From the NCBI GenBank assembly GCA_020241125.1, contig GCA_020241125.1_4708.1: a DNA stretch of 64,000 nucleotides, one strand, 5' to 3'. The position numbers and the translations under genes are program-made. Origin of the DNA: a phage. Shown piece by piece: positions 1 through 64,000 of the stretch (position 1 is the first letter of the stretch; every line of letters starts with the position of its first letter). The notes under the pieces are model-generated. The model searched no databases, had not been told where the DNA came from, and worked only from the letters and a program-made list of their open reading frames with translations.

Positions 1-243
1 CCAAGTGTTCTGTCCGTACTGGTATTCAATCCCCGTCGTTAGTCGGGACGGTTTCGCATCTTTGATAACCAACGCTTGGCTAAGATGTCCACCAAACATC
101 GCAGCGCGCTGTGCTGAGTTATAATGCAATAGCCCGTTAAGTCCAGTCCCTACGCCAGTATACTCCTGTTTAATGGGAATGATTTTACCTTCAGCGATTG
201 CCTGCTTCACAGATTCATAAAGAGGTTTTTCTTTATAATGCAT
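1..243 (-). CDS. hypothetical protein, 5' complete, 3' end beyond window edge
   Basis: ATG at 241-243 preceded by AGGAAG; frame stays open to position 1 (81 codons, MHYKEKPLYESVKQAIAEGK...). Not in the ORF track because no stop falls in the window. Confidence 0.4.
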   Translation of the reverse strand, partial: MHYKEKPLYESVKQAIAEGKIIPIKQEYTGVGTGLNGLLHYNSAQRAAMFGGHLSQALVIKDAKPSRLTTGIEYQYGQNTW

Positions 244-274
244 AGGACTTCCTATTATCGAATTGAGGTACGTC

Positions 275-628
275 ATGTCTAACACGCCCCTGAACGACTT
301 TCTTAAGACAAACCCCGATGACCTCATCCACGATCTTGATTTCAGGAACGTTGTTGAGATGCATCTGGAATATTTCAAAAATGCCGGACTGGTCTCTACG
401 ATAGACATACCACCCGAACGCGCCTACGAATTCGATGGTAACTTTTATGGATTGTGTCGTGTTCTGCTTGGCGAGGGCAGTGAACCAATGCACTGGATAA
501 CCATGAGACTCAATGGTTATCGTGACCCTACGGAATACACCGCCGATGTTCTAACCATGAAGATTGTCGATACAAGCGCAATCAACACATTAAAACAACA
601 GTACCGCACAATCCACTACAGCGCTTAA
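275..628 (+). CDS. hypothetical protein
   Basis: Track ORF 263-628 (TTG start); more likely ATG at 275 with GAGG 6 nt upstream; followed by hairpin 634-662. Confidence 0.45.
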   Translation: MSNTPLNDFLKTNPDDLIHDLDFRNVVEMHLEYFKNAGLVSTIDIPPERAYEFDGNFYGLCRVLLGEGSEPMHWITMRLNGYRDPTEYTADVLTMKIVDTSAINTLKQQYRTIHYSA

Positions 629-633
629 GATAA

Positions 634-662
634 CCCTCCCACAGCGTAAAGCGTAGGGAGGG
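634..662. terminator. putative stem-loop terminator between convergent genes
   Basis: CCCTCCC (634-640) pairs with GGGAGGG (656-662); 15 nt loop. Confidence 0.35.
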
Positions 663-693
663 CATTTATACCGTCGTTCGATGACTTAATACA

Positions 694-1974
694 TCAGAAA
701 CGATTTACAGTACGTCCTGTCCACGCGCTCAGGATGTTGTTACGTTCCATCTCAGCACGACGACGTAAACCGTTTGGCGACTGCGGTGCTGGCGGCATCC
801 CCCATCCAGCAGGTTGCATGCCCATGCCTGGCCAAGCAGCATTATTGAACATCGTACCGTTACGTTCCGCAACACGGTTCATCAACGCATCAAACGTGCT
901 ATTACCTGCCGGTTGGTTACCACCACTTTCCCACTGATTAGGTTGGACAGGTGCGGTTTTACCTAACAGGTTATCGATCACACTGCCTGTTGAAGCAGGA
1001 CGCGGTTGCATACCTTCATGTGCAGCTGCTGATGGATTTGGCTTAACCGTCGGCTGCGGACGACTGTTCAGCGTTACACCCATGTTGTATTTCGCTGGCG
1101 GAATCTGACCACGATGTTGATTGATCGGTTCAAAATCCTCAACCCAAGTAACATCACAGTAGCCGTTCTCTTTACCGTCGTACTTATCACCAAACAGTTT
1201 GATGAGATTGTTCAGCGGTTCCATCAGCTTAGCGAAGCTGTGGATAAGACAATCGAAATACGGAGCATGAGGATCGCTTGACCCAGCGTTGTACGTTTCA
1301 CTTACCTCACCCGCGTGCGGGATAACGTACTCAACCAGGTTTCTCAGCATGTTAAGATCTTTCTTGGAAATCTCAACACCACACCAATACGTTTTCTTAT
1401 CTTTCGTGCTGATATGTTCTTCTTCCATGAACGGGAAAGTAACGACCGCAACGCGGGTCATCTTCTTACCCATGTAGGTTGCGCCGGTACGACGAAGATA
1501 AATTTTGGACAGCGTATACGGTGTGTCGCGTTTCAGCCAAACGGTGACCAGTTTACCCAGGGTCGTTAATGTTTTATCGCTGGCGTCCGCAAGGATGTTG
1601 AAGAACTCTTTTTGCTTCGGTCCGAAACGTTTTGCTTCTTTAGGATTGATTGCGGTTTCAACCATCCAAATCAGCATGGAGCATAGCGTGGCGTTAAAAC
1701 GAACAACCATCGCACGACGCAGGAACTGAAGTACTTCCGATTCGCCGTTCATCACGTCTTCACTTAGCGGATGGAACAGCACACGTTCAGCCAGCTGATT
1801 TCCGGTACGAACTTCAGAAACCGGCATCAGCAACGGCATGCTTTCCACGGTAGCGGCAACTGCAACAACTTTACCATCCCCATCCGTAAAACGATATTCT
1901 AATTCGTGGGCGTCATTCTCAAAATAGTTAACGCTCTGTAGTGCTTTGCGATAAGCTTCGATAAGCTTCGACAT
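694..1974 (-). CDS. hypothetical protein with P/Q/G/N-rich C-terminal third
   Basis: 426 aa track ORF; low-complexity C-terminal region. Confidence 0.6.
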   Translation of the reverse strand: MSKLIEAYRKALQSVNYFENDAHELEYRFTDGDGKVVAVAATVESMPLLMPVSEVRTGNQLAERVLFHPLSEDVMNGESEVLQFLRRAMVVRFNATLCSMLIWMVETAINPKEAKRFGPKQKEFFNILADASDKTLTTLGKLVTVWLKRDTPYTLSKIYLRRTGATYMGKKMTRVAVVTFPFMEEEHISTKDKKTYWCGVEISKKDLNMLRNLVEYVIPHAGEVSETYNAGSSDPHAPYFDCLIHSFAKLMEPLNNLIKLFGDKYDGKENGYCDVTWVEDFEPINQHRGQIPPAKYNMGVTLNSRPQPTVKPNPSAAAHEGMQPRPASTGSVIDNLLGKTAPVQPNQWESGGNQPAGNSTFDALMNRVAERNGTMFNNAAWPGMGMQPAGWGMPPAPQSPNGLRRRAEMERNNILSAWTGRTVNRF

Positions 1975-2001
1975 ATTGTATTTCCTTTTCTTTACGTCAA
2001 C

Positions 2002-2023
2002 GGTCCCCCTACAACAGGGGACC
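2002..2023. other. intergenic stem-loop
   Basis: GGTCCCC / GGGGACC inverted repeat with 8 nt loop between two minus-strand genes; no U-tract on either side. Confidence 0.3.
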
Positions 2024-2029
2024 TATGGA

Positions 2030-3616
2030 TTAGAAGTTGCCTTTGGTAGTTACCGCATCCACCAGGTTAAACAAATCAACGCTCAGCTTATACACCTCCT
2101 GCTGGCTACGGTTGAGCAGCGGGCTGTATGCGGATGGGTTGATGTTCGGCATGGTGTACGGAATCGGTGCAGAGCCGTCAACGCTGATCTTGAACTGGCT
2201 GTCCAGGAACAGGTTAATCGCGCCGCTCACCATAACCGCATTCGGGTTGTTACCCAACATGGAGGGTAGGATATTGGTAATCATGTCAGAACGCATTTGT
2301 TCAGCAGCACGGTTACAATCGTATCCTTTAATGAACGGTACAGCGTCGGTAACCGCAACCGCCCACTGACCAGGCATGATACCGAGTTCTGGGTGACCAT
2401 GGTTGTCAGCAATGAAACGGAACGACTCCAACATGCGATACGTCATCGCAGCAGGCATCATTGCAGCAAGCGATGAGCAATACAGCGTTGGATAATCGAT
2501 CACGTCCCAGCTCTGGCTGTCGGTCGGCATCCAACCAAACTCGGTGGTTGCTGATGTACCACGACGAGCTTCCACATACGGGAATAACGTTAAGACGTCA
2601 CGGATATGTTCACCGAACATCCGTTTCATGTCAGCCCAACTCAGGCTACCGCTGAAAGCGAACCCTTCATCACGCATAATCGCACCGAATACCGGATGTG
2701 CAACCAGCGGTTCTTCACGAACAGCTTGAGCGGCTTCTACGTAAATATCCTCGTTCTCTGCGCTACCTGGATGAGACCCGCTTTCGTACGTCTGACGAAT
2801 AGCGCCAACATTATCGAAGGCTTTTCTCAGATAGATGGTTGGGATGTTCGTATCAGCACTAGCGGGTTTGATTTTCTCTGTTGCGAAACACATTGCTGCT
2901 TCCACACCACGGAAAACCGGTTCCGGTTGCGGTGGGTAGGATGTACGATGAACCACATCAGCGTAGGCTGGATCGAACTGTTGCATCACGTTCTGCATGG
3001 CTGGGTCCATGAACTGGTTATCAAAACCACCATTACCTACCCAACGTGCTGTTGATGCATAGGTCAGCGTATCCTGAACACGAGTACTGAACTGAACATC
3101 ACGATTAACGGGGTCGTATGCGCCGGTCAACAGGTTCGTTGCGTCCATCGGGGTTGCACGAACAATTTGCTTACCGAACATGTCCGTTGTGGTTGTTTCG
3201 GTTACCTGGATTACGTTCGTGAAGAAGAACACCAGTTCGTTCGGCAGATCGATAGCGCGCGTTGTAAACGCATCGAGGCTTACAGAATGGTCGGTGTATC
3301 CAGAAATGTAATGGACACGCTTGGTTCCTGGTGCGAGGGCCAAGGATTCTTCTACCGCCATCATGAAATGGAAACGACGTGTGCCCCAACCATTCGCAAT
3401 CTCCGAAACCCCCTCAGGTTCTGCAGACTGCTGCAACAAACCGGTTGCAAGCTTATTGATTGCTGATGGTGTTGTTGCCGTACCGAACCGCGTCGTGTTA
3501 ATGAAGTCTTCGATGCTACGCATGCTATCTGCGTGGAATCGTAGTGGACGACGTTGTACGTTGTTATACGGTGCGGTTTCAACCATCAGTATTTCACGAA
3601 CATTCATCGGGATCAT
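2030..3616 (-). CDS. hypothetical protein
   Basis: 528 aa track ORF; AAGAGGAAA upstream; start lies 1 nt after the stop of the upstream gene. Confidence 0.6.
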   Translation of the reverse strand: MIPMNVREILMVETAPYNNVQRRPLRFHADSMRSIEDFINTTRFGTATTPSAINKLATGLLQQSAEPEGVSEIANGWGTRRFHFMMAVEESLALAPGTKRVHYISGYTDHSVSLDAFTTRAIDLPNELVFFFTNVIQVTETTTTDMFGKQIVRATPMDATNLLTGAYDPVNRDVQFSTRVQDTLTYASTARWVGNGGFDNQFMDPAMQNVMQQFDPAYADVVHRTSYPPQPEPVFRGVEAAMCFATEKIKPASADTNIPTIYLRKAFDNVGAIRQTYESGSHPGSAENEDIYVEAAQAVREEPLVAHPVFGAIMRDEGFAFSGSLSWADMKRMFGEHIRDVLTLFPYVEARRGTSATTEFGWMPTDSQSWDVIDYPTLYCSSLAAMMPAAMTYRMLESFRFIADNHGHPELGIMPGQWAVAVTDAVPFIKGYDCNRAAEQMRSDMITNILPSMLGNNPNAVMVSGAINLFLDSQFKISVDGSAPIPYTMPNINPSAYSPLLNRSQQEVYKLSVDLFNLVDAVTTKGNF

Positions 3617-3617
3617 T

Positions 3618-5204
3618 TTATTTTTTTCCTCTTAAATTTACTACGTGTTCATTTAATCGAACAACTAATTGCACAAGCTGCTGACGGATATCTGCTGGAC
3701 AAAGCATCAATCCTTTACGGTCAGCTGGGACTTTCTCAAGGATTTCCGGGCCTGCTGCTGAAACATCCCAGTCCCATTCACAAAACGCATCGGCCACCAT
3801 GTTAATACCGACAACCGGTAAAGTTGTACGTTCATCTTCATACATGGCGTGTGGATACAATTTATTGACAGTAATGATCTCCTGTGGTTTTAATTGGTGG
3901 ATAATCTGATAAACATCGTCGCGTTTGACCTGGATACCTACGGTCAGCGCGGCCAGTTGAGGAAAACCCCAATGGTCTAACAAACAAGCTGCGATCGCTA
4001 ACGCTTTTGCCTGATGCACGGCTTCAATCGGTGCCAGACTTCTCGCCGGAAGATGGCTATCAAGCAACCATTGCGCCAGTGCTCGGCATCCGCGGTTAAT
4101 TGGTTTTAACTCAACGGTGTCATCGTGTTTAGCGTACGTGTATCCGTCGTAACGTTTTGCGATACGCGCATACATGTCTTCAACTTTACCGTAAGGTGCC
4201 GTTTCGTCGACGTCGTGCAACACACGTTCCATCTGGGTAAGATACGCAATGTCGAGAATGAGTACACGTGGTGAACGTTTATCTTTCACCATCAACGCAT
4301 CAATCACGCCTTGACTGTCTTCATCTTGCGCATTCCCTCGCGGCGTTTTCTCGCGAATCGGTCCGCTGAAACGTCGTTCCGTACAAAGGTTATTCACATA
4401 GCTGAAGATCAGTGTTACTAGATGCGTACAACTCACTAACACCCCATCTTTAACGACAGGCTGTACAGCTTGGTCCAAGTCGCGTACGGCGAGACGGCGG
4501 ACGATGGCTTGTGAACGCAACCAGCCGGGCACTTTCTCCGTCGACATGTAATCCACGGTCATCGACAGCGTGATCTTTTTATCACCCGTCTGTGCGCGGA
4601 TATAGTCTTCCAGTCGGTCGTAAGCGGCGATATCATGAATGCGTGTTTTATACATCAACGACATAGCCACTTCTTCTTTACGAACCGTTCCGTACGTTTT
4701 CCCTGCGTCAATCAGAAACTCTGCCCAAATCGGCACCATCAGACGGACGTAGATCGCTAACGCCGTTAACTCAACGTAATCATTTCGTAAATAGGTTTTC
4801 TCAGGTATGTCATCCTCACCTAATGTTGTTTTCATGTCCGGTGGTAATTTTACCCAACCTGGGGTATTACACAATGCCAGAATCTCTTCGTACACAACCG
4901 GTTTGTAAATTTCACCAACAGCGCGACTCAACTCCTCCATTTGTTGTTGTGGAGCAATGTAGTTATCCATCGCTTCACGTGCTTTAACGAACCCTTCGAA
5001 GATGTCGTCAATTCGACGTGGGTTCTTTTGTTCTATCCAGGCGAGATACTTGTTAATCTCCCGCATCTGATTGCTAGCCATATCCCCATCAATCTTGATG
5101 TAACCCTGACCTGAAAATTCCACAGTACGTCCATCACGGTGTTTGATGAGATAGTGATCCAGCTTTTCTTTTCCTTGCGTCGTAATGACGGGCACTATGT
5201 GCAT
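3618..5204 (-). CDS. hypothetical protein
   Basis: Track ORF runs to 5339 with a GTG start and an Arg-rich N-terminal extension that overlaps a promoter-like motif; probable true start is internal Met 46 (MHIVPVITTQ...) with GAGG upstream. Start coordinate is approximate. Confidence 0.55.
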   Translation of the reverse strand: MHIVPVITTQGKEKLDHYLIKHRDGRTVEFSGQGYIKIDGDMASNQMREINKYLAWIEQKNPRRIDDIFEGFVKAREAMDNYIAPQQQMEELSRAVGEIYKPVVYEEILALCNTPGWVKLPPDMKTTLGEDDIPEKTYLRNDYVELTALAIYVRLMVPIWAEFLIDAGKTYGTVRKEEVAMSLMYKTRIHDIAAYDRLEDYIRAQTGDKKITLSMTVDYMSTEKVPGWLRSQAIVRRLAVRDLDQAVQPVVKDGVLVSCTHLVTLIFSYVNNLCTERRFSGPIREKTPRGNAQDEDSQGVIDALMVKDKRSPRVLILDIAYLTQMERVLHDVDETAPYGKVEDMYARIAKRYDGYTYAKHDDTVELKPINRGCRALAQWLLDSHLPARSLAPIEAVHQAKALAIAACLLDHWGFPQLAALTVGIQVKRDDVYQIIHQLKPQEIITVNKLYPHAMYEDERTTLPVVGINMVADAFCEWDWDVSAAGPEILEKVPADRKGLMLCPADIRQQLVQLVVRLNEHVVNLRGKK

Positions 5205-5254
5205 AACAACCTCTTTTCGCGGTTCCCTGTTAAAACGTCTTCTGTGACGTCTAC

Positions 5255-5295
5255 CACAAAGGTAATATAAGCGTGAATAATTTTGGATTCCGGCT
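5255..5295 (-). promoter_or_regulatory. early-promoter-like motif, copy A
   Basis: Plus-strand AGGTAATATAAGCGTGAATAATTTTGG; minus-strand reads TATATTACC after an A/T-rich block. Confidence 0.4.
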
Positions 5296-5408
5296 GAGTT
5301 ATCGCTCAGCATGCAAGGCATCCCGCCGAAGCGAGACACCTTGCACTAACGGAAAATATTCGCGTTACCTTCTGAATCGAGGACTCAGAATGCGATGCTA
5401 AAGCATGA

Positions 5409-6200
5409 TTAGAACGCTAAGCCATCAAAGGCTACGGACGGATCATCGTCGTCATTTGCGCTTGGCGCATCCCAACGGGTATCAGGGGCCGCTGAAGCCG
5501 AACTTGATGCGTTAGAGTTACCGTTGTACTGGCCGTTACCAGCATTACGGTTACCGCCGCCGTTGTTATTGTTACGGTTATAGCTATTGTTGCCACCATT
5601 ACTTACGCTACGGCTTTCACCGTCGAAATTGGTTGCGAGGATGCTCGGCAACACTGCGCGATGAATACGTACAAATTCCAACGCACAAAGCGGAGAAACA
5701 ACCCCGATCTGTAAAGGTTGCCCAGACTCATCAACCAGAGCGTGGAAACGCGGTGGCTTGAATACGAATTGGATGTTCGGTTTTTGGTACGCGGTTACAG
5801 CGATATATACCGAACCATCATCGTTCTTACCAACCCATGTTGTACTTTCGGTAATCTGTTTCTTCTTACCTGGATTATTGCGATCGTCGATAACCTTTTC
5901 GTTCTTCATCGCAAAACGTTGGCCTGGCTTACCCTTAGCAACCTGCTCGAGGATCGCAAGCAGGTTATAGAACGCGTATGAACTCATGCGTGCCCAAATG
6001 CTTTCGGCGCGACCCTGCTGGTCTTTACGACCTGTATAAACCGTGATGCGCGGTTGATTCTTAGCAACGCTAATTTTCAATGAGGGGATTGAATTACCGC
6101 CCTCAACCTTTTCGTCCGCCCACAGTTTCCAGTTGTTGTCGTCATACGCTGTAGGAATAATGTTTCCTTGTGGTTTACTGCCCGAATTCCAATTGCTCAT
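5409..6200 (-). CDS. hypothetical protein with SSB-like architecture
   Basis: 263 aa: about 190 aa globular part, then a G/N-rich linker (NGGNNSYNRNNNNGGGNRNAGNGQYNGN), ending in an acidic tip DDDDPSVAFDGLAF. Confidence 0.5.
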   Translation of the reverse strand: MSNWNSGSKPQGNIIPTAYDDNNWKLWADEKVEGGNSIPSLKISVAKNQPRITVYTGRKDQQGRAESIWARMSSYAFYNLLAILEQVAKGKPGQRFAMKNEKVIDDRNNPGKKKQITESTTWVGKNDDGSVYIAVTAYQKPNIQFVFKPPRFHALVDESGQPLQIGVVSPLCALEFVRIHRAVLPSILATNFDGESRSVSNGGNNSYNRNNNNGGGNRNAGNGQYNGNSNASSSASAAPDTRWDAPSANDDDDPSVAFDGLAF

Positions 6201-6273
6201 TTTCAGCCTCGTTACGTAGTGTGAATCAATTTCTGGTTCAGATGATAGTCAATATTAGTTAAAAATTACAGCC

Positions 6274-7071
6274 TCAGCGGAACATGTCCAACAGAAAACG
6301 TTTTGCGAAGGGGTCACGTAACTGGTTGACACCAAAGCGTGTACGGTCTTCCGTTGTTAATGGATTCCACTGACTCTGTTTCGCAAGATCTAACAGCATC
6401 CTTTTTATTTTCACCGGCCCGCTATTGAACTGTACGGCTTGGTCACCGAACGTTCCCAATGTCATCTTTGTAAATGGAAGGTTCGCAACCTCTGGACGAT
6501 CCCCACCAGTAAGTTTGGTCGACCACTGATGTTTTCGTTTCAAGGTTCCGGTATGGCTCTCCACCAAAATAAGTTCACCAAAACCGGTTCTTGCCAACAA
6601 GTCAGAAACATAGTGCGTGGTGATATACGATGTCTTGGTTATCGTGGGTAATTTACAATCCATCGATTCGATATTAGGGAGTCGATCTACAGACGCCATC
6701 AACCCACGATAAAGTGTAGCGAGTCCTTTTTGTTTTTCGGTGTGTGGCTCCTTATGTATAGCGTGCGGATAAACACGCTTTATTGACGCATAGGTTGGCG
6801 CATATATCCGCAAACGAATATGGGGAATGAGTTCATTCACCAACTGCCTTAGCTGCAGTAACTCGTTTTGAAAATCCCCTGTTATCATCGATAACGGTAA
6901 TTTATGTTGTTCAACGTCTTCAAAGCTTTCAACGAAATTGCGTGCTAAAGTACGCAGGTTGAACAACCAATCCATCGGTGTTTCTGGCTGTTGCTGTACT
7001 GCTGATAGTGTTGCTGACGTCCCTACCGATAAAGGATAATCACCTAACGTGCGGGCGTACATATTGCTCAT
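6274..7071 (-). CDS. hypothetical protein
   Basis: Track ORF 6274-7107; likely start at internal Met (MSNMYARTLG...) preceded by AAGAAGGAG. Confidence 0.5.
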   Translation of the reverse strand: MSNMYARTLGDYPLSVGTSATLSAVQQQPETPMDWLFNLRTLARNFVESFEDVEQHKLPLSMITGDFQNELLQLRQLVNELIPHIRLRIYAPTYASIKRVYPHAIHKEPHTEKQKGLATLYRGLMASVDRLPNIESMDCKLPTITKTSYITTHYVSDLLARTGFGELILVESHTGTLKRKHQWSTKLTGGDRPEVANLPFTKMTLGTFGDQAVQFNSGPVKIKRMLLDLAKQSQWNPLTTEDRTRFGVNQLRDPFAKRFLLDMFR

Positions 7072-7090
7072 ACCCCACAACTCCTTCTTA

Positions 7091-8233
7091 TCATGGCAAC
7101 GTATCAAGCCAAGCAGAAACCTTTAAGGCATCAACGTTCGGGTATTTATTACGAATGCGTTCGACCAACAAACGCTTAACGTTGTCCTTTGTCAAGTCTC
7201 CACCTTTCTCGATAACGTTATTGACAAAACTGTTCTTTAATAGCGACTGGTTGTTCTTGGCGTCCGTTTTAATTGACCAAACGAAGCCTGGATACAAAGA
7301 AGGGATAGAACGAAACGTTTTCGCCGCATCGTCTTCCTTATCGCAGCGTATTCGGATATGATCACCCTTCTTCAATGGAGCCAATTCCCGTTCCAACACA
7401 CGGACAATTTCATCTCCAACAAGACCATGCAGTTTTATCGTCTTGTAGACATCTGCTTTCTTGTTTTCAACAAATTCCCACTGGTCGTTAAACGTTTCCG
7501 TTAACATATAACGGAGATACCCTTTTGGACCTTCTTCACCGTGCGCCAAGCGACCGAACGAACCGCCAACCATGATACGTCCTTTCTGGGATTGTAAGTG
7601 AATATGTCCGCTCACGATCCATCCCTGGGTCTTCTCCACCATTGCGTTATACGCATCGCTGCTATGAACACATGTCGCTTTTAACGCTTCTGGTGGAAGC
7701 TGATATTCAAACGCACCGTGCATCAGAATGAAGCCCGGCGATCCCTTCTCATCAATAAGTCGGTTCACGGCTGACAACGTCACATCCGGGTCGTGGCTGT
7801 AGTTATCTGGAAGATAAAGTACTTTTAAACCAAAGTCTTCATCAACCATGCAGAGGTCATCGTAATAACGAACTTTCGCTCCTATCTCCATGACCTCGTT
7901 CTGTTCAACGAACCACTGACTTTGCTTCTGGTCGTGTAAGTTGGTACCCTCAAGAAAGATCAACGTAATATCGTGTTTTCTTGCATACCGTAACAACCAG
8001 GTACCCCAGGCACGAACAGCAACCACGTCACTCGTCACAAACGTCGTGATACGATCGAAGACATCACCACTGAACGTAATCACATCAAGCAGCGCAGGAT
8101 CTTCTTTTGTAATGTAATAACGCAGCTGGCTAATCAGGTTTACTGTCGGTGTTTGACGATGGATAAAGTGAATATCCGACAAGTTGATTCCACGTAATAC
8201 CCCAGGCGTTTTATTTCGACTGAAGTCTCGCAT
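7091..8233 (-). CDS. calcineurin-like metallophosphoesterase, possibly SbcD/Mre11-type nuclease
   Basis: Ordered motifs LSDIHFIH (D-x-H), SGDVFDR (GD-x-x-DR), EGTNLHD (GNHD-like), MHGAF, GHIH (GH-x-H). Confidence 0.6.
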   Translation of the reverse strand: MRDFSRNKTPGVLRGINLSDIHFIHRQTPTVNLISQLRYYITKEDPALLDVITFSGDVFDRITTFVTSDVVAVRAWGTWLLRYARKHDITLIFLEGTNLHDQKQSQWFVEQNEVMEIGAKVRYYDDLCMVDEDFGLKVLYLPDNYSHDPDVTLSAVNRLIDEKGSPGFILMHGAFEYQLPPEALKATCVHSSDAYNAMVEKTQGWIVSGHIHLQSQKGRIMVGGSFGRLAHGEEGPKGYLRYMLTETFNDQWEFVENKKADVYKTIKLHGLVGDEIVRVLERELAPLKKGDHIRIRCDKEDDAAKTFRSIPSLYPGFVWSIKTDAKNNQSLLKNSFVNNVIEKGGDLTKDNVKRLLVERIRNKYPNVDALKVSAWLDTLP

Positions 8234-9015
8234 CAGAATTCCTCTAAGTTGCTGCTGCTAATAGTCCCCGTCGTAGACGGCATGTTTCTACTACCCACCG
8301 ACGCAGTTGTTGAAGAGGTTCTGGCTAGATTCAATCCGTTTAATAACCCACACTCTTTTACCGTACGACGTGAACCATCACGAACGTCATAAAGAGGTAC
8401 GTTATAATGGTCAAAAATCCGAAGCCATTGCACGTAATCAGCAACAACATGGTCTTTGCTTTCATTCGGGGCAAAGCGATCAAGCTGATGGTCGACGTAA
8501 GCTTTAGCGCTTTCAGGATTGAAGTTATACTGTCGACGTGCTTTGTCCACCATCGCGAGGAAACATGTATTGGGGTCACGATTGATGTATGAACGCGTCC
8601 GGATAAAGATAGCCGGTACCGTAAACAGAACCTTGTTGTTATTCCCATCAGCAACGATGTTAACCGCACGATGCGGTTGGCCTGCTATCTTACACCAATC
8701 GTGAACAATGGTGCTATTACTCAGCATCTCCGCGTATTCAGGATCCTGGGAAAACATTCCTGCGAACGGATACAAGAAATGTTTAACGAACAGCGATTCA
8801 GGCAGGATGTTGGGACGCGTCATCTCCTGTAAACCTTTTCGTAGAAGCTCGCTATTGTCTACCAGCTCCTGCCACATGTCCGGTCGTGTTTTCGGGATGG
8901 ACGGATCCTGAGCGCGGCGAATGCGCTCTTCCTCATTTACAACCACTACCCCAGCCGGATACCCCAATAAATCCGTTCCTTCGCTAACGTTGCTGTTAGT
9001 TTGGCGCGCCTTCAT
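8233..9015 (-). CDS. hypothetical protein
   Basis: 260 aa track ORF. Confidence 0.5.
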   Translation of the reverse strand: MKARQTNSNVSEGTDLLGYPAGVVVVNEEERIRRAQDPSIPKTRPDMWQELVDNSELLRKGLQEMTRPNILPESLFVKHFLYPFAGMFSQDPEYAEMLSNSTIVHDWCKIAGQPHRAVNIVADGNNNKVLFTVPAIFIRTRSYINRDPNTCFLAMVDKARRQYNFNPESAKAYVDHQLDRFAPNESKDHVVADYVQWLRIFDHYNVPLYDVRDGSRRTVKECGLLNGLNLARTSSTTASVGSRNMPSTTGTISSSNLEEF

Positions 9016-9403
9016 TTACTTCCTCCTGCCACTTGATAAAATTACCACGCTCGGATCGCAGAACACCACCCAGATCGTACGATATACCTTTCTCTGTGAC
9101 AATCCCCCCAATCTGGAGATCAACACGTTCCGTCGTCGGATCGATATACTTGACACGGACTTTCAATTCCACGCGATCGTAATAACGCATTAAATAATCA
9201 TACAACATCCGGTACGTCGCATCTTCCAATTTGGGTGCGCTATACTGCGACGTTGCAATGAGGTACGGTAGTGAAACGATGGAACCTTGATAGCAATACG
9301 ACTGGGAATAATTCGATATTGCGAAATTGGTCATTAACCCATCCAGCTTTTTACCCGACGCGGTTAAAAAGCTCGACAGTCCCGGTAACGGATTCGATGC
9401 CAT
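8996..9403 (-). CDS. hypothetical protein
   Basis: 135 aa ORF with AAGAGGAG 6 nt upstream of ATG. Confidence 0.5.
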   Translation of the reverse strand: MASNPLPGLSSFLTASGKKLDGLMTNFAISNYSQSYCYQGSIVSLPYLIATSQYSAPKLEDATYRMLYDYLMRYYDRVELKVRVKYIDPTTERVDLQIGGIVTEKGISYDLGGVLRSERGNFIKWQEEVNEGAPN

Positions 9404-9416
9404 GAGGAACTCCTCT

Positions 9417-9890
9417 TTAAGCGTAATTCATTCCAACCAATCTATCGTAGTTAGGCATATGCCCTAACTCCAGTTCGACGGGCATGGATACATTGGTGCG
9501 TGGTGCGTAAAATGTTCGCGTATGCATATCGATATACCCACAGTCCAAATAAACAATATCGGACAACTCCGCTGGATGTTTAGGTGCGGGAATCTTTAAG
9601 CGATTGTAACACTCAAGCTGCCACCAGGCATGAAAAAAGTTATTGTAAGCGTACGATTTACTGTTAGCAACTTTAAGTCCGTAGATCACCCATAACGCCG
9701 CCATGAAGTTGGTCGCGTTAATTCGCATCGGTTGTTCATTATTGAGCATGTACGTGTAGGTAAACAACGGTGTGTTACCATCACCGAAACGTCCGACCAA
9801 GGTATTGTTTGTGCGTTCGACCTCAAAGGAAAAATGCTGGCTGCTATTGCCATCAAAATGGATCATTCCGTTCTCCTCAAGCTTTTTCAT
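9417..9890 (-). CDS. hypothetical protein
   Basis: Track ORF 9417-9956, but the first 22 codons overlap the hairpin and U-tract at 9923-9971; internal Met start (9890 or 9866, the latter with GAGGAG) more likely. Confidence 0.45.
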   Translation of the reverse strand: MKKLEENGMIHFDGNSSQHFSFEVERTNNTLVGRFGDGNTPLFTYTYMLNNEQPMRINATNFMAALWVIYGLKVANSKSYAYNNFFHAWWQLECYNRLKIPAPKHPAELSDIVYLDCGYIDMHTRTFYAPRTNVSMPVELELGHMPNYDRLVGMNYA

Positions 9891-9922
9891 TTCATAGAGT
9901 GGTGGAAATTCGTAGAAAGTTA

Positions 9923-9971
9923 CAAAAATAAAAAAGAATGGGCAGCCCCTCCCCACCCGAAGGTAGGGAGA
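9923..9971 (-). terminator. intrinsic terminator with UUCG tetraloop
   Basis: Minus-strand RNA folds CUCCCUACC-UUCG-GGUGGGGAG (9 bp), followed by a U-run (UUCUUUUUUAUUUUU). Confidence 0.5.
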
Positions 9972-9985
9972 GACCGCAAATATAC

Positions 9986-10450
9986 TTAAACCAAAGCTGC
10001 GATAACGTCGTTAACATTACGGCCTCGCAACTCTGCCGCTAAACGAATAACTTCATCCAGGGAACGGTTTGTACGAATCTTGGCCACTTTCCAATTTTCA
10101 GGATACTGTTCGAAGTTAAGCAACCAAGTCATTACCTTTGCTTGTTCCATACCGTTGAGTTTGATTGTCGTGCGCGGATTGGCTTTGAACCACTTCTTGC
10201 TCAGCTGCGCCATACGGCGAACAGGGTAAGCGTAAGCGCGAGTCCAGTCTTTGGACAGATTGTCGAGTAATTCACAGTAGCTGTTGTCGTAGTCTTTGTT
10301 GATACGACGTAATAACCAGTTGGCGGTCATCTGATAAAGTTTATCATCTTCACGTAACCGCATACCCGCTACTGCTAAATAAATGATAAGACCTGCGCCC
10401 AGGATGAGAGACAGGATAAACAGAATTTGGGTTTCTTGTGCTAAAGTCAT
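9986..10450 (-). CDS. membrane-anchored protein with single N-terminal TM helix
   Basis: N-terminus ILFILSLILGAGLIIYLAVAG is hydrophobic; early-promoter-like motif B upstream. Confidence 0.5.
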   Translation of the reverse strand: MTLAQETQILFILSLILGAGLIIYLAVAGMRLREDDKLYQMTANWLLRRINKDYDNSYCELLDNLSKDWTRAYAYPVRRMAQLSKKWFKANPRTTIKLNGMEQAKVMTWLLNFEQYPENWKVAKIRTNRSLDEVIRLAAELRGRNVNDVIAALV

Positions 10451-10535
10451 TTTACTATCCTCGGATTTCGTTAGGATTTAATTTCCAATATAAGGGCAAT
10501 GTGATATGCCTTATACAGTCGATTGATGTTGTACA

Positions 10536-10572
10536 TCACTTAAGTAATATAGCCGTGAAAAATGTTGGATTA
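10536..10572 (-). promoter_or_regulatory. early-promoter-like motif, copy B
   Basis: Plus-strand TAAGTAATATAGCCGTGAAAAATGTTGG; minus-strand TATATTAC core about 95 nt upstream of the 10450 start. Confidence 0.45.
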
Positions 10573-11406
10573 ACGTGTTCTCCTATCACGATGCGTATAC
10601 GACTGAAGACCGATGTCCATATGCGGTAACGTCAGCGTCTGCCAGATCTGTCGTGCGTAGCGATCGAGCGTATGATCGTCAGTAACACAATCGACGGGTT
10701 CGATGAGGTGGGTCGTATACTGGCTTTTCTCAGAGAAAGGTTCGATGTTAGCTGTATCGCCTAATCCGCTTTTCACGGTGAAGACAAGACGTGTGACGAT
10801 CATCGCCTTATGCTGCTGTTCATTATAACGAAGGCTGCGGTATACGGCATAGCTTCCTCCCTTTAAGCTTCGGGTATAACGAAGGTCGGAGGTCGTCTCG
10901 GAAATCTGATACAGCATCCAGTCCAACGTATCACGCCAGTACGCATCATCCACATCAGGAACTGTAATACCATACCGCGTAGGTAGCAGTTCTAAAAGCA
11001 ATTTATAAAGTCCGCGACGCAGACCATGCTCTTCTGTTTCCGATAAACCGTTTCCAACGTAACGTGAAATACGTGTACGTAAATACGTACGGATGAACAT
11101 ATTCGCCATCAGTGTTTTCACTCTGCTACTGGTATCCTCAAAGCGATCAACGCTGAAACTCGTTTCAATCAGCCGTCCATTAAAATACAATGCGGCAACA
11201 TACATCGCGTTATTGCTATCACGTTCAATGTTTAAACGACCGCAGATATTAGCCGCGTCGTTCATGGTAAATTCTAATTTATCGTGTTCGATACGATAGA
11301 TAATATCCTCTTGGGTTGCCAGGCTCGCAATGCGACGGTAGCCCGGAGAAGTACGTTTTACACTCATGATTGTCCTCGTTTTCAATTTTAAGATTGCATG
11401 CGGCAT
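10570..11406 (-). CDS. hypothetical protein
   Basis: 278 aa track ORF; TTTATGCCG element and hairpin upstream. Confidence 0.5.
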   Translation of the reverse strand: MPHAILKLKTRTIMSVKRTSPGYRRIASLATQEDIIYRIEHDKLEFTMNDAANICGRLNIERDSNNAMYVAALYFNGRLIETSFSVDRFEDTSSRVKTLMANMFIRTYLRTRISRYVGNGLSETEEHGLRRGLYKLLLELLPTRYGITVPDVDDAYWRDTLDWMLYQISETTSDLRYTRSLKGGSYAVYRSLRYNEQQHKAMIVTRLVFTVKSGLGDTANIEPFSEKSQYTTHLIEPVDCVTDDHTLDRYARQIWQTLTLPHMDIGLQSYTHRDRRTR

Positions 11407-11409
11407 AAA
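11395..11409 (-). promoter_or_regulatory. TATGCCG element downstream of hairpin
   Basis: Minus-strand TTTATGCCGCATG about 45 nt upstream of the 11406 ATG. Confidence 0.3.
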
Positions 11410-11434
11410 CCCTCCCCGCCTTATGCGGGGAGGG
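11410..11434 (-). terminator. stem-loop terminator
   Basis: Perfect 10 bp stem CCCTCCCCGC / GCGGGGAGGG with 5 nt loop; short U-run after it on the minus strand. Confidence 0.5.
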
Positions 11435-11449
11435 CAGCCATTAAATGGA

Positions 11450-12088
11450 TTAACCTAATTTACCACCGGCGATATTGGTGAAATCTTCGCCATCAGGAAC
11501 TTGCAGTAGGATACGTGCCATGTCCCAGTTGGTTAATGTAATTGCTTTATCATCGATACTCAGTTCTGGTAGGTCGAGTTCATGATCATCAAACTCGTAG
11601 GAAATACTCCACGTTTCATCTGTTTTAGGATCGGTTATCAACACACCGTCTGTTACACGCATGTAGTCCGGGTGCAGTTCATTACTGAACGTGCCGAACG
11701 GATCGGTGTAACATTCAGCATACCCCTCGATCTGCTGACGCTGTGCCTTCGTACGTAATTCAGGGCACGCCATGATCAGTTGTCGAGATATGCCGTTTGC
11801 AGCTCGGAAATCCTCCACGGTGTTACATGGCATAACCACATCGTCATGGAAGATGTTCTCCGATTGTCTCAGCAAAGTCTTACGGAGTTCAGCATAGTTT
11901 ATCTGATTGAATGCGTCGAACGTTGCTAACGATTCAGCGTAAAAATGCTTTACGTGTTCGCTTGCGCCGCCGAGGCTATTCATCAGCTTGTGGCCGTACT
12001 CCATAAAGCTTTTATCGAGACCGGAGGACATTTCTCCGAACCTCAGTGCACGATAACTGTCTCGTCCACCTGTAAATATTTGCGCCAT
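11450..12088 (-). CDS. hypothetical protein; possible RNA polymerase beta-prime region F / bridge-helix fragment
   Basis: 212 aa ORF with AGGAGGA 8 nt upstream, starting 15 nt after the exon 2 stop. N-terminus GGRDSYRALRFGEMSSGL loosely resembles beta-prime DSGARGS...AGMRGL; weak similarity only. Confidence 0.45.
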   Translation of the reverse strand: MAQIFTGGRDSYRALRFGEMSSGLDKSFMEYGHKLMNSLGGASEHVKHFYAESLATFDAFNQINYAELRKTLLRQSENIFHDDVVMPCNTVEDFRAANGISRQLIMACPELRTKAQRQQIEGYAECYTDPFGTFSNELHPDYMRVTDGVLITDPKTDETWSISYEFDDHELDLPELSIDDKAITLTNWDMARILLQVPDGEDFTNIAGGKLG

Positions 12089-12103
12089 TACAGGCGTCCT
12101 CCT

Positions 12104-12346
12104 TTAGCAATGGTTGTTAGTTGCTTCTATTTCGTCAAGATAAGGTTCTACGTCATCGCCCTCCACGAATTCGTTGAACCAACAGTCAATAGTGGAAATA
12201 ACCGGTGACTGGTGTTCACATTTCTTAGATACCTTAAAAGGTACGTTATTATCCATCATGCCGAGTTCGGGTCGAAAACGCCCGAAATGTTTCGCAGTCC
12301 AAATGTCTGGGACGATATGGTTGTTCATTGCGTCGCCGTCAAAGTC
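12104..12346 (-). CDS. non-virion-type RNA polymerase beta-prime-like subunit, exon 2
   Basis: Begins DFDGDAMNNH...MMDNN, matching the beta-prime NADFDGDQMAVH and LMMSTNN motifs; track ORF 12104-12349. Confidence 0.65.
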   Translation of the reverse strand, partial: DFDGDAMNNHIVPDIWTAKHFGRFRPELGMMDNNVPFKVSKKCEHQSPVISTIDCWFNEFVEGDDVEPYLDEIEATNNHC

Positions 12347-12696
12347 CACATATCTTCAGTATGAATCGCTACTTCATACCCGCAGCATTACCTGCAGCTC
12401 CTGGTGTTACCAGGACGGAGAGATCATCTCATCACCCACGAAGGGTGTTCCGCGCTACCCTCAGCGAATTCGAGGGACATGATCGTTGAACCTTCCACCG
12501 ATAATCGGTGGCTAGGCTGCTGATTAAACATTGTACGTTGGGGTGGCATCCTGGTTCAGGACTGTCGTTGAAGCCTCCCAACATCCACTCACTTATTTCC
12601 GCCTTATCGGCTCCCATAAGGGCAGAGTGGCTTTAGCCCGTCTCAGCAATTCACGGAATTCAAGCTCTTCCTTTCAGAAGGCAGGGCCTCATCTGA
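12347..12696 (-). other. putative group I self-splicing intron (no ORF) in beta-prime gene
   Basis: About 350 nt between GYNA (exon 1) and DFDGD (exon 2); read-through hits a stop. Exon 1 ends in U, insert ends in G. Contains GGUUCAACGAUCAUG with complementary AGAUGAUC downstream and several compact hairpins including a UUCG tetraloop. Confidence 0.55.
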
Positions 12697-13947
12697 AGCA
12701 TTGTATCCCTTAAGGATCATCACGCTTAACCCGATGGTATTATCCTGCGGATCGCGTTTAACCTTGGTGATTTCAAGACATTGGTTACTGCTTCGGTCAA
12801 GTGATGGGTTTCGAACAAAACCGCACACAATCCCATCGAACGGTGTATCAGCAATAAGCTCATCGTGCAGCTCACTCATCATCGGATGATAATTACGGAC
12901 ATGTTCCGCAACGAACGCACGTGCTGCTCTCGGTGAATAACCACGATGGAATAACTTGGATTGGATATGTTCTTTATTGGTTAAAGTAAATGGTGCGTAT
13001 GGGAAATGCAGATGATAATAACGATGGTTCGCTGTTATCGAACTGATTACAGTACGCGTGGTGAATGGATGTAATGTACCTAATATGTTTTTACGTGTGA
13101 TACCTTTCTTCTTACCGATGAACTCATCGAAAATCGCCGCATGGTATTGCAGTAGCTTCAATTGCACTTTCGCCATCCAGTTTTCTTTCTTTCTGGCGCT
13201 CAAAGGTGTTGTTGGGTGATAGATACTATTCAACGTACCGATAGCATCGATCGCACCTTCCATTTTGCTATCCGCATAACGACCGGTTGGCGTATTCTCG
13301 ATAACGAACATCATGGCCGCAGGAAAGCTGATATACTGACTGAAGAACTTATCACGATGGATACGGATGAATTCTCGTAGCGTATCAACTTTCTCCGTGT
13401 TCTTCGGTCCGCGTAACGTCGGTCCTTTATACAAGATCTCCATGATGCGATCGAAGTTCTGTATAAAACTATTTACACCGCGACGTATCCCGAATACATC
13501 GAATTGCTGCTCCAGATAGTTCTTGAGTTCGATGGGTCGTTTTACATTTGGACGGTAACTGGCATCAATGAGCCACGTCATCGTTTCAAAGCTTTTGATA
13601 TTCAACTCGCTTGCCAGCACGAGATGGACCAACGGGTTAATGAACGCATCAATTCCTTCAGGAACACGCGCCCAAACCGTCGAACGAATCTCTTGTTCTG
13701 CTGGATAGGTTACAACCGTTTTACAGTTCGGACACACCGTGCCGAGCAGCTCACCACGATTGTAGAAACCACAACCACATTGTGGCGTGATATCCAACGT
13801 ATCGCTGGAGTAAACACGGGTGATAAAACTGTTTAATTTCTTCTTCTCTTCGACGACTTTTGTATCGTAATCATTCAACAAAATCGGCGTGAAAGGAAGT
13901 TCTGCGAGCTGTCTATCGAAACTCACGATATCGAGCATGATGGCCAT
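12697..13947 (-). CDS. non-virion-type RNA polymerase beta-prime-like subunit, exon 1
   Basis: Zn-finger CGCGFYNRGELLGTVCPNC; RKNILG...TRTVISS (beta-prime RQNLLGKR..SGRSVI); GFVRNPSLDRSS (NRAPTLHR); ends GYNA. Track ORF 12643-13947 includes intron read-through. Confidence 0.65.
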
Positions 13948-13989
13948 GGGGTATCTCCTACAAATGAAAAAGAACGTTAGGACGTATAA

Positions 13990-14013
13990 GGGAGGGAGGT
14001 TGCCCTCCCTCCC
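13990..14013 (-). terminator. stem-loop, terminator or processing site
   Basis: 10 bp perfect stem GGGAGGGAGG / CCTCCCTCCC with 4 nt loop, between the 631 aa gene stop and the beta-prime gene RBS. Confidence 0.5.
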
Positions 14014-14039
14014 GTCAGATTACATCGAACGTTCTTCCA

Positions 14040-15935
14040 TTAGAACAGGTTGAATGCCCCACCCATGTTGTTAACGCCAACATTCGGACGATCGCTACGT
14101 GCGTAGATGTTACCGGAGATGTTACCCAGACCACGAGCACGTGCTGCCATGTTACCACGAACAGCGGTACCTGCCAGATGCTGGATGTTCTCAGGACGGA
14201 TGGTGAAGCCAGCATCAGCAGCGGCCTCGATCAGCGCCTGCAGTGCTAACGGATCGAAGTCGTAACGCATTGCCCAGCCGGTTTGTTCCCAGCTACCAGA
14301 CAGAACACGATCAATGATTTCGTGACGAGCGACAACACGCTGAGACATCGTCATATCGGTACGGTCGAAGCTGTCTTCCCAAGCTTCTACGGTATCCGGG
14401 TTAGTGATGTTCATCATGTACAGATCGTCCATATCACGAATATCGTGACGGTGACCATCCTGGTGGTTATAATGACCCAGCGGGATACGGTTACCGGTAG
14501 CGTAGACCAGTGGTGCGCCGTACTGATATTTCTTGCTGAAGCAACCCAGGGTAGTATCATCGAAGGCACGGAAGAGTGCTTTGTAACCTTCGGAGATTTC
14601 CCGGACTTCACCTTCAACTTTGCCCGTATAGATCTTCTCAGCCGCCGGGATCATACGCAGCAGCCAGCTGTATTCGCCTTCTTCCGGTACGTCGATAGAA
14701 ATCAGCAGAGACGGATACAGTACCTGTTGCAGGAACTTGTAAATCTGCTCGTTGGTTTGAGTAGACAGATCCAGCGGTGCGGTAACTTCCGGATCCAGTA
14801 CCATCGCCAGAGCACCCGGGTTATGCGGACCAATACCACGAGCAGCGTTGCTGATTAAAGACTGTGCCCACGCCATACCGCTGTTCAGCGTAGCGATGGT
14901 GCCAATCAGACCCAACACGAAAGTGTTCGGCGTGAACGCATCCAGCTCCAGCGGGTAAGCGCTGGTCATCACGTAACGCGGTTGGTATTGTACAGTCGGC
15001 GGTACCGGATAACCGTTAACCAGAACAGGGCCTTGGTTGAAGGTCGGGTTCTGCGGGCTGTAGGTCAGGTCAATGTAACCGGTGGTTGCGACCAGACGCT
15101 GCTGACTATCGTAATCGCTCATCGCTTGACGGATGCGGTTAGAGATAGTTACAGTGATGTCAGAACGCACAGGGTTACCAACAATATCGCTGTCCTGCAT
15201 ACCGCTGGTGTTGTACTGAACGCTGCTGATTGGCTGATCGCTTGCCATCATGCCCAGGTTGAACTGCGGCAGACCCAGTTTATCGCCGAGACGGATTTCG
15301 ATCGCGGTTTGGATTGCGTTATCTGCAGCAGACAGCAGGGTGGTTGCCAGATGCGCAGATTCAGCGGTGATTTCATTGGTCACCACAGCCAGACCAGCGA
15401 TACGAGCAGTACCATTAGACTTACCACCGATAGCTGCATACATTGCCGCCATGACTTCGTTGATGAACGTACCGTTCAGGTTATCAACCCAGGTACGCGG
15501 CACCAGAATGTTACCATGCGGGCCTTGTTCTTCACGACGCGGCAGCGGAGCCAAACCGGCAACCAGTGGAAGCACATAACCGAAGAAGTGGTTATGGTCA
15601 CCAACTTTTGCACCGCTCATAACAACCAGGGTCGGATACGGTACACTGTATTGGTTAGGATCGACGGTCACCATGATGAAGTCGTCTTTGAATCCTTTAT
15701 CTTCCAGTTCTTTTTCCATCAGACGACGGAGATTCAGTACCTGCTCGGAGCCAGTATTACGGCTAATACGACGGCTCAGTGTACGGTTGATCGTACGCAT
15801 CGTATGAGTTACTTTAGGCTGGCCAGCAAAATCTGCAGCGGTTTCCAGCGCCTCATCAGCACGTTGTGCGGTGCGGGTTTCAGCTGCACGAATTTCTACA
15901 TTATCGTTACCGTTATTACGTACGTCTAAGCCCAT
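14040..15935 (-). CDS. hypothetical protein; candidate phage-nucleus shell protein (chimallin-like)
   Basis: 631 aa; AGAGGA RBS; early-promoter-like motif C upstream; sits directly upstream of the beta-prime gene, the arrangement recalled for phiKZ gp54-gp55. No sequence motif verified. Confidence 0.4.
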   Translation of the reverse strand: MGLDVRNNGNDNVEIRAAETRTAQRADEALETAADFAGQPKVTHTMRTINRTLSRRISRNTGSEQVLNLRRLMEKELEDKGFKDDFIMVTVDPNQYSVPYPTLVVMSGAKVGDHNHFFGYVLPLVAGLAPLPRREEQGPHGNILVPRTWVDNLNGTFINEVMAAMYAAIGGKSNGTARIAGLAVVTNEITAESAHLATTLLSAADNAIQTAIEIRLGDKLGLPQFNLGMMASDQPISSVQYNTSGMQDSDIVGNPVRSDITVTISNRIRQAMSDYDSQQRLVATTGYIDLTYSPQNPTFNQGPVLVNGYPVPPTVQYQPRYVMTSAYPLELDAFTPNTFVLGLIGTIATLNSGMAWAQSLISNAARGIGPHNPGALAMVLDPEVTAPLDLSTQTNEQIYKFLQQVLYPSLLISIDVPEEGEYSWLLRMIPAAEKIYTGKVEGEVREISEGYKALFRAFDDTTLGCFSKKYQYGAPLVYATGNRIPLGHYNHQDGHRHDIRDMDDLYMMNITNPDTVEAWEDSFDRTDMTMSQRVVARHEIIDRVLSGSWEQTGWAMRYDFDPLALQALIEAAADAGFTIRPENIQHLAGTAVRGNMAARARGLGNISGNIYARSDRPNVGVNNMGGAFNLF

Positions 15936-16000
15936 TTGGGATTCCTCTTTTCTTAAACTTTATTAAATGACGTCATTGAATCAGCTTCTACTCGCTCATT

Positions 16001-16045
16001 CACCTAGGTAATATAACCCTGAAATTTTTTTCAATATTGGTGTAA
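16001..16045 (-). promoter_or_regulatory. early-promoter-like motif, copy C
   Basis: Plus-strand CACCTAGGTAATATAACCCTGAAATTTTTTTCAATATTGG; minus-strand TATATTACC about 70 nt upstream of the 15935 start. Confidence 0.5.
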
Positions 16046-16189
16046 CCACATTGAACGATATAAACCCCTAGGCGAACGCTGCCGAGAAGCAACATTCTTT
16101 CTACATATAATCAGGATATGTCTGTAAACTTTTACTTCTCTTATTGAGAGTAATGTCATATCCGTTTACCATCTTCTTACGGAGTTCGT

Positions 16190-17284
16190 ATGTTTCGTGT
16201 TTTAAATAACCTCCCGCGAACATCATCGGGTGTGCAACCCGTCCCTCAGAAAGACTATCTAATACGCGAAGTTCAAAGAAACCTACAGACAATCCAGAAC
16301 CACTATCAAGGTTTTACCTTCGCGGTTCAGAGCGATCACATCCTTGCGTTGCTGCTCGCACAGCTCCCTATGAGATACGACATCTCAGTACAAACTTACT
16401 ACGACATGATTCTCGATCTTACTCCAGAATTGGGTAATCGTGTTAAGTTGACAACATCAAGATACGCGGGTAAGTTATTCGACGGTGCTTTCTATCCGGG
16501 ATTGCACGAAGCTATTATCGCAACCGGTGAAAGTCGTCTTATTTCACGTGACGTTCTTGACAACTGGCGTAATTGGTCACCGGTTAGAATCGTGACGCAC
16601 CCATACGCAAATCTTCGTTACATTCCTCTTCACCGAAAGCCGGTTGAAGAAGGACGAGGTTTTGCGGTCATTATGGTTGATGTACCTTTATTAGCGCTAC
16701 AGTATCGAATGTGGTCTTTGGTCATGGGTCATAACGTCGACGGCAAATGGGTGGTTAAAGAACCGGTTACAAGCTTCCTTGCGAGTTTTCCGTTGGTTAA
16801 CGCATTATACTCACACAACGATGTTGTTATACGCAATCGTTGTTTGTGGGTATCTCCGGCTAAGAATCCACTCAAATCACCAATTTACGTTAACGACCTT
16901 GATAACGTATTCAGTCAAGTCGTTCTGTCCGTACAGCATCATTTATTACGAAGAAGACGAAGCTACACCGACATGCTTAAACAGATACCGAGTTTATACG
17001 GGGATCAGTACCAAGCAACCCGAATGGGTTACACCGTCGATCTTCGGCAAACGCGATGGGCAAGGGATCTGGGTTGTCTGTCATTATGGCAACAACTCGT
17101 CACGTTGCAAAACGTATCTGAAAGCGTCGGGTTCAGCAGTCAAATCGATAATGACCTGTACCGTGCTGCCGACCGGAGTCTAAAAGAAGGTAACTGGGAG
17201 TCCTCTCCGTTACCTGGCGATTTAAGACGTGAAGTTATCGCACAGGTTGCCGACCTCTTAAAAATTCTTCCCGCTGGTGCATAA
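16190..17284 (+). CDS. hypothetical protein
   Basis: 364 aa ORF; ACGGAG RBS; followed by hairpin 17305-17334. Confidence 0.55.
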   Translation: MFRVLNNLPRTSSGVQPVPQKDYLIREVQRNLQTIQNHYQGFTFAVQSDHILALLLAQLPMRYDISVQTYYDMILDLTPELGNRVKLTTSRYAGKLFDGAFYPGLHEAIIATGESRLISRDVLDNWRNWSPVRIVTHPYANLRYIPLHRKPVEEGRGFAVIMVDVPLLALQYRMWSLVMGHNVDGKWVVKEPVTSFLASFPLVNALYSHNDVVIRNRCLWVSPAKNPLKSPIYVNDLDNVFSQVVLSVQHHLLRRRRSYTDMLKQIPSLYGDQYQATRMGYTVDLRQTRWARDLGCLSLWQQLVTLQNVSESVGFSSQIDNDLYRAADRSLKEGNWESSPLPGDLRREVIAQVADLLKILPAGA

Positions 17285-17304
17285 TAACCTCCCTCCTCCC
17301 TTGC

Positions 17305-17334
17305 ATCCTCCCAACCCGTAAGGGAAGGGAGGAT
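17305..17334. terminator. bidirectional stem-loop terminator between convergent genes
   Basis: ATCCTCCC / GGGAGGAT 8 bp stem enclosing inner CCC-GTAA-GGG; pyrimidine run upstream. Confidence 0.5.
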
Positions 17335-17350
17335 GGGGTGGTGGGTTATG

Positions 17351-19504
17351 TTACTCTGCGGTTTCTTGCTTCGGTAAATAACTTGCTGCGATGTCTTGGG
17401 CTAACAATGTATTGTTTTTATTCGAGATGAAAATACCATAACTTTCCATTAACGCGTAATACGAACGCACGAGCGTAGAGATCAATCGACGAATATCCAT
17501 ACCTTGAATAAAGATATCAGGAAGCCCGGAGGCTTCGATCACCGGTAATGGTATCGTTAAGTTGCTTATCGTTTTCTTATCGTTACGTACAATCCAATCA
17601 CGGAAACGTTGTTGTAACCCTTTATCCTCCCAGGAATCAATCCAATCGTTAAGAAGCGTTTTGTTCTTCGTCGCCAACGGCACACGAACCCCAACATAGG
17701 GTGGTTCCTGGCAATGGCCGTACGATTGAGCAAACACCTCTTCCCACATATCGTAAGACTGTTTCGTTACTGCAACATGCGGTTTCACTTTAACACGTGT
17801 TAAGAAATCAGGATCACCACGTTTCATGGACTCAACGATTTCGTTTTCTAACGAGATAATATCGTCAAGAACCAATCGAATGCTGATCTTCTCGTTACGT
17901 AACAGCTTATCCATGATACCACACATCATGCGTTCAACACGTTTGACGATCATTTTTGGTGCTGACGCATCGCGCATAACCGGACCTTTCAATTCCAGCT
18001 TCGGTGGATTGATAGGAACCCCTTCACGCATGGTCATGTAACCGTAATAGTTTTTACCCATCGAGGTTAACGACAGAATCAAGAACATATATTCGTTCTT
18101 CATTTCCATCACGTACATATGCTCTTTCGCCACACCGATATTACCAGAACACATCGCCATCAGATGAACCGTAATCTGCGTAACCAGATAGATAAGCGTG
18201 TTTGCTAAGCGCGTCGAAACTGGATTGATCTCCATATTTCCAAATCGCCACTGAACCCACTCCTGGCAGGTAAACACCGTCGAGTCGGTATCAGACAACA
18301 CACCCACTTCACGGATTGCTGATGGGAAAGCATAAACACCAGCCGGTTGGTTCTCGGTACGCCAGAACGCCATAATCAAATCAGCATAGCTTTGAATACG
18401 CTGTAGCATTAATTTTGTCGTTGCTGCAGTAAGACGATAACCAAGCTCATTTCCTTTTTCTAGCGCTACGTAAATCGCTTCCCCATTCAAGAACTCCGTA
18501 CATTGTGCTGTAATCCAAGCGACCGTGTTGTTATCCATGGAAGCAATAATGGCTTTAGCCTCTTCCATCGTTTCAACAGGTTCGGATGCCAGCTCGCATA
18601 ACGAATCAAGAAAATCTCGAACAAATTCAGGATTAAGCTCACGTAACGAGTACAGGTTATTGCTATACATGTAGCAGGCGCGTTCCAGTGGGGTTAAACC
18701 GGTAATTAACTCCCGGATAGTCAGTTCTTTCTCTGGGTCGAAAGTATATCGATGCAAGCATTTCGATACGTTAGCCCAAACCTCTTCCGGCGTAGGGTAA
18801 TGTAGTTTGTATTTTACCATTACCTGTTCAATGGCTTTACGATCGCTGTTGCGGACAATACTCACGATGTTTTCAATTGCGATATCACAATCGTAATAAT
18901 GGAAATTGCCCGCAAGGAAGCGTTCGTTGTTCGCATTGGCTGAACCTGAAGCACAGCGACACGTTGTCGTTAAACTTGGATGCGCAATTGGATTATAAAA
19001 AGGGTTAAACTTGGACGCCTGGGTTCCTGACAAACTGTTGTTATCTAACTTGGTGTTGGTTTGTCGTTTATCGTGTAACTCAGCTTCATCTTTACGTCCG
19101 TGTGCTTGCGCTATCGACATTTGTTTCTTTTGTTTCTTACGCAACTTACCGTTTTCAACCGCAAAGTCGCTTAGCACACTGGAACGTGTTTCACGTGGAT
19201 AACAGTTAGCCCACACCGGCGTGATAATTAAATTATTTTCTTTAATATCATTGAAGTATTGGCTGAACTTGATGACTTCTTTTTCTCGATTTCCTTCGGT
19301 GCGCTGTGTTAATACAAGGCAGTCGGGATCAACCATCCCGTATTTTCCACCAGGACGAACCGTATCAAGGACAAACTGCAACGCTTCCTGCTGTGATATC
19401 CCACGCATGCGCATTAAGAACAGGGTATAATCCTGTACCGCTTCTTTGGTCATATCCAACGTACGGCCATATCCGTTTTCATCGTAAAAGAACGGATTTT
19501 CCAT
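17351..19504 (-). CDS. hypothetical protein; candidate divergent family-B DNA polymerase palm domain
   Basis: 717 aa; LSDTDSTVF (motif C-like YGDTDS), YSNNLYS about 120 aa upstream (motif B-like NSLYG), DNNSLSG further upstream (weak motif A-like); GGAGG RBS. Confidence 0.45.
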   Translation of the reverse strand: MENPFFYDENGYGRTLDMTKEAVQDYTLFLMRMRGISQQEALQFVLDTVRPGGKYGMVDPDCLVLTQRTEGNREKEVIKFSQYFNDIKENNLIITPVWANCYPRETRSSVLSDFAVENGKLRKKQKKQMSIAQAHGRKDEAELHDKRQTNTKLDNNSLSGTQASKFNPFYNPIAHPSLTTTCRCASGSANANNERFLAGNFHYYDCDIAIENIVSIVRNSDRKAIEQVMVKYKLHYPTPEEVWANVSKCLHRYTFDPEKELTIRELITGLTPLERACYMYSNNLYSLRELNPEFVRDFLDSLCELASEPVETMEEAKAIIASMDNNTVAWITAQCTEFLNGEAIYVALEKGNELGYRLTAATTKLMLQRIQSYADLIMAFWRTENQPAGVYAFPSAIREVGVLSDTDSTVFTCQEWVQWRFGNMEINPVSTRLANTLIYLVTQITVHLMAMCSGNIGVAKEHMYVMEMKNEYMFLILSLTSMGKNYYGYMTMREGVPINPPKLELKGPVMRDASAPKMIVKRVERMMCGIMDKLLRNEKISIRLVLDDIISLENEIVESMKRGDPDFLTRVKVKPHVAVTKQSYDMWEEVFAQSYGHCQEPPYVGVRVPLATKNKTLLNDWIDSWEDKGLQQRFRDWIVRNDKKTISNLTIPLPVIEASGLPDIFIQGMDIRRLISTLVRSYYALMESYGIFISNKNNTLLAQDIAASYLPKQETAE

Positions 19505-19562
19505 AAATCCTCCAAAAGTTATTTAGTCTGTCTACATCATCTCGTATATCTGTTAAAAAAGA

Positions 19563-19578
19563 AGGACGGCATAAAAAA
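19563..19578 (-). promoter_or_regulatory. TATGCCG element downstream of terminator
   Basis: Minus-strand CTTTTTTATGCCGTCC about 55 nt upstream of the 19504 ATG. Confidence 0.3.
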
Positions 19579-19607
19579 GAACCGATCCAGCCGAAGCCAG
19601 ATCGGTT
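19579..19607 (-). terminator. intrinsic terminator with UUCG tetraloop
   Basis: Minus-strand AACCGAUCUGGC-UUCG-GCUGGAUCGGUU (12 bp incl. 2 G-U pairs) then CUUUUUU. Confidence 0.6.
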
Positions 19608-19643
19608 AAAAAGGATAATAACTGACAGAAAGATATCGATGAT

Positions 19644-19745
19644 GTTCGTGAAACAAGATCTTCTCTCGTGTACAATGATGCTAGATCAGAGGGAGGTTGT
19701 AACACGAGAGGTGGTCCGCCAAAGAAGGAATAAAAAACACGAACC
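19644..19745 (-). ncRNA. structured intergenic RNA element of unknown function
   Basis: Nested inverted repeats: outer GTTCGTG / CACGAAC (19644-19650 with 19739-19745), inner CTCTCGTGT / ACACGAGAG (19664-19672 with 19703-19711) around a 30 nt loop whose minus-strand RNA contains CCUCCCUC. Confidence 0.3.
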
Positions 19746-19803
19746 TATCTTATTTCACTGATGGCACTAACCACTCAAAATATATAGTACCGTATGTAAA
19801 AGT

Positions 19804-20217
19804 TTACTGATTAATCAAGTCGTTAGCAACAATCTTGGTGTAACCCGCCTGATTAAGAATTTGATTAATTTTCGTCACGTCGGTCGCATCCTCAATAACG
19901 ATGCTGGGTTTATAGATCAGCGTCTTGGTAACGACGATTGTACTCTCCTTAATCCAAGGAATCCCTAGAATCACATACTCACCATCGGCTGTAATGACCT
20001 CGACGTAATTGTATTTCGTCGGATCGTTCGGTACACTAGACGGGAGCCGGGAATAAATCTGTTGGTGAATGGCGTCTACATCACGACCGTTACGTACAGC
20101 TGTGCGATAATTGTACACAGCGCTAATTTCTACTCCGTTGAAGTTAACCCCAAGTTCTGGGGCGTACACATCAAAACTCACAACAGAGCCAATCTTTTCT
20201 AAATCAGAAGCTGGCAT
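19804..20217 (-). CDS. hypothetical protein
   Basis: 137 aa track ORF. Confidence 0.5.
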   Translation of the reverse strand: MPASDLEKIGSVVSFDVYAPELGVNFNGVEISAVYNYRTAVRNGRDVDAIHQQIYSRLPSSVPNDPTKYNYVEVITADGEYVILGIPWIKESTIVVTKTLIYKPSIVIEDATDVTKINQILNQAGYTKIVANDLINQ

Positions 20218-20749
20218 AATAGCATCCTTTATTTAAAATGTATTCATATCCGAAAGTCGTCGCTGACCAGACCCGGATAGATGATAGTGTTCCGCCACGA
20301 TAAAACGTTTTTGTGAATTCCATATCCTGGACAACACGATAATAAACACGTCCGATAATACGCACGATAAGGTTTCGTGATAACGATCTCTCCTCGCAGT
20401 ATTCATCGATAAAGTCATCGTCGATATCCGATAAGACAACATCCGCAATTTCTTGCAGTAGATTCCTCATCAGCATCTGCCTTCCTTCGGTACCCCACCC
20501 AGACAAACAGTAATCGTCTTCTGCCTGACTATAGATGTCGTTAACCGCCTGTTCGAGCAGTTGCTCAAGATAGTAGTCATCGCGTTTTATAACGTGGCGA
20601 CGGCGCTCAGTGGCGTATTTTTCCATCCTGTGTTTCTCTTGTTCGGCGTATGTATTAACGACGCCACAGTCTTTTCTGGATCGTCCCACAATGCGCGACG
20701 AAAACTGGATACTACCATAACGGTAGGATAGATTTGTACAACCTCCCAT
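20204..20749 (-). CDS. hypothetical protein, start uncertain
   Basis: 181 aa track ORF; N-terminal part overlaps the upstream ORF in another frame, so an internal start is likely. Confidence 0.4.
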   Translation of the reverse strand: MGGCTNLSYRYGSIQFSSRIVGRSRKDCGVVNTYAEQEKHRMEKYATERRRHVIKRDDYYLEQLLEQAVNDIYSQAEDDYCLSGWGTEGRQMLMRNLLQEIADVVLSDIDDDFIDEYCEERSLSRNLIVRIIGRVYYRVVQDMEFTKTFYRGGTLSSIRVWSATTFGYEYILNKGCYYASF

Positions 20750-21075
20750 CCGTAACGATGTGCGTTAGTCGTACGTCCGACATTGAACAGACATAACTGA
20801 TTTAAGAAACAGAGCTGCATCTTCGTAAACAACACCATATCTTCACGTTTAACGTATCCGAGGATATATGCATTCTCGAACGCCTCGCGTGACAAGACGG
20901 GACGATTAAGATACCGTAACGCTAATACCAACAACGTTGTTATGCGCAACGGATCTTCTGGGTCATTCATGGTGCTCAGCTCTGCTTGTAACCAGTCAGG
21001 GATAGTAACCGTCAGACGATAGGTATCTGTTCCACGATCAACCACATTCAATGTTGAAAAAGGCAACATATCCAT
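20587..21075 (-). CDS. hypothetical protein
   Basis: 162 aa track ORF. Confidence 0.45.
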   Translation of the reverse strand: MDMLPFSTLNVVDRGTDTYRLTVTIPDWLQAELSTMNDPEDPLRITTLLVLALRYLNRPVLSREAFENAYILGYVKREDMVLFTKMQLCFLNQLCLFNVGRTTNAHRYGWEVVQIYPTVMVVSSFRRALWDDPEKTVASLIHTPNKRNTGWKNTPLSAVATL

Positions 21076-21613
21076 GAATTCCTTCTAGCTCGAGGTTGTT
21101 CTCGCCGGTCTTCGGTAATAACCCACTGGCCGTTAACATCTGTGTCATCGAGTAGTCAAAGCACGGGAATATCAGGTTAACGGTTTCCTGGATCGCGTCA
21201 ACATAACTATAAATGGCTTCATAATACTCACCGTCATGATCTACGCTAACCAGTTCCTGACACAGTTCTTCGCTTATCATTTCATATACCGGCGGATACC
21301 ACGATTGAAATGGTCGCTGCATACGTAACGACCAATACTCGTACGTCGTATACTGAAGCACGTCGTAAGCCGATACGTTAATGCGGTCGAAGAAAGCATA
21401 CTTGTCCATATGCTGATACAACATCGCCAGCACGGTTTCCAAGCACACCGATATCCGCACGCCGTCATCTTTCCCGTTAAGAAAATTAGGTTTCTGCCGA
21501 TAACGCACAAATGCCGACGGCTTTGATTGCATTATTCCACCACCAACCATAACGTCATACTCGTATCTAACGTAAAATTGAAATGCCACCAATCTTCTAC
21601 ACGTGGAATCCAC
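21038..21613 (-). CDS. hypothetical protein, start uncertain
   Basis: 191 aa track ORF; probable start at an internal Met near 21532-21550. Confidence 0.45.
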   Translation of the reverse strand: MDSTCRRLVAFQFYVRYEYDVMVGGGIMQSKPSAFVRYRQKPNFLNGKDDGVRISVCLETVLAMLYQHMDKYAFFDRINVSAYDVLQYTTYEYWSLRMQRPFQSWYPPVYEMISEELCQELVSVDHDGEYYEAIYSYVDAIQETVNLIFPCFDYSMTQMLTASGLLPKTGENNLELEGIHGYVAFFNIECG

Positions 21614-22215
21614 GTACGAAGGATTTGGTTAACTTCGCTTCGCATCACCGATAAACGACAACGAAAATCGAACTTCTCATCGTGGCCGTAGTCTTCATGC
21701 ATGAAAACTTCATCCAAAACGAACTCAAGTTGCATGTCGACATCACGGCCAGAGATATTCCGTTTGTACAGATACAGTTCAATCGTGTCGTAAAGCAACG
21801 TGTGAATATCATAATTTCCGTTCGGTGAGAAATAAGGTAATCGCTCATCGAGCATCGTAAACAGATATTCGCTGTAGTTTAATAACGGGATGATGTACCG
21901 ACGCCCTGTCTGTGGTGTGCGAATATGTATCGAAACCTGACTTGGGCGCGGAATAACCGACGGCTTAGAATCGTCTCTCTGAAATTGCTCTAAAGATCGC
22001 AACAAAGGTGGCCGCATTGTAACTCTCCAACGCCCAATTGTAAGGCCCTTCCAACATGTGTTCCCATACGTGAATAAACTCACTACCGAAGACAGGCTCC
22101 AGCGCCATGGTGAGATTCGTAAGTTCTGACGCAGCCGCATGGTAAGCATCAACATGTCTTTCCATTGACGGATCGTCTTCATTGAAAATACGTTCTGTGT
22201 CGCCAGCCCGCTCAA
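21532..22215 (-). CDS. hypothetical protein, start uncertain
   Basis: 227 aa track ORF; N-terminal about 85 codons overlap the next ORF in another frame; possibly one gene with 21965-22594 through a +1 shift. Confidence 0.3.
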   Translation of the reverse strand: MSGLATQNVFSMKTIRQWKDMLMLTMRLRQNLRISPWRWSLSSVVSLFTYGNTCWKGLTIGRWRVTMRPPLLRSLEQFQRDDSKPSVIPRPSQVSIHIRTPQTGRRYIIPLLNYSEYLFTMLDERLPYFSPNGNYDIHTLLYDTIELYLYKRNISGRDVDMQLEFVLDEVFMHEDYGHDEKFDFRCRLSVMRSEVNQILRTWIPRVEDWWHFNFTLDTSMTLWLVVE

Positions 22216-22594
22216 TAAGTTCGGTAATGAGATCTGTCCATGTCTCGTGACACGTCATCATTTCCTGTTCTCGACTTAGTATGCCGATGTCTGCGTGGAC
22301 GCTGGACTCGAACCGGTCTAAAAGGACCCGAAGAACGTGCACCTTGTCGATGTATTTCACCGTTATCCAGGAAAGCGGTTGCCACCGACTCAGCATCCAT
22401 CCGGTACTCGGGAACCCCAAACTCATATAGTACGGGTTGCACCGGACCGAAGACGGAGCGACGTTGTTTAAATCGCTCCTTAAGGGCAAGGCCTTGTTTA
22501 ATATAAACGGGTTCATTGGCGAGTTGTTCCGCTTTTCGTTTTGCGTGAGCCAATCGAAGTTCTTCCAATTGCCCAAGCCATTCAAATTGTTCAT
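21965..22594 (-). CDS. hypothetical protein, start uncertain
   Basis: 209 aa track ORF overlapping 22212-23189 by about 380 nt; plausible coding only from about 22355 or the Met at 22261. Confidence 0.3.
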   Translation of the reverse strand: MNNLNGLGNWKNFDWLTQNEKRNNSPMNPFILNKALPLRSDLNNVAPSSVRCNPYYMSLGFPSTGWMLSRWQPLSWITVKYIDKVHVLRVLLDRFESSVHADIGILSREQEMMTCHETWTDLITELIERAGDTERIFNEDDPSMERHVDAYHAAASELTNLTMALEPVFGSEFIHVWEHMLEGPYNWALESYNAATFVAIFRAISERRF

Positions 22595-23189
22595 CTGTTA
22601 GCTCCTGGGGACGTTCAACAATCGCGCCAGACGGGCAGATATTGATCGTAATGTTAATTGACGGCATCGCCATCACTCGAGGATTACTATTACGTACGCG
22701 GACAACATGTTCGGTTGCTGATTTACGATCGACGCAATACTCTGTTTCTTGGAACTCAAATGCTTTTAACGGTGTTGGTTTTATTTGACGTTTAGGAACG
22801 CGGCCAAGATCAACAATATAGGCATAATCGCACACACGTTCTATTCCGTAAATACGGTTATCCGACCAGTTCTTACCAAACAGCTTATTGTGGTGATAAG
22901 ACAGATATTCGGTTACCATACCCTGGACAACATCGAAGTCTTCTCGAAATTCAGGTTGGTACCAAATCGGACCGAGAATATCTGCGAACGATTCATGACG
23001 ATATCGAGGATCATGTCGAGTCCAGGTCATTCTCTGATTAAGATCGAAATCCACCAACAACTCGGTTAATTGCAATTTTTCCTTCGGAGAAAGCTGGCGT
23101 TGATGATGCAAACTCAGGCAATCGATAAGCGGTAATGAAACCCACGATGCTAATGTGTACAAATCGATCCTGGCTAATCTCTTGGTCAT
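22212..23189 (-). CDS. hypothetical protein
   Basis: 325 aa track ORF; last about 45 residues are Arg-rich and look out-of-frame. Confidence 0.5.
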   Translation of the reverse strand: MTKRLARIDLYTLASWVSLPLIDCLSLHHQRQLSPKEKLQLTELLVDFDLNQRMTWTRHDPRYRHESFADILGPIWYQPEFREDFDVVQGMVTEYLSYHHNKLFGKNWSDNRIYGIERVCDYAYIVDLGRVPKRQIKPTPLKAFEFQETEYCVDRKSATEHVVRVRNSNPRVMAMPSINITINICPSGAIVERPQELTDEQFEWLGQLEELRLAHAKRKAEQLANEPVYIKQGLALKERFKQRRSVFGPVQPVLYEFGVPEYRMDAESVATAFLDNGEIHRQGARSSGPFRPVRVQRPRRHRHTKSRTGNDDVSRDMDRSHYRTY

Positions 23190-23280
23190 ACTCTTTTCCT
23201 AAGTCCCCATTGTTTATACACACGATATCTGGGAATAGTTAAAATATACGGCGTAAAACGAAGCAGGAGAGTTTCTGACG

Positions 23281-23601
23281 TCATTTTCTCCCTCTTCGAA
23301 TACTACCGATACCTCTTTCGTCTAAGACGTCCCAGGCACGCTTTATTTCATCCTCCGTTGCTCTGGTATCTGGAGGGACAACCATAACACAGTCGTGGAA
23401 CGGCCAATGTGTAGGTCTGGGGTTAGCGAACAAATCATCCCATTCAAATGTCCATTCTTTCTTTGAGCGATTGTAGTAGAGCGTAAGGTACGTGTTGGTA
23501 TACGCCGGATAACCGCGCATAACTTCAATATCCTTACGATCTTGCCGTTCCTGATTCCAATCGTTAAACCGCTTTCTTATTTTCTCCCACCACTTTCCCA
23601 T
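23281..23601 (-). CDS. hypothetical protein
   Basis: 106 aa ORF; GGAG RBS. Confidence 0.5.
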   Translation of the reverse strand: MGKWWEKIRKRFNDWNQERQDRKDIEVMRGYPAYTNTYLTLYYNRSKKEWTFEWDDLFANPRPTHWPFHDCVMVVPPDTRATEDEIKRAWDVLDERGIGSIRRGRK

Positions 23602-23610
23602 GCTTTCTCC

Positions 23611-23623
23611 TACACGGCATAAA
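23611..23623 (-). promoter_or_regulatory. TATGCCG element downstream of terminator
   Basis: Minus-strand TTTTATGCCGTG about 20 nt upstream of the 23601 ATG. Confidence 0.3.
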
Positions 23624-23645
23624 AGCCTGCCCCGAAGGACAGGCT
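23624..23645 (-). terminator. intrinsic terminator with UUCG tetraloop
   Basis: Minus-strand AGCCUGUCC-UUCG-GGGCAGGCU (9 bp incl. one G-U) followed by UUUUAUG. Confidence 0.55.
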
Positions 23646-23654
23646 CGATAGAAC

Positions 23655-23855
23655 TTAACGACCATCCAATTTCAATGAAGGATGGTTGACGATATGTGCG
23701 TGTTTTGCTGGGTCATATAGCTGATATGGAAAATAGCCATGCCATTGACGGCCTTGGCATTTCGTACACAGGAACTGACCAACACCTTGTCGATTCTCGT
23801 AAGCGAGTTCGGTACTATCAACATGACCGCAACGTTCGCAGATAAACAGCGACAT
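23655..23855 (-). CDS. small zinc-ribbon protein
   Basis: 66 aa with CERCGH ... CTKCQG (two C-x-x-C pairs). Confidence 0.5.
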   Translation of the reverse strand: MSLFICERCGHVDSTELAYENRQGVGQFLCTKCQGRQWHGYFPYQLYDPAKHAHIVNHPSLKLDGR

Positions 23856-23892
23856 AGCGCATCCCCATTCACTTGAACCTTTTGGTTCGGCA

Positions 23893-24873
23893 TTAGAAAA
23901 GCAAGAAACCGCTATTCTTCGCTTCCGCTACAGTTTCGTCACCAACTTTCGGCGCTTGTTGACGTGCGTTACGATGTTCGATGTAACGTTTCGCTTCGTC
24001 CGCGATCTGTTTGATAATACCCCCTAAACGATCGGTACTTAAAACAAACGACGTCGCTTCACGAATTGGGCTGCTTTCAGGCACAAAACCATCGCAGCTG
24101 TAAATAGCGCTAACGCCCATGACTTTTGTCGCGTCTTTCGGATAAAGCGTACAGAAAGCAATCGGGCTATCGTTCTCTTTCGTCCAATCGTATCCCATGA
24201 ACGTATTCAGTTCGGTGATCGTTGGTTCCAAACCGGTAACACGTGGATGGTTTAAGAAGTTTTCCAGGTCGGCGCTGTCAAGACGACGGTTCTCGCCAGA
24301 AAACAGAACACAAAGCTGGCTAATAACAACCTGCACGTCCAGGTTGACATCCTGCTCCGATTTCCCATTTTCGCCATTCATGTGATAGCTAACAATCACT
24401 GGACGTTTCAACCCTTCTGCAGCCGCCATCAGTCCTTTGAAGGTGCGATCGGCGTTGATCGTTTGACGCTCGTCATCGAACGAGGCAACGATGCAACACA
24501 CCACACGTTCACCACGTTCCAGCAGGTTAGCAACCAACGCAGGACCTGCAACAGAACCTGAACCACCGCTCAGACTAAAGACCACGATATTAAATTTACC
24601 TGGCGTATGCTTATTCAGAATACCCGGGATTTGTGAACAGATCAGTTCAGCGTTCTCATCACGCTTCTTACCAGAACCGTCTAACTCACGACCGGCTACA
24701 TCTTTAAAGATGTAAATATGATCGTCACCCAGTGTGCTATCGCGTAGGTTAGCGCGGCTGGTATCGACATACGTCATGCTGTGTAATCCTTTCGCGACTT
24801 CGCCTTCAAATGCTGAGCCGATTTCGCCACCACAACCACCGACAGCCCAAATATGTACTTGGTTCTCTTGCAT
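23893..24873 (-). CDS. phuZ: tubulin/FtsZ-like protein (PhuZ-type spindle tubulin)
   Basis: 326 aa; N-terminal IWAVGGCGGEIGSAF (FtsZ GGGGGN / tubulin GQCGNQIG loop) and FSLSGGSGSVAGPALVA (tubulin signature GGGTG(S/T)G). Confidence 0.7.
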   Translation of the reverse strand: MQENQVHIWAVGGCGGEIGSAFEGEVAKGLHSMTYVDTSRANLRDSTLGDDHIYIFKDVAGRELDGSGKKRDENAELICSQIPGILNKHTPGKFNIVVFSLSGGSGSVAGPALVANLLERGERVVCCIVASFDDERQTINADRTFKGLMAAAEGLKRPVIVSYHMNGENGKSEQDVNLDVQVVISQLCVLFSGENRRLDSADLENFLNHPRVTGLEPTITELNTFMGYDWTKENDSPIAFCTLYPKDATKVMGVSAIYSCDGFVPESSPIREATSFVLSTDRLGGIIKQIADEAKRYIEHRNARQQAPKVGDETVAEAKNSGFLLF

Positions 24874-24937
24874 GTGAACTCCTAACTTAATATGTATTTA
24901 ACGTACAATGAATCTTTCTTTGCTAAAGGGGTGACCC

Positions 24938-25780
24938 ATGGGTGCTATTGACTACAGTGTAGATCGTATCTGTCGTACAATACCGGCAGATATCCTACAG
25001 TATTGCTATATCGATCGTTACGACTGGCGTAATCGCTATCCTCGTTCCGTAGAAGACATCATTACCGATTGGGTAATCCGTAAACGGGTTATCGGCGACA
25101 TCGATATCTACGGGGGACTACAAACCGTTATTCCCCTTGATGATGCAGGTGTCACAATCGAAGAAGTCACCATTAACTGTTATGTTTTCCACATTCCGTT
25201 GGAAGCCACACAGGGACGTTATATCACGTCCGCATTATCCATTATTTCAGGGAGCGTGAACAACTACGGAATAAACTATAACGGGCAATGGGGCGCTTTC
25301 AACCAAACCCAATTTCAACGTCAGCTTTGTGGGTGGAACCCCGCAAGCAACACGTTACAGCAAGGGATGAACGCGTTCGGTCCCATGAACGTTCTTAGTA
25401 CAGCCAACGTTGATATCATCGCCCCTAACACCATCATGGTGAACAACGTCACGCCTGTACAATTTCCCCTGAGCCTACGCTGTTTCCTTGCCCACGATCC
25501 GGAACTTACCAACCTCAGCATGGAGGTTTGGAACGACTTCTACAAACTCTGTTTATACGCCACGCAAAGTGACATCTACAACAGAACCGTTATCCGTCTC
25601 GATAGAGGTGTTACAGCACAAGGACAAGAAGTCGGTGCATTCAAGGAATACATCGATCGCTTTGCTGATGCTGAAAACACATATCAGGAATTCCTGAACG
25701 AAACGTGGGCTGGCGTTGCTGCCTGGAACGATCCACAAACTAAACGTCGCGCCATTCGACTACAAACCGGTTACTTCTGA
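24938..25780 (+). CDS. hypothetical protein
   Basis: 280 aa ORF; AAGGGG RBS; followed by terminator 25794-25818. Confidence 0.55.
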   Translation: MGAIDYSVDRICRTIPADILQYCYIDRYDWRNRYPRSVEDIITDWVIRKRVIGDIDIYGGLQTVIPLDDAGVTIEEVTINCYVFHIPLEATQGRYITSALSIISGSVNNYGINYNGQWGAFNQTQFQRQLCGWNPASNTLQQGMNAFGPMNVLSTANVDIIAPNTIMVNNVTPVQFPLSLRCFLAHDPELTNLSMEVWNDFYKLCLYATQSDIYNRTVIRLDRGVTAQGQEVGAFKEYIDRFADAENTYQEFLNETWAGVAAWNDPQTKRRAIRLQTGYF

Positions 25781-26307
25781 TTAACGACAGCTTCCTCCCT
25801 CGGTGTTTTCGAGGGAGGTATTTGCCGTTTAAACACTTTCAGCACGTTCGCAAATTCAGCGGCAATAATACAGGCCGAGGTTGATAGCTTATTACTGAAA
25901 ATGAGATCGTCCGGTAAACAATCGAACTGAATACCGTATTGCGTCTTTGTCTCATCAACGATCAATGACGGTGTCGATCTTGTCTTCGCGATGTCGGTGA
26001 TATACAAACGTAGAAATAATTCACCGTCTTCGCTATCCATAAAACGATAGGCGTTACCAGAAAACGCAACACATGGCGTAACGATAAATTGAACACGATC
26101 GTCGGTCGGATGGATATTTAACCAACGTTCGATATCATTACTACTCACATTTCGCATATTTACTACGGTAAAAGCAAATAGCGTATCGTGATGTTTGGAA
26201 TAATGCAGCACGTACGCCGCACCTTTCTTTCTGTGAATCCCTTCAATGTATTCTATTGTCGTATAGCCGGATTTATATAGCTTTACTTGCGGTTTATCAC
26301 TCATCAT
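25771..26307 (-). CDS. hypothetical protein
   Basis: Track ORF 25771-26388; probable start at Met 28 (MMSDKPQ...) where ATG overlaps the upstream stop as ATGA. Confidence 0.5.
   Translation of the reverse strand: MMSDKPQVKLYKSGYTTIEYIEGIHRKKGAAYVLHYSKHHDTLFAFTVVNMRNVSSNDIERWLNIHPTDDRVQFIVTPCVAFSGNAYRFMDSEDGELFLRLYITDIAKTRSTPSLIVDETKTQYGIQFDCLPDDLIFSNKLSTSACIIAAEFANVLKVFKRQIPPSKTPREEAVVNQK
25794..25818 (+). terminator. intrinsic terminator
   Basis: CCTCCCTCG / CGAGGGAGG stem with 7-8 nt loop followed by TATTTGCCGTTT; overlaps the 3' end of the convergent minus-strand gene. Confidence 0.5.
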
Positions 26308-26603
26308 AACAACCCTTCCCGTTTCATCGCAGCACGCATACTTGCGTAAAGCGCATTCTTCATCGCACCTGGACGCAACGGATAACAAATCTCATATCGA
26401 CGTCCTTGTTTTACAGCAATTTTCCTTCCATTCAGAAACAACGTGCCATTATCCAGCAACAACTCACCTTGTAGTACCATGAGTCCTGCTTTAACATGAC
26501 GTCCTTCTTCTTTCGTTAAGACCTTATAGCCGTGTTTATCCAATAACCACAATTCGTAGATACCATGCGCAGCCTTCGGCATTACTTTCTTCTTCGTCGT
26601 CAT
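26304..26603 (-). CDS. hypothetical protein
   Basis: 99 aa track ORF; stop overlaps downstream start. Confidence 0.5.
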   Translation of the reverse strand: MTTKKKVMPKAAHGIYELWLLDKHGYKVLTKEEGRHVKAGLMVLQGELLLDNGTLFLNGRKIAVKQGRRYEICYPLRPGAMKNALYASMRAAMKREGLL

Positions 26604-26615
26604 GGAAGATCCTCC

Positions 26616-26990
26616 TTAAACTCCTTGTCGGATCATCACCAACCGGAGCATGTTGTATTCCAATGTAGCGCTTTCTAATTCGAATTCATATCGATACCAG
26701 AAATTCGGCTCTAATTGACCTACAACACATTTACGAACATCTGTCTGCACCTTCCTCGACAACACCTGTAACAGTTGTGTTATCTCCGGCTTGAAGTAAT
26801 GCGCCAAACCTAACTGATCAGAATAAAACAGGCCACAATCAAAGATGGCCTGTAAAATAACATATTCAACCATCAGGTGACGCGCATCGGGGTCAGGGAA
26901 TGGCGAACGTAAAGCGAGATCTAACACATCGACGATTGGGCCGACATAAATGGCGGCACGGTACTCACGAATAACACTGATGTTATCCAT
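26616..26990 (-). CDS. hypothetical protein
   Basis: 124 aa track ORF. Confidence 0.5.
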   Translation of the reverse strand: MDNISVIREYRAAIYVGPIVDVLDLALRSPFPDPDARHLMVEYVILQAIFDCGLFYSDQLGLAHYFKPEITQLLQVLSRKVQTDVRKCVVGQLEPNFWYRYEFELESATLEYNMLRLVMIRQGV

Positions 26991-27003
26991 GATAACCTAT
27001 TCG

Positions 27004-27828
27004 TTAACTATCGCTTTCTGACGTATCGACGTAGTTGAAAATACGATCCCGTAAACACTCGTAACGAGGCAACGCGCTAAGAATGATCATCTTCAACTGC
27101 ATCGCGATCGATACACGTTCTTCATTCGATGCATCGTCTCCCCATTTACCCGGCTTAACCTGAATGGGTTCGTGCGGATCCTGCGGGAATATAAAACTTA
27201 ACAACAGATAATCTGTGCGGAACTCCCACACTTCTCGACCGTCGTTATCGGTTTCCTTACGCAACGTGAAGAGTTGACGTTCGGTGGTTGGATCCAACAT
27301 CAGCGGTCGGCCACGAACAATCTCCAGTTTACGTGGGCTGACGAACGTCGTACGTTCAGGAAGGTATTTTTCAACATCATCCGTATCCAACAAGAACAAA
27401 ATGATGTCGTCGAAATACTTCGGTGCGTACGTGTGTATCGGTTCACCGTCGCTATACGAAGAGATCTCTTGAAGTATTGGTGTCTTACACGAAAAGTTCT
27501 GGCATGAGCCGCGGGTGATCGGTAAGGTGGTCCATTGATGTTCTGTAGACAATTCAACAGGCACTAACGGATAGTCATCAATGAAAACCACACACGTTGT
27601 ACTAATGGGTATTCTTCCATCATTACCGGGTTCAAAAACCAAACGTATCTTACCGGTAATCAACGCCATCTCATCTGGCATTAAATGGCTTGCTGAACGG
27701 GCAAGTCTGAAACCGCTCGCCTGTTTATAAGGTTCGGGTTTATAGCCACGGACAATAAGAGACACATCCGCAAGTTCAACGCTCACGAATGCATCTTTGA
27801 TGTCTTCATTGTTCGTCGTTAACGTCAT
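27004..27828 (-). CDS. hypothetical protein
   Basis: 274 aa track ORF. Confidence 0.5.
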   Translation of the reverse strand: MTLTTNNEDIKDAFVSVELADVSLIVRGYKPEPYKQASGFRLARSASHLMPDEMALITGKIRLVFEPGNDGRIPISTTCVVFIDDYPLVPVELSTEHQWTTLPITRGSCQNFSCKTPILQEISSYSDGEPIHTYAPKYFDDIILFLLDTDDVEKYLPERTTFVSPRKLEIVRGRPLMLDPTTERQLFTLRKETDNDGREVWEFRTDYLLLSFIFPQDPHEPIQVKPGKWGDDASNEERVSIAMQLKMIILSALPRYECLRDRIFNYVDTSESDS

Positions 27829-28843
27829 TGTTCATTTTCTCCATTGCAACGAATCGTTCAAGCTCGCGTAATAAACGCTCTTTTAACGCAGGATCAACTT
27901 CCGGAGCATGTTTATCACGATACCACTCTGTCCCGTTGTATTGCAGGCTAACATGCCATGTTCCTAACGGGCTTTCCTCTGCAGCGGCGATGAAATTCTT
28001 AACGCCGGTTTTGGTAGGATACTCCATGATAGGAATAGCCTGCTTCAGATCCATTACGGTAAGATCCTGGAAGTTATAATCCAGGAGCGTTAATGCACGT
28101 TTGTCGCGTAACAGTAACCCGCAATCCAAGATAGTGAAATCGATACCCCAAAATTGTAGCTTACCGCCCGTACTGATAGGAATATGACCGCGATAAACCG
28201 CGAGATAAATCTCACCTTTATCGGTTTCTTTATTGTATCCTGCGATGAATGCTGCGGTAATTAACGGCTGATCGCCTTTCGCAAAGAAAACAGGATGCGT
28301 ACGATAAAGCCAATCATTACGGATTAAATCGGATACCTGACCTAAACGTGCCGTGGGCACCATTGTCGATCCTAAGTCACTATTACTAACTTCGAATTGG
28401 TAATATTCAAACAGAACACCGTCGACTTCTTCTTTAGCGTATGGTTCACGATCCGGATTAGCGAGTATATAACGCAACTTATTATCGATTTCGGCTACGC
28501 GTTCCTCATGGGTATCCATAAGGCTAGTGACGACGAAAGCAGCCAGATTACGTACGCTAAGGAACACGTCGTCTTTCTCCTGGTCGCTTAGTCCTTCTTC
28601 ATCTGCTAGCGTTGTCCAATGCAGTGGTCCCTCCACCATTTTCAACCATTTGTCTTCACGCTCTGGGTAAACAAAGGGCTTGTGTACAGGAACGCTGGTA
28701 TGCTGCACACGCAATAGTAACGAACAAGGGGATTGCATTATCGACTCCCATGGCACTATACCACTCGTGACAGCGATGACGTGACGATTAAGAACAAGAG
28801 AAGCTGAATAAGTAATGTTATCTAATCCTGGTAATTGATCCAT
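27806..28843 (-). CDS. hypothetical protein
   Basis: 345 aa ORF; AAGGA RBS; 308 nt AT-rich region with small palindromes upstream. Confidence 0.55.
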   Translation of the reverse strand: MDQLPGLDNITYSASLVLNRHVIAVTSGIVPWESIMQSPCSLLLRVQHTSVPVHKPFVYPEREDKWLKMVEGPLHWTTLADEEGLSDQEKDDVFLSVRNLAAFVVTSLMDTHEERVAEIDNKLRYILANPDREPYAKEEVDGVLFEYYQFEVSNSDLGSTMVPTARLGQVSDLIRNDWLYRTHPVFFAKGDQPLITAAFIAGYNKETDKGEIYLAVYRGHIPISTGGKLQFWGIDFTILDCGLLLRDKRALTLLDYNFQDLTVMDLKQAIPIMEYPTKTGVKNFIAAAEESPLGTWHVSLQYNGTEWYRDKHAPEVDPALKERLLRELERFVAMEKMNNDVNDEQ

Positions 28844-29098
28844 GATAGAAATCCTTAGTATGTTTGATATGTTGTTTAATTAACATATTAAGTTTAAAAG
28901 AGGTTATGTTTTACGTATTGTTAATAACGTATTCTTATCTCTATTAAGTTATGTTCTATCTAAAGATAGTAAACAGATATAATGCTCCCCACCTCCCCAT
29001 TCTCCCAAGTAATACTGGCCTACCGGCCCTCTCCTTTTTAAGGGAGAGAGTAAGCATTCAGTATTGCTCAAATGAATAAGCAAAACAGTATAAACTTA

Positions 29099-29122
29099 CC
29101 GTCTCGAGATAACTCGAGACGG
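29099..29122 (-). terminator. stem-loop terminator
   Basis: Perfect 10 bp stem CCGTCTCGAG / CTCGAGACGG with 4 nt loop, about 30 nt after the stop of 29152-29505. Confidence 0.45.
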
Positions 29123-29151
29123 CGTAGTAGTATCTGTTTATCTCTTTTATG

Positions 29152-29505
29152 CTAACAGCCTATTTCTGCATGAACCTTTAACGATTCGAATACATCTTGC
29201 TTCTTTATCATCGTCTTGTATAAACGTGATTGAGCAATGATCTTTATCCATTGTTGTGGATCGCGTAAATTCACATTTTCAAAACGGGGTGGGGTATTAT
29301 CTCCGTCGAGTCGGATATACCCTAAGAGCAATCCTTCATGGTCTCCTCGACGGATTTCGATATGCGGTTTGAGGAAGACATGATTGTCTGGTGGATACCA
29401 GCTTACGGTGTAGTAATGGTTTCCTGAAACAACGAATTCGTGAACGGCTTTTGTCTCATCGTCAATGACCGCATTTACGCTGGGAATCATTAATTTTTGA
29501 AGCAT
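29152..29505 (-). CDS. hypothetical protein
   Basis: 117 aa track ORF. Confidence 0.5.
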   Translation of the reverse strand: MLQKLMIPSVNAVIDDETKAVHEFVVSGNHYYTVSWYPPDNHVFLKPHIEIRRGDHEGLLLGYIRLDGDNTPPRFENVNLRDPQQWIKIIAQSRLYKTMIKKQDVFESLKVHAEIGC

Positions 29506-30089
29506 GGGACATAAACCTCCATCAACATCGCATAAAGCGCACCAAGCCCATGCAGGACTTGGTTAGGTGCAAAGGTCGGAGTGTAGCATACTTGTTCGGT
29601 TGGTGCTTGTTGACGTAAGTCTAACGGATCTCCGTTGATAAGCATCTGCAGGAGATCAGCATCATCTTGCAATGTGTCTTCATCGATATACGCATCAACA
29701 CAAAGCAGTCGGTGTAACTGTTCTGGTTTAATTGAAATACCTACAACCATGCAGTTGTTGTAGGTGGCGTTGTCCAGAAAGAAGTGAATGACGCCCGCTT
29801 GAGGATCGCCACCGTAGTGGAGCCAACGCGTAAAACCAGCCGACATCATCCATAGCGGGTTGTGTTGTAACGCACTGACGACGCGGGTCTCGAAATCCAA
29901 ACCAAACTTCTGGAAGATTGCGCCCATCTGGAAACGATCTTCATCGAGACGGTAACGGAATATACAGGCATCCGATCCCGTTGAGTTATCATACACCGAA
30001 AGATACCCACGATGGATTTCCACGGTAACATTGTTGTCGTCAAGCGTGGCGCTCGCAACGCCGTTAGAAAAGGTTGGAACAAAGCTCAT
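29490..30089 (-). CDS. hypothetical protein
   Basis: 199 aa track ORF. Confidence 0.5.
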   Translation of the reverse strand: MSFVPTFSNGVASATLDDNNVTVEIHRGYLSVYDNSTGSDACIFRYRLDEDRFQMGAIFQKFGLDFETRVVSALQHNPLWMMSAGFTRWLHYGGDPQAGVIHFFLDNATYNNCMVVGISIKPEQLHRLLCVDAYIDEDTLQDDADLLQMLINGDPLDLRQQAPTEQVCYTPTFAPNQVLHGLGALYAMLMEVYVPCFKN

Positions 30090-30637
30090 CTTGTAATCCT
30101 TAATTTACCTGAATGAATTATCGTTGATGGGTCCACGACGCGACCGTATTTCGCGTTACGTAATACACGATGCCCAAAGAAGTCAGCGGTTTCCAAAACA
30201 ACCGTGTAACAACCCAGCTGATGTTGATGTCCCCAAAACCGTTCAATGGGAATCCAGCAGGGCGACATGCCTTTGTGTCGCCAATCCGTAACACAGCCGA
30301 ATTCAGCAAACTGTTCAGTAAACCACTCGTCAATGTCGGTATCCGTAAAGAGAAACACGTGGTTTTTAACCAGATAAGCGAACCCAGGATAAAAAAGCTG
30401 AGGGTCATCTGGGTCACGGAGATAAACACGAAGTTTGTCTAGCGTACCCTCGACAACGATTGTATCGGGTAATCCTGGCGGCGTGAACCGAAGTTGGAAG
30501 TTATCCTCGTTTGCCGAGGCGTTAACCAAATACCCCAGTTGAAGGGGTCGATGCAATTCGAAAAGGTTAAACGTTAATGCATATTCGATATACTCTAATC
30601 CTATATTCATGTCTGACCTATGTGGTATGGACGGCAT
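30086..30637 (-). CDS. hypothetical protein
   Basis: 183 aa track ORF; start overlaps upstream stop. Confidence 0.5.
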   Translation of the reverse strand: MPSIPHRSDMNIGLEYIEYALTFNLFELHRPLQLGYLVNASANEDNFQLRFTPPGLPDTIVVEGTLDKLRVYLRDPDDPQLFYPGFAYLVKNHVFLFTDTDIDEWFTEQFAEFGCVTDWRHKGMSPCWIPIERFWGHQHQLGCYTVVLETADFFGHRVLRNAKYGRVVDPSTIIHSGKLRITR

Positions 30638-30742
30638 TGCATTGCCTTCCGCGAGTGTAATCAGGAAGGTAATGTAGGTTTATTTTAATCTCCATTTCGC
30701 GATGATATGACAGTCTTTATTACGTTTACCATCTGAGGGAGC

Positions 30743-31987
30743 ATGCTCATGTCTTCTATTTTACAGGTGTTTAATGCGCATGCGGAAGGCATTGACATCG
30801 ACGAGTATTTTGTTAATCAGGTTATCCGTTACGCGACACGCTTCCGTACGCAAGACCAAGAACACATGCGTTTTTTCGGTGGGGTTCTGTTAGGTGTACA
30901 GAAAATCCGATTCACAACAAGACATAACGATACATGGTTTTCCGACGTCTTGATGATGGATGAAGAAAGCTTACGGCGCGATTTGAGTAAACTACCCTTC
31001 TACAATACGCAGACCAACCGTGTTGCCTCAAACGCCTTTAACCTAAGTTGCTGTTGGTTGCTTTATGCGATCTTCCACAGCAAACAAATCAAAAAAGAAA
31101 AGGTTCGTGAAGCCGGGATGCTTGCAGCAATGCAAGTCCTCCATTATAAATTCATTTGCGGTCTGGTAGCACGACGTTATCCTTATAACGCCGATCCGGC
31201 TATCGCCATTAAGGCGTACGATGAGTTAACCCTCAAATCAGGCATCAAGCGCATGAATAGCTGGAATGAGTACATCGACGAACGCTGTAACGCCATCATT
31301 GCGCGCAATAGCACGCATCTCAGTCGCTGGTCAACCCTGGAACCAGATAGTGTCGCCGAACGTTTTGTGCGTGATGTGAATACCGGAATCCGTAAGGTTA
31401 TCAACCGTATCACCGATACGTACTATGCGATGTATGAAGAGGGTAAGAAGATAGGCACGTCCTCTCAAACTGTAGAATTAGACGACGGCCTCGCTGTTCG
31501 CGATATCAAACGCAACGAAACCACTTATCGTCAATATCTGTTCGAAATCGCTTATGACCGAACAAGTTTCGTTAAACGTGAACTCATGGTCGTCATCCTC
31601 GACGTGCATCATACTACCAATCTTTTATCCCTTGAGCGAGCGTTAAGCTATATCAGCGCTAACGTAGAACGACCGACAAGAGACGGAAAACAGGTCTCTC
31701 AGATGTTGCGGCTTGTAATGGAGCATGCTATCGAGTATATCATCTTGAATAAGGTCGATATGCGCGATCTTACGTTCTTATTCTACATGCGTAACGTGTA
31801 CACGTCCAACCGTACCAGCAACCCGAAACTGTTAGAACTGCGTAAACTTGGCTCTGAAGTCATTAAGAAAGCAACCAACGCGAGAAACGACGCTGAAGCT
31901 GCAGCGACACGTACCGGTGTCTTTCTGTATATCCTGCTTCGTGTGTTTAGCCGTAACTATTACGTTCGACGTGCGATGTCACGTTAA
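30743..31987 (+). CDS. hypothetical protein
   Basis: 414 aa ORF; GAGGGA upstream (start may be the second ATG at 30749). Confidence 0.55.
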   Translation: MLMSSILQVFNAHAEGIDIDEYFVNQVIRYATRFRTQDQEHMRFFGGVLLGVQKIRFTTRHNDTWFSDVLMMDEESLRRDLSKLPFYNTQTNRVASNAFNLSCCWLLYAIFHSKQIKKEKVREAGMLAAMQVLHYKFICGLVARRYPYNADPAIAIKAYDELTLKSGIKRMNSWNEYIDERCNAIIARNSTHLSRWSTLEPDSVAERFVRDVNTGIRKVINRITDTYYAMYEEGKKIGTSSQTVELDDGLAVRDIKRNETTYRQYLFEIAYDRTSFVKRELMVVILDVHHTTNLLSLERALSYISANVERPTRDGKQVSQMLRLVMEHAIEYIILNKVDMRDLTFLFYMRNVYTSNRTSNPKLLELRKLGSEVIKKATNARNDAEAAATRTGVFLYILLRVFSRNYYVRRAMSR

Positions 31988-32139
31988 CAATGTAACGGTA
32001 AAACTTTACTGACGTTGGTTATTATTTGAAGCATAGGGCTTCACCCAGGAGTACCATCCCTTTAAGTCGTTTGTCCTCTCCTGGTTAACTGTCGTTCTCT
32101 CACAGTGCTCGACAGACCAAAAATGCTCAGGCCTCATAG

Positions 32140-32168
32140 CCTCCTCTGGGAATGGAACCCAGAGGAGG
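32140..32168. terminator. bidirectional stem-loop terminator between convergent genes
   Basis: Perfect 11 bp stem CCTCCTCTGGG / CCCAGAGGAGG with 7 nt loop. Confidence 0.55.
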
Positions 32169-32180
32169 ACTATGTTTGCC

Positions 32181-32489
32181 TTAAAATTCAACGCGACCTT
32201 TTGTCGTAAACAATACACCTCTTTGCCAACAGAAAAGATCCTCCGATTGAGCGCAAACACGAATACCCGCATCGAATAGATGTTTTGTTCTAGCGCTTAA
32301 ACAATCAGGATCTTCTACATACAACAGAAGACGTTGGCATTTATTTTGAATGCGTTCGACAAGGATGTTCTTATCGCTTAAAATAAAATGCGCGTTATCT
32401 GTTAAGTTATCGTCGGTTTCCAGCTGCTTGACAAGTTTGATTAAAATACGTAATTGCTCAAGTGTGTCATGATCAAGTGAATCACCCAT
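32181..32489 (-). CDS. hypothetical protein
   Basis: Track ORF 32181-32501 (TTG start); likely ATG at 32489 with GAGG upstream. Confidence 0.45.
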   Translation of the reverse strand: MGDSLDHDTLEQLRILIKLVKQLETDDNLTDNAHFILSDKNILVERIQNKCQRLLLYVEDPDCLSARTKHLFDAGIRVCAQSEDLFCWQRGVLFTTKGRVEF

Positions 32490-32536
32490 GGCGTACCTCA
32501 ACGTTATACGTCGTTTGTATTATAATACGCTATCGT

Positions 32537-32560
32537 CTCCCCGCCAGTATTAACGGGGAG
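32537..32560 (-). other. stem-loop downstream of terminase gene
   Basis: CTCCCCG / CGGGGAG stem with 10 nt loop; no clear U-tract. Confidence 0.3.
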
Positions 32561-32574
32561 TCTGCAGACTACTC

Positions 32575-34806
32575 TTAGAAAAAACCGCCCGGGCGGTATT
32601 GGCCCATCGTCATCCACGCATTACGAGAAATATTCCGTTCATTCGAAGAGCGGCTTATTTGACGATAAGTATTCGCTCGTTCCTCCCTTGCTTTCGTGAT
32701 CATCGCATCAATAGAAACAGCCGCTGAATCCTCCCCACGTATTTTTCCTTTATACGTAAGAAGCTCTGCCTCCAATCGATCCAAGATAAGGCCGTTGGTT
32801 TCGGTCTTAAGCAACTCATAGATTTCAGCAACGCGTTGACGTAGCTTCGCCTGCTGTTGGTTAAGATACGCTTCATACGGATCGATTTCACCCGTTACAG
32901 ATGCTGGTAAACGACTCATGACTTTAAGTGGATCGATACCGTAATGGATCTGTTTCTTAGCACGCTTGATGAACCACATCGCTAACATCCATGCGAACGT
33001 CATGTCATCGTGCATTCCATCCTGGTGATCGACACGCCCATCTTTGATAACCAATCCGAGGATCTCGGAACACAGCATCTTGTCACGTAACTGCCCGCGG
33101 GTTTCTACAATACCTTCCATCAAGATGTCGGAATACAACTCCATACGTTTGCGCGCATCCGTTGTGAAGCCTAAATGCCGTTTACGTTGAGCATACCAAC
33201 TTTCATCACGCATGCTCAATGGTAATTTCAGGTCTTCGAACATCGCTGGATTATCAGCATGCCTGTCTACAATCGTGTTGTATACGCGTTTGAACACGTC
33301 GATGCCCGCTTGCCGCAAGAACTCTTCAATTGCGTCTAACAGCATGATTGCACTGCTTTTACGTTCAGGAATCAACGTAACGTTCTTAAAACGCATCATG
33401 AAGTTGGCCATCCAACGAGCAAAAGAAAGCAGACTCAGTTTATTAAAACGTCCTGTCGCAACAACTTCTGCTGTTTCTACATCCACCATCACCAAACCGA
33501 TAGCGTCACGACCTATTGCATCGCTGGTGTCTAAACCAGCAACCACCTTATTGTTCTGCATGTATGTCTCGATTTTACCTCGAGGTATATACCAGTTAAT
33601 GCAGTAGCCTTCAGGTGAGATCTCGATATGGTCGATTTCACGTTGTCCCGCCATGATCATCTCAACCATCTCAGCGGTTAACGGGCTTTCTGCTGAACCG
33701 TTGGTCCAGATGTTCATGTAGTCGCGGTCTTTCTGAAGTTTATCACCTTCCGTTTCGTTCATGGTTTTTGCTAACCATTCATCACTGAAGCCCAGCTGAG
33801 CGTGGTTCCATTGTGCCCCGATCCTGACGGTTGCTTTGCTGAGCTCGCACGGCACGTTGTTCAATACCGTCTGATGCAGATGCTTTTCATTACGGCAGTC
33901 AAAGAAACTTTCAGAGAACGGCGCTGAACGCATGAAAACTTCATAAGCCCATTTGCCTTCGCGTTTATCCAATTCACCTGCTGTTGTCGTATAGATGATA
34001 CTCGTCAGGTCGCCGTTGCTTAATGCTTCATCGCGTGCCGCACCCATCGCACCGATACCAGCAGGAACAATGATTTCGATGTATTTCGTAAACGCGGTTT
34101 CGTCGCTATGGAATAGCGGGGTTGTTAGACCACGGCCGATGTTTGTTGCTTGTTTCTTATCCGAACGTGGAATCTTTACCGATAACTTGTTCTTGAAACG
34201 TGTGTAGGTTACGTTCTCTTTGTTCGATGAATCACGGCTATCCAGCGTCCAGAGATACGCAGGCAGCAGATCACGTATACTACGCACATCTTCTACTGTT
34301 TTCGTACGGGCATCACCGTCTTTTGTTAACTGAATAACCTCGGTGTTTCGACTACGAACATAGGTTAGATAGCAGAACAATCCTAACATGGTCATGGATT
34401 TACCCGTCTGACGTATCTGTATCTGATACCAGTTCGTTCGGGTAAATATTCCCCAGAGCATCGGAATGTTACCGCGGTTAGCACGGAATGAAATTTTGTT
34501 ATCACCCGCTTTAGCCGGAACACGCATCACTTCACGGAAGAAGTACCATGGATTAAGATAGCATTCCGCACTGATCATCTGAATCTGTTCTGACGTCAAA
34601 TTCGGTGCATGAGGATCAACACCAATCAATCTTGGGTTTAATAACGCCATGAAAAACGCAGAGTTTCGGACACCGAATTCACGACGATACAAGATCGCTA
34701 AATCACGCCAACTTGTGTTTGTTGTTTCCCAGTGTGGAACAGCCTGAGGAAAATAATCCCAATCTTCCTCAAACAGGATGATTTTCTTCGGATCGACAAT
34801 CGACAT
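32575..34806 (-). CDS. terL: terminase large subunit
   Basis: 743 aa; terminase-type deviant Walker A IRQTGKSMT (compare T4 gp17 SRQLGKT); C-terminal nuclease-like region with DGMHDD; GGAGGAG RBS. Confidence 0.75.
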   Translation of the reverse strand: MSIVDPKKIILFEEDWDYFPQAVPHWETTNTSWRDLAILYRREFGVRNSAFFMALLNPRLIGVDPHAPNLTSEQIQMISAECYLNPWYFFREVMRVPAKAGDNKISFRANRGNIPMLWGIFTRTNWYQIQIRQTGKSMTMLGLFCYLTYVRSRNTEVIQLTKDGDARTKTVEDVRSIRDLLPAYLWTLDSRDSSNKENVTYTRFKNKLSVKIPRSDKKQATNIGRGLTTPLFHSDETAFTKYIEIIVPAGIGAMGAARDEALSNGDLTSIIYTTTAGELDKREGKWAYEVFMRSAPFSESFFDCRNEKHLHQTVLNNVPCELSKATVRIGAQWNHAQLGFSDEWLAKTMNETEGDKLQKDRDYMNIWTNGSAESPLTAEMVEMIMAGQREIDHIEISPEGYCINWYIPRGKIETYMQNNKVVAGLDTSDAIGRDAIGLVMVDVETAEVVATGRFNKLSLLSFARWMANFMMRFKNVTLIPERKSSAIMLLDAIEEFLRQAGIDVFKRVYNTIVDRHADNPAMFEDLKLPLSMRDESWYAQRKRHLGFTTDARKRMELYSDILMEGIVETRGQLRDKMLCSEILGLVIKDGRVDHQDGMHDDMTFAWMLAMWFIKRAKKQIHYGIDPLKVMSRLPASVTGEIDPYEAYLNQQQAKLRQRVAEIYELLKTETNGLILDRLEAELLTYKGKIRGEDSAAVSIDAMITKAREERANTYRQISRSSNERNISRNAWMTMGQYRPGGFF

Positions 34807-34818
34807 ATAAACTCCTCC

Positions 34819-34845
34819 GATGGAGGGTGCCGAGCACCCTCCATC
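34819..34845 (-). other. stable hairpin immediately upstream of terminase RBS
   Basis: Perfect 11 bp stem GATGGAGGGTG / CACCCTCCATC with 5 nt loop; no U-tract; abuts GGAGGAG before the terL ATG. Confidence 0.4.
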
Positions 34846-34856
34846 GTTGTATTACC

Positions 34857-36596
34857 TTATGCGACTTTACTAATAACGACTGCTGTGATACCGAGATGTA
34901 GGTCGACGCCATTCTGTACTTTAATCCAGCGGATATACAGGTTAGCGTTATCCTGTCCCGTACCACCTGGGACGTTATTGTTCCTATTCCATTGCGAGAT
35001 TTCGAAACGTTTCTGCACGTTAGGACCAACCATGATTTCAAAGTGGGTCGGTTCTGGTGCTTTCGATTCCGTTTTCTCAAGATAGAGCGGATGTGTCGCG
35101 TAGTAAAGTTGGTTCAACCATTCACCCAGATCTGAGTGTTTGTTCGTCAAGTCAACATACGCGTTACCAGCAACATCGTAAGTAAACAACGCTTTCGTGT
35201 TACGACCGTACACATCCGTTGTCGTCGGCGTTGTTTGCGAGCTGAACGTTACTGTCCAGTAATCACCGGATGTTGCCGAACCTGCTTGCAATAGCGTCAT
35301 TCGAATAGTCTGCGTATGACGTACGCGTTTGTAAACGGTAGGATCGACTTCATCTAACCAGATGTTGTACGCAAATTCCTGAGGTTGTCCGTATTTCTTC
35401 GGATTAAACTCAGGGCTGTTCAGCGCCAATTGTACTTTATCGGTTACGTTGTAGTAACGTTCACGGTCGACGTTGTACAACCAGAACACCAGCTCGTATC
35501 CCACAGCATCAGATACCCATTGCGGATAGCAGAACAGTTTAACACTGTAAGCCCCTTTCGCTTCTTTAGAAACGACGGTATAAGGCACACTGATGTGTTT
35601 CACCGCTCCTGGTAACGCGTAGGATGTGTCCTCATCGTCGTCCAGGTAGTAGTGTAACGCCAGCGGATGTTTGCTGTTGATGACCTGGGACGTGAAGACG
35701 TTAAGGCCGTCCAACACAACCTTGTTACCAGTAACCGGCCAATGTTTAATGGAACCATCACTGTAAGTGACTTCAGCCTGAAGGTCGACGGAATCCAGGT
35801 TGACGTTGATCGGTAACTCAAGCAGTTTGGTATCGCTGCTGCTCAGCCACGTTGATTTCAGTCGTACCCCGTCTTCCAGAATATATTTAATACCCTGGTC
35901 TGGGGTGCGTACATAGTCAGTGATACGAACGATCATGCGTTTCATGGATAGCGGCTGCGGACCGTCACCATAACCTACTACCATCACCTGCTCAAAATCT
36001 TCGACAGGCTTAATGCAGTAACCTTCACGAGGTGCCCAGATAGCTTTATTCGTTCCGTCTTTGTAAGCGATAAGCTGACACGGAATGAAATCGCTGATCT
36101 TATTCCCGCTGTTGTCATACATCGCACTGATGATTTCGCCTTTGGCGCTGATATCAGAACCGCGGAACACTGCGATACGTCGAATATCCGAGCCATGCAG
36201 ATGGAAACGACGATCGATGTTCATTGTAGCAGGGATCGTGTTCGTATTAATCAATACACGCCATGTATCGTACGACCACGTCGGGTCAATACCTTCAAAG
36301 GTTGTCGTCCCATCGCCCTGACCATCGAACGGAGCAGACAGCTGACCGATAAGTTTAAGGGTACTTAGTTTTGTGCGATCGTCTACGGCGATAACACGGT
36401 ACACCGCATTCGTATCCCAGTCTTCAACTTTATCGTCCACGTTGGGGACGTAAAGTTTCCAGTCTTCTTCAACGCCATTATAGATCTCTTTATACGCATA
36501 GGTGGTATAGCGTCTGTCGAGATCCTGAATAGCGAGTTTATCCGGATGCTGTTGTGCATAAAGCACCGGATTGGTAATCTCTCTTCCCATTATCAC
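34857..36596 (-). CDS. hypothetical protein, possibly virion-associated
   Basis: 579 aa track ORF in the block upstream of terL. Confidence 0.55.
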   Translation of the reverse strand: MIMGREITNPVLYAQQHPDKLAIQDLDRRYTTYAYKEIYNGVEEDWKLYVPNVDDKVEDWDTNAVYRVIAVDDRTKLSTLKLIGQLSAPFDGQGDGTTTFEGIDPTWSYDTWRVLINTNTIPATMNIDRRFHLHGSDIRRIAVFRGSDISAKGEIISAMYDNSGNKISDFIPCQLIAYKDGTNKAIWAPREGYCIKPVEDFEQVMVVGYGDGPQPLSMKRMIVRITDYVRTPDQGIKYILEDGVRLKSTWLSSSDTKLLELPINVNLDSVDLQAEVTYSDGSIKHWPVTGNKVVLDGLNVFTSQVINSKHPLALHYYLDDDEDTSYALPGAVKHISVPYTVVSKEAKGAYSVKLFCYPQWVSDAVGYELVFWLYNVDRERYYNVTDKVQLALNSPEFNPKKYGQPQEFAYNIWLDEVDPTVYKRVRHTQTIRMTLLQAGSATSGDYWTVTFSSQTTPTTTDVYGRNTKALFTYDVAGNAYVDLTNKHSDLGEWLNQLYYATHPLYLEKTESKAPEPTHFEIMVGPNVQKRFEISQWNRNNNVPGGTGQDNANLYIRWIKVQNGVDLHLGITAVVISKVA

Positions 36597-39187
36597 TCAC
36601 CTTTGATTGTGTAAAACTTCGTGAAGTCCACGCGATCTTTCAAGAACTCACGACTGACGCGTTCTAAGAACCGCAGTTGTTTAACCGTAACTTCAAGCGG
36701 CGTCCAACTGTCGTGTGGATGAATAGAGACCATCCGCCAATCGTAATTACGTAACGCAGGATCGTAGTCATAGAACCATTTATACGGCTCCATGAAATCC
36801 ATCAGTTTAACGTCCTGCATATCAGGATCGGGATCGATAACACCATTGATAAGATCGTACGTTACCGCCATCAACGTTGGGCTGATAAGCTGGTATTTGT
36901 TTTCAATCGTTACCGGCGTATCGTACTTCACACGAGGGAAATACAAGGACATATAGTCTTCAACGCGTTTATCGGTTTCAAGACTTTTGTCGCGTAGATA
37001 ATACGTGTCTGTGTTCACGAGACCACGGATAGGGGCAATAACATGGTAAATCGCATAAGGCACCCCATCGTTGACTTTGATGTCGGCAGGGTATTGCGTG
37101 TCCTCTGCGGTAACCACTTCGCTACGATCGTAAATACGTCCACCAACCACAATACGAACAACATGGTCGTCACGAACATTAAACACGTCGTCGTAAGAAA
37201 GCTGATTATGCATCGTCCAACCGGTATCGTAAACGGTTTCACCGGTTAAGTCCGTACGTGGAAAACCAGTACATCTCACGGTAACCGTGTGCGTGTTCCC
37301 TTCACTGAAATACCGTTTCGCGTTGATCATGATCGTTGGCCATTTTACGATATAATCGATATCGCGTACCAAGCTGTAGCTTTTGGTTGCTCGCTCGTCA
37401 CCTAACCATACTTCGATTTGACCAGGTTCGAAAGGCAGCGGATATTCAACATCAATACCCGTCGTAACATCCAACCATACGGTGTGGTTACGATGTTGTA
37501 TTGTGGTCTTATACGCTAAGAAGTAGGTGTCGAACAATACTAAACCGGTTTGCTTTCTTCCATCCAACGACCATTTTATTACCCCGTTCTCTTCCGTTAC
37601 CACAGAAGCATCGTCGGTAACATCCTTCCATGTGTTCGCGACAGGTTGTCCGTTACGAAGATTTACGCTATAACAGCGGTAACTCGCCCATTCACGGATT
37701 GGGACGTCGGCAACACCCATCACGTAATCAAGCGTTCTCCCACCAACACCCGATCGACCCTCAACATAGGACGTGGTTTCATATTGCGGATAAAAATGTC
37801 GGCCTGCCGGATGTTGCGTGATACCCAATAATAGACCGTCACTGTCGTACTCAAAGAACGTCGCATTTGCACGTAAACCCCATGGTACTTCAGCGGTAGG
37901 GGTACCCATATCGTCAGTAACGCGTTGTGGACTATCTGCAACCAGTTTTGCCATCGCGTTATACCCGTAAGCGGAGGTCACCATGTCGATCGTGATATTG
38001 CTTTCCTTATTACGCATGATGCGTGTATAATCACTGGCTTCAAGCGTGCGTGCAAAGAACTCGGGTATATTAGCGTTCTGTTCTAACATCGCACCGACGA
38101 TGACGTCGTCTGGAAGTTTATACAGTTCGTGGATGCGGTTATGTTCGAAGGTTAACTGCGTTTTCAAACCGCTATCACGGACAACCACTTCCAGGGTTAA
38201 ATCACGAAGCGATTCTGCTCCATCAACCCGTTCAACGAAGTAGCTGACATAATCAACAGGAATCCCGTAATCACGATGCGTGAGCATGCGGATACTATTT
38301 TCCTGGTTGGTATGGTAATAACGTCCTTTTCCGTTAGGCCCTTTCACGTAGATATCAACGTCATCACGATACCGGATTTTAGTATCCGCTTCATCTTTCG
38401 GCGGATGAATAAGATACTTCACTTTTTTGTCCAGATCGCTGTTGTACGTTTTAAGATCTTCTACACGGAAGCTGTACCGATGAACAACGGTACCGTCATA
38501 GACGACCTGAATGCTATCACCGATCTTAAAACTTGTCGGCGGAATGTCTTCAACCGCTTCACCATTGATACTGCAGTGCGTCCAGCCGATACCGGTTTCC
38601 TGAATCTTTTTACGCCAGGCGTATAGCTGACGCTGCCACTGTAGAACCTGTGTCGAGCTGGTTACAATCCCCCCAAGGACATGCACTTCACGCCCCGTCG
38701 GTTTCGTGTATGACGGATAGCCTTCTGCGAAGTCGGCGTTGAGATAGGTGCGCCAGTAATAATCACCAACGCCAAGGTCAGCGATATTCGGTTGGTCGAG
38801 CACACAGACCAGCATCGTTTCGTTTTCCAGATTACCCGTCCACGTTAATGTCAACGGGAATTCTTTACCGTCCTCGGTATAGATATTGTAATACGATCCC
38901 TTCACCTCACAGAACTTGCTGAGTTCTCGCCACCACAACCGACCCGCCCCGACATTAAAATCCTCCCCCATATGTCGTCCAATAACAAACACATGGAACG
39001 TATTGGTATCATCAGGAAGATTGAATGTACGATGCCAAGCCGTAAAGTTTTTTACTGCGCCGGTCTTTCCGGTAATACGACGCATCTTGATACGATGCTG
39101 GTTGTCCATTAATGGACGGCAGTTCACATTCAGCGCAGCATGATTTATCAAGTATTGCGCTGTAGGATTAGAAGCGTTCAACACCAC
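36593..39187 (-). CDS. hypothetical protein, possibly virion-associated
   Basis: 864 aa track ORF; start overlaps upstream stop. Confidence 0.55.
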   Translation of the reverse strand: MVLNASNPTAQYLINHAALNVNCRPLMDNQHRIKMRRITGKTGAVKNFTAWHRTFNLPDDTNTFHVFVIGRHMGEDFNVGAGRLWWRELSKFCEVKGSYYNIYTEDGKEFPLTLTWTGNLENETMLVCVLDQPNIADLGVGDYYWRTYLNADFAEGYPSYTKPTGREVHVLGGIVTSSTQVLQWQRQLYAWRKKIQETGIGWTHCSINGEAVEDIPPTSFKIGDSIQVVYDGTVVHRYSFRVEDLKTYNSDLDKKVKYLIHPPKDEADTKIRYRDDVDIYVKGPNGKGRYYHTNQENSIRMLTHRDYGIPVDYVSYFVERVDGAESLRDLTLEVVVRDSGLKTQLTFEHNRIHELYKLPDDVIVGAMLEQNANIPEFFARTLEASDYTRIMRNKESNITIDMVTSAYGYNAMAKLVADSPQRVTDDMGTPTAEVPWGLRANATFFEYDSDGLLLGITQHPAGRHFYPQYETTSYVEGRSGVGGRTLDYVMGVADVPIREWASYRCYSVNLRNGQPVANTWKDVTDDASVVTEENGVIKWSLDGRKQTGLVLFDTYFLAYKTTIQHRNHTVWLDVTTGIDVEYPLPFEPGQIEVWLGDERATKSYSLVRDIDYIVKWPTIMINAKRYFSEGNTHTVTVRCTGFPRTDLTGETVYDTGWTMHNQLSYDDVFNVRDDHVVRIVVGGRIYDRSEVVTAEDTQYPADIKVNDGVPYAIYHVIAPIRGLVNTDTYYLRDKSLETDKRVEDYMSLYFPRVKYDTPVTIENKYQLISPTLMAVTYDLINGVIDPDPDMQDVKLMDFMEPYKWFYDYDPALRNYDWRMVSIHPHDSWTPLEVTVKQLRFLERVSREFLKDRVDFTKFYTIKGE

Positions 39188-40115
39188 GGCATGCCTCCAG
39201 GAGGTATTTCATGTTGGCTTGGAAATCATTGACGTCACGCGCCATACGACGCTGATCCGCCATGAGACGAGCCAACACGGTATCACGGTAACCACGATCG
39301 TGGTCAGCAGCAGAGCATAAAAGAATAAATGTTGGTGGATGCTCTAAAGCAATCCCAGCAACTTCTTTACTATAACCCCCAACCCAGCTGTAAGCGGTGA
39401 TTTCAAACAACAACGCTTGGGTTAACGTGTTCAAACGGGGACTAATATTACTTTCTTTTAATGCTGTTACGAAAGCTGCCATGTTAGGGATATAACCCAG
39501 GTTTTCGGTTACGATACCGATGCTCGCAAAATCGTAACGAAGCGTTGTCTGGATGGTGCGCACCATAGTTAGTCTTTCATTATTTGTAAGGCTATCTTTA
39601 AACAGGCAAAGATAATACCATGCTGTTATGGTGGCAACATCACGACGTTGTTGAAGGTCCAGCCCTAAACGTTGTGTGATTTGTCCGCTAATCCAATCAC
39701 AAAAGACACGCATCGGGATAGGGCCAAGACGTTCAAAAGGACGTGTGCCCAAGGATTCCCATCCTACCTGAAGATACGCACGTGATTGAAGAAAGTTATA
39801 TTCACGTTCGTTAACAACGGTAGTACGCGATCCTGGGCGTGAAGTATCTGTTGGGGTGCGCGCGTAAGCGCGTTGGTCGATAACAACGCGCTGTCCGTCC
39901 ATCACTGTTTTAATGACCAACGGATGACCAAAAGAAGGGATATCGTCCAACGTATTTTTGTTGCCGATGACTTCGAGAACGGGAGTGTTTACGCCACTTT
40001 CTTCACCGGGTGCACTTAACAATCCGCCGACGTAAGCAACTTCGATAGCGGTTCGGATACGGTCAATGCCTTTTAGTTTTGTTCCAACAGTTGTGTCGTA
40101 AGGAGAGATGAACAT
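39168..40115 (-). CDS. hypothetical protein
   Basis: 315 aa ORF; AAAGGAA RBS; TATGCCG element about 22 nt upstream. Confidence 0.55.
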   Translation of the reverse strand: MFISPYDTTVGTKLKGIDRIRTAIEVAYVGGLLSAPGEESGVNTPVLEVIGNKNTLDDIPSFGHPLVIKTVMDGQRVVIDQRAYARTPTDTSRPGSRTTVVNEREYNFLQSRAYLQVGWESLGTRPFERLGPIPMRVFCDWISGQITQRLGLDLQQRRDVATITAWYYLCLFKDSLTNNERLTMVRTIQTTLRYDFASIGIVTENLGYIPNMAAFVTALKESNISPRLNTLTQALLFEITAYSWVGGYSKEVAGIALEHPPTFILLCSAADHDRGYRDTVLARLMADQRRMARDVNDFQANMKYLLEACRGVERF

Positions 40116-40125
40116 ATGTAATTCC

Positions 40126-40142
40126 TTTATTACGGCATATAA
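40126..40142 (-). promoter_or_regulatory. TATGCCG element
   Basis: Minus-strand TTATATGCCGTAATAAAGG just upstream of the 40115 ATG. Confidence 0.3.
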
Positions 40143-40190
40143 GAAAACGGGTTAAGCACACAGATTTACGCATAATTGTAATATTTTACG

Positions 40191-40203
40191 TTATGCCTAT
40201 GAC
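40191..40203 (+). promoter_or_regulatory. TATG-type promoter-like element upstream of tail-sheath candidate
   Basis: Plus-strand TTATGCCTATGAC about 60 nt upstream of the 40259 ATG; second TATG (AATTATGTCATAC) about 35 nt upstream. Confidence 0.3.
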
Positions 40204-40258
40204 ATTGTGTCACGTGTGCAATTATGTCATACAATTTCCTTAAATTAAGGAGAGTTCC

Positions 40259-42331
40259 ATGAGGCTTAAGAATAGCACGCCTCGCGCGATTTTTACGGGC
40301 TTTAAAGAGGGTCTTACCACGGATCCGGTTACAGCCCCAGAGATCACGCCCATTCACCTCCCGTATGTTTTCATTCAGGGTGGTCGTGGTAAAGAGGACA
40401 CCTTGCTGTTAACAGGGGACGCCCTGTCTACAGTCTACGGTGAAGATATGCTGAACTACCGCAGTAAGTACGCTTCTCCAGCAACACTGATTGCTCGCCA
40501 GGCGGCTTCTACAGGTAGCGCGATCTTCACAAAACGTTTGGTTGCGCCGGATGCAACGGCAGCACGCATCCGTATCGGTGTTGAAGTGGTCGCCGATAAA
40601 CTGGTCGTTTACCAGCGTAACGCTGACGGGTCCTTTATGAAGGACACCGACGGCAACAAAATCCCTGACGGCGATAAAACCGTTGACGGGGTGAAAATGC
40701 GTTGGATTGTTAACCACGACAAAGATGCCGTAGCGCCTAACGCCTTCGGTAAAGATGAAGTGGTTATCGGACAAATGACCGCAGCTGATGGTACCCAGAG
40801 CAACTACTATCCTATTCTGGATGGAATGGTGAGCTGGCGTGGTGCTGAAGGGGACAACATCGGCTTACGTCTGGAAGCACCGACCGCGCTGAGCAGCAAC
40901 CCTACCCGTACCGATATCATCGAACGTATCGGTGCTTTCCTGTACCGCATTCAGTTCGTGGAACGTAAGTCTTCACGAACTGCGCCGACGGTCATTCGTA
41001 CGATCAGCGGTATGGAACAAGAAACCTTCGCGTTGCAGGAAGGTGTTATCCAGCCTGATGACGAAACCGATCTGTCCTTCGGTAAAGTGGTCGTTGATGC
41101 CTACGAGTATAATGAAACGGGTAACACCCCGATCTTTGCTCCGATGGATCAGATGCATCTTTATCAGAAGAACATCGATGAAGTCGTCAAGAAGCTGTAC
41201 GAATCTGAAAGCAAAGTTAACAAAGATCTGTTAACCGACGTTGAATTCGTCGAAGGTCAGATGAACATCTTCACCGGTGTCGATTACAACGGCATCCCGT
41301 ATCAAACCATCGAAGTTCTCGATGCAGATCAGGGCGGCGTCATCTTTGATGGTACCAGCACCTTCTACGCAATTGATGGTAGCGACGGTGACGTCGACTG
41401 GGATACCTTCGACGCGTTAGCGAAACAGCAGTTCGAATCGTTCGGCAGAATGGGCGAAGATCTGGAAGACATGGCTTTCTATCCGTTCTCCATCGTGTAT
41501 GATATTGGTTACAAAGTCGACACGAAGAAAGCGATGGCAAACGTCTTGTCTCTGCGTCCGGATGTCATGATCATTGCGTCAACCCATACCTGGAAGGGTG
41601 TGGAACTGAATGTCGATGAAGAAAGCTCCATGGGCGCGATGCTGCGTAACTACTATCGTCTGCATCCAGAAAGCGTGCTTTACAATACCCCAGCTTGCCG
41701 TGCTGCGGTATTCATGCAATACGGTGAAAGCATCGAAGCGCCAAGCCTGGGTAAAGTTCCGTTGACGCTGGAAGTTGCTAATAAACTTGCAACTTACATG
41801 GGTGCTTCGGATGGTGTTATCCGCGGTACCCGCATCGATAACAACCCTGGTAACGTTGTCACAACGATGCGTAAAATCAACAAGACGTATCGTAACGCAA
41901 CGGTCCGCGATCGTGATTGGGAAAACGGCTTGAACTATGTTCAGACCTACAACCGTAATTCCAACTTCTTCCCGGCTTGGGGCACGATCTACAATAACGA
42001 CCGTTCGGTATGGCGTTCGTTGATCAACGTGATCATCGGTTGCGATCTGACTCGCGTGTGCTATCGTCTCTGGGCAGAAACCACCGGTACTACAGGAATG
42101 GATGAAACCCTGTTCCTGAAACTGATGGGCGAACGCTTCCTGGAATACACCACGGGCCGTTACAACGACCATGTGACTGTTAAGGGACGTTTCTACCTGG
42201 ATAAAGAAGACGGTTACAACGGCTTCAGCTATCACGGCGATATCAGCCTGATCGGCGATCCAGGCATGACCGTGGGTACGTTTACCATCACCGGGCTGCG
42301 TCGTAACACCGAAGCAGCAGAAGCGGCGTAA
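40259..42331 (+). CDS. major virion structural protein; candidate contractile tail sheath
   Basis: 690 aa; strongest RBS in window (TAAGGAGAG); followed 15 nt later by a 296 aa gene and a bidirectional terminator. Assigned by size and gene order only. Confidence 0.45.
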   Translation: MRLKNSTPRAIFTGFKEGLTTDPVTAPEITPIHLPYVFIQGGRGKEDTLLLTGDALSTVYGEDMLNYRSKYASPATLIARQAASTGSAIFTKRLVAPDATAARIRIGVEVVADKLVVYQRNADGSFMKDTDGNKIPDGDKTVDGVKMRWIVNHDKDAVAPNAFGKDEVVIGQMTAADGTQSNYYPILDGMVSWRGAEGDNIGLRLEAPTALSSNPTRTDIIERIGAFLYRIQFVERKSSRTAPTVIRTISGMEQETFALQEGVIQPDDETDLSFGKVVVDAYEYNETGNTPIFAPMDQMHLYQKNIDEVVKKLYESESKVNKDLLTDVEFVEGQMNIFTGVDYNGIPYQTIEVLDADQGGVIFDGTSTFYAIDGSDGDVDWDTFDALAKQQFESFGRMGEDLEDMAFYPFSIVYDIGYKVDTKKAMANVLSLRPDVMIIASTHTWKGVELNVDEESSMGAMLRNYYRLHPESVLYNTPACRAAVFMQYGESIEAPSLGKVPLTLEVANKLATYMGASDGVIRGTRIDNNPGNVVTTMRKINKTYRNATVRDRDWENGLNYVQTYNRNSNFFPAWGTIYNNDRSVWRSLINVIIGCDLTRVCYRLWAETTGTTGMDETLFLKLMGERFLEYTTGRYNDHVTVKGRFYLDKEDGYNGFSYHGDISLIGDPGMTVGTFTITGLRRNTEAAEAA

Positions 42332-42346
42332 TGAGAGGAGTCCATA

Positions 42347-43237
42347 ATGCGTCCTGATAATACCCTACTCGGTGAACAGGGTGTTGGTGCTCTTAGCAAC
42401 GCGGCTATGGTCGATATTCGTGCAGGTGCCCAAAACGGGTACATCAGCAATATCGGTACGTACGTTGCTAACGCCAACTACATTCCGAACCAAATGTTCT
42501 GTCTCCTGCTGGAGGCACCACGTGGTTTCAACTATCTACCTAACCCGGATGTACAGATTGGTTATCTGAAGGCGTTGGTAGAAGAAGTTGCGCATTCGAT
42601 TACCGGTCTGCAACGCGGATTGGAAGTTGAATTCGTTAGCGTCCCGGTTTCTGGTTCCGGTGAAATCCAGGAAGAAGTCTCTGACGTTAAACGTCCTCGC
42701 TCTAACCCGACTTTCGGGATCTATGAGAAAGAAGGTCGTTCCGTTAGTTACTTCCTGGAACAATGGATCACGTATCTGTTGATGGATCCGGATGCCAAAT
42801 ACCCGATGTTGTCGTCTATCGTATCCACTGGTGGTCCAACCGACCTGCTGGCGGATTATCGTAGCGCAACAATGCTGTTCGTTGAGCCAGACCGCCAACA
42901 CAAAAAAGTGGTTAACGCCTGGCTGTGCACGAACATGATGCCTCACGGTACCGGTGACTGGACATCACGTCGTAACAAGAACGATGCGCCAAACGTGGTA
43001 GAATTGAGCATTCAGTTCACAGCGTTAACACAGACCAACTACGGCGTGCGTGCTTTTGCACAACGTCTGCTGGATAAGATGAACCTGCTCAAAGTGAACC
43101 CGGATTTCCGTCCGGCTTATCTGAGCGACATCGATCCGGCTGTGGCAGCGCAGAAGGTTGGCTACACCTTCGACTTTGATAACAACGATACCTTTGAGGT
43201 ACCGAATACTTATCAAAACGTAACACCTCGCGTGTAA
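42347..43237 (+). CDS. virion structural protein; candidate tail tube
   Basis: 296 aa; GAGAGGAG RBS; immediately after the sheath candidate. No motif verified. Confidence 0.4.
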   Translation: MRPDNTLLGEQGVGALSNAAMVDIRAGAQNGYISNIGTYVANANYIPNQMFCLLLEAPRGFNYLPNPDVQIGYLKALVEEVAHSITGLQRGLEVEFVSVPVSGSGEIQEEVSDVKRPRSNPTFGIYEKEGRSVSYFLEQWITYLLMDPDAKYPMLSSIVSTGGPTDLLADYRSATMLFVEPDRQHKKVVNAWLCTNMMPHGTGDWTSRRNKNDAPNVVELSIQFTALTQTNYGVRAFAQRLLDKMNLLKVNPDFRPAYLSDIDPAVAAQKVGYTFDFDNNDTFEVPNTYQNVTPRV

Positions 43238-43263
43238 CGTAAAAAAAAAAGCATATTAACCTC

Positions 43264-43300
43264 CCTTCCTTCCCCGGCCTTGACGGCTAGGGAAGGAAGG
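43264..43300. terminator. bidirectional intrinsic terminator
   Basis: 11 bp stem CCTTCCTTCCC / GGGAAGGAAGG with inner GCC/GGC; A10 run upstream and TTTATGGTTTATTT downstream. Confidence 0.7.
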
Positions 43301-43312
43301 TTTATGGTTTAT

Positions 43313-43852
43313 TTACTGTTTGTTCGTGGCTTCACGAATGAAAATGACATCAGGATATTCTTGAGATTCAATGAATTCAGGATTACGATAACGACGAATA
43401 TGACGCATCGTTGTACAAGCAAGTTTGTAAAGATGTTCCTCCTCACGTTGTGTTAATAACATCAGTTGCGCGTCTGGAATCACGAATGGGAGTCTTTCAT
43501 TCACGTATTCCCGAAGGTCATCGAGATCATCGTGATGAATGCCCTCTGAGAGCTTATATAACGCTTCCAGCAATTCTAATCCACCGAACTGGTAACTTCC
43601 TATTGTCGTCTTAAACAATGCGCCAGAACGCGTGGTGGATGCTCTATCGGCGACATCGTATTGTTCTAACATATATCCGTAGACCATGCTACGTCGATCC
43701 AGTGTATCCGTAACGAGATTACGCCACCGTTCCAGTCTTTCGAGCGCTTTGTCGATAGAGTAAACGATCATGCCATGTTCATCCAACTCTTCCGCAATAC
43801 CCAATAGTTCATTGTTGTTAGGTTTTGCTGCACCGATAAGAAAAACACTCAT
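43313..43852 (-). CDS. hypothetical protein
   Basis: 179 aa track ORF. Confidence 0.5.
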   Translation of the reverse strand: MSVFLIGAAKPNNNELLGIAEELDEHGMIVYSIDKALERLERWRNLVTDTLDRRSMVYGYMLEQYDVADRASTTRSGALFKTTIGSYQFGGLELLEALYKLSEGIHHDDLDDLREYVNERLPFVIPDAQLMLLTQREEEHLYKLACTTMRHIRRYRNPEFIESQEYPDVIFIREATNKQ

Positions 43853-44313
43853 TACTCAAACTCCTTATTCCAAAACTCGATTAATGAATCGAGCTGTTCC
43901 TTACTGGTTATCTCACCTCCCCTAACAAAATGAAATCGTTCTTGAATGGCGATCTTTTCAAGGATATCGGTAAGCAAATGACGGTGACAGAAATTTCCTG
44001 CAGGACAATAACACCCTAACACCACAACCGGATGGGAGAATAAAGCCAACCATTCCGGTGTATGATCAACAAAGCTTTTGCGCATAAGCGCGTAGTAGCC
44101 TATGGTATATTCATCCTCGGTTAACGTTTTTGATTTGATTCCTGTAACAAGTTCCCATGAAGGTGCGAAGAGTGGGTTACCTGTTTTCACCGTCGTGTCC
44201 AGTAGAAACGCTCGTGTGTCTGAAAGCCAACGATATTTGGCTAATTGAAGGGTGTATAAAAACACAGCGCTAACCCCAAAGGATAAAAAATAAAACCTTG
44301 ACATAACCACCAC
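43852..44313 (-). CDS. hypothetical protein
   Basis: 153 aa track ORF with hydrophobic N-terminal stretch; start uncertain. Confidence 0.45.
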   Translation of the reverse strand: MVVMSRFYFLSFGVSAVFLYTLQLAKYRWLSDTRAFLLDTTVKTGNPLFAPSWELVTGIKSKTLTEDEYTIGYYALMRKSFVDHTPEWLALFSHPVVVLGCYCPAGNFCHRHLLTDILEKIAIQERFHFVRGGEITSKEQLDSLIEFWNKEFE

Positions 44314-44369
44314 CGCAACCCCATACAGGGCTACGGTGGGGTCATACAGAGAGACGTGTTAAGTTACAA

Positions 44370-44849
44370 TCAGTCTTTCAGCAGCTCAGCTGCATACGCA
44401 CTGATGTTGTCGCGAATATGCTTAACCTGAGTTGTTGGGAAAGATTTCTTATACGCGGTGGTCAGGCGTCCGTAAACCTGTTTCTTCTCGTTAGAGCCGA
44501 AACCAACTTCAGCGCTACGTTGAACCGTTGCGGACACAACGTCTTTGCCTAGCGGCAGGGTTACAGAAACAACGTCAACCTGCTTGTTATCCGCCATGAA
44601 CTGCGCGCCAACGCGACCTACCGCCAGACCATGAGCCAGACCGATATCGGTGGTCAGTTTCTGTGCTTTTTCCAGGATTTCTTTTTCTTCCGGCGTTACC
44701 AGAGTACCCAGGAAATCACTGCCTAACTTCTGGCTACCAGATTCGTCCAGTTTAATACCAGCGGCGATTTTATCAGAAAGAGCCTGAACTTCCGGACGTA
44801 CGTTAGAAGTGGTTTCAGTCGCTACGGTGGTTTCTACAGCTTCAGACAT
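44370..44849 (-). CDS. hypothetical protein
   Basis: 159 aa; GGAG RBS; early-promoter-like motif D upstream. Confidence 0.55.
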   Translation of the reverse strand: MSEAVETTVATETTSNVRPEVQALSDKIAAGIKLDESGSQKLGSDFLGTLVTPEEKEILEKAQKLTTDIGLAHGLAVGRVGAQFMADNKQVDVVSVTLPLGKDVVSATVQRSAEVGFGSNEKKQVYGRLTTAYKKSFPTTQVKHIRDNISAYAAELLKD

Positions 44850-44964
44850 GTTAATACTCCAATTAGTTTTTTCGATCGATCAAAAGGATAAAATCAGAAG
44901 ATTCTTTCTTCATAGGGAAAACACAAGTCGGTTAAGGTTTACTTCTTAAACTCCTTGCGTTCTA

Positions 44965-45010
44965 TCAGTTAGGTAATATAGACCTCAACTTTTTTCCAAT
45001 AATACTGCAA
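44965..45010 (-). promoter_or_regulatory. early-promoter-like motif, copy D
   Basis: Plus-strand GTTAGGTAATATAGACCTCAACTTTTTTCCAATAATACTG; minus-strand TATATTACC about 120 nt upstream of the 44849 start. Confidence 0.45.
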
Positions 45011-45785
45011 CGTTCCGCGCGAAACGAATTACCTTGTAATTGCGGGTCTGTTTGATATCTTCTTCCCCATCACTGTCACCTTCAGACGGATCTTCCCACA
45101 TGAAGTCTTGTTCGTCCGCTTTCTGTAAGTAGCGGTATAACTGCACCATGCTGCGTGCGGTCGGAGAGATAGCGCGAAGCTCATCCAATTCTTCATCCGT
45201 GAGCAGAACATGCGGTGAACGCAGTGGTTCCATTGTTGTATTACACAACAGACGAATCAGCAGATCGACGCACGGAATAACCGAACCTGGTGAGGCGATT
45301 TCTGGGTGTAATGTATAACCCCAATATACGGTGTTAAAATACGTCAAAACAGCAGGTAGTGACGGATGTTCCATCGCACGGCCAATTTGCTGTCTTACGA
45401 TAGATGCACGATCGTTCAATACATCGAAAGTAATCTGCTGCGGTTCCATAACCGCAAGTGAAATACCGTATGCGTCAGCCACACCCAGGATTTCATGAAG
45501 GGCCGAACGTTCTTCTTCGGTGGATATTGTCCCGATTGCCTTACGCCCTGCAAGGTCAATCAGCATCGGTGAAACAGCTTCTTTAACCGCATTAAAAGAA
45601 GCCTGGTAAGCATGTTTGTGAATATACAGTGTCCACGCTAATGCGCGCTCAGCCGCATGAAGTAGATCGACATAAGACAGTTCTTGATGGCATGGGCCAT
45701 ACACACTCACAGCAAGCTTGGTGGCTTTCTCAGAGGCTTGCATAATAACATCTGGTGATTTAGGCATATCGCGTTCTTCTTGCAT
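44985..45785 (-). CDS. hypothetical protein
   Basis: 266 aa track ORF. Confidence 0.55.
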   Translation of the reverse strand: MQEERDMPKSPDVIMQASEKATKLAVSVYGPCHQELSYVDLLHAAERALAWTLYIHKHAYQASFNAVKEAVSPMLIDLAGRKAIGTISTEEERSALHEILGVADAYGISLAVMEPQQITFDVLNDRASIVRQQIGRAMEHPSLPAVLTYFNTVYWGYTLHPEIASPGSVIPCVDLLIRLLCNTTMEPLRSPHVLLTDEELDELRAISPTARSMVQLYRYLQKADEQDFMWEDPSEGDSDGEEDIKQTRNYKVIRFARNVAVLLEKS

Positions 45786-45870
45786 CTTTTAAATTCCTAC
45801 TTAACAATAAAGTTCATATACGGCGTATGTATCCGTAGAATAATGGGTTCTGGTAAGATCTTACATCAAA

Positions 45871-45885
45871 ATGACGGCATAAAAA
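45871..45885 (-). promoter_or_regulatory. TATGCCG element downstream of terminator
   Basis: Minus-strand ACTTTTTATGCCGTCA about 90 nt upstream of the 45785 ATG. Confidence 0.3.
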
Positions 45886-45887
45886 GT

Positions 45888-45915
45888 ACCTCCTTACCCA
45901 CATGGGTAAGGAGGT
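45888..45915 (-). terminator. intrinsic terminator
   Basis: 12 bp perfect stem ACCTCCTTACCC / GGGTAAGGAGGT with 4 nt loop; U-run follows on minus strand. Confidence 0.6.
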
Positions 45916-46039
45916 TCGTCCATCACGACGAAAGGACGTTATGTGACGCGGTGTCCATAACGGCCCTGGTAGCAGGCATCAAAGATAACAAAAAGGATGT
46001 AAGTTGAGCTAAACCACCTAAATACGGTAACGATTACTT

Positions 46040-46078
46040 CCGTACACAATATAACGCAACATCTTTTTTACCAATGAT
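46040..46078 (-). promoter_or_regulatory. early-promoter-like motif, degenerate copy E
   Basis: Plus-strand CACAATATAACGCAACATCTTTTTTACCAAT resembles copies A-D, but overlaps the 3' end of gene 46068-46877 and lies upstream of a terminator. Confidence 0.25.
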
Positions 46079-46877
46079 TAAAGCTGCCCGCTTTAACGAC
46101 ATCACAACGTAGGTGGTTACGTAACTGATCCAGGAAGACAACCGGACTGTCGCCAGACAACATAGCCAGCGCGTGTTGGCCACCGGAACGAACAACAAGC
46201 TCATCGACCATTGGTGCTGTAATCGGGAGATCATACGCATCCATGATTGCTTTGGCTTCCTGTTCTACGTCTTTCTGGAACCCTTCCATCGTCGGAGAGT
46301 CATATTTGGTTGCAAACTCGATCCCAGGCAAGTTAACGTAATCGTAAGTCATGACACGGGTCATAACACGACGGCGCTCACGTTGCCAGATCTGAGGATC
46401 GGTTAACGCGCGAACCGAAAAACACACGTTCACCAACGGCGTTTCAAAATCTTTACGTAATGGATCACCGTACGGCCCGCAAGGAATAACATCCCCCATC
46501 ACCATCACGACAGGACGACCACGACGATCGCGTCCCGCTTCTTCTAACCAAATCTTAGAAAAGCAATGGCTTACCTTCGTTTCTTCGATTCGTAACGCTC
46601 GCTGCAAAAAGCTGGTTGCATCCTGACCGATCTCTGGTTTAGGGTGACCGTATTCACCTTTCAACGAACGATTGCGTGCGTTTGTTTGCAGTAAGCTGTT
46701 TTCCAGAAACAGCGGTTTCGAACGCTCAAGTTCGTAATATTCTTCGGTATTGTTAAAACAGTTAAATCCGCCGATAACACAGGTGTAGGCACCGTCAGCA
46801 TTAGGACGGATAATACCTTTCTTATTCACACCAAGATAACTGGTGCAAACAAGATTACTAATTGGTGGTTGCATCAT
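46068..46877 (-). CDS. hypothetical protein
   Basis: 269 aa ORF; AAAGGGG upstream. Confidence 0.5.
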   Translation of the reverse strand: MMQPPISNLVCTSYLGVNKKGIIRPNADGAYTCVIGGFNCFNNTEEYYELERSKPLFLENSLLQTNARNRSLKGEYGHPKPEIGQDATSFLQRALRIEETKVSHCFSKIWLEEAGRDRRGRPVVMVMGDVIPCGPYGDPLRKDFETPLVNVCFSVRALTDPQIWQRERRRVMTRVMTYDYVNLPGIEFATKYDSPTMEGFQKDVEQEAKAIMDAYDLPITAPMVDELVVRSGGQHALAMLSGDSPVVFLDQLRNHLRCDVVKAGSFNHW

Positions 46878-46955
46878 AACCCCTTTATAAGCAACTGAAT
46901 GAAAAAAGCGTTACATTCCCGCTTTTACGTCAGAAGGTGACGCGTAAGCGTTATA

Positions 46956-47687
46956 TCACCATTCATACGATCCGGCGCACTGATGCCCCAACAGTACCAA
47001 CGCGTCGTCTTTGGCAGCTAGGTATTTCTCTAACGTTATCCGTGAAACAGACACATTAGAGAAATCCATCACACCTAAGCGATGATCGTAATGGTTAATT
47101 TGCATCCGGTAATAACCTTTCTTTACCACCAGAAACTCGCCTTGACGCAACCATAGCGGAACGTTATCAACCTCCGCATGGATATAAAACACCGGACATT
47201 CTGTCGTAACGGAGTTTTCCTTCCCATCGCTATCTGTAATCTTCCCTTTGGGAACAGCCGCGATAAAACATTCTCCGATACGCTCGGTTTGATACCCGTT
47301 TGGATAGCGCGGATCGTGAAATAACCAGTGCTCATCGCTAATATCAACATCGGATAATAACGTACGATGTGGACGTAAGGCGATATCAAACGGAACACGA
47401 TAAATAACGTACCCGCCTAACCAATGGGCTAAGTGACCGCCAGAAAAATACTGCTTGATTGCGGTACTGTAACCGTATATACAACCCATCAAACTGCTGG
47501 ACACACAGATCCTTGGAAACGACCCGTCTTCCATACGCAAGGTACGTTGAGGGATACGTGGCATCATCGTTTTCAGTTCGGTATCGGTGCTAATATGCAA
47601 TAAACCGAAAGGAAGCGTTTTGCTCGGCACCCACGCACAACGTTCCATAATCGCTCTTGGGACAATAGTCTCGATAGACGATAACAT
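46956..47687 (-). CDS. hypothetical protein
   Basis: 243 aa track ORF. Confidence 0.5.
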   Translation of the reverse strand: MLSSIETIVPRAIMERCAWVPSKTLPFGLLHISTDTELKTMMPRIPQRTLRMEDGSFPRICVSSSLMGCIYGYSTAIKQYFSGGHLAHWLGGYVIYRVPFDIALRPHRTLLSDVDISDEHWLFHDPRYPNGYQTERIGECFIAAVPKGKITDSDGKENSVTTECPVFYIHAEVDNVPLWLRQGEFLVVKKGYYRMQINHYDHRLGVMDFSNVSVSRITLEKYLAAKDDALVLLGHQCAGSYEW

Positions 47688-47688
47688 A

Positions 47689-48399
47689 TCACCCCCTCAG
47701 AATCGCTTCTGTTTCGCTGATCGTATCCGCAGGATAAACCAAACTACTATCGATTGCGTTATTCACGTAACCACCCATTAAGTTGGTGATGGTGTTTGTA
47801 CCACTATCGATAATGTTTCGTAATCCGATATCGATGGCTTTTAACGTGCTGCGTTCCTCATCCGAAAGCAAACGCCATGCTCGACGACGATCGTTGGGGT
47901 CACGTGTGGTGATAGAAGCCAGAACAGAATAGATGCTGCTATCCGCATTCAGTTTAACGCCTGCCAATTTCGCTGACGTGTAGAGCAGCTGATATTTTTC
48001 TTTCTCAGTGTACCACCATGGCACTTTACCGAGCGTATAGATCTCGTTATACATCAGCCATGGGAAAGAGTTTCGCATCACGACATCGGTTGACACCAAC
48101 ACCGTGTCACCGGGAAGAAACACAAACTCATAAAACGGCTGGCCATCCATGGTAATTTCACGGATGTCAGACGGGTCGATATGGAGCTGGGTCAATGCGT
48201 GGCTGACACCATACTGACCATCGGGAAGAATAATCGGGCAGCACGCACAAACCCGGTTCTCACTCCCGATGATAGATAAACCCAATCCCTCGTAACGGAC
48301 GGGTGTCAGAATCGAACACCCGCCACGAGTAACAACAGATTTATCTTCTTGTATGTCCCAGTCCGCAAGCACCGCAGCACCGTTGCGGACAAGCGCCAT
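47689..48399 (-). CDS. hypothetical protein
   Basis: 236 aa track ORF; abuts neighbours with 0-1 nt spacing. Confidence 0.5.
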   Translation of the reverse strand: MALVRNGAAVLADWDIQEDKSVVTRGGCSILTPVRYEGLGLSIIGSENRVCACCPIILPDGQYGVSHALTQLHIDPSDIREITMDGQPFYEFVFLPGDTVLVSTDVVMRNSFPWLMYNEIYTLGKVPWWYTEKEKYQLLYTSAKLAGVKLNADSSIYSVLASITTRDPNDRRRAWRLLSDEERSTLKAIDIGLRNIIDSGTNTITNLMGGYVNNAIDSSLVYPADTISETEAILRG

Positions 48400-49923
48400 T
48401 TACACCTCGCTAATCTGGATAACGTAAAGCTGCTGGGCCACGTAATCGGTGGTCAGATGCATCGTTGCGATGGTCGCTGCTTCGAACACCGTGAGTTCAG
48501 GACGTTCACGCATAATCAAATCGATCTCATCGATGAGACGGTTAACGCCTTGAGCGTCTTCGTGATGCATGGTTTTCACGTACAGCGTACGGAAATACTG
48601 CTGGAAGTTAGCTACGTCGGTATCGGTAAGGGTAGCAACTTCACCACGTACGATTTCCATAACCTTCTTACGGGTATCTTCATCGAGGTCCACTGTAATC
48701 AGGTCAGCAAATACGCCCTGCAATGCCAACGCGTATGCACGTAAGCGGTTTGCGGCCTGCTGACTGGCTTTCATGTTGATGTAGTTACGGTAATGCTGCA
48801 TGAAGCCTGCACCGTTAGCCAACAGCTCATCTTTACTGATGAGTTCACGTTCTAACAGGACAGCTGCGGTCAGTGCTTCCGGCGAACCACCTTCTTGCAG
48901 ATAACCCATGTAGACATCTGCGTTAACGAAAATCGTCATCGTTGACGCATCTTCAGCACGTTGAATCTGAGAAGCCGACGGTGCAGAAAGAATCAGCTCA
49001 CCACGCTCCATACGCAGGATACGATCACGACCGACGCGGGCCATCCCGTTGATCGCCGCAGCGCGAGCTTGTTGCATTTTAGCGCGGTAGTTTTCAAGCA
49101 TCATGTCGTTGCCGTCCTGGATATCTTCCAGCAGGTTAACGGCCCACATATAGCAGAGGAATGCAGGAGTTGCCGCAGCGCGGGAACCGTGGAATGCAAC
49201 GTTATCGCTATCCGGATATATAATCAGATAAGCGGTGTTGTTCGAAGAAGGAGCGGAACCACGGAAGAAATAGTTGTAGATGTCTTCCAGCGCCTGATCG
49301 CTCATCCCTTCCGTTGCTTGCTGTACAAAACGATCCAGGTTTTCATTACCGGTATACAGCAACGTACGCAGCTTATCACCGGTGATAAACGCAAGCTTTC
49401 CGGTTGGAGTGAAATCGTTATTAATCGAAATCAAGCCATTGAGGTCATAATCGCTAACTAAGGCCTGGTACTCTTCGGAGTTATAAAACTCAGGATAGTA
49501 ACTCAGACTTACTGTCGGGATCAGTTTCGGTGCCAGGATGATCGAATCGATGCGTTTTTCCAGTTCCGGGTACAGCGCACGGCATTTCGGCAGGATGGTA
49601 TTACGCGCCAACTCTTTGGCATACACCACTTTTTCCACCACGTCTTGAACTGCGGTCTGTAAAACTTCATCGTGGATATAAACCTCGCGTTCGCTGGCAG
49701 GTGCTACAACGCCATCTTCGGTTTCATCAAGTGTTTCAGCAACAACCATACGTTCAGCACTAAGCTGCACCAACGCATCCGCGTCTTCCGGCGGCTGGTT
49801 CCAGTGCATGGTTTCACAAACCGCGGCTAACGGCGTGCCCGGAATGGCTGCGACGATTTGGTTACGTTTGATAAACCCTTCGACAATAGGCTCAACAGCA
49901 TAAACGGTTTTATTGGTGATCAT
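48400..49923 (-). CDS. hypothetical protein, possibly virion-associated
   Basis: 507 aa track ORF. Confidence 0.55.
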   Translation of the reverse strand: MITNKTVYAVEPIVEGFIKRNQIVAAIPGTPLAAVCETMHWNQPPEDADALVQLSAERMVVAETLDETEDGVVAPASEREVYIHDEVLQTAVQDVVEKVVYAKELARNTILPKCRALYPELEKRIDSIILAPKLIPTVSLSYYPEFYNSEEYQALVSDYDLNGLISINNDFTPTGKLAFITGDKLRTLLYTGNENLDRFVQQATEGMSDQALEDIYNYFFRGSAPSSNNTAYLIIYPDSDNVAFHGSRAAATPAFLCYMWAVNLLEDIQDGNDMMLENYRAKMQQARAAAINGMARVGRDRILRMERGELILSAPSASQIQRAEDASTMTIFVNADVYMGYLQEGGSPEALTAAVLLERELISKDELLANGAGFMQHYRNYINMKASQQAANRLRAYALALQGVFADLITVDLDEDTRKKVMEIVRGEVATLTDTDVANFQQYFRTLYVKTMHHEDAQGVNRLIDEIDLIMRERPELTVFEAATIATMHLTTDYVAQQLYVIQISEV

Positions 49924-50156
49924 TACTGCGCTCCCTCCAACGCATTACTACCTACGGGTTCTTTGGTTTCCAGACGGCTGTTTAAGCGCGCAGCAACCGC
50001 ATCTTCCAATCCCAACGGCATAACCTTTTTGTTCACGTCAGGATCGGCGGCATCATTACCAACGGTTTGACGTACGACCTCAGCAACCAACGTTACCGCG
50101 TTCGTCAGCGCAACAAAGCTCGCTGCCCGAGCCGTGTTAAGTTGTTCTTGGTTCAT
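49923..50156 (-). CDS. hypothetical small protein
   Basis: 77 aa track ORF. Confidence 0.4.
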   Translation of the reverse strand: MNQEQLNTARAASFVALTNAVTLVAEVVRQTVGNDAADPDVNKKVMPLGLEDAVAARLNSRLETKEPVGSNALEGAQ

Positions 50157-50230
50157 TCACTTTTCCTTTTAATGTCAGAGCATCGCATTCTTGACGTACG
50201 TCAAGAAGGTACTGCGTTCAGCGAAATAAA

Positions 50231-50256
50231 CGAGCAGGGGCATGAAGCCCCCTGCT
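50231..50256. terminator. bidirectional intrinsic terminator
   Basis: 9 bp stem GAGCAGGGG / CCCCTGCTC with 8 nt loop; T-rich on both flanks; directly after the stop of the beta-like gene. Confidence 0.55.
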
Positions 50257-50257
50257 C

Positions 50258-53200
50258 TTATTTGGCGTCGTTAAAATAAATATCAACAGCTCGTTCCGTT
50301 GCGTAGAGGAGACCAAGATTCACAGTCCCAACCACTTCCGGTGAACCGATGATACGGTTAGCGATACTGGTGCCACTGAAGATAGCATCAAGGGTGTGCC
50401 CGTCTTCGGTTTTGTTCACACCATGACCCACGGAAGAGACAACGGATTTCGCTTGAGCTGCGAAGGTACCTTTATCGCCCATCCCCGCACCAAGGTCGTA
50501 ACGCATGAAAATACGGATTGCGATCTGGTTCTCGCCTAACGGATTACCGTCTATTCTCACGTTACTGTTATTGATACGCCCCGTAGTTGCTTCGTTGAGT
50601 TTCAGTTCCTTAACGCGTTTAGCTCGCGCTTTATCTGCATCACCGACGAGCGCCGCCATGGTTTCACTCATATCCTCAATCTGAGCGCGGTACAGCACAT
50701 CGATCTGTACAACTTCACCATGAACGTCAGCACGTGGGTTATACTGACTCATACGACGTAATGCTTCAACGGCTTCCTGACTCTCATCACTCAGATCGGT
50801 CGCAATCGGTTCTTCCAGTGTTGCAAGGATCGTTCGTGGTTCAACATGATCGCCGATTTTCACGAGACCACGAATGTTGAGATGGGCGTCAACGATGAGC
50901 GTACGGCTCTTAATCGATGGTGTTACGAGACGATCGGCAAGATTGTCGAAGATATACGAACTGTCCTCGTGAGTCTCTGGAATATCCAGAATACCGACAA
51001 GAGACAGAACACCTGCGCGCCAAACAACCTGACCTGGGTTCCACCAATCGCGTTTAAAATAAAGACGATGGAAGACCACCACATCCTGATCCTTAACGCG
51101 ATCCCCGACTTTATAATCGGTAATGAGATCGTGAGGATAATACTTACCTGGTCCTTTCCCGATTATCGTACCGAGCTGGAAAACCTCTTCCCCTAACTCT
51201 GGATCGTCGTATTGTATCGTCAGCGCAGTTTTGGTGACCTTCTTAACAACACCGTCACCTTGGGCGGCAGCTGCAAAGAGTTTACCAACACGATGCGCGA
51301 TGACAGTCTCACCGCCGGTGCGCCACGGTTGTACATCGTAACCCTCAGCGGCAATCATGCGGTTGTGTTGGATCCCGACGAAGACCAGACGTTTTCCATC
51401 ATCACGGTCTACAGCCGGAACAGCTAACGCTGACGTACTCATTACCGATGAGATGCCGTCTGTCTTTTCATCGAATGGTCGTGTTTCACCATACACCGAC
51501 ACGATATTAGCATTAGGTGCAAGGTAAGCAGAGATACCCACATCCCCACTATCTTTCGTACCCTCTGACACAATACCAACATCGGACTTGTCGTATTCAC
51601 GATCACGTGCGCGTCGAAGCGATGTCTTTGAACGACCCCCGATACCGGTCATCGTTGCTTCTTCACCCTGCTTGATATCCAGCATCGGGTTGGTTTCATC
51701 GATCACGATGGACGCGCTGTCGTCGAGAATTTGGTTCCAGACACTTACCGGACTGATTGAGATTTTCTGGCGGTTTCCTTGACTGCTGTTCTCATTCTGA
51801 CGAATAGCGCCAACCAGATCCTTATACACCAATTCAGCGAACTTATCGTACGTTTTAAAACGTTGGTAGTTCACATCGTTCGTGTTAGGTGCCCAATCAT
51901 CCAGAAGCAGTTCAACAGCACGCAGTAACAACATGGCGAAATCGGTAGGTTCTCCCATGTTCTGTAGCAACGTACGGCTTACCGGATCAACGAAAAGACG
52001 CTCCATGAGTTCAAGTTCGCGTAAATGGCGAACCTTAAGTCCGGCACCATCGACAACGTTAAAATAGATATCTCGATTGTCGAAAGCACCGCGAGCGTAA
52101 CCGATGTAGTTACGGTACTCGTTAAATCCGCCCAGCAACAACGTCGTCATGCGATCGTCTTTACTGAAGATCAAACTTTCGTCATCAAAGCTCACCGCGA
52201 ATTCATCGGGTGCTAGACCCATACGAGAACCGCGAGGTACCGTACGATAGTTCGCTTTAAGATGTTCTAATAACGGGGTAAGTCCACCCAGATAACTTAG
52301 AACAACACCAACCGGAATACGTACACCCATGAATTCAAGATCGGCGGCTTCGATCGGCATCTTAGCCGCATTGATACCGAAGAAATCAGGGAACGTCCCT
52401 ACAGGTGTTGGTGTTTGTCCTGACTGACAGATATAGAGCTGATTGCGTTTATCGATTGCTAAGAATTCACCCAGCGTGTTACGCGCAAACGTCAGGAGCC
52501 CTTCGGCTAACTGTTCGTTGAACCGATCTTCCCCGATGAACTCCGGTAGCGTTTTTATATCGAGACGTATATCCCAATCAGCAAATTGGATTTGGGTATA
52601 GTTGCGTGCAAGCACAGCGAAGTAATACGGGACTTTGACGGCCGGATCAAAGACGTTACCACGTTTTAACGTGGTTAAGGGTGAGGACTTATCGTAATAC
52701 ATCGCTGTAAGTTGGCGTGTTAACCAACGACCGGCGTTATTAACGACACGCTCTGAACGTTTAACAAACACCTTACCGTAGGCGGTACTCAACGCAACTT
52801 CGGATGATGATACCTTTCTAATAGGTTTATCAACACGTTGTTTACGCATCCGGTATTTGATGCCGTTAACGACATAAATGCCGTCCTTACGAACCTTCGG
52901 CAACATCACCGGGAACGTGGTTGGGACACCGCCTACAGGGGCCAGTTTAATCGTGATGACTTGATAATCCCCCATCACGTCAACAACATCTTCAACTTTA
53001 TATCCCGTGACAGGGTAACCTGCCTGTTGTACGGCAACAACAGCGGCTGCGATGTCCTTTTGCATCACGTGTTCAACGTAATGTTTATCCCACACCGCAA
53101 GCGTCGATTTACATAGGCTCTTATCGACGATAACATCCGCTTCCGGCATAACCTTTGCTGGCGCTAATTTCGCGGCTTTTGGTTTAACTTCAACATACTC

Positions 53201-54604
53201 AGCAAGTGTTAATCCAGAACCGTCGGGTGCTTCGATTTCATGGATGGCGTCAGCATTACGCATCGCTGCTTTATATTGGACGCCGCTTAACTGACCCGCA
53301 TCAGCCAGATCGCTCGCGCGTACCAACACCGCATCCGATAACGACTGAATATATTCACCGTGCGTTTTTGGTAACGTTGCCGCGTCAAAGACATCAACCT
53401 TTTCTTCTTCGGTATCGTCGGTAACGACTTCGAAGAGATCGTCGGTAATGTCCTGATCTTCATCGGGTTGGAAATCTGGTTGTACTTCTACCCCGGGTAC
53501 TTCACGGACATCTTCGAACGAGCGTTCTACAATGGCGTTCCACGCATCAGCGTCATCGTCTTCATCCGACCCACCAACCAACTCCGCTTCTAACTCATCG
53601 GGATCAAGAACAGTGGCCAGATCCTCACCGTTAGGAAGCACGACGTCGCGATCATCGTACTCTGCATCCGGGCTGTCCGCAAGAATATCTCGCTCTTGAC
53701 GAAGAACCTGTTCCTCTTCTTGTTTCTGTTCTTCTTCATTCGCGCTCTGCGACCATAGACGTGTTACCGCCATCATCCAACGACGCTGGAAGGTTTCGAG
53801 TGTCGTTTTATCGAGTTCTTCCCCTTCCTTTACAAGCCCGGTACGCCATTCTTCCAACAGGCCGAGATTCAGCGTAAAGAAGTACACACCGTCTGTAAAT
53901 ACAACGTTAAGCTTATCCAGCGTGGCTCTGTCTAACGAAGCCATTGTGCTGTTCTCACGATCGGTTCCCAACCAGCGGAAGAAGTCAAAGAACGACAGCT
54001 CCTCCGGCGTGGCGAAATTCATGAGGTTGTTACGGGTCGGTGCCTGTTGCGTGGTACGCATCAACGAAATCTTCGGCAATGTTGACGGTATACGGAACAA
54101 CAAAAAGTGTTGGCGATCGCTTTGCTGCGCGATTTCGTTGGCTTTCGACCAAATTGTTTTACGTACGTTGAACCATTCATCATACCAACGGGTGAGCGTT
54201 GGACGATAGATGTACATGTGGTTAAGATGTGCGTAGTTAGCAACGATCTGAGCGTTGATGTTTTTCTCCACCGTACTTAGATCGGTAACCAAACGAAAAC
54301 GACGATGTGACGCACGATAATCCAATTTCGCTCGTGGGAGCTGGAATCGCTGATCACGTCGAGGTGCACCCTGTTTGGTTGCGAGATCATCAGCAAACGA
54401 AATCCATAGTTGAGCACTTTCTTTACTCAACATGTATTCGTTTTCTGGAGGACCTATCAATGAAGGATCCGTTGCGGTGTAATGATAGACAGCATAACGT
54501 GGCAGCTGCAATAGCTGCACTAAACGTAATCTCGGTGACAATAGCTCTTGGTATCGTCTGACGCCAAACTGTCGGTAGTAATCAAGGTATTTAAGTTTTG
54601 CCAT
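50258..54604 (-). CDS. virion-type RNA polymerase beta-like subunit, N-terminal fragment
   Basis: 1448 aa; DVGIVSEGTKDSGDVGISAYLA resembles beta ICPIETPEGPNIGLI; near C-terminus GMGDKGTFAAQAKSVVS (GDK..RHGNKGV-like) and EDGHTLDAIFSGTSIANRIIG (DGTPVDIV..PSRMNIGQ-like); ends before the GEMEVWALE region. Confidence 0.55.
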   Translation of the reverse strand: MAKLKYLDYYRQFGVRRYQELLSPRLRLVQLLQLPRYAVYHYTATDPSLIGPPENEYMLSKESAQLWISFADDLATKQGAPRRDQRFQLPRAKLDYRASHRRFRLVTDLSTVEKNINAQIVANYAHLNHMYIYRPTLTRWYDEWFNVRKTIWSKANEIAQQSDRQHFLLFRIPSTLPKISLMRTTQQAPTRNNLMNFATPEELSFFDFFRWLGTDRENSTMASLDRATLDKLNVVFTDGVYFFTLNLGLLEEWRTGLVKEGEELDKTTLETFQRRWMMAVTRLWSQSANEEEQKQEEEQVLRQERDILADSPDAEYDDRDVVLPNGEDLATVLDPDELEAELVGGSDEDDDADAWNAIVERSFEDVREVPGVEVQPDFQPDEDQDITDDLFEVVTDDTEEEKVDVFDAATLPKTHGEYIQSLSDAVLVRASDLADAGQLSGVQYKAAMRNADAIHEIEAPDGSGLTLAEYVEVKPKAAKLAPAKVMPEADVIVDKSLCKSTLAVWDKHYVEHVMQKDIAAAVVAVQQAGYPVTGYKVEDVVDVMGDYQVITIKLAPVGGVPTTFPVMLPKVRKDGIYVVNGIKYRMRKQRVDKPIRKVSSSEVALSTAYGKVFVKRSERVVNNAGRWLTRQLTAMYYDKSSPLTTLKRGNVFDPAVKVPYYFAVLARNYTQIQFADWDIRLDIKTLPEFIGEDRFNEQLAEGLLTFARNTLGEFLAIDKRNQLYICQSGQTPTPVGTFPDFFGINAAKMPIEAADLEFMGVRIPVGVVLSYLGGLTPLLEHLKANYRTVPRGSRMGLAPDEFAVSFDDESLIFSKDDRMTTLLLGGFNEYRNYIGYARGAFDNRDIYFNVVDGAGLKVRHLRELELMERLFVDPVSRTLLQNMGEPTDFAMLLLRAVELLLDDWAPNTNDVNYQRFKTYDKFAELVYKDLVGAIRQNENSSQGNRQKISISPVSVWNQILDDSASIVIDETNPMLDIKQGEEATMTGIGGRSKTSLRRARDREYDKSDVGIVSEGTKDSGDVGISAYLAPNANIVSVYGETRPFDEKTDGISSVMSTSALAVPAVDRDDGKRLVFVGIQHNRMIAAEGYDVQPWRTGGETVIAHRVGKLFAAAAQGDGVVKKVTKTALTIQYDDPELGEEVFQLGTIIGKGPGKYYPHDLITDYKVGDRVKDQDVVVFHRLYFKRDWWNPGQVVWRAGVLSLVGILDIPETHEDSSYIFDNLADRLVTPSIKSRTLIVDAHLNIRGLVKIGDHVEPRTILATLEEPIATDLSDESQEAVEALRRMSQYNPRADVHGEVVQIDVLYRAQIEDMSETMAALVGDADKARAKRVKELKLNEATTGRINNSNVRIDGNPLGENQIAIRIFMRYDLGAGMGDKGTFAAQAKSVVSSVGHGVNKTEDGHTLDAIFSGTSIANRIIGSPEVVGTVNLGLLYATERAVDIYFNDAK

Positions 54605-54607
54605 GGG

Positions 54608-56254
54608 TTAGGCTCCACGAGGTCCCGTTAAGTTGCGTAATAGGAACGCAACCGTATCGTAACCAATATCGATGTTGAATTTATTTTTACCACTTACCCA
54701 GAAAGCTCGCTTCTTGTGCGAGTTGGTAATTTCGTCAATAGCTTCCATGGAATAAAGAACGTTAACCGAGACCGTATCACCATCAAAGTCCCCACCAAGT
54801 CCGGCGAGGTATGGCGCAGGGACAATAGTCGTTTCTACGAACGAAGCATTAGGTAACCAGTCGGGGTATTCCCATGCGATAAATCGTTCATCCGTTATTG
54901 GTTCCCAGTTACTATCCAGTTCGGTTTTCGGTTTTGCGGCGACGGTTGTACGTGCGTAACAGGTTAACGGGATAACGGATTGCATACCTGATACCGGATA
55001 ACGTGTTACCATCGCAGCCAGGTTATTCCAGTACTTATATCCGGCAATATAGATAAGCTCGGTGTAAGTAATGGGGTGAACATCCGCGCCAGGTTTATTC
55101 AACATCTCCGGGGGTAATTCACTCATGTCACGGAATAACCGAAACGAATCGTTGTTCACATAGACGAGGCAAAGATATCGTCCATTGACCATGATAGGCT
55201 CGTTACGCACGCCAGGATCGCTTAAGGTGTTCAGTAAACGTTCTATTCCGTCCCATGTTGTAAAGTCATCGATGGTGTCTGGATCAAGCGTGACGCGCTC
55301 ACGTTCCATCGTTTCGGTATCAATAAGTTCAACTTCTGTAACATCACGGACAAATATTTCCTGCAAAATACCTGTACGTAACGCATGTTGCGTTACTGGG
55401 AGAGCGGCTTTACTCATCTGGTATAACCCTAACTGAACCGCGGTACAGGAAGGCTGGTTAGGCGACCCTAATACCTCCGTTGTGGGGTTAATTGCCGAAA
55501 TAACGTTACGGGTTGAGTTCCAAACGCGACGTGAACCAAACTTACCTTGGAAGATCCCTTTCTTACCCTGGAACATATCCAACAGTAAAGCGTAGATATC
55601 GTTGAATGTTCTCTGTAAGCTCCAGCGCTGGCCGTCGTAAACGGGATCGGAATAATCTTTTAATCCATCAGGGACGGTGTTAGAAATTGCAAGGAAACGA
55701 CGATACAACTCCGTGATTTCTTGCTCGCTTTCATACCCACCTTCTTTTACTTCTATTTCACGTAAGCCTGCAGGCAATACCAGTAAGTGACGGGTCATCG
55801 CTTTGAACATGTTCTCTTCGACAACTTTAATTCGTAGCTCTCGTTGAGCTGAACCCGTTGAAACGAACTTGATATCCGCGACGTGTTGTGCAAAGAACCC
55901 GTATCCTGTTTGTCCTGTTAATGCATCAGACGCAACGAAGTCGCGTTGTTCGGGATCCCACCGAGCGTACGCCTTCCCCGACATGATATCGCCATAGAGG
56001 TGTTTTAATCGAATGAGACGGTCGTAAATGACAGGATGCAGGATTTCAACCTTGCATTCAATCACCGCAAATCGACGGTCTCGATCTTCACTACCCGCAC
56101 TACCAAAGATGGTGTAAGAATAGAAACCATCATCGTGGAAATTACCGGTGCTTGGGTCACGAATGCTCATGCTCGTGATCTTGGGGAGAAAACGTAACTG
56201 CTGTTTATCGAGGTGTAAAATACTAATATTAAACGGCTCTCTGACTTTAGCCAT
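54608..56254 (-). CDS. virion-type RNA polymerase beta-prime-like subunit, N-terminal fragment
   Basis: Track ORF 54608-56296; likely start at Met 15 with AAGAGGAG. Motifs LLVLPAGLREI (VLPPDLRP), ITELYRRF (DLNDLYRR), GGDFDGDTVSVNVLYSMEA (NADFDGDQMAVH). Confidence 0.7.
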   Translation of the reverse strand: MAKVREPFNISILHLDKQQLRFLPKITSMSIRDPSTGNFHDDGFYSYTIFGSAGSEDRDRRFAVIECKVEILHPVIYDRLIRLKHLYGDIMSGKAYARWDPEQRDFVASDALTGQTGYGFFAQHVADIKFVSTGSAQRELRIKVVEENMFKAMTRHLLVLPAGLREIEVKEGGYESEQEITELYRRFLAISNTVPDGLKDYSDPVYDGQRWSLQRTFNDIYALLLDMFQGKKGIFQGKFGSRRVWNSTRNVISAINPTTEVLGSPNQPSCTAVQLGLYQMSKAALPVTQHALRTGILQEIFVRDVTEVELIDTETMERERVTLDPDTIDDFTTWDGIERLLNTLSDPGVRNEPIMVNGRYLCLVYVNNDSFRLFRDMSELPPEMLNKPGADVHPITYTELIYIAGYKYWNNLAAMVTRYPVSGMQSVIPLTCYARTTVAAKPKTELDSNWEPITDERFIAWEYPDWLPNASFVETTIVPAPYLAGLGGDFDGDTVSVNVLYSMEAIDEITNSHKKRAFWVSGKNKFNIDIGYDTVAFLLRNLTGPRGA

Positions 56255-56499
56255 GGAGACACTCCTCTTTACCACCACCGGCTGCGGCGGTATCATCTGA
56301 ACACACGAGAGACGTAATGGGTGATGGCGTCACCCATCGCTTCCTTGCTTGAGGCGAGGAAGTTATTAGGTTACGTACCTGCCTGATTTTATCAGGTGGG
56401 CGATGTGTGAAGTTACGCTTCAACATTATCAATGCCGAAGGTAAACTTCGTGCATCACGTTCCAACGTAACATGGGAACGTATCGAACTGGAGGTATAC

Positions 56500-59400
56500 A
56501 TGGTAGATAAAACCCGTGTTGAGGGTGATGATAATTGGGACAACTGGGATGAAGACTTCTCCCTGGATCTCGATTTTAACGAACCCAAAGACGATCGTAA
56601 ACCGATAACACGCTTTGCGATAGGAGCGGTTAAAGGTGCTGCTGAGGATCTTACTTCCTACGAAAGAATGAAGGAGATCGCCAGAAACGCATTGCCTAAG
56701 GGCTACAGCGACGGTATGGATCTTATTGATTCCGCCGTCGGATCCACGAAGGAACTATACAATGAAGCCGTTCGTGACGTTCTTCCTAAGGTCCAAAGCT
56801 CAAAACGGTTAGCCGCACAACTGACCAAGAAATACCGTGCGAGCATGCCCGATTTCTCGAAGAAAATTCTTGAGCAATGGGAGCGAGAAGCCAAGGAAGA
56901 AGACGAACGTAAACAAGCTGAAGAAACCCTTCGTCAACGCATGGCGAGCGCGGGGGACGATGAGATCGCCCGCAAGGTTGCCGAGGCATTAGGCGAATCA
57001 GCAAACCAAAGCGCGGATCAGTTCGCTGAACAGCAAGCGAAAGAGAGTATCCGTGACGATATCGCTGACAAACGGTACGCTGTAACCAACAAACAAATGA
57101 GCGCGATGCAAGAAGGCGTCGCCAAGATGGTTGGTTTCAACAACGAATTCGCTGCACGCTACATGCGTAAAAGCCTGGAACTGAAATATCGTTCCTTAGC
57201 GATTCAACGTGCAAGTTTTGATCAGCATAAAAAGTTAGCCGAAGTCTATATCGGTTTATTACAAAACATCCAGAAGAATACGGCTTTACCTGATGCGGCT
57301 AAAGCAAAAATGTCGGAAGAATTCCGCCGTAGCGCGTACCAACGTTTCTTTGGTAATGCGTTAGATGCGATGAGTTCTTTCGAGAACCGTTTCTTTGCCG
57401 ATGTTAAGAAGAACCTTGCCACCAACGCATTAGGCGCTTTAAAAGGTGTCGTGTCCGGCGCAAACGATGCGTTATACGGTTTAAACGAAGCGCGTGACTC
57501 GATGTCCATGATGGACGGGATGGGGTCAGAAGGCGATATTAAGGAAATGCAAGGAAAGATGTTGGGTCAGTTCATTGGCTCAACTGTCGCGCCGTGGATG
57601 GCTAATAAAGGCAGGATGGCGTTACGCGATTTAGCAAAACGTCACCCCAATGCTAAATTCGCTAGCGCGTTAAAAGCCGTGGATCAAGGTGGTGAGGCTG
57701 CCGCTTACACGACGCGTAATCTCGGTAAACTGCTCCAGGAAGATATTCGTAAAAACGAATTCAATCTTAGCGATCCGTTTTACAAGCAATTGTTACGCGG
57801 TGCAGGGCGTTGGGCGTTCAACATGGACAGCGGACGTAACTTCCGCGTGATGAACGACACCGCTGAAACACTGGCGGAGCAAACATCTTTCGACGGTTTA
57901 ACTTACCGCAGTATCAATGAAGTTATTCCTGGTTTTCTTGCACGCATTCTGAAAAGCAGTGAAGGTATCCGCACCGGAAACAGCGATCCTGACTACGAGG
58001 TCTATGACGGCATCAGCGGACAATTCGTGTCTCAGCGCACGCGTGAACAAAGCGTCAATGACACGCTGTTTAACAAACGTACATTTGGTTATTACGCCAG
58101 CCGTTTCAACGAGGTTATCTCGGTCATCGATCCCGATAAGCAATTATCGGAAAAAGCCAGAAAGGCGCTGGCCAAGCAGTTGGCGCGAGATAGCGACGCG
58201 AACATCGCATTCGACCCGGCTCGTTTTACGGATGAAAGCAACTTCGATCGTAGTATTGACCGCGACGCTATTAAGGAACTTTCCACGTACTTTCGTGACC
58301 GTTACGGTATTCGTGATGATGTCAACGATAAGGGCGAACGTCATCAGGTCATTGGAAACCGCGGGCAATATTACACGGAACGTAACCGAGCCGATCTTCG
58401 TTACGGTCATCTGAAATCTTTACAACCGGATATCCAGCGTAACCTTAACCTGCTGAAACGTACTGGTGACGTCCAATATCTGGAACGGATTGGGATTGTA
58501 ACGAGAAATAGCGACGGAAGCTACTCGGTTAATCACGATCGGTATTTCTCTGAAATCGATCAATACATCGACCGACCGGAGTACGCTGACCGCGGCGATG
58601 TCAATACGCGATTAACCGCTCAGGAAACAAGAGCGCTGGCGCTGGGTTATCGTGACGCAAAACCATCAGCTGGTGACGTCCAAAATGTCGGCCTGCCGAA
58701 CATCGGTCGTAAGGCTGCTGGAACAGTAACCGTTGATGAAAACATCGGCTACGATAAATGGTGGAACGACACAGGTGTTATCACCACATCGCTTGAAGAA
58801 CAGAATCGAGCGTGGCAAGAGCTTTATCTCGAGGCGTTGTCCGAAGCATCCGAACAACGTGTTGAAATGCTTGCGCTGCTGAAAGCCATTTCTGAGAAAG
58901 ACTGGTCTAATAACGTTTCGCTGGATGGTGAAGATGTACCTGAAGGTACAGCACCCATTTCATTTATCGATCGTGCCAAACAAAAACTCGGCGGACGCAA
59001 CCTGTTTAAAGGCGGCCGCAATCTCCTCTGGAAAGGAATTAAAAATACCGCACGTTTAGGTGTTAAAGGCGCACGCTGGGGTGCAGAACGCACGTTGGGT
59101 AGTTTGGTAAATTCTGGCCGACGCATTATCAATTTCAACCGCTTCGTGTTCGGCGCATTATCCAAGGTTGATCAGGTTCCGTTTGACATTTACGTTAAAG
59201 GGGAATCCCAACCACGCATACTGGCTGCCAAACTTCGTCAGGGGTTATACTTCGACGAAGCGACAGGAAAAGCCGTAAAACGGATGAAGGATATCAAAGG
59301 CCCACTCGTTGATGCGGATGGAAACATCGTAATCAGCAACGAGGATATCGAGAAAGGGTTGGTCACTCGCGCTGGTCGTGCCTTTGAGAATTCAGGACTT

Positions 59401-62400
59401 AAAGCATGGGCACGTGAAGGTCTTAATGGAATAACGACGGCATTAAGTCTCCCACGGATGTTAAAACGCGGTGCGGTTGAGATCTACAAACAGCTTGACA
59501 AAACACCCGACGTTTACGTCAAGGGAGAATCAACGCCTCGTCTGTTGTCCATGGTGTTAGCAGCGGGTGGGTATTTCCGTCGCTCGGATGGACAAGTCAT
59601 CAAAAATCTTGAAGACATCGATGGTGATGTTGTTGATGCACAAGGTAACGTCGTACTTACGCTTGCCGACATGCAGAAAGGACTTGTCGATAAATACGGT
59701 AAAGCGATTCGTCGTTTAAAAGAAAAGCTCATCAACTTCGGTGTAAAAGCTTTTACGTTACCGTTAACGTTGCTACGTAAGACAAAGGACATCCTTAAAG
59801 CCCTTCCAGGTAAAACCGTTAACGGTCTACGGCGGATGGGATTAAATTTCCAATCACCCGACGCATTACTGGTGGGAACAACGTCGAGCATGGTAGATCG
59901 CCTCGATGCTATTTACCAGCTTCTTGACCAGCGTATGCCGGGAGGTGATAAGGATTACCGCGATTGGAATGGCGATGGTGTTCGAGAAGGATCGTTGGAA
60001 GACCTGAAACGTAAGCGTGAAGCCAAGGAAAACGGTAAGGATGACATCGGCAAAGATTCCAATAAAGGAGAAGAAAAGGAGAAGAAACGAGGGTTACTCG
60101 GAAGCCTTTTCGATATGCTCGGTGATACCGCAATAGGTAAACGTCTCATGGCGAGTCCGCTTGGAAAAATTCTGGGTGGTCTTGGGGCGGTGTTAAGCGG
60201 CGGTGCGTCGTTAACTGGGTTGTTGGGCAAAGGTCTCATTAGAGGAACCGGCGCGCTGGTCAAGGGAGGACTAAGTGCGGCAGGATGGTTAGGACGTGGT
60301 GCGTTAATGGCGGGTGGGGCCGCGTTGAACGCCGTTGGTGGGTTATCGGGATTAGGTGCATTCCTCATCTCACCTGTTGGGCTTGCTATCGCTGGCGGTG
60401 CGTTGGCTGCTTATGCTGGATGGAAGATCTATCAGCATTTCGCCGAGAAGCCTGACCCGATGCAGAAGCTCCGTCTTATTGCATACGGTGCAAAAGGGGA
60501 TGATAAAGACTTCAATAAGAAGCTGCTTGCGACAGAAACATACCTCACCGACCATGTGGTCATGACCGGGGATACCATCGGATTCGATCCGAAAGCCGAT
60601 TCTGAAAAGATTCTCGAAATCTGGGAATTGTCTCTGGAAGATTCCGACCGAATGAACGAATGGAAACGCTGGTATCTGCATCGTTTTATTCCTGTTTTCG
60701 CTCGTGCGTACAAACTCTGGAAAGAGCATATGCCGGACGAGAAGAAATACATGGAAATGGATAAATATCCGAACGGTGAGAACAAAGTGAAATGGTCGGA
60801 AGCGTTTATCTGGCCTTCCGATAGTCCTGATGGTCCGTATTACGTCGAAGCTAACCCGTTGGGTTCTTCTGGTGCGACGCGTTATATTGCTGGTCAAGAC
60901 GTCAAAACCTTGATGCTGAAACAGCTCGAAGCCATCAAGAAAGAGTACCAGAATCAGATTAAGCAATACACTCATGATGAGGCTATTGCTGATTGGTCAC
61001 GGATGTCTGACACACAACGTAAATCCGTTGCGCCTAACGCATTACGTGGTCAGAAAGCGTCATTACGTTTTAACGATAAACGTTACAACAGCGCTGGTGC
61101 TAAAGGACGACAGAAACTGGATGCAACCGCGGTTATTGAAAGCGTAGACCGTCGTGGTAGAAAATGGGTTGCCGGTGGATACATCGATGAACTCACCAGT
61201 CTCCGTGTTCGTGCGTACGGTATTAAGGTTCCGTTGTTAAGTCAGATAAAAGTGCTGATGGAACTCGAAGACGCTGTAGAACCTGGCGTTGTCGCTGAAG
61301 GTAAAGGTGTTAAATACGGTGGCGATCTTGTCGCGCTCTACAAGAAATTCGCGACGAAGTTCGGAAGAGACGTTAACAGCAAGCATGATCAGGATATCTG
61401 GTTTGCTTGGATGAACAACCGTTTCCTGCCCGTCTTTTTAACCTATTACCAACAAGTTAGCGACATGGGCGGTCAAGGACTTCTGTCCGACGTGGTACAG
61501 AACCTGAAAGACAGCCAACGTTGGGAAATCGGTGAAGAACTTGTCGCAGCGCAATACCGTGATGAGAAAGGTACACTGCAGCCCGTATGGTCGTGGAACA
61601 GTTGTGGTTTCTCCGGTACTGAAGCTAACACCACCAGCAGTTCAACAAAGAGTCAGCTCGATCTGTTAAAAGAATATGCGGATAAAGAGAAGGTTCGTGA
61701 GAAGAACGCGGAAGCATCGCAAGAGGATACCGATAAATTATCGAAGATCCAAGAGCTGATGATGAAGCAGGCTGGGTACGAGAAGAAAGACGGTGTCTGG
61801 CAGAAGAAATCTCGCATTACCGGCGGGATGAGTAACTCCGAAGCGAATTACAACCCCAATGGGAATAAGGTCGGTGCAAGCAGCTTTACTGCTTCAGCTA
61901 CTTCCAGTGCGGGATTGGGGTCAACCGGCGATCTTACCGGATTGCCTAACATGGGCTTACAGAAACCTGCAACGGGGCCAGGTCCCGAAGCTGGACGTCG
62001 TGCGCTTGTTAAATCCGCTGTGAAACGCGGTATTACCGATCCAATGGAAATGGCGATGTTCCTTGCAAACATCGAACATGAATCGGGGAACTACACTCAC
62101 GTACGTGAGGGGAACTATAAGACACCAGAGCGTCTTAAACAGGTCTTCCCTTACAAATTCCGTGACGTGCAGGATGCAGCGCAGACGATTAGCATGGGGC
62201 CGGAAGCGGTGTTCGAACGCGTGTACGGTAATCGTAAAGACTTAGGGAACACGCAGAAAGGAGACGGGGCGAAGTATTTAGGACGTGGCTTCATTCAGGT
62301 TACCGGTAAAGCTAACTACGCTCGTCTGTCCAAGACCTTGAATAAAGATCTTGTCAGCGATCCATCATACCTGGAAACGCCGGAAGGTGCGGCGGAAGGT

Positions 62401-63165
62401 AGTGTCGCGTGGTGGCTCAACCGAGGCAATGTGTTACGCGATCCTGCGAAACGGGGTGATGTGCGCCAAGTTCGTTATCTGGTTAACGGTGGCTATAATG
62501 GATTACGTGACGTTGAACAGCGCTCTGCTTATTGGATTCAGGCGGCTAAGAATGGCACCCTGAAGAAAATGATGGATGAGTTATCGGGATCAACATCAGG
62601 CGATCAAGCTGAAGGACCGACTACCGCCGAGCAGGTGAAGAATGAAGCAGCCCAAGAGGCAAACGGAACGCCAACTGTAAGCAACGATCCGCAAGCCCCA
62701 GCACCTTCAACCACCCCTGAAGCTAAACCGTCTGCGGCTGCCGGTACGGCTCCAGCACCCGGAGAAGCATCACCAGCGCCTGGAAGTTTCGAAACAGCGA
62801 AAGCTGCGGCAGGACAACCGACATCAACGCCAGCACTTAGCGATTTGCCGTCAAACCCTGGCGCAAATCGAGGGATATCGGTTCCGAATACGCCTGCACA
62901 GGTCGCGCAGTCTGCGACACAAACATCGGCCGCGAGTGAGAACTTCTACGGTAGCGCAGGTGAAATTCTCCGACAGCAGCTGACCACGCAGCAGAACATC
63001 GAGAAGAACACCGGTAGAACGAATGAACTTATTTCGGAATTAATCCAAGCCGTTAAGGGTTCTTCTATCGGTAAGGGTTCTGCAAGTCCTTCTCAACAAC
63101 AGGCGATGTCGCTACCTAATCGTCCGCAAGGAATCTCTCCAACACGGACAAGGTACGCGCAGTAG
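56500..63165 (+). CDS. giant virion protein with GH19 lysozyme-like domain
   Basis: Track ORF from 56407; likely ATG at 56500 after GGAGG. About 2220 aa: coiled-coil-like N-terminus, 108-codon tandem duplication, Gly-zipper hydrophobic segment, GH19-like block (NIEHESGN ... YLGRGFIQVTGKANY), P/A/T-rich C-terminus. Confidence 0.7.
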   Translation: MVDKTRVEGDDNWDNWDEDFSLDLDFNEPKDDRKPITRFAIGAVKGAAEDLTSYERMKEIARNALPKGYSDGMDLIDSAVGSTKELYNEAVRDVLPKVQSSKRLAAQLTKKYRASMPDFSKKILEQWEREAKEEDERKQAEETLRQRMASAGDDEIARKVAEALGESANQSADQFAEQQAKESIRDDIADKRYAVTNKQMSAMQEGVAKMVGFNNEFAARYMRKSLELKYRSLAIQRASFDQHKKLAEVYIGLLQNIQKNTALPDAAKAKMSEEFRRSAYQRFFGNALDAMSSFENRFFADVKKNLATNALGALKGVVSGANDALYGLNEARDSMSMMDGMGSEGDIKEMQGKMLGQFIGSTVAPWMANKGRMALRDLAKRHPNAKFASALKAVDQGGEAAAYTTRNLGKLLQEDIRKNEFNLSDPFYKQLLRGAGRWAFNMDSGRNFRVMNDTAETLAEQTSFDGLTYRSINEVIPGFLARILKSSEGIRTGNSDPDYEVYDGISGQFVSQRTREQSVNDTLFNKRTFGYYASRFNEVISVIDPDKQLSEKARKALAKQLARDSDANIAFDPARFTDESNFDRSIDRDAIKELSTYFRDRYGIRDDVNDKGERHQVIGNRGQYYTERNRADLRYGHLKSLQPDIQRNLNLLKRTGDVQYLERIGIVTRNSDGSYSVNHDRYFSEIDQYIDRPEYADRGDVNTRLTAQETRALALGYRDAKPSAGDVQNVGLPNIGRKAAGTVTVDENIGYDKWWNDTGVITTSLEEQNRAWQELYLEALSEASEQRVEMLALLKAISEKDWSNNVSLDGEDVPEGTAPISFIDRAKQKLGGRNLFKGGRNLLWKGIKNTARLGVKGARWGAERTLGSLVNSGRRIINFNRFVFGALSKVDQVPFDIYVKGESQPRILAAKLRQGLYFDEATGKAVKRMKDIKGPLVDADGNIVISNEDIEKGLVTRAGRAFENSGLKAWAREGLNGITTALSLPRMLKRGAVEIYKQLDKTPDVYVKGESTPRLLSMVLAAGGYFRRSDGQVIKNLEDIDGDVVDAQGNVVLTLADMQKGLVDKYGKAIRRLKEKLINFGVKAFTLPLTLLRKTKDILKALPGKTVNGLRRMGLNFQSPDALLVGTTSSMVDRLDAIYQLLDQRMPGGDKDYRDWNGDGVREGSLEDLKRKREAKENGKDDIGKDSNKGEEKEKKRGLLGSLFDMLGDTAIGKRLMASPLGKILGGLGAVLSGGASLTGLLGKGLIRGTGALVKGGLSAAGWLGRGALMAGGAALNAVGGLSGLGAFLISPVGLAIAGGALAAYAGWKIYQHFAEKPDPMQKLRLIAYGAKGDDKDFNKKLLATETYLTDHVVMTGDTIGFDPKADSEKILEIWELSLEDSDRMNEWKRWYLHRFIPVFARAYKLWKEHMPDEKKYMEMDKYPNGENKVKWSEAFIWPSDSPDGPYYVEANPLGSSGATRYIAGQDVKTLMLKQLEAIKKEYQNQIKQYTHDEAIADWSRMSDTQRKSVAPNALRGQKASLRFNDKRYNSAGAKGRQKLDATAVIESVDRRGRKWVAGGYIDELTSLRVRAYGIKVPLLSQIKVLMELEDAVEPGVVAEGKGVKYGGDLVALYKKFATKFGRDVNSKHDQDIWFAWMNNRFLPVFLTYYQQVSDMGGQGLLSDVVQNLKDSQRWEIGEELVAAQYRDEKGTLQPVWSWNSCGFSGTEANTTSSSTKSQLDLLKEYADKEKVREKNAEASQEDTDKLSKIQELMMKQAGYEKKDGVWQKKSRITGGMSNSEANYNPNGNKVGASSFTASATSSAGLGSTGDLTGLPNMGLQKPATGPGPEAGRRALVKSAVKRGITDPMEMAMFLANIEHESGNYTHVREGNYKTPERLKQVFPYKFRDVQDAAQTISMGPEAVFERVYGNRKDLGNTQKGDGAKYLGRGFIQVTGKANYARLSKTLNKDLVSDPSYLETPEGAAEGSVAWWLNRGNVLRDPAKRGDVRQVRYLVNGGYNGLRDVEQRSAYWIQAAKNGTLKKMMDELSGSTSGDQAEGPTTAEQVKNEAAQEANGTPTVSNDPQAPAPSTTPEAKPSAAAGTAPAPGEASPAPGSFETAKAAAGQPTSTPALSDLPSNPGANRGISVPNTPAQVAQSATQTSAASENFYGSAGEILRQQLTTQQNIEKNTGRTNELISELIQAVKGSSIGKGSASPSQQQAMSLPNRPQGISPTRTRYAQ
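59185..59832 (+). repeat. in-frame tandem duplication of a 108-codon module inside the giant protein gene
   Basis: DIYVKGESQPRILAAKLRQGLYFDEATGKAV...DADGNIVISNEDIEKGLV (from 59185) against DVYVKGESTPRLLSMVLAAGGYFRRSDGQVI...DAQGNVVLTLADMQKGLV (from 59509). Confidence 0.6.
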
Positions 63166-63176
63166 TCATTAGTTAA

Positions 63177-63196
63177 GGGCGGGAATCTCCCGCCCT
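63177..63196 (+). terminator. stem-loop terminator or attenuator
   Basis: GGGCGGGA / TCCCGCCC 8 bp stem with 3 nt loop followed by TCTTCTT, then the RBS of the next gene. Confidence 0.45.
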
Positions 63197-63214
63197 CTTC
63201 TTGAGGAATGTTAC

Positions 63215-64000
63215 ATGGGTATTCTTGTTCAAAACGCCCTAATCACCAAACAGGCGTTTTTATTACCGGGCGATAGCAGCACGCTTAGTGCTGACATGAT
63301 TAAAGCGAGACATACACCGTATTCCTACGATAACGTCGATGATACCACCTTAGGCGGGAACTGGGTGCTTAACCCACCACCGCAATATACCAAATTTGCC
63401 GACATCAAGGAACGCCGACGTGCGGTTATGCCTGGATCAACGGGCATGGGCCGAGGCTATAGTGAAAGCATTAACAGCTTTAAAGAGGTCGTTACGTTAC
63501 GATTCGGTAAACCTCGCTTTACAGGCGCAAGTATCTTCTTTACTGATTTCTACGATGCCGATGTTGCCGTAACGGTTAAAACCGGTCGCGATCCCGGTAT
63601 TCTTTATTACGCAGCCAAAGCGTATACCACCGTTCTTTCTTACCTCACACCTCTACCCTACTTGTATATGGTTGGACGTATCGGTCGATATTTCCTGGGT
63701 AAGCCTACCAGTCAATATTACTATCAAGTACCAACCATGCACGTGTATTGGGCGTCTTTCCAAACGCTGGTAAACCAAACAGCGATAAACATGGGTCTTA
63801 TCGCCGGTGCCGGTAAAGATAAAGGCTATGTGGAAGAAGGGGGTACCGTACTCCACCAATATTCAATCGGTGGTCAGAACGTTGAAGAATTCATCAACTA
63901 CGCCTCTAAGACGCTACCGGGGATTTATAAGAAAGGTGGTGGGATCGATATCTACCAGATCGCAACACGACGTCAGCGCATACAGAACGCATGGGTACGT
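63215..64000 (+). CDS. hypothetical protein, 3' end beyond window edge
   Basis: ATG at 63215 with GAGGA 6 nt upstream; frame open for 262 codons to window end (MGILVQNALITKQAFLLPGD...); not in track because no stop in window. Confidence 0.5.
   Translation, partial: MGILVQNALITKQAFLLPGDSSTLSADMIKARHTPYSYDNVDDTTLGGNWVLNPPPQYTKFADIKERRRAVMPGSTGMGRGYSESINSFKEVVTLRFGKPRFTGASIFFTDFYDADVAVTVKTGRDPGILYYAAKAYTTVLSYLTPLPYLYMVGRIGRYFLGKPTSQYYYQVPTMHVYWASFQTLVNQTAINMGLIAGAGKDKGYVEEGGTVLHQYSIGGQNVEEFINYASKTLPGIYKKGGGIDIYQIATRRQRIQNAWVR

Follow-up and report, generated by a model that had tools for sequence, protein, structure and literature searches.

A tandem pair of β-rich modules, apparently ancient and maintained, in the giant gp181-type tail protein of a Goslar-like jumbo phage

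The locus and its giant protein

The window, i.e. the whole 64,000-nt stretch of DNA analysed here, belongs to a Goslar-like E. coli jumbo phage with 95.6% nucleotide identity to Goslar. Its plus strand carries a giant open reading frame (ORF) of 2252 aa (56407..63165), and the Goslar CDS has the same length; across the repeat described below, the two proteins are 98% identical. The upstream neighbour, on the opposite strand and divergently transcribed, is the vRNAP beta-subunit gene (54608..56296, minus strand), as judged from how the homologous neighbours are annotated in Goslar, EL, PhiPA3, RSF1, Moabite and SPN3US. This conserved neighbour anchors the synteny of the giant-ORF locus: together with a downstream homolog of gp182, a virion protein, it is kept in 15 phages, and the same gene arrangement is seen in Goslar, OMKO1, EL, PhiPA3, PCH45, RSF1, Eowyn, Moabite, RisingSun, FBKp24 and SPN3US, among others.

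By sequence and gene order, phiKZ gp181, SPN3US gp239 and Goslar_00232 are syntenic orthologs of the 2252-aa ORF, whose product belongs to the phiKZ gp181/PHROG 3201 family, the giant tail lysozyme of the Chimalliviridae. PHROG 3201 matches it with an E value of 3.4e-295 over aa 42-1203 (56530..60015, plus strand), the N-terminal family-defining region that includes the module array and that no Pfam model matches. Proteins of the gp181/gp239 type are described as virion tail lysozymes and putative tape-measure or ejection proteins, and the giant protein is conserved in every chimallivirus examined. In phiKZ, gp181 is essential; it is described as a structural peptidoglycan hydrolase of 2237 aa (Briers et al. 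2008). In SPN3US, particles without tails lack gp239, there called the tape measure protein (Thomas et al. 2016, PMC5105663), which provides experimental tail localisation for the family. SPN3US gp239 has the same neighbours as the window protein and matches it by blastp with E 6e-19 over the N-terminal 550 aa, but only one divergent module (aa 909-983) is detectable in it. The Goslar protein is labelled "Tail protein", with 3.4-8.0 copies per virion (bioRxiv 10.64898/2026.04.21.720040, Table S4).

Downstream of the array lies a Gly/Ala-rich hydrophobic, transmembrane-like segment (aa 1247-1342; 60145..60432, plus strand), in which Kyte-Doolittle windows reach 1.9 and aa 1298-1339 are free of charged residues. 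Of 159 family members, 145 have a hydrophobic segment behind the last module. Closer to the C-terminus, a GH19-type peptidoglycan hydrolase domain (aa 1867-2091; 62005..62679, plus strand) is indicated by matches to the PHROG 181 endolysin (8e-53) and to the PDB endolysins 9eoi and 7r6s (1e-22), the match to Pfam Glyco_hydro_19 being weak and below cutoff. The type of the muralytic domain is swapped between lineages, which carry GH19, SLT or SLT+VanY. Both phiKZ gp181 and Goslar_00232 (YP_009820915.1), which occupy the same genomic position and are of similar size, share with the window protein the order of N-terminal part, module array, hydrophobic segment and muralytic domain. The phiKZ-like proteins combine three modules with an SLT transglycosylase, whereas the window and Goslar proteins combine two modules with GH19.

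The module pair and its divergence

The two units are adjacent and in frame, 108 aa each, at aa 927-1034 and aa 1035-1142 of the ORF (59185-59832 of the window). Each is composed of a mildly acidic, β-rich knob of ~66 aa and a strongly basic, amphipathic linker of ~40-60 aa that is predicted to be helical. On the plus strand, a basic, Gly-rich, linker-like segment precedes unit 1 (aa 861-926; 58987..59184; net charge +11 from composition and charge calculation). Next come the core of module 1, a small β-rich knob (aa 927-992; 59185..59382; HMM 1.2e-29) supported by the 501-unit consensus, and linker 1 (aa 993-1034; 59383..59508), which is basic, amphipathic and poorly conserved according to linker statistics. 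The core of module 2 (aa 1035-1100; 59509..59706; HMM 1.4e-29) forms a second knob, 48% identical to the first over the 66 aa of the conserved core, and is followed by linker 2 (aa 1101-1160; 59707..59886), again basic and amphipathic, with a net charge of +9.

AF2 predicts both knobs confidently (pLDDT 92-96 and 91-96) and the linkers as helical at low confidence (pLDDT 43-56 in linker 1), with a pTM of 0.42 overall. The same fold is predicted for both copies in independent structure predictions, and BFVD models of family members reproduce it with TM scores of 0.63-0.77. The knob matches none of the models in Pfam or NCBIfam, nor any fold in the PDB. Its consensus over 501 units in 165 proteins reads D-[VI]-Y-V-x-G-E-x-x-P-R-L ... 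G-x-Y ... D-I-x-G-x-V-x-D-x-x-G-N-x-V-L, in which Asp1, Tyr3, Pro10, Gly20, Tyr22, Asp36 and Asp43 are conserved.

The preliminary description of this DNA had proposed a recent in-frame tandem duplication within the giant protein, and had named self-similarity no better than that of shuffled controls as the outcome that would speak against it. Local alignment of the units (Smith-Waterman, BLOSUM62) gives a score of 185, with 41 of 104 positions identical (39%) and a single gap of 5 aa, as compared with a mean of 28.2 (sd 5.2, maximum 55) for 2000 shuffles of unit 2, i.e. z = 30. Both copies carry the motif quoted there, D[IV]YVKGES.PR.L ... DA.GN.V....D...KGLV. The tandem arrangement and the kinship of the two units are thus borne out, and the proposed age is considered below. 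When the entire window, translated in six frames, is searched with an HMM of the units, two copies and no more are found, and a relaxed search of the giant protein reveals no degenerate third copy.

At the DNA level, the two units are 42% identical without gaps (52% in the core), and their longest in-register exact run is 8 nt. Since the repeat search reports no DNA repeat spaced by 324 nt, the repeat is visible at the protein level only. Identity at third codon positions is 35%, and the same codon is used at 14 of 32 identical degenerate residues, which is at the chance level of 12.2 expected from the codon usage of the gene. Synonymous sites between the two units are saturated.

Copy number, descent and tail length

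Relatives were taken from GenBank phage records and from an exhaustive search of cluster representatives. With the module pair as the tblastn query, 230 chimallivirus phage records match. A further 14 chimallivirus genera have the pair at the corresponding place in their ortholog; their hosts are Pseudomonas, Vibrio, Ralstonia, Erwinia, Klebsiella, Serratia, Aeromonas, Xanthomonas and Burkholderia, and the 15 phages with conserved synteny have 2-3 copies. Between phages whose hosts are unrelated, module conservation is 30-50%. The domain is found in this protein family only, with 1158 cluster representatives and 1-6 tandem copies; among the top 150 of these representatives, 56 have two copies, 40 three, 40 four, 11 five and 3 six. 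The comparison of copy number among related phages, which had been proposed as a check, is informative and reveals a variation from one to six. The median period of the array is 119 aa. The position of the array is constant: ~870 aa of N-terminal sequence precede it, and the Gly-rich hydrophobic segment and the muralytic domain lie downstream.

In the set of 165 proteins, unit pairs within a protein have a mean identity of 36.3%, as compared with 36.8% for random pairs between proteins, and no family protein has units that are more than 67% identical to each other. Because a neighbour-joining tree (33 units, 62 columns) is too noisy to establish positional orthology alone, we relied instead on a best-match test on the 165 proteins: in 53% of the comparisons, versus ~37% by chance, the unit most similar to a protein's last unit is likewise the last one in the other protein. 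This points to positional orthology of the last unit across proteins.

The N- and C-terminal parts are constant in size, and the total protein length rises with copy number (r = 0.59), with medians of 2212, 2369, 2518, 2547 and 3343 aa for two to six copies. In siphophage tape measures (TP901-1, lambda-type), gain or loss of internal tandem repeats changes tail length. The modules of the window protein resemble those repeats as an in-frame tandem in a presumed tail-lumen protein, with a copy number that varies among relatives. However, the siphophage repeats are short helical units with a linear gain in length, whereas the present units are ancient, highly diverged and predicted to contain a folded β domain each, and their number is not mirrored in the tail lengths of the two phages measured. 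The Goslar tail has 46 layers of 39.16 Å (~1800 Å) and that of phiKZ, whose tube lumen is ~68 Å wide (PMC13250141), has 43 layers of 37.73 Å (~1620 Å). Published layer counts are limited to these two phages; for phiKp24, the helical rise is given without a number of layers. Goslar, with the longer tube, has 2 units in 2252 aa and a hydrophobic segment at aa 1247, and the phiKZ-like protein, with the shorter tube, has 3 units in 2237 aa and the segment at aa 1297. Across these two phages, neither module number nor total length nor the distance from the N-terminus to the hydrophobic segment follows tail length. The tape-measure role of the gp181-type protein is itself a putative annotation made by analogy.

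Possible roles of the array

That the similarity between the units might be a chance or compositional artefact has a single point in its favour, the absence of a DNA-level repeat. The distance from the shuffled controls, the 501 units, sharing the same conserved columns, that the profile recovers from 165 proteins, and the same predicted fold in both copies rule it out, and we give it a negligible probability. It also seems rather improbable that a recent in-frame duplication in this phage lineage has lengthened the giant protein and tunes tail length as in the siphophage tape measures. Such tuning would fit the variation from one to six copies, the rise of total length with copy number and the common view of the giant protein as a likely tape measure. 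The word "recent", however, does not survive the saturated synonymous sites, the missing DNA repeat, the retention of the pair across at least 14 genera, the equal identity within and between proteins, the preferential matching of last units to each other and the lack of any family protein with units more than 67% identical. The suggestion of a length-tuning module finds no support in the two tails with counted layers, since phiKZ has more units than Goslar but the shorter tube, and a compact β knob does not provide the gain of 1.5 Å per residue of a helical ruler. From these sequence comparisons, we conclude that the two units are ancient and did not arise by recent duplication, and that selection has probably maintained this tandem of a domain specific to the family.

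Slightly less improbable, yet still unlikely, is the explanation that the knobs are repeated binding domains for the cell envelope (murein, lipopolysaccharide or membrane), which localise the lysozyme and the hydrophobic segment in the manner of LysM or SH3b. The knobs always co-occur with a muralytic domain, whichever its type; they are small tandem domains with strongly conserved polar or aromatic positions (Asp1, Tyr3, Tyr22, Asp36 and Asp43), and their conservation across very different hosts would fit a universal ligand such as murein. The conserved knob residues could equally mark a ligand site. Profile and fold searches reveal no match of the knob to LysM, SH3b, PG_binding_1 or CBMs, which rules out the known murein-binding folds. 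A tail fibre, with the repeats as fibre shaft or receptor-binding repeats, is suggested by the name "tail fiber protein" given to PHROG 3201 and to many RefSeq records, and by the relative P0008, in which a Peptidase_S74 intramolecular-chaperone domain, typical of trimeric fibres, lies just upstream of the array. An internal transmembrane-like segment and a lysozyme domain are nevertheless unexpected in a fibre, as are only ~3-8 copies per virion. Moreover, receptor-binding parts are normally hypervariable, unlike these modules, and the study of Goslar names DUF7941 filaments as its means of host recognition. We reject the fibre role on architecture and copy number and regard it as highly improbable. 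Very unlikely, though less so than the fibre, is that the array is a chimallivirus-specific envelope-crossing device, in which the linkers and the hydrophobic segment remodel or line the host membrane after ejection. If so, the protein would belong to the apparatus for DNA delivery into the membrane-bound vesicle of early infection that is unique to these phages, and the number of units (1-6) would be matched to the dimensions of the host envelope or periplasm instead of tail length.

We favour, as the probable reading, an ancient maintained pair that forms a structural beads-on-a-string segment of an ejection protein in the tube lumen. A few copies of the giant protein would fill the lumen of the tail tube, acting as an ejection protein similar to a tape measure. 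Upon contraction, its C-terminal part would exit first and the lysozyme would cut murein, and the hydrophobic segment would then insert into a membrane. Within the knob-linker array, the basic linker helices may contact the lumen wall or a membrane and the knobs may serve as nodes of oligomerisation or as spacers, so that copy number would set the reach of this segment and not tail length. We infer these roles of knobs and linkers from composition and predicted structure.

A comparable arrangement is that of T5 pb2, one of the tape measure proteins in which a ruler is joined to hydrophobic and muralytic parts. This tail protein is long and of low copy number, has a hydrophobic segment in its interior and carries a hydrolase for the cell wall at its C-terminus; it is presumed to be expelled and to breach the envelope. 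The window protein resembles it in combining a hydrophobic segment and a C-terminal hydrolase in a long, low-copy tail protein. In contrast, pb2 belongs to a non-contractile tail, is mainly coiled coil and is without a knob array. The N-terminal and middle parts of the window protein, searched against PDB and Pfam, give no match and no sequence kinship to pb2, which is listed as a muralytic tail protein (PMC5380687).

An ancient domain repeat of this kind is nothing unusual in a large structural protein of a phage. The domain itself is modestly new and so far unnamed; our literature search on gp181, tape measures, jumbo-phage reviews and the Goslar and phiKZ structures found no published description of the module array. 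The result corrects the widespread annotations as "tail fiber" and "chitinase". The gp181-type protein, neither modelled nor mentioned in the recent cryo-EM atlases of phiKZ and Goslar, is the largest virion protein left out of both. A confidently predicted, family-wide domain with sharp boundaries, a consensus and a copy number that varies offers a handle for finding this protein in the density of the tube lumen, and its units are a clean target for geneticists.

Tandem repeat pair and its age

Two adjacent units of 108 aa each (59185-59832, + strand; aa 927-1034 and 1035-1142) are encoded in frame within the giant ORF of 2252 aa (56407..63165, + strand). Unit 1 aligns locally with unit 2 (BLOSUM62) at a score of 185, with a single 5-aa gap and 41/104 identical positions, and the identity is 48% in the 66-aa core. 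Shuffled controls (n=2000) give a mean score of 28.2 ± 5.2 and a maximum of 55, i.e. z = 30, excluding a chance match. The tandem related units proposed in the preliminary description are thus confirmed at these positions. When unit-derived HMMs are run against the six-frame translation, the whole window contains exactly two copies and no degenerate third copy.

The duplication had also been regarded as recent, which the nucleotide data do not bear out. The units share 42% nucleotide identity (ungapped) overall and 52% in the core, with 50%, 71% and 35% at codon positions 1, 2 and 3, respectively. The same codon is used at 14 of the 32 identical degenerate residues, compared with 12.2 expected from the codon usage of the gene, the longest exact in-register run is 8 nt, and a repeat search of the DNA detects no repeat with 324-nt spacing. 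This divergence implies that the similarity has been maintained by selection on the protein; synonymous sites between the units are saturated. Across the family, mean unit identity is 36.3% within one protein and 36.8% for random pairs between proteins, and the highest within-protein identity is 67%, with no member showing a fresh duplication by this measure. The last unit finds its best match in the last unit of another protein in 53% of tests vs 37% by chance. Therefore, the array is old and its copies are positionally orthologous, as judged from these identities.

Anatomy and predicted fold of the unit

The consensus of 501 units reads D-[VI]-Y-V-x-G-E-x-x-P-R-L-x-A-x-K-[LM]-x-x-G-x-Y-x-D-x-x-T-G-K-x-I-x4 in the first half and D-I-x-G-x-V-x-D-x-x-G-N-x-V-L-[ST]-x-E-D-x-x-K-G-L-V-D-x-x-G-K in the second. 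In this set, Asp1 is invariant (100% of the units aligned from column 1), and Tyr22 (95%), Gly20 (94%), Tyr3 (90%), Gly39 (90%), Pro10 (89%) and Asp43 (85%) are highly conserved. AlphaFold2 models a single unit from 6 sequences with a mean pLDDT of 78.7 (about 90 in the core), and the unit pair from a 25-sequence alignment with a pLDDT of 92-96 in both cores. In the pair model, each core is predicted to adopt a small beta-rich fold that also has two short helices; the linkers are helical at a pLDDT of 43-56 and the pTM is 0.42. The models thus depict rigid knobs joined by flexible links. Foldseek matches in BFVD are confined to halves of proteins from this giant family (E 1e-8 to 1e-5, TM 0.63-0.77), and these models reproduce the core fold independently.

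The cores are mildly acidic, with a mean net charge of -1.4. The linkers (median 51 aa) are strongly basic (mean net charge +6.3), abundant in Gly, Ala, Leu and Lys, and amphipathic, with a helical hydrophobic moment of 1.61 vs 1.15 in shuffles. The corresponding net charges in the window are +11 before, +3 between and +9 after the cores.

Tandem repeats within tape-measure-like proteins are already known, and the giant protein itself is in GenBank. We found no Pfam or NCBIfam model and no PDB entry for the unit domain, nor any mention of it in the literature searched; the domain and its array of 1-6 copies appear to be undescribed.

The giant protein and its family

The window shares 95.6% identity with Escherichia phage Goslar, and the giant ORF is the counterpart of Goslar_00232, which GenBank calls 'putative chitinase' and RefSeq 'tail fiber protein'. 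The public names of the protein, which also include 'endolysin' and 'tail sheath protein', clash and are mostly misleading. It matches PHROG 3201 over aa 42-1203 (E 3.4e-295), a profile in which the repeat is represented once, both units aligning to positions 1009-1115. Further on are a Gly/Ala-rich hydrophobic segment (aa 1247-1342), a GH19-type lysozyme domain (62005-62679, + strand; aa 1867-2091; PHROG 181, 8e-53; PDB endolysins, 1e-22) and a low-complexity Pro/Ala/Ser/Thr-rich tail (62700-63162, + strand; aa ~2100-2252), in which aa 2101-2200 include 20 Ala, 12 Pro and 23 Ser+Thr.

The gene neighbours are common to 15 chimalliviruses and SPN3US, with a divergent virion RNA polymerase beta-subunit gene on one side and a gp182-like virion protein on the other. 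Given the family match and these shared neighbours, the giant protein is the ortholog of phiKZ gp181 and SPN3US gp239. The latter, whose homology and synteny we confirmed, has been named the tape measure protein and is absent from tailless particles (PMC5105663). The Goslar ortholog is listed in virions as 'Tail protein', at an estimated 3.4-8.0 copies (bioRxiv 10.64898/2026.04.21.720040, Table S4). The protein is neither modelled nor discussed in the phiKZ atlas (PMC13250141) or the Goslar structure preprint.

The polymerase beta-subunit gene in the window is one uninterrupted 562-aa ORF (54608-56296, - strand). The window, otherwise collinear with Goslar at 96% identity, lacks here, at a junction near 54781-54789, about 2.05 kb of the Goslar locus (L001 3239-5289), annotated as a group I intron and the phiKZ ORF179-like CDS Goslar_00230; it therefore carries an intron-less allele of this gene.

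The 216-aa unit pair matches 230 phage records by tblastn, 137 of them covering at least 80% of both units, from phages of Pseudomonas, Erwinia, Vibrio, Serratia, Aeromonas, Klebsiella, Ralstonia, Burkholderia and Xanthomonas. When 1.84 billion cluster representatives were searched exhaustively with a profile, 1158 proteins matched at E ≤ 1e-3, of which 919 reached E ≤ 1e-10. Among the best 150 of the 1158, a ranking biased toward many-copy proteins, 56 have two copies, 40 three, 40 four, 11 five and 3 six, with a median period of 119 aa; most are giants of 1.6-3.9 kaa, and the few shorter sequences are probably fragments. By iterated HMM, most of 15 extracted orthologs have two copies, and phiKZ-like OMKO1, PhiPA3 and LucasX have three. 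Since SPN3US gp239 (L016 10210-17328, - strand) has just one module, a divergent one at aa 909-983, the number of copies, the comparison suggested in the preliminary description, varies from 1 to 6.

Three database records deserve separate mention. P0005 (ENA, 245 aa) combines a DksA-like N-terminus with a fragment that differs little from module 2 and probably arose as a chimera during assembly. Goslar-like fragments of the giant protein are also found as P0001 and P0003 (NCBI) in assemblies labelled Salmonella enterica and E. coli, suggesting that such phage DNA was present in those samples.

The architecture is constant among 159 family members: an N-terminal part (median 865 aa), the array, the hydrophobic segment (after the last unit in 145/159, at a median distance of 217 aa) and a C-terminal part of ~1140 aa. 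Median protein length is 2212, 2369, 2518, 2547 and 3343 aa for 2, 3, 4, 5 and 6 copies. The muralytic domain has been exchanged between lineages, being GH19 in the window, Goslar and the relative P0006, SLT transglycosylase in phiKZ, phiKZ-like OMKO1 (L002) and RSF1 (L006), and SLT + VanY in the metagenomic relative P0008; the upstream array is kept in all of them. P0008 (3095 aa) also carries a Peptidase_S74 intramolecular-chaperone (self-cleaving) domain (aa 776-828) just 5' of its six-unit array, a hint that in some relatives the N-terminal part may be a trimeric fibre-like rod and may be removed by cleavage.

Possible role of the array

These observations establish the domain with its boundaries and ancient origin, its confinement to the giant-protein family and its fixed place 5' of the hydrophobic segment. 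A role as tail fibre conflicts with the architecture and copy number of the protein and with the conservation of the module across hosts. The preliminary description offered a length-tuning module or a repeated binding domain. Tuning of tail length would agree with the variable copy number and with the lengthening of the protein by extra copies; it is weakened by phiKZ, with 3 units and 43 layers x 37.73 A, vs Goslar, with 2 units and 46 x 39.16 A, although these are only two data points, and in the same two phages the position of the hydrophobic segment is also out of step with tail length. Binding of the units to the cell envelope seems rather unlikely: a lysin always accompanies the array and polar and aromatic positions are conserved, but profile and fold searches lend it no support.

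We consider it reasonably probable that the repeats form a structural beads-on-a-string array in an ejection protein of the tube lumen, a judgment that concerns mostly the identity of the array and much less the role of its parts. The lumen of the phiKZ tail tube is about 68 A wide (PMC13250141). A few copies of the giant protein would sit inside such a lumen, where the basic linker helices may touch the wall or a membrane and the knobs may serve as spacers or oligomerisation nodes; upon contraction, the protein would exit C-terminus first.
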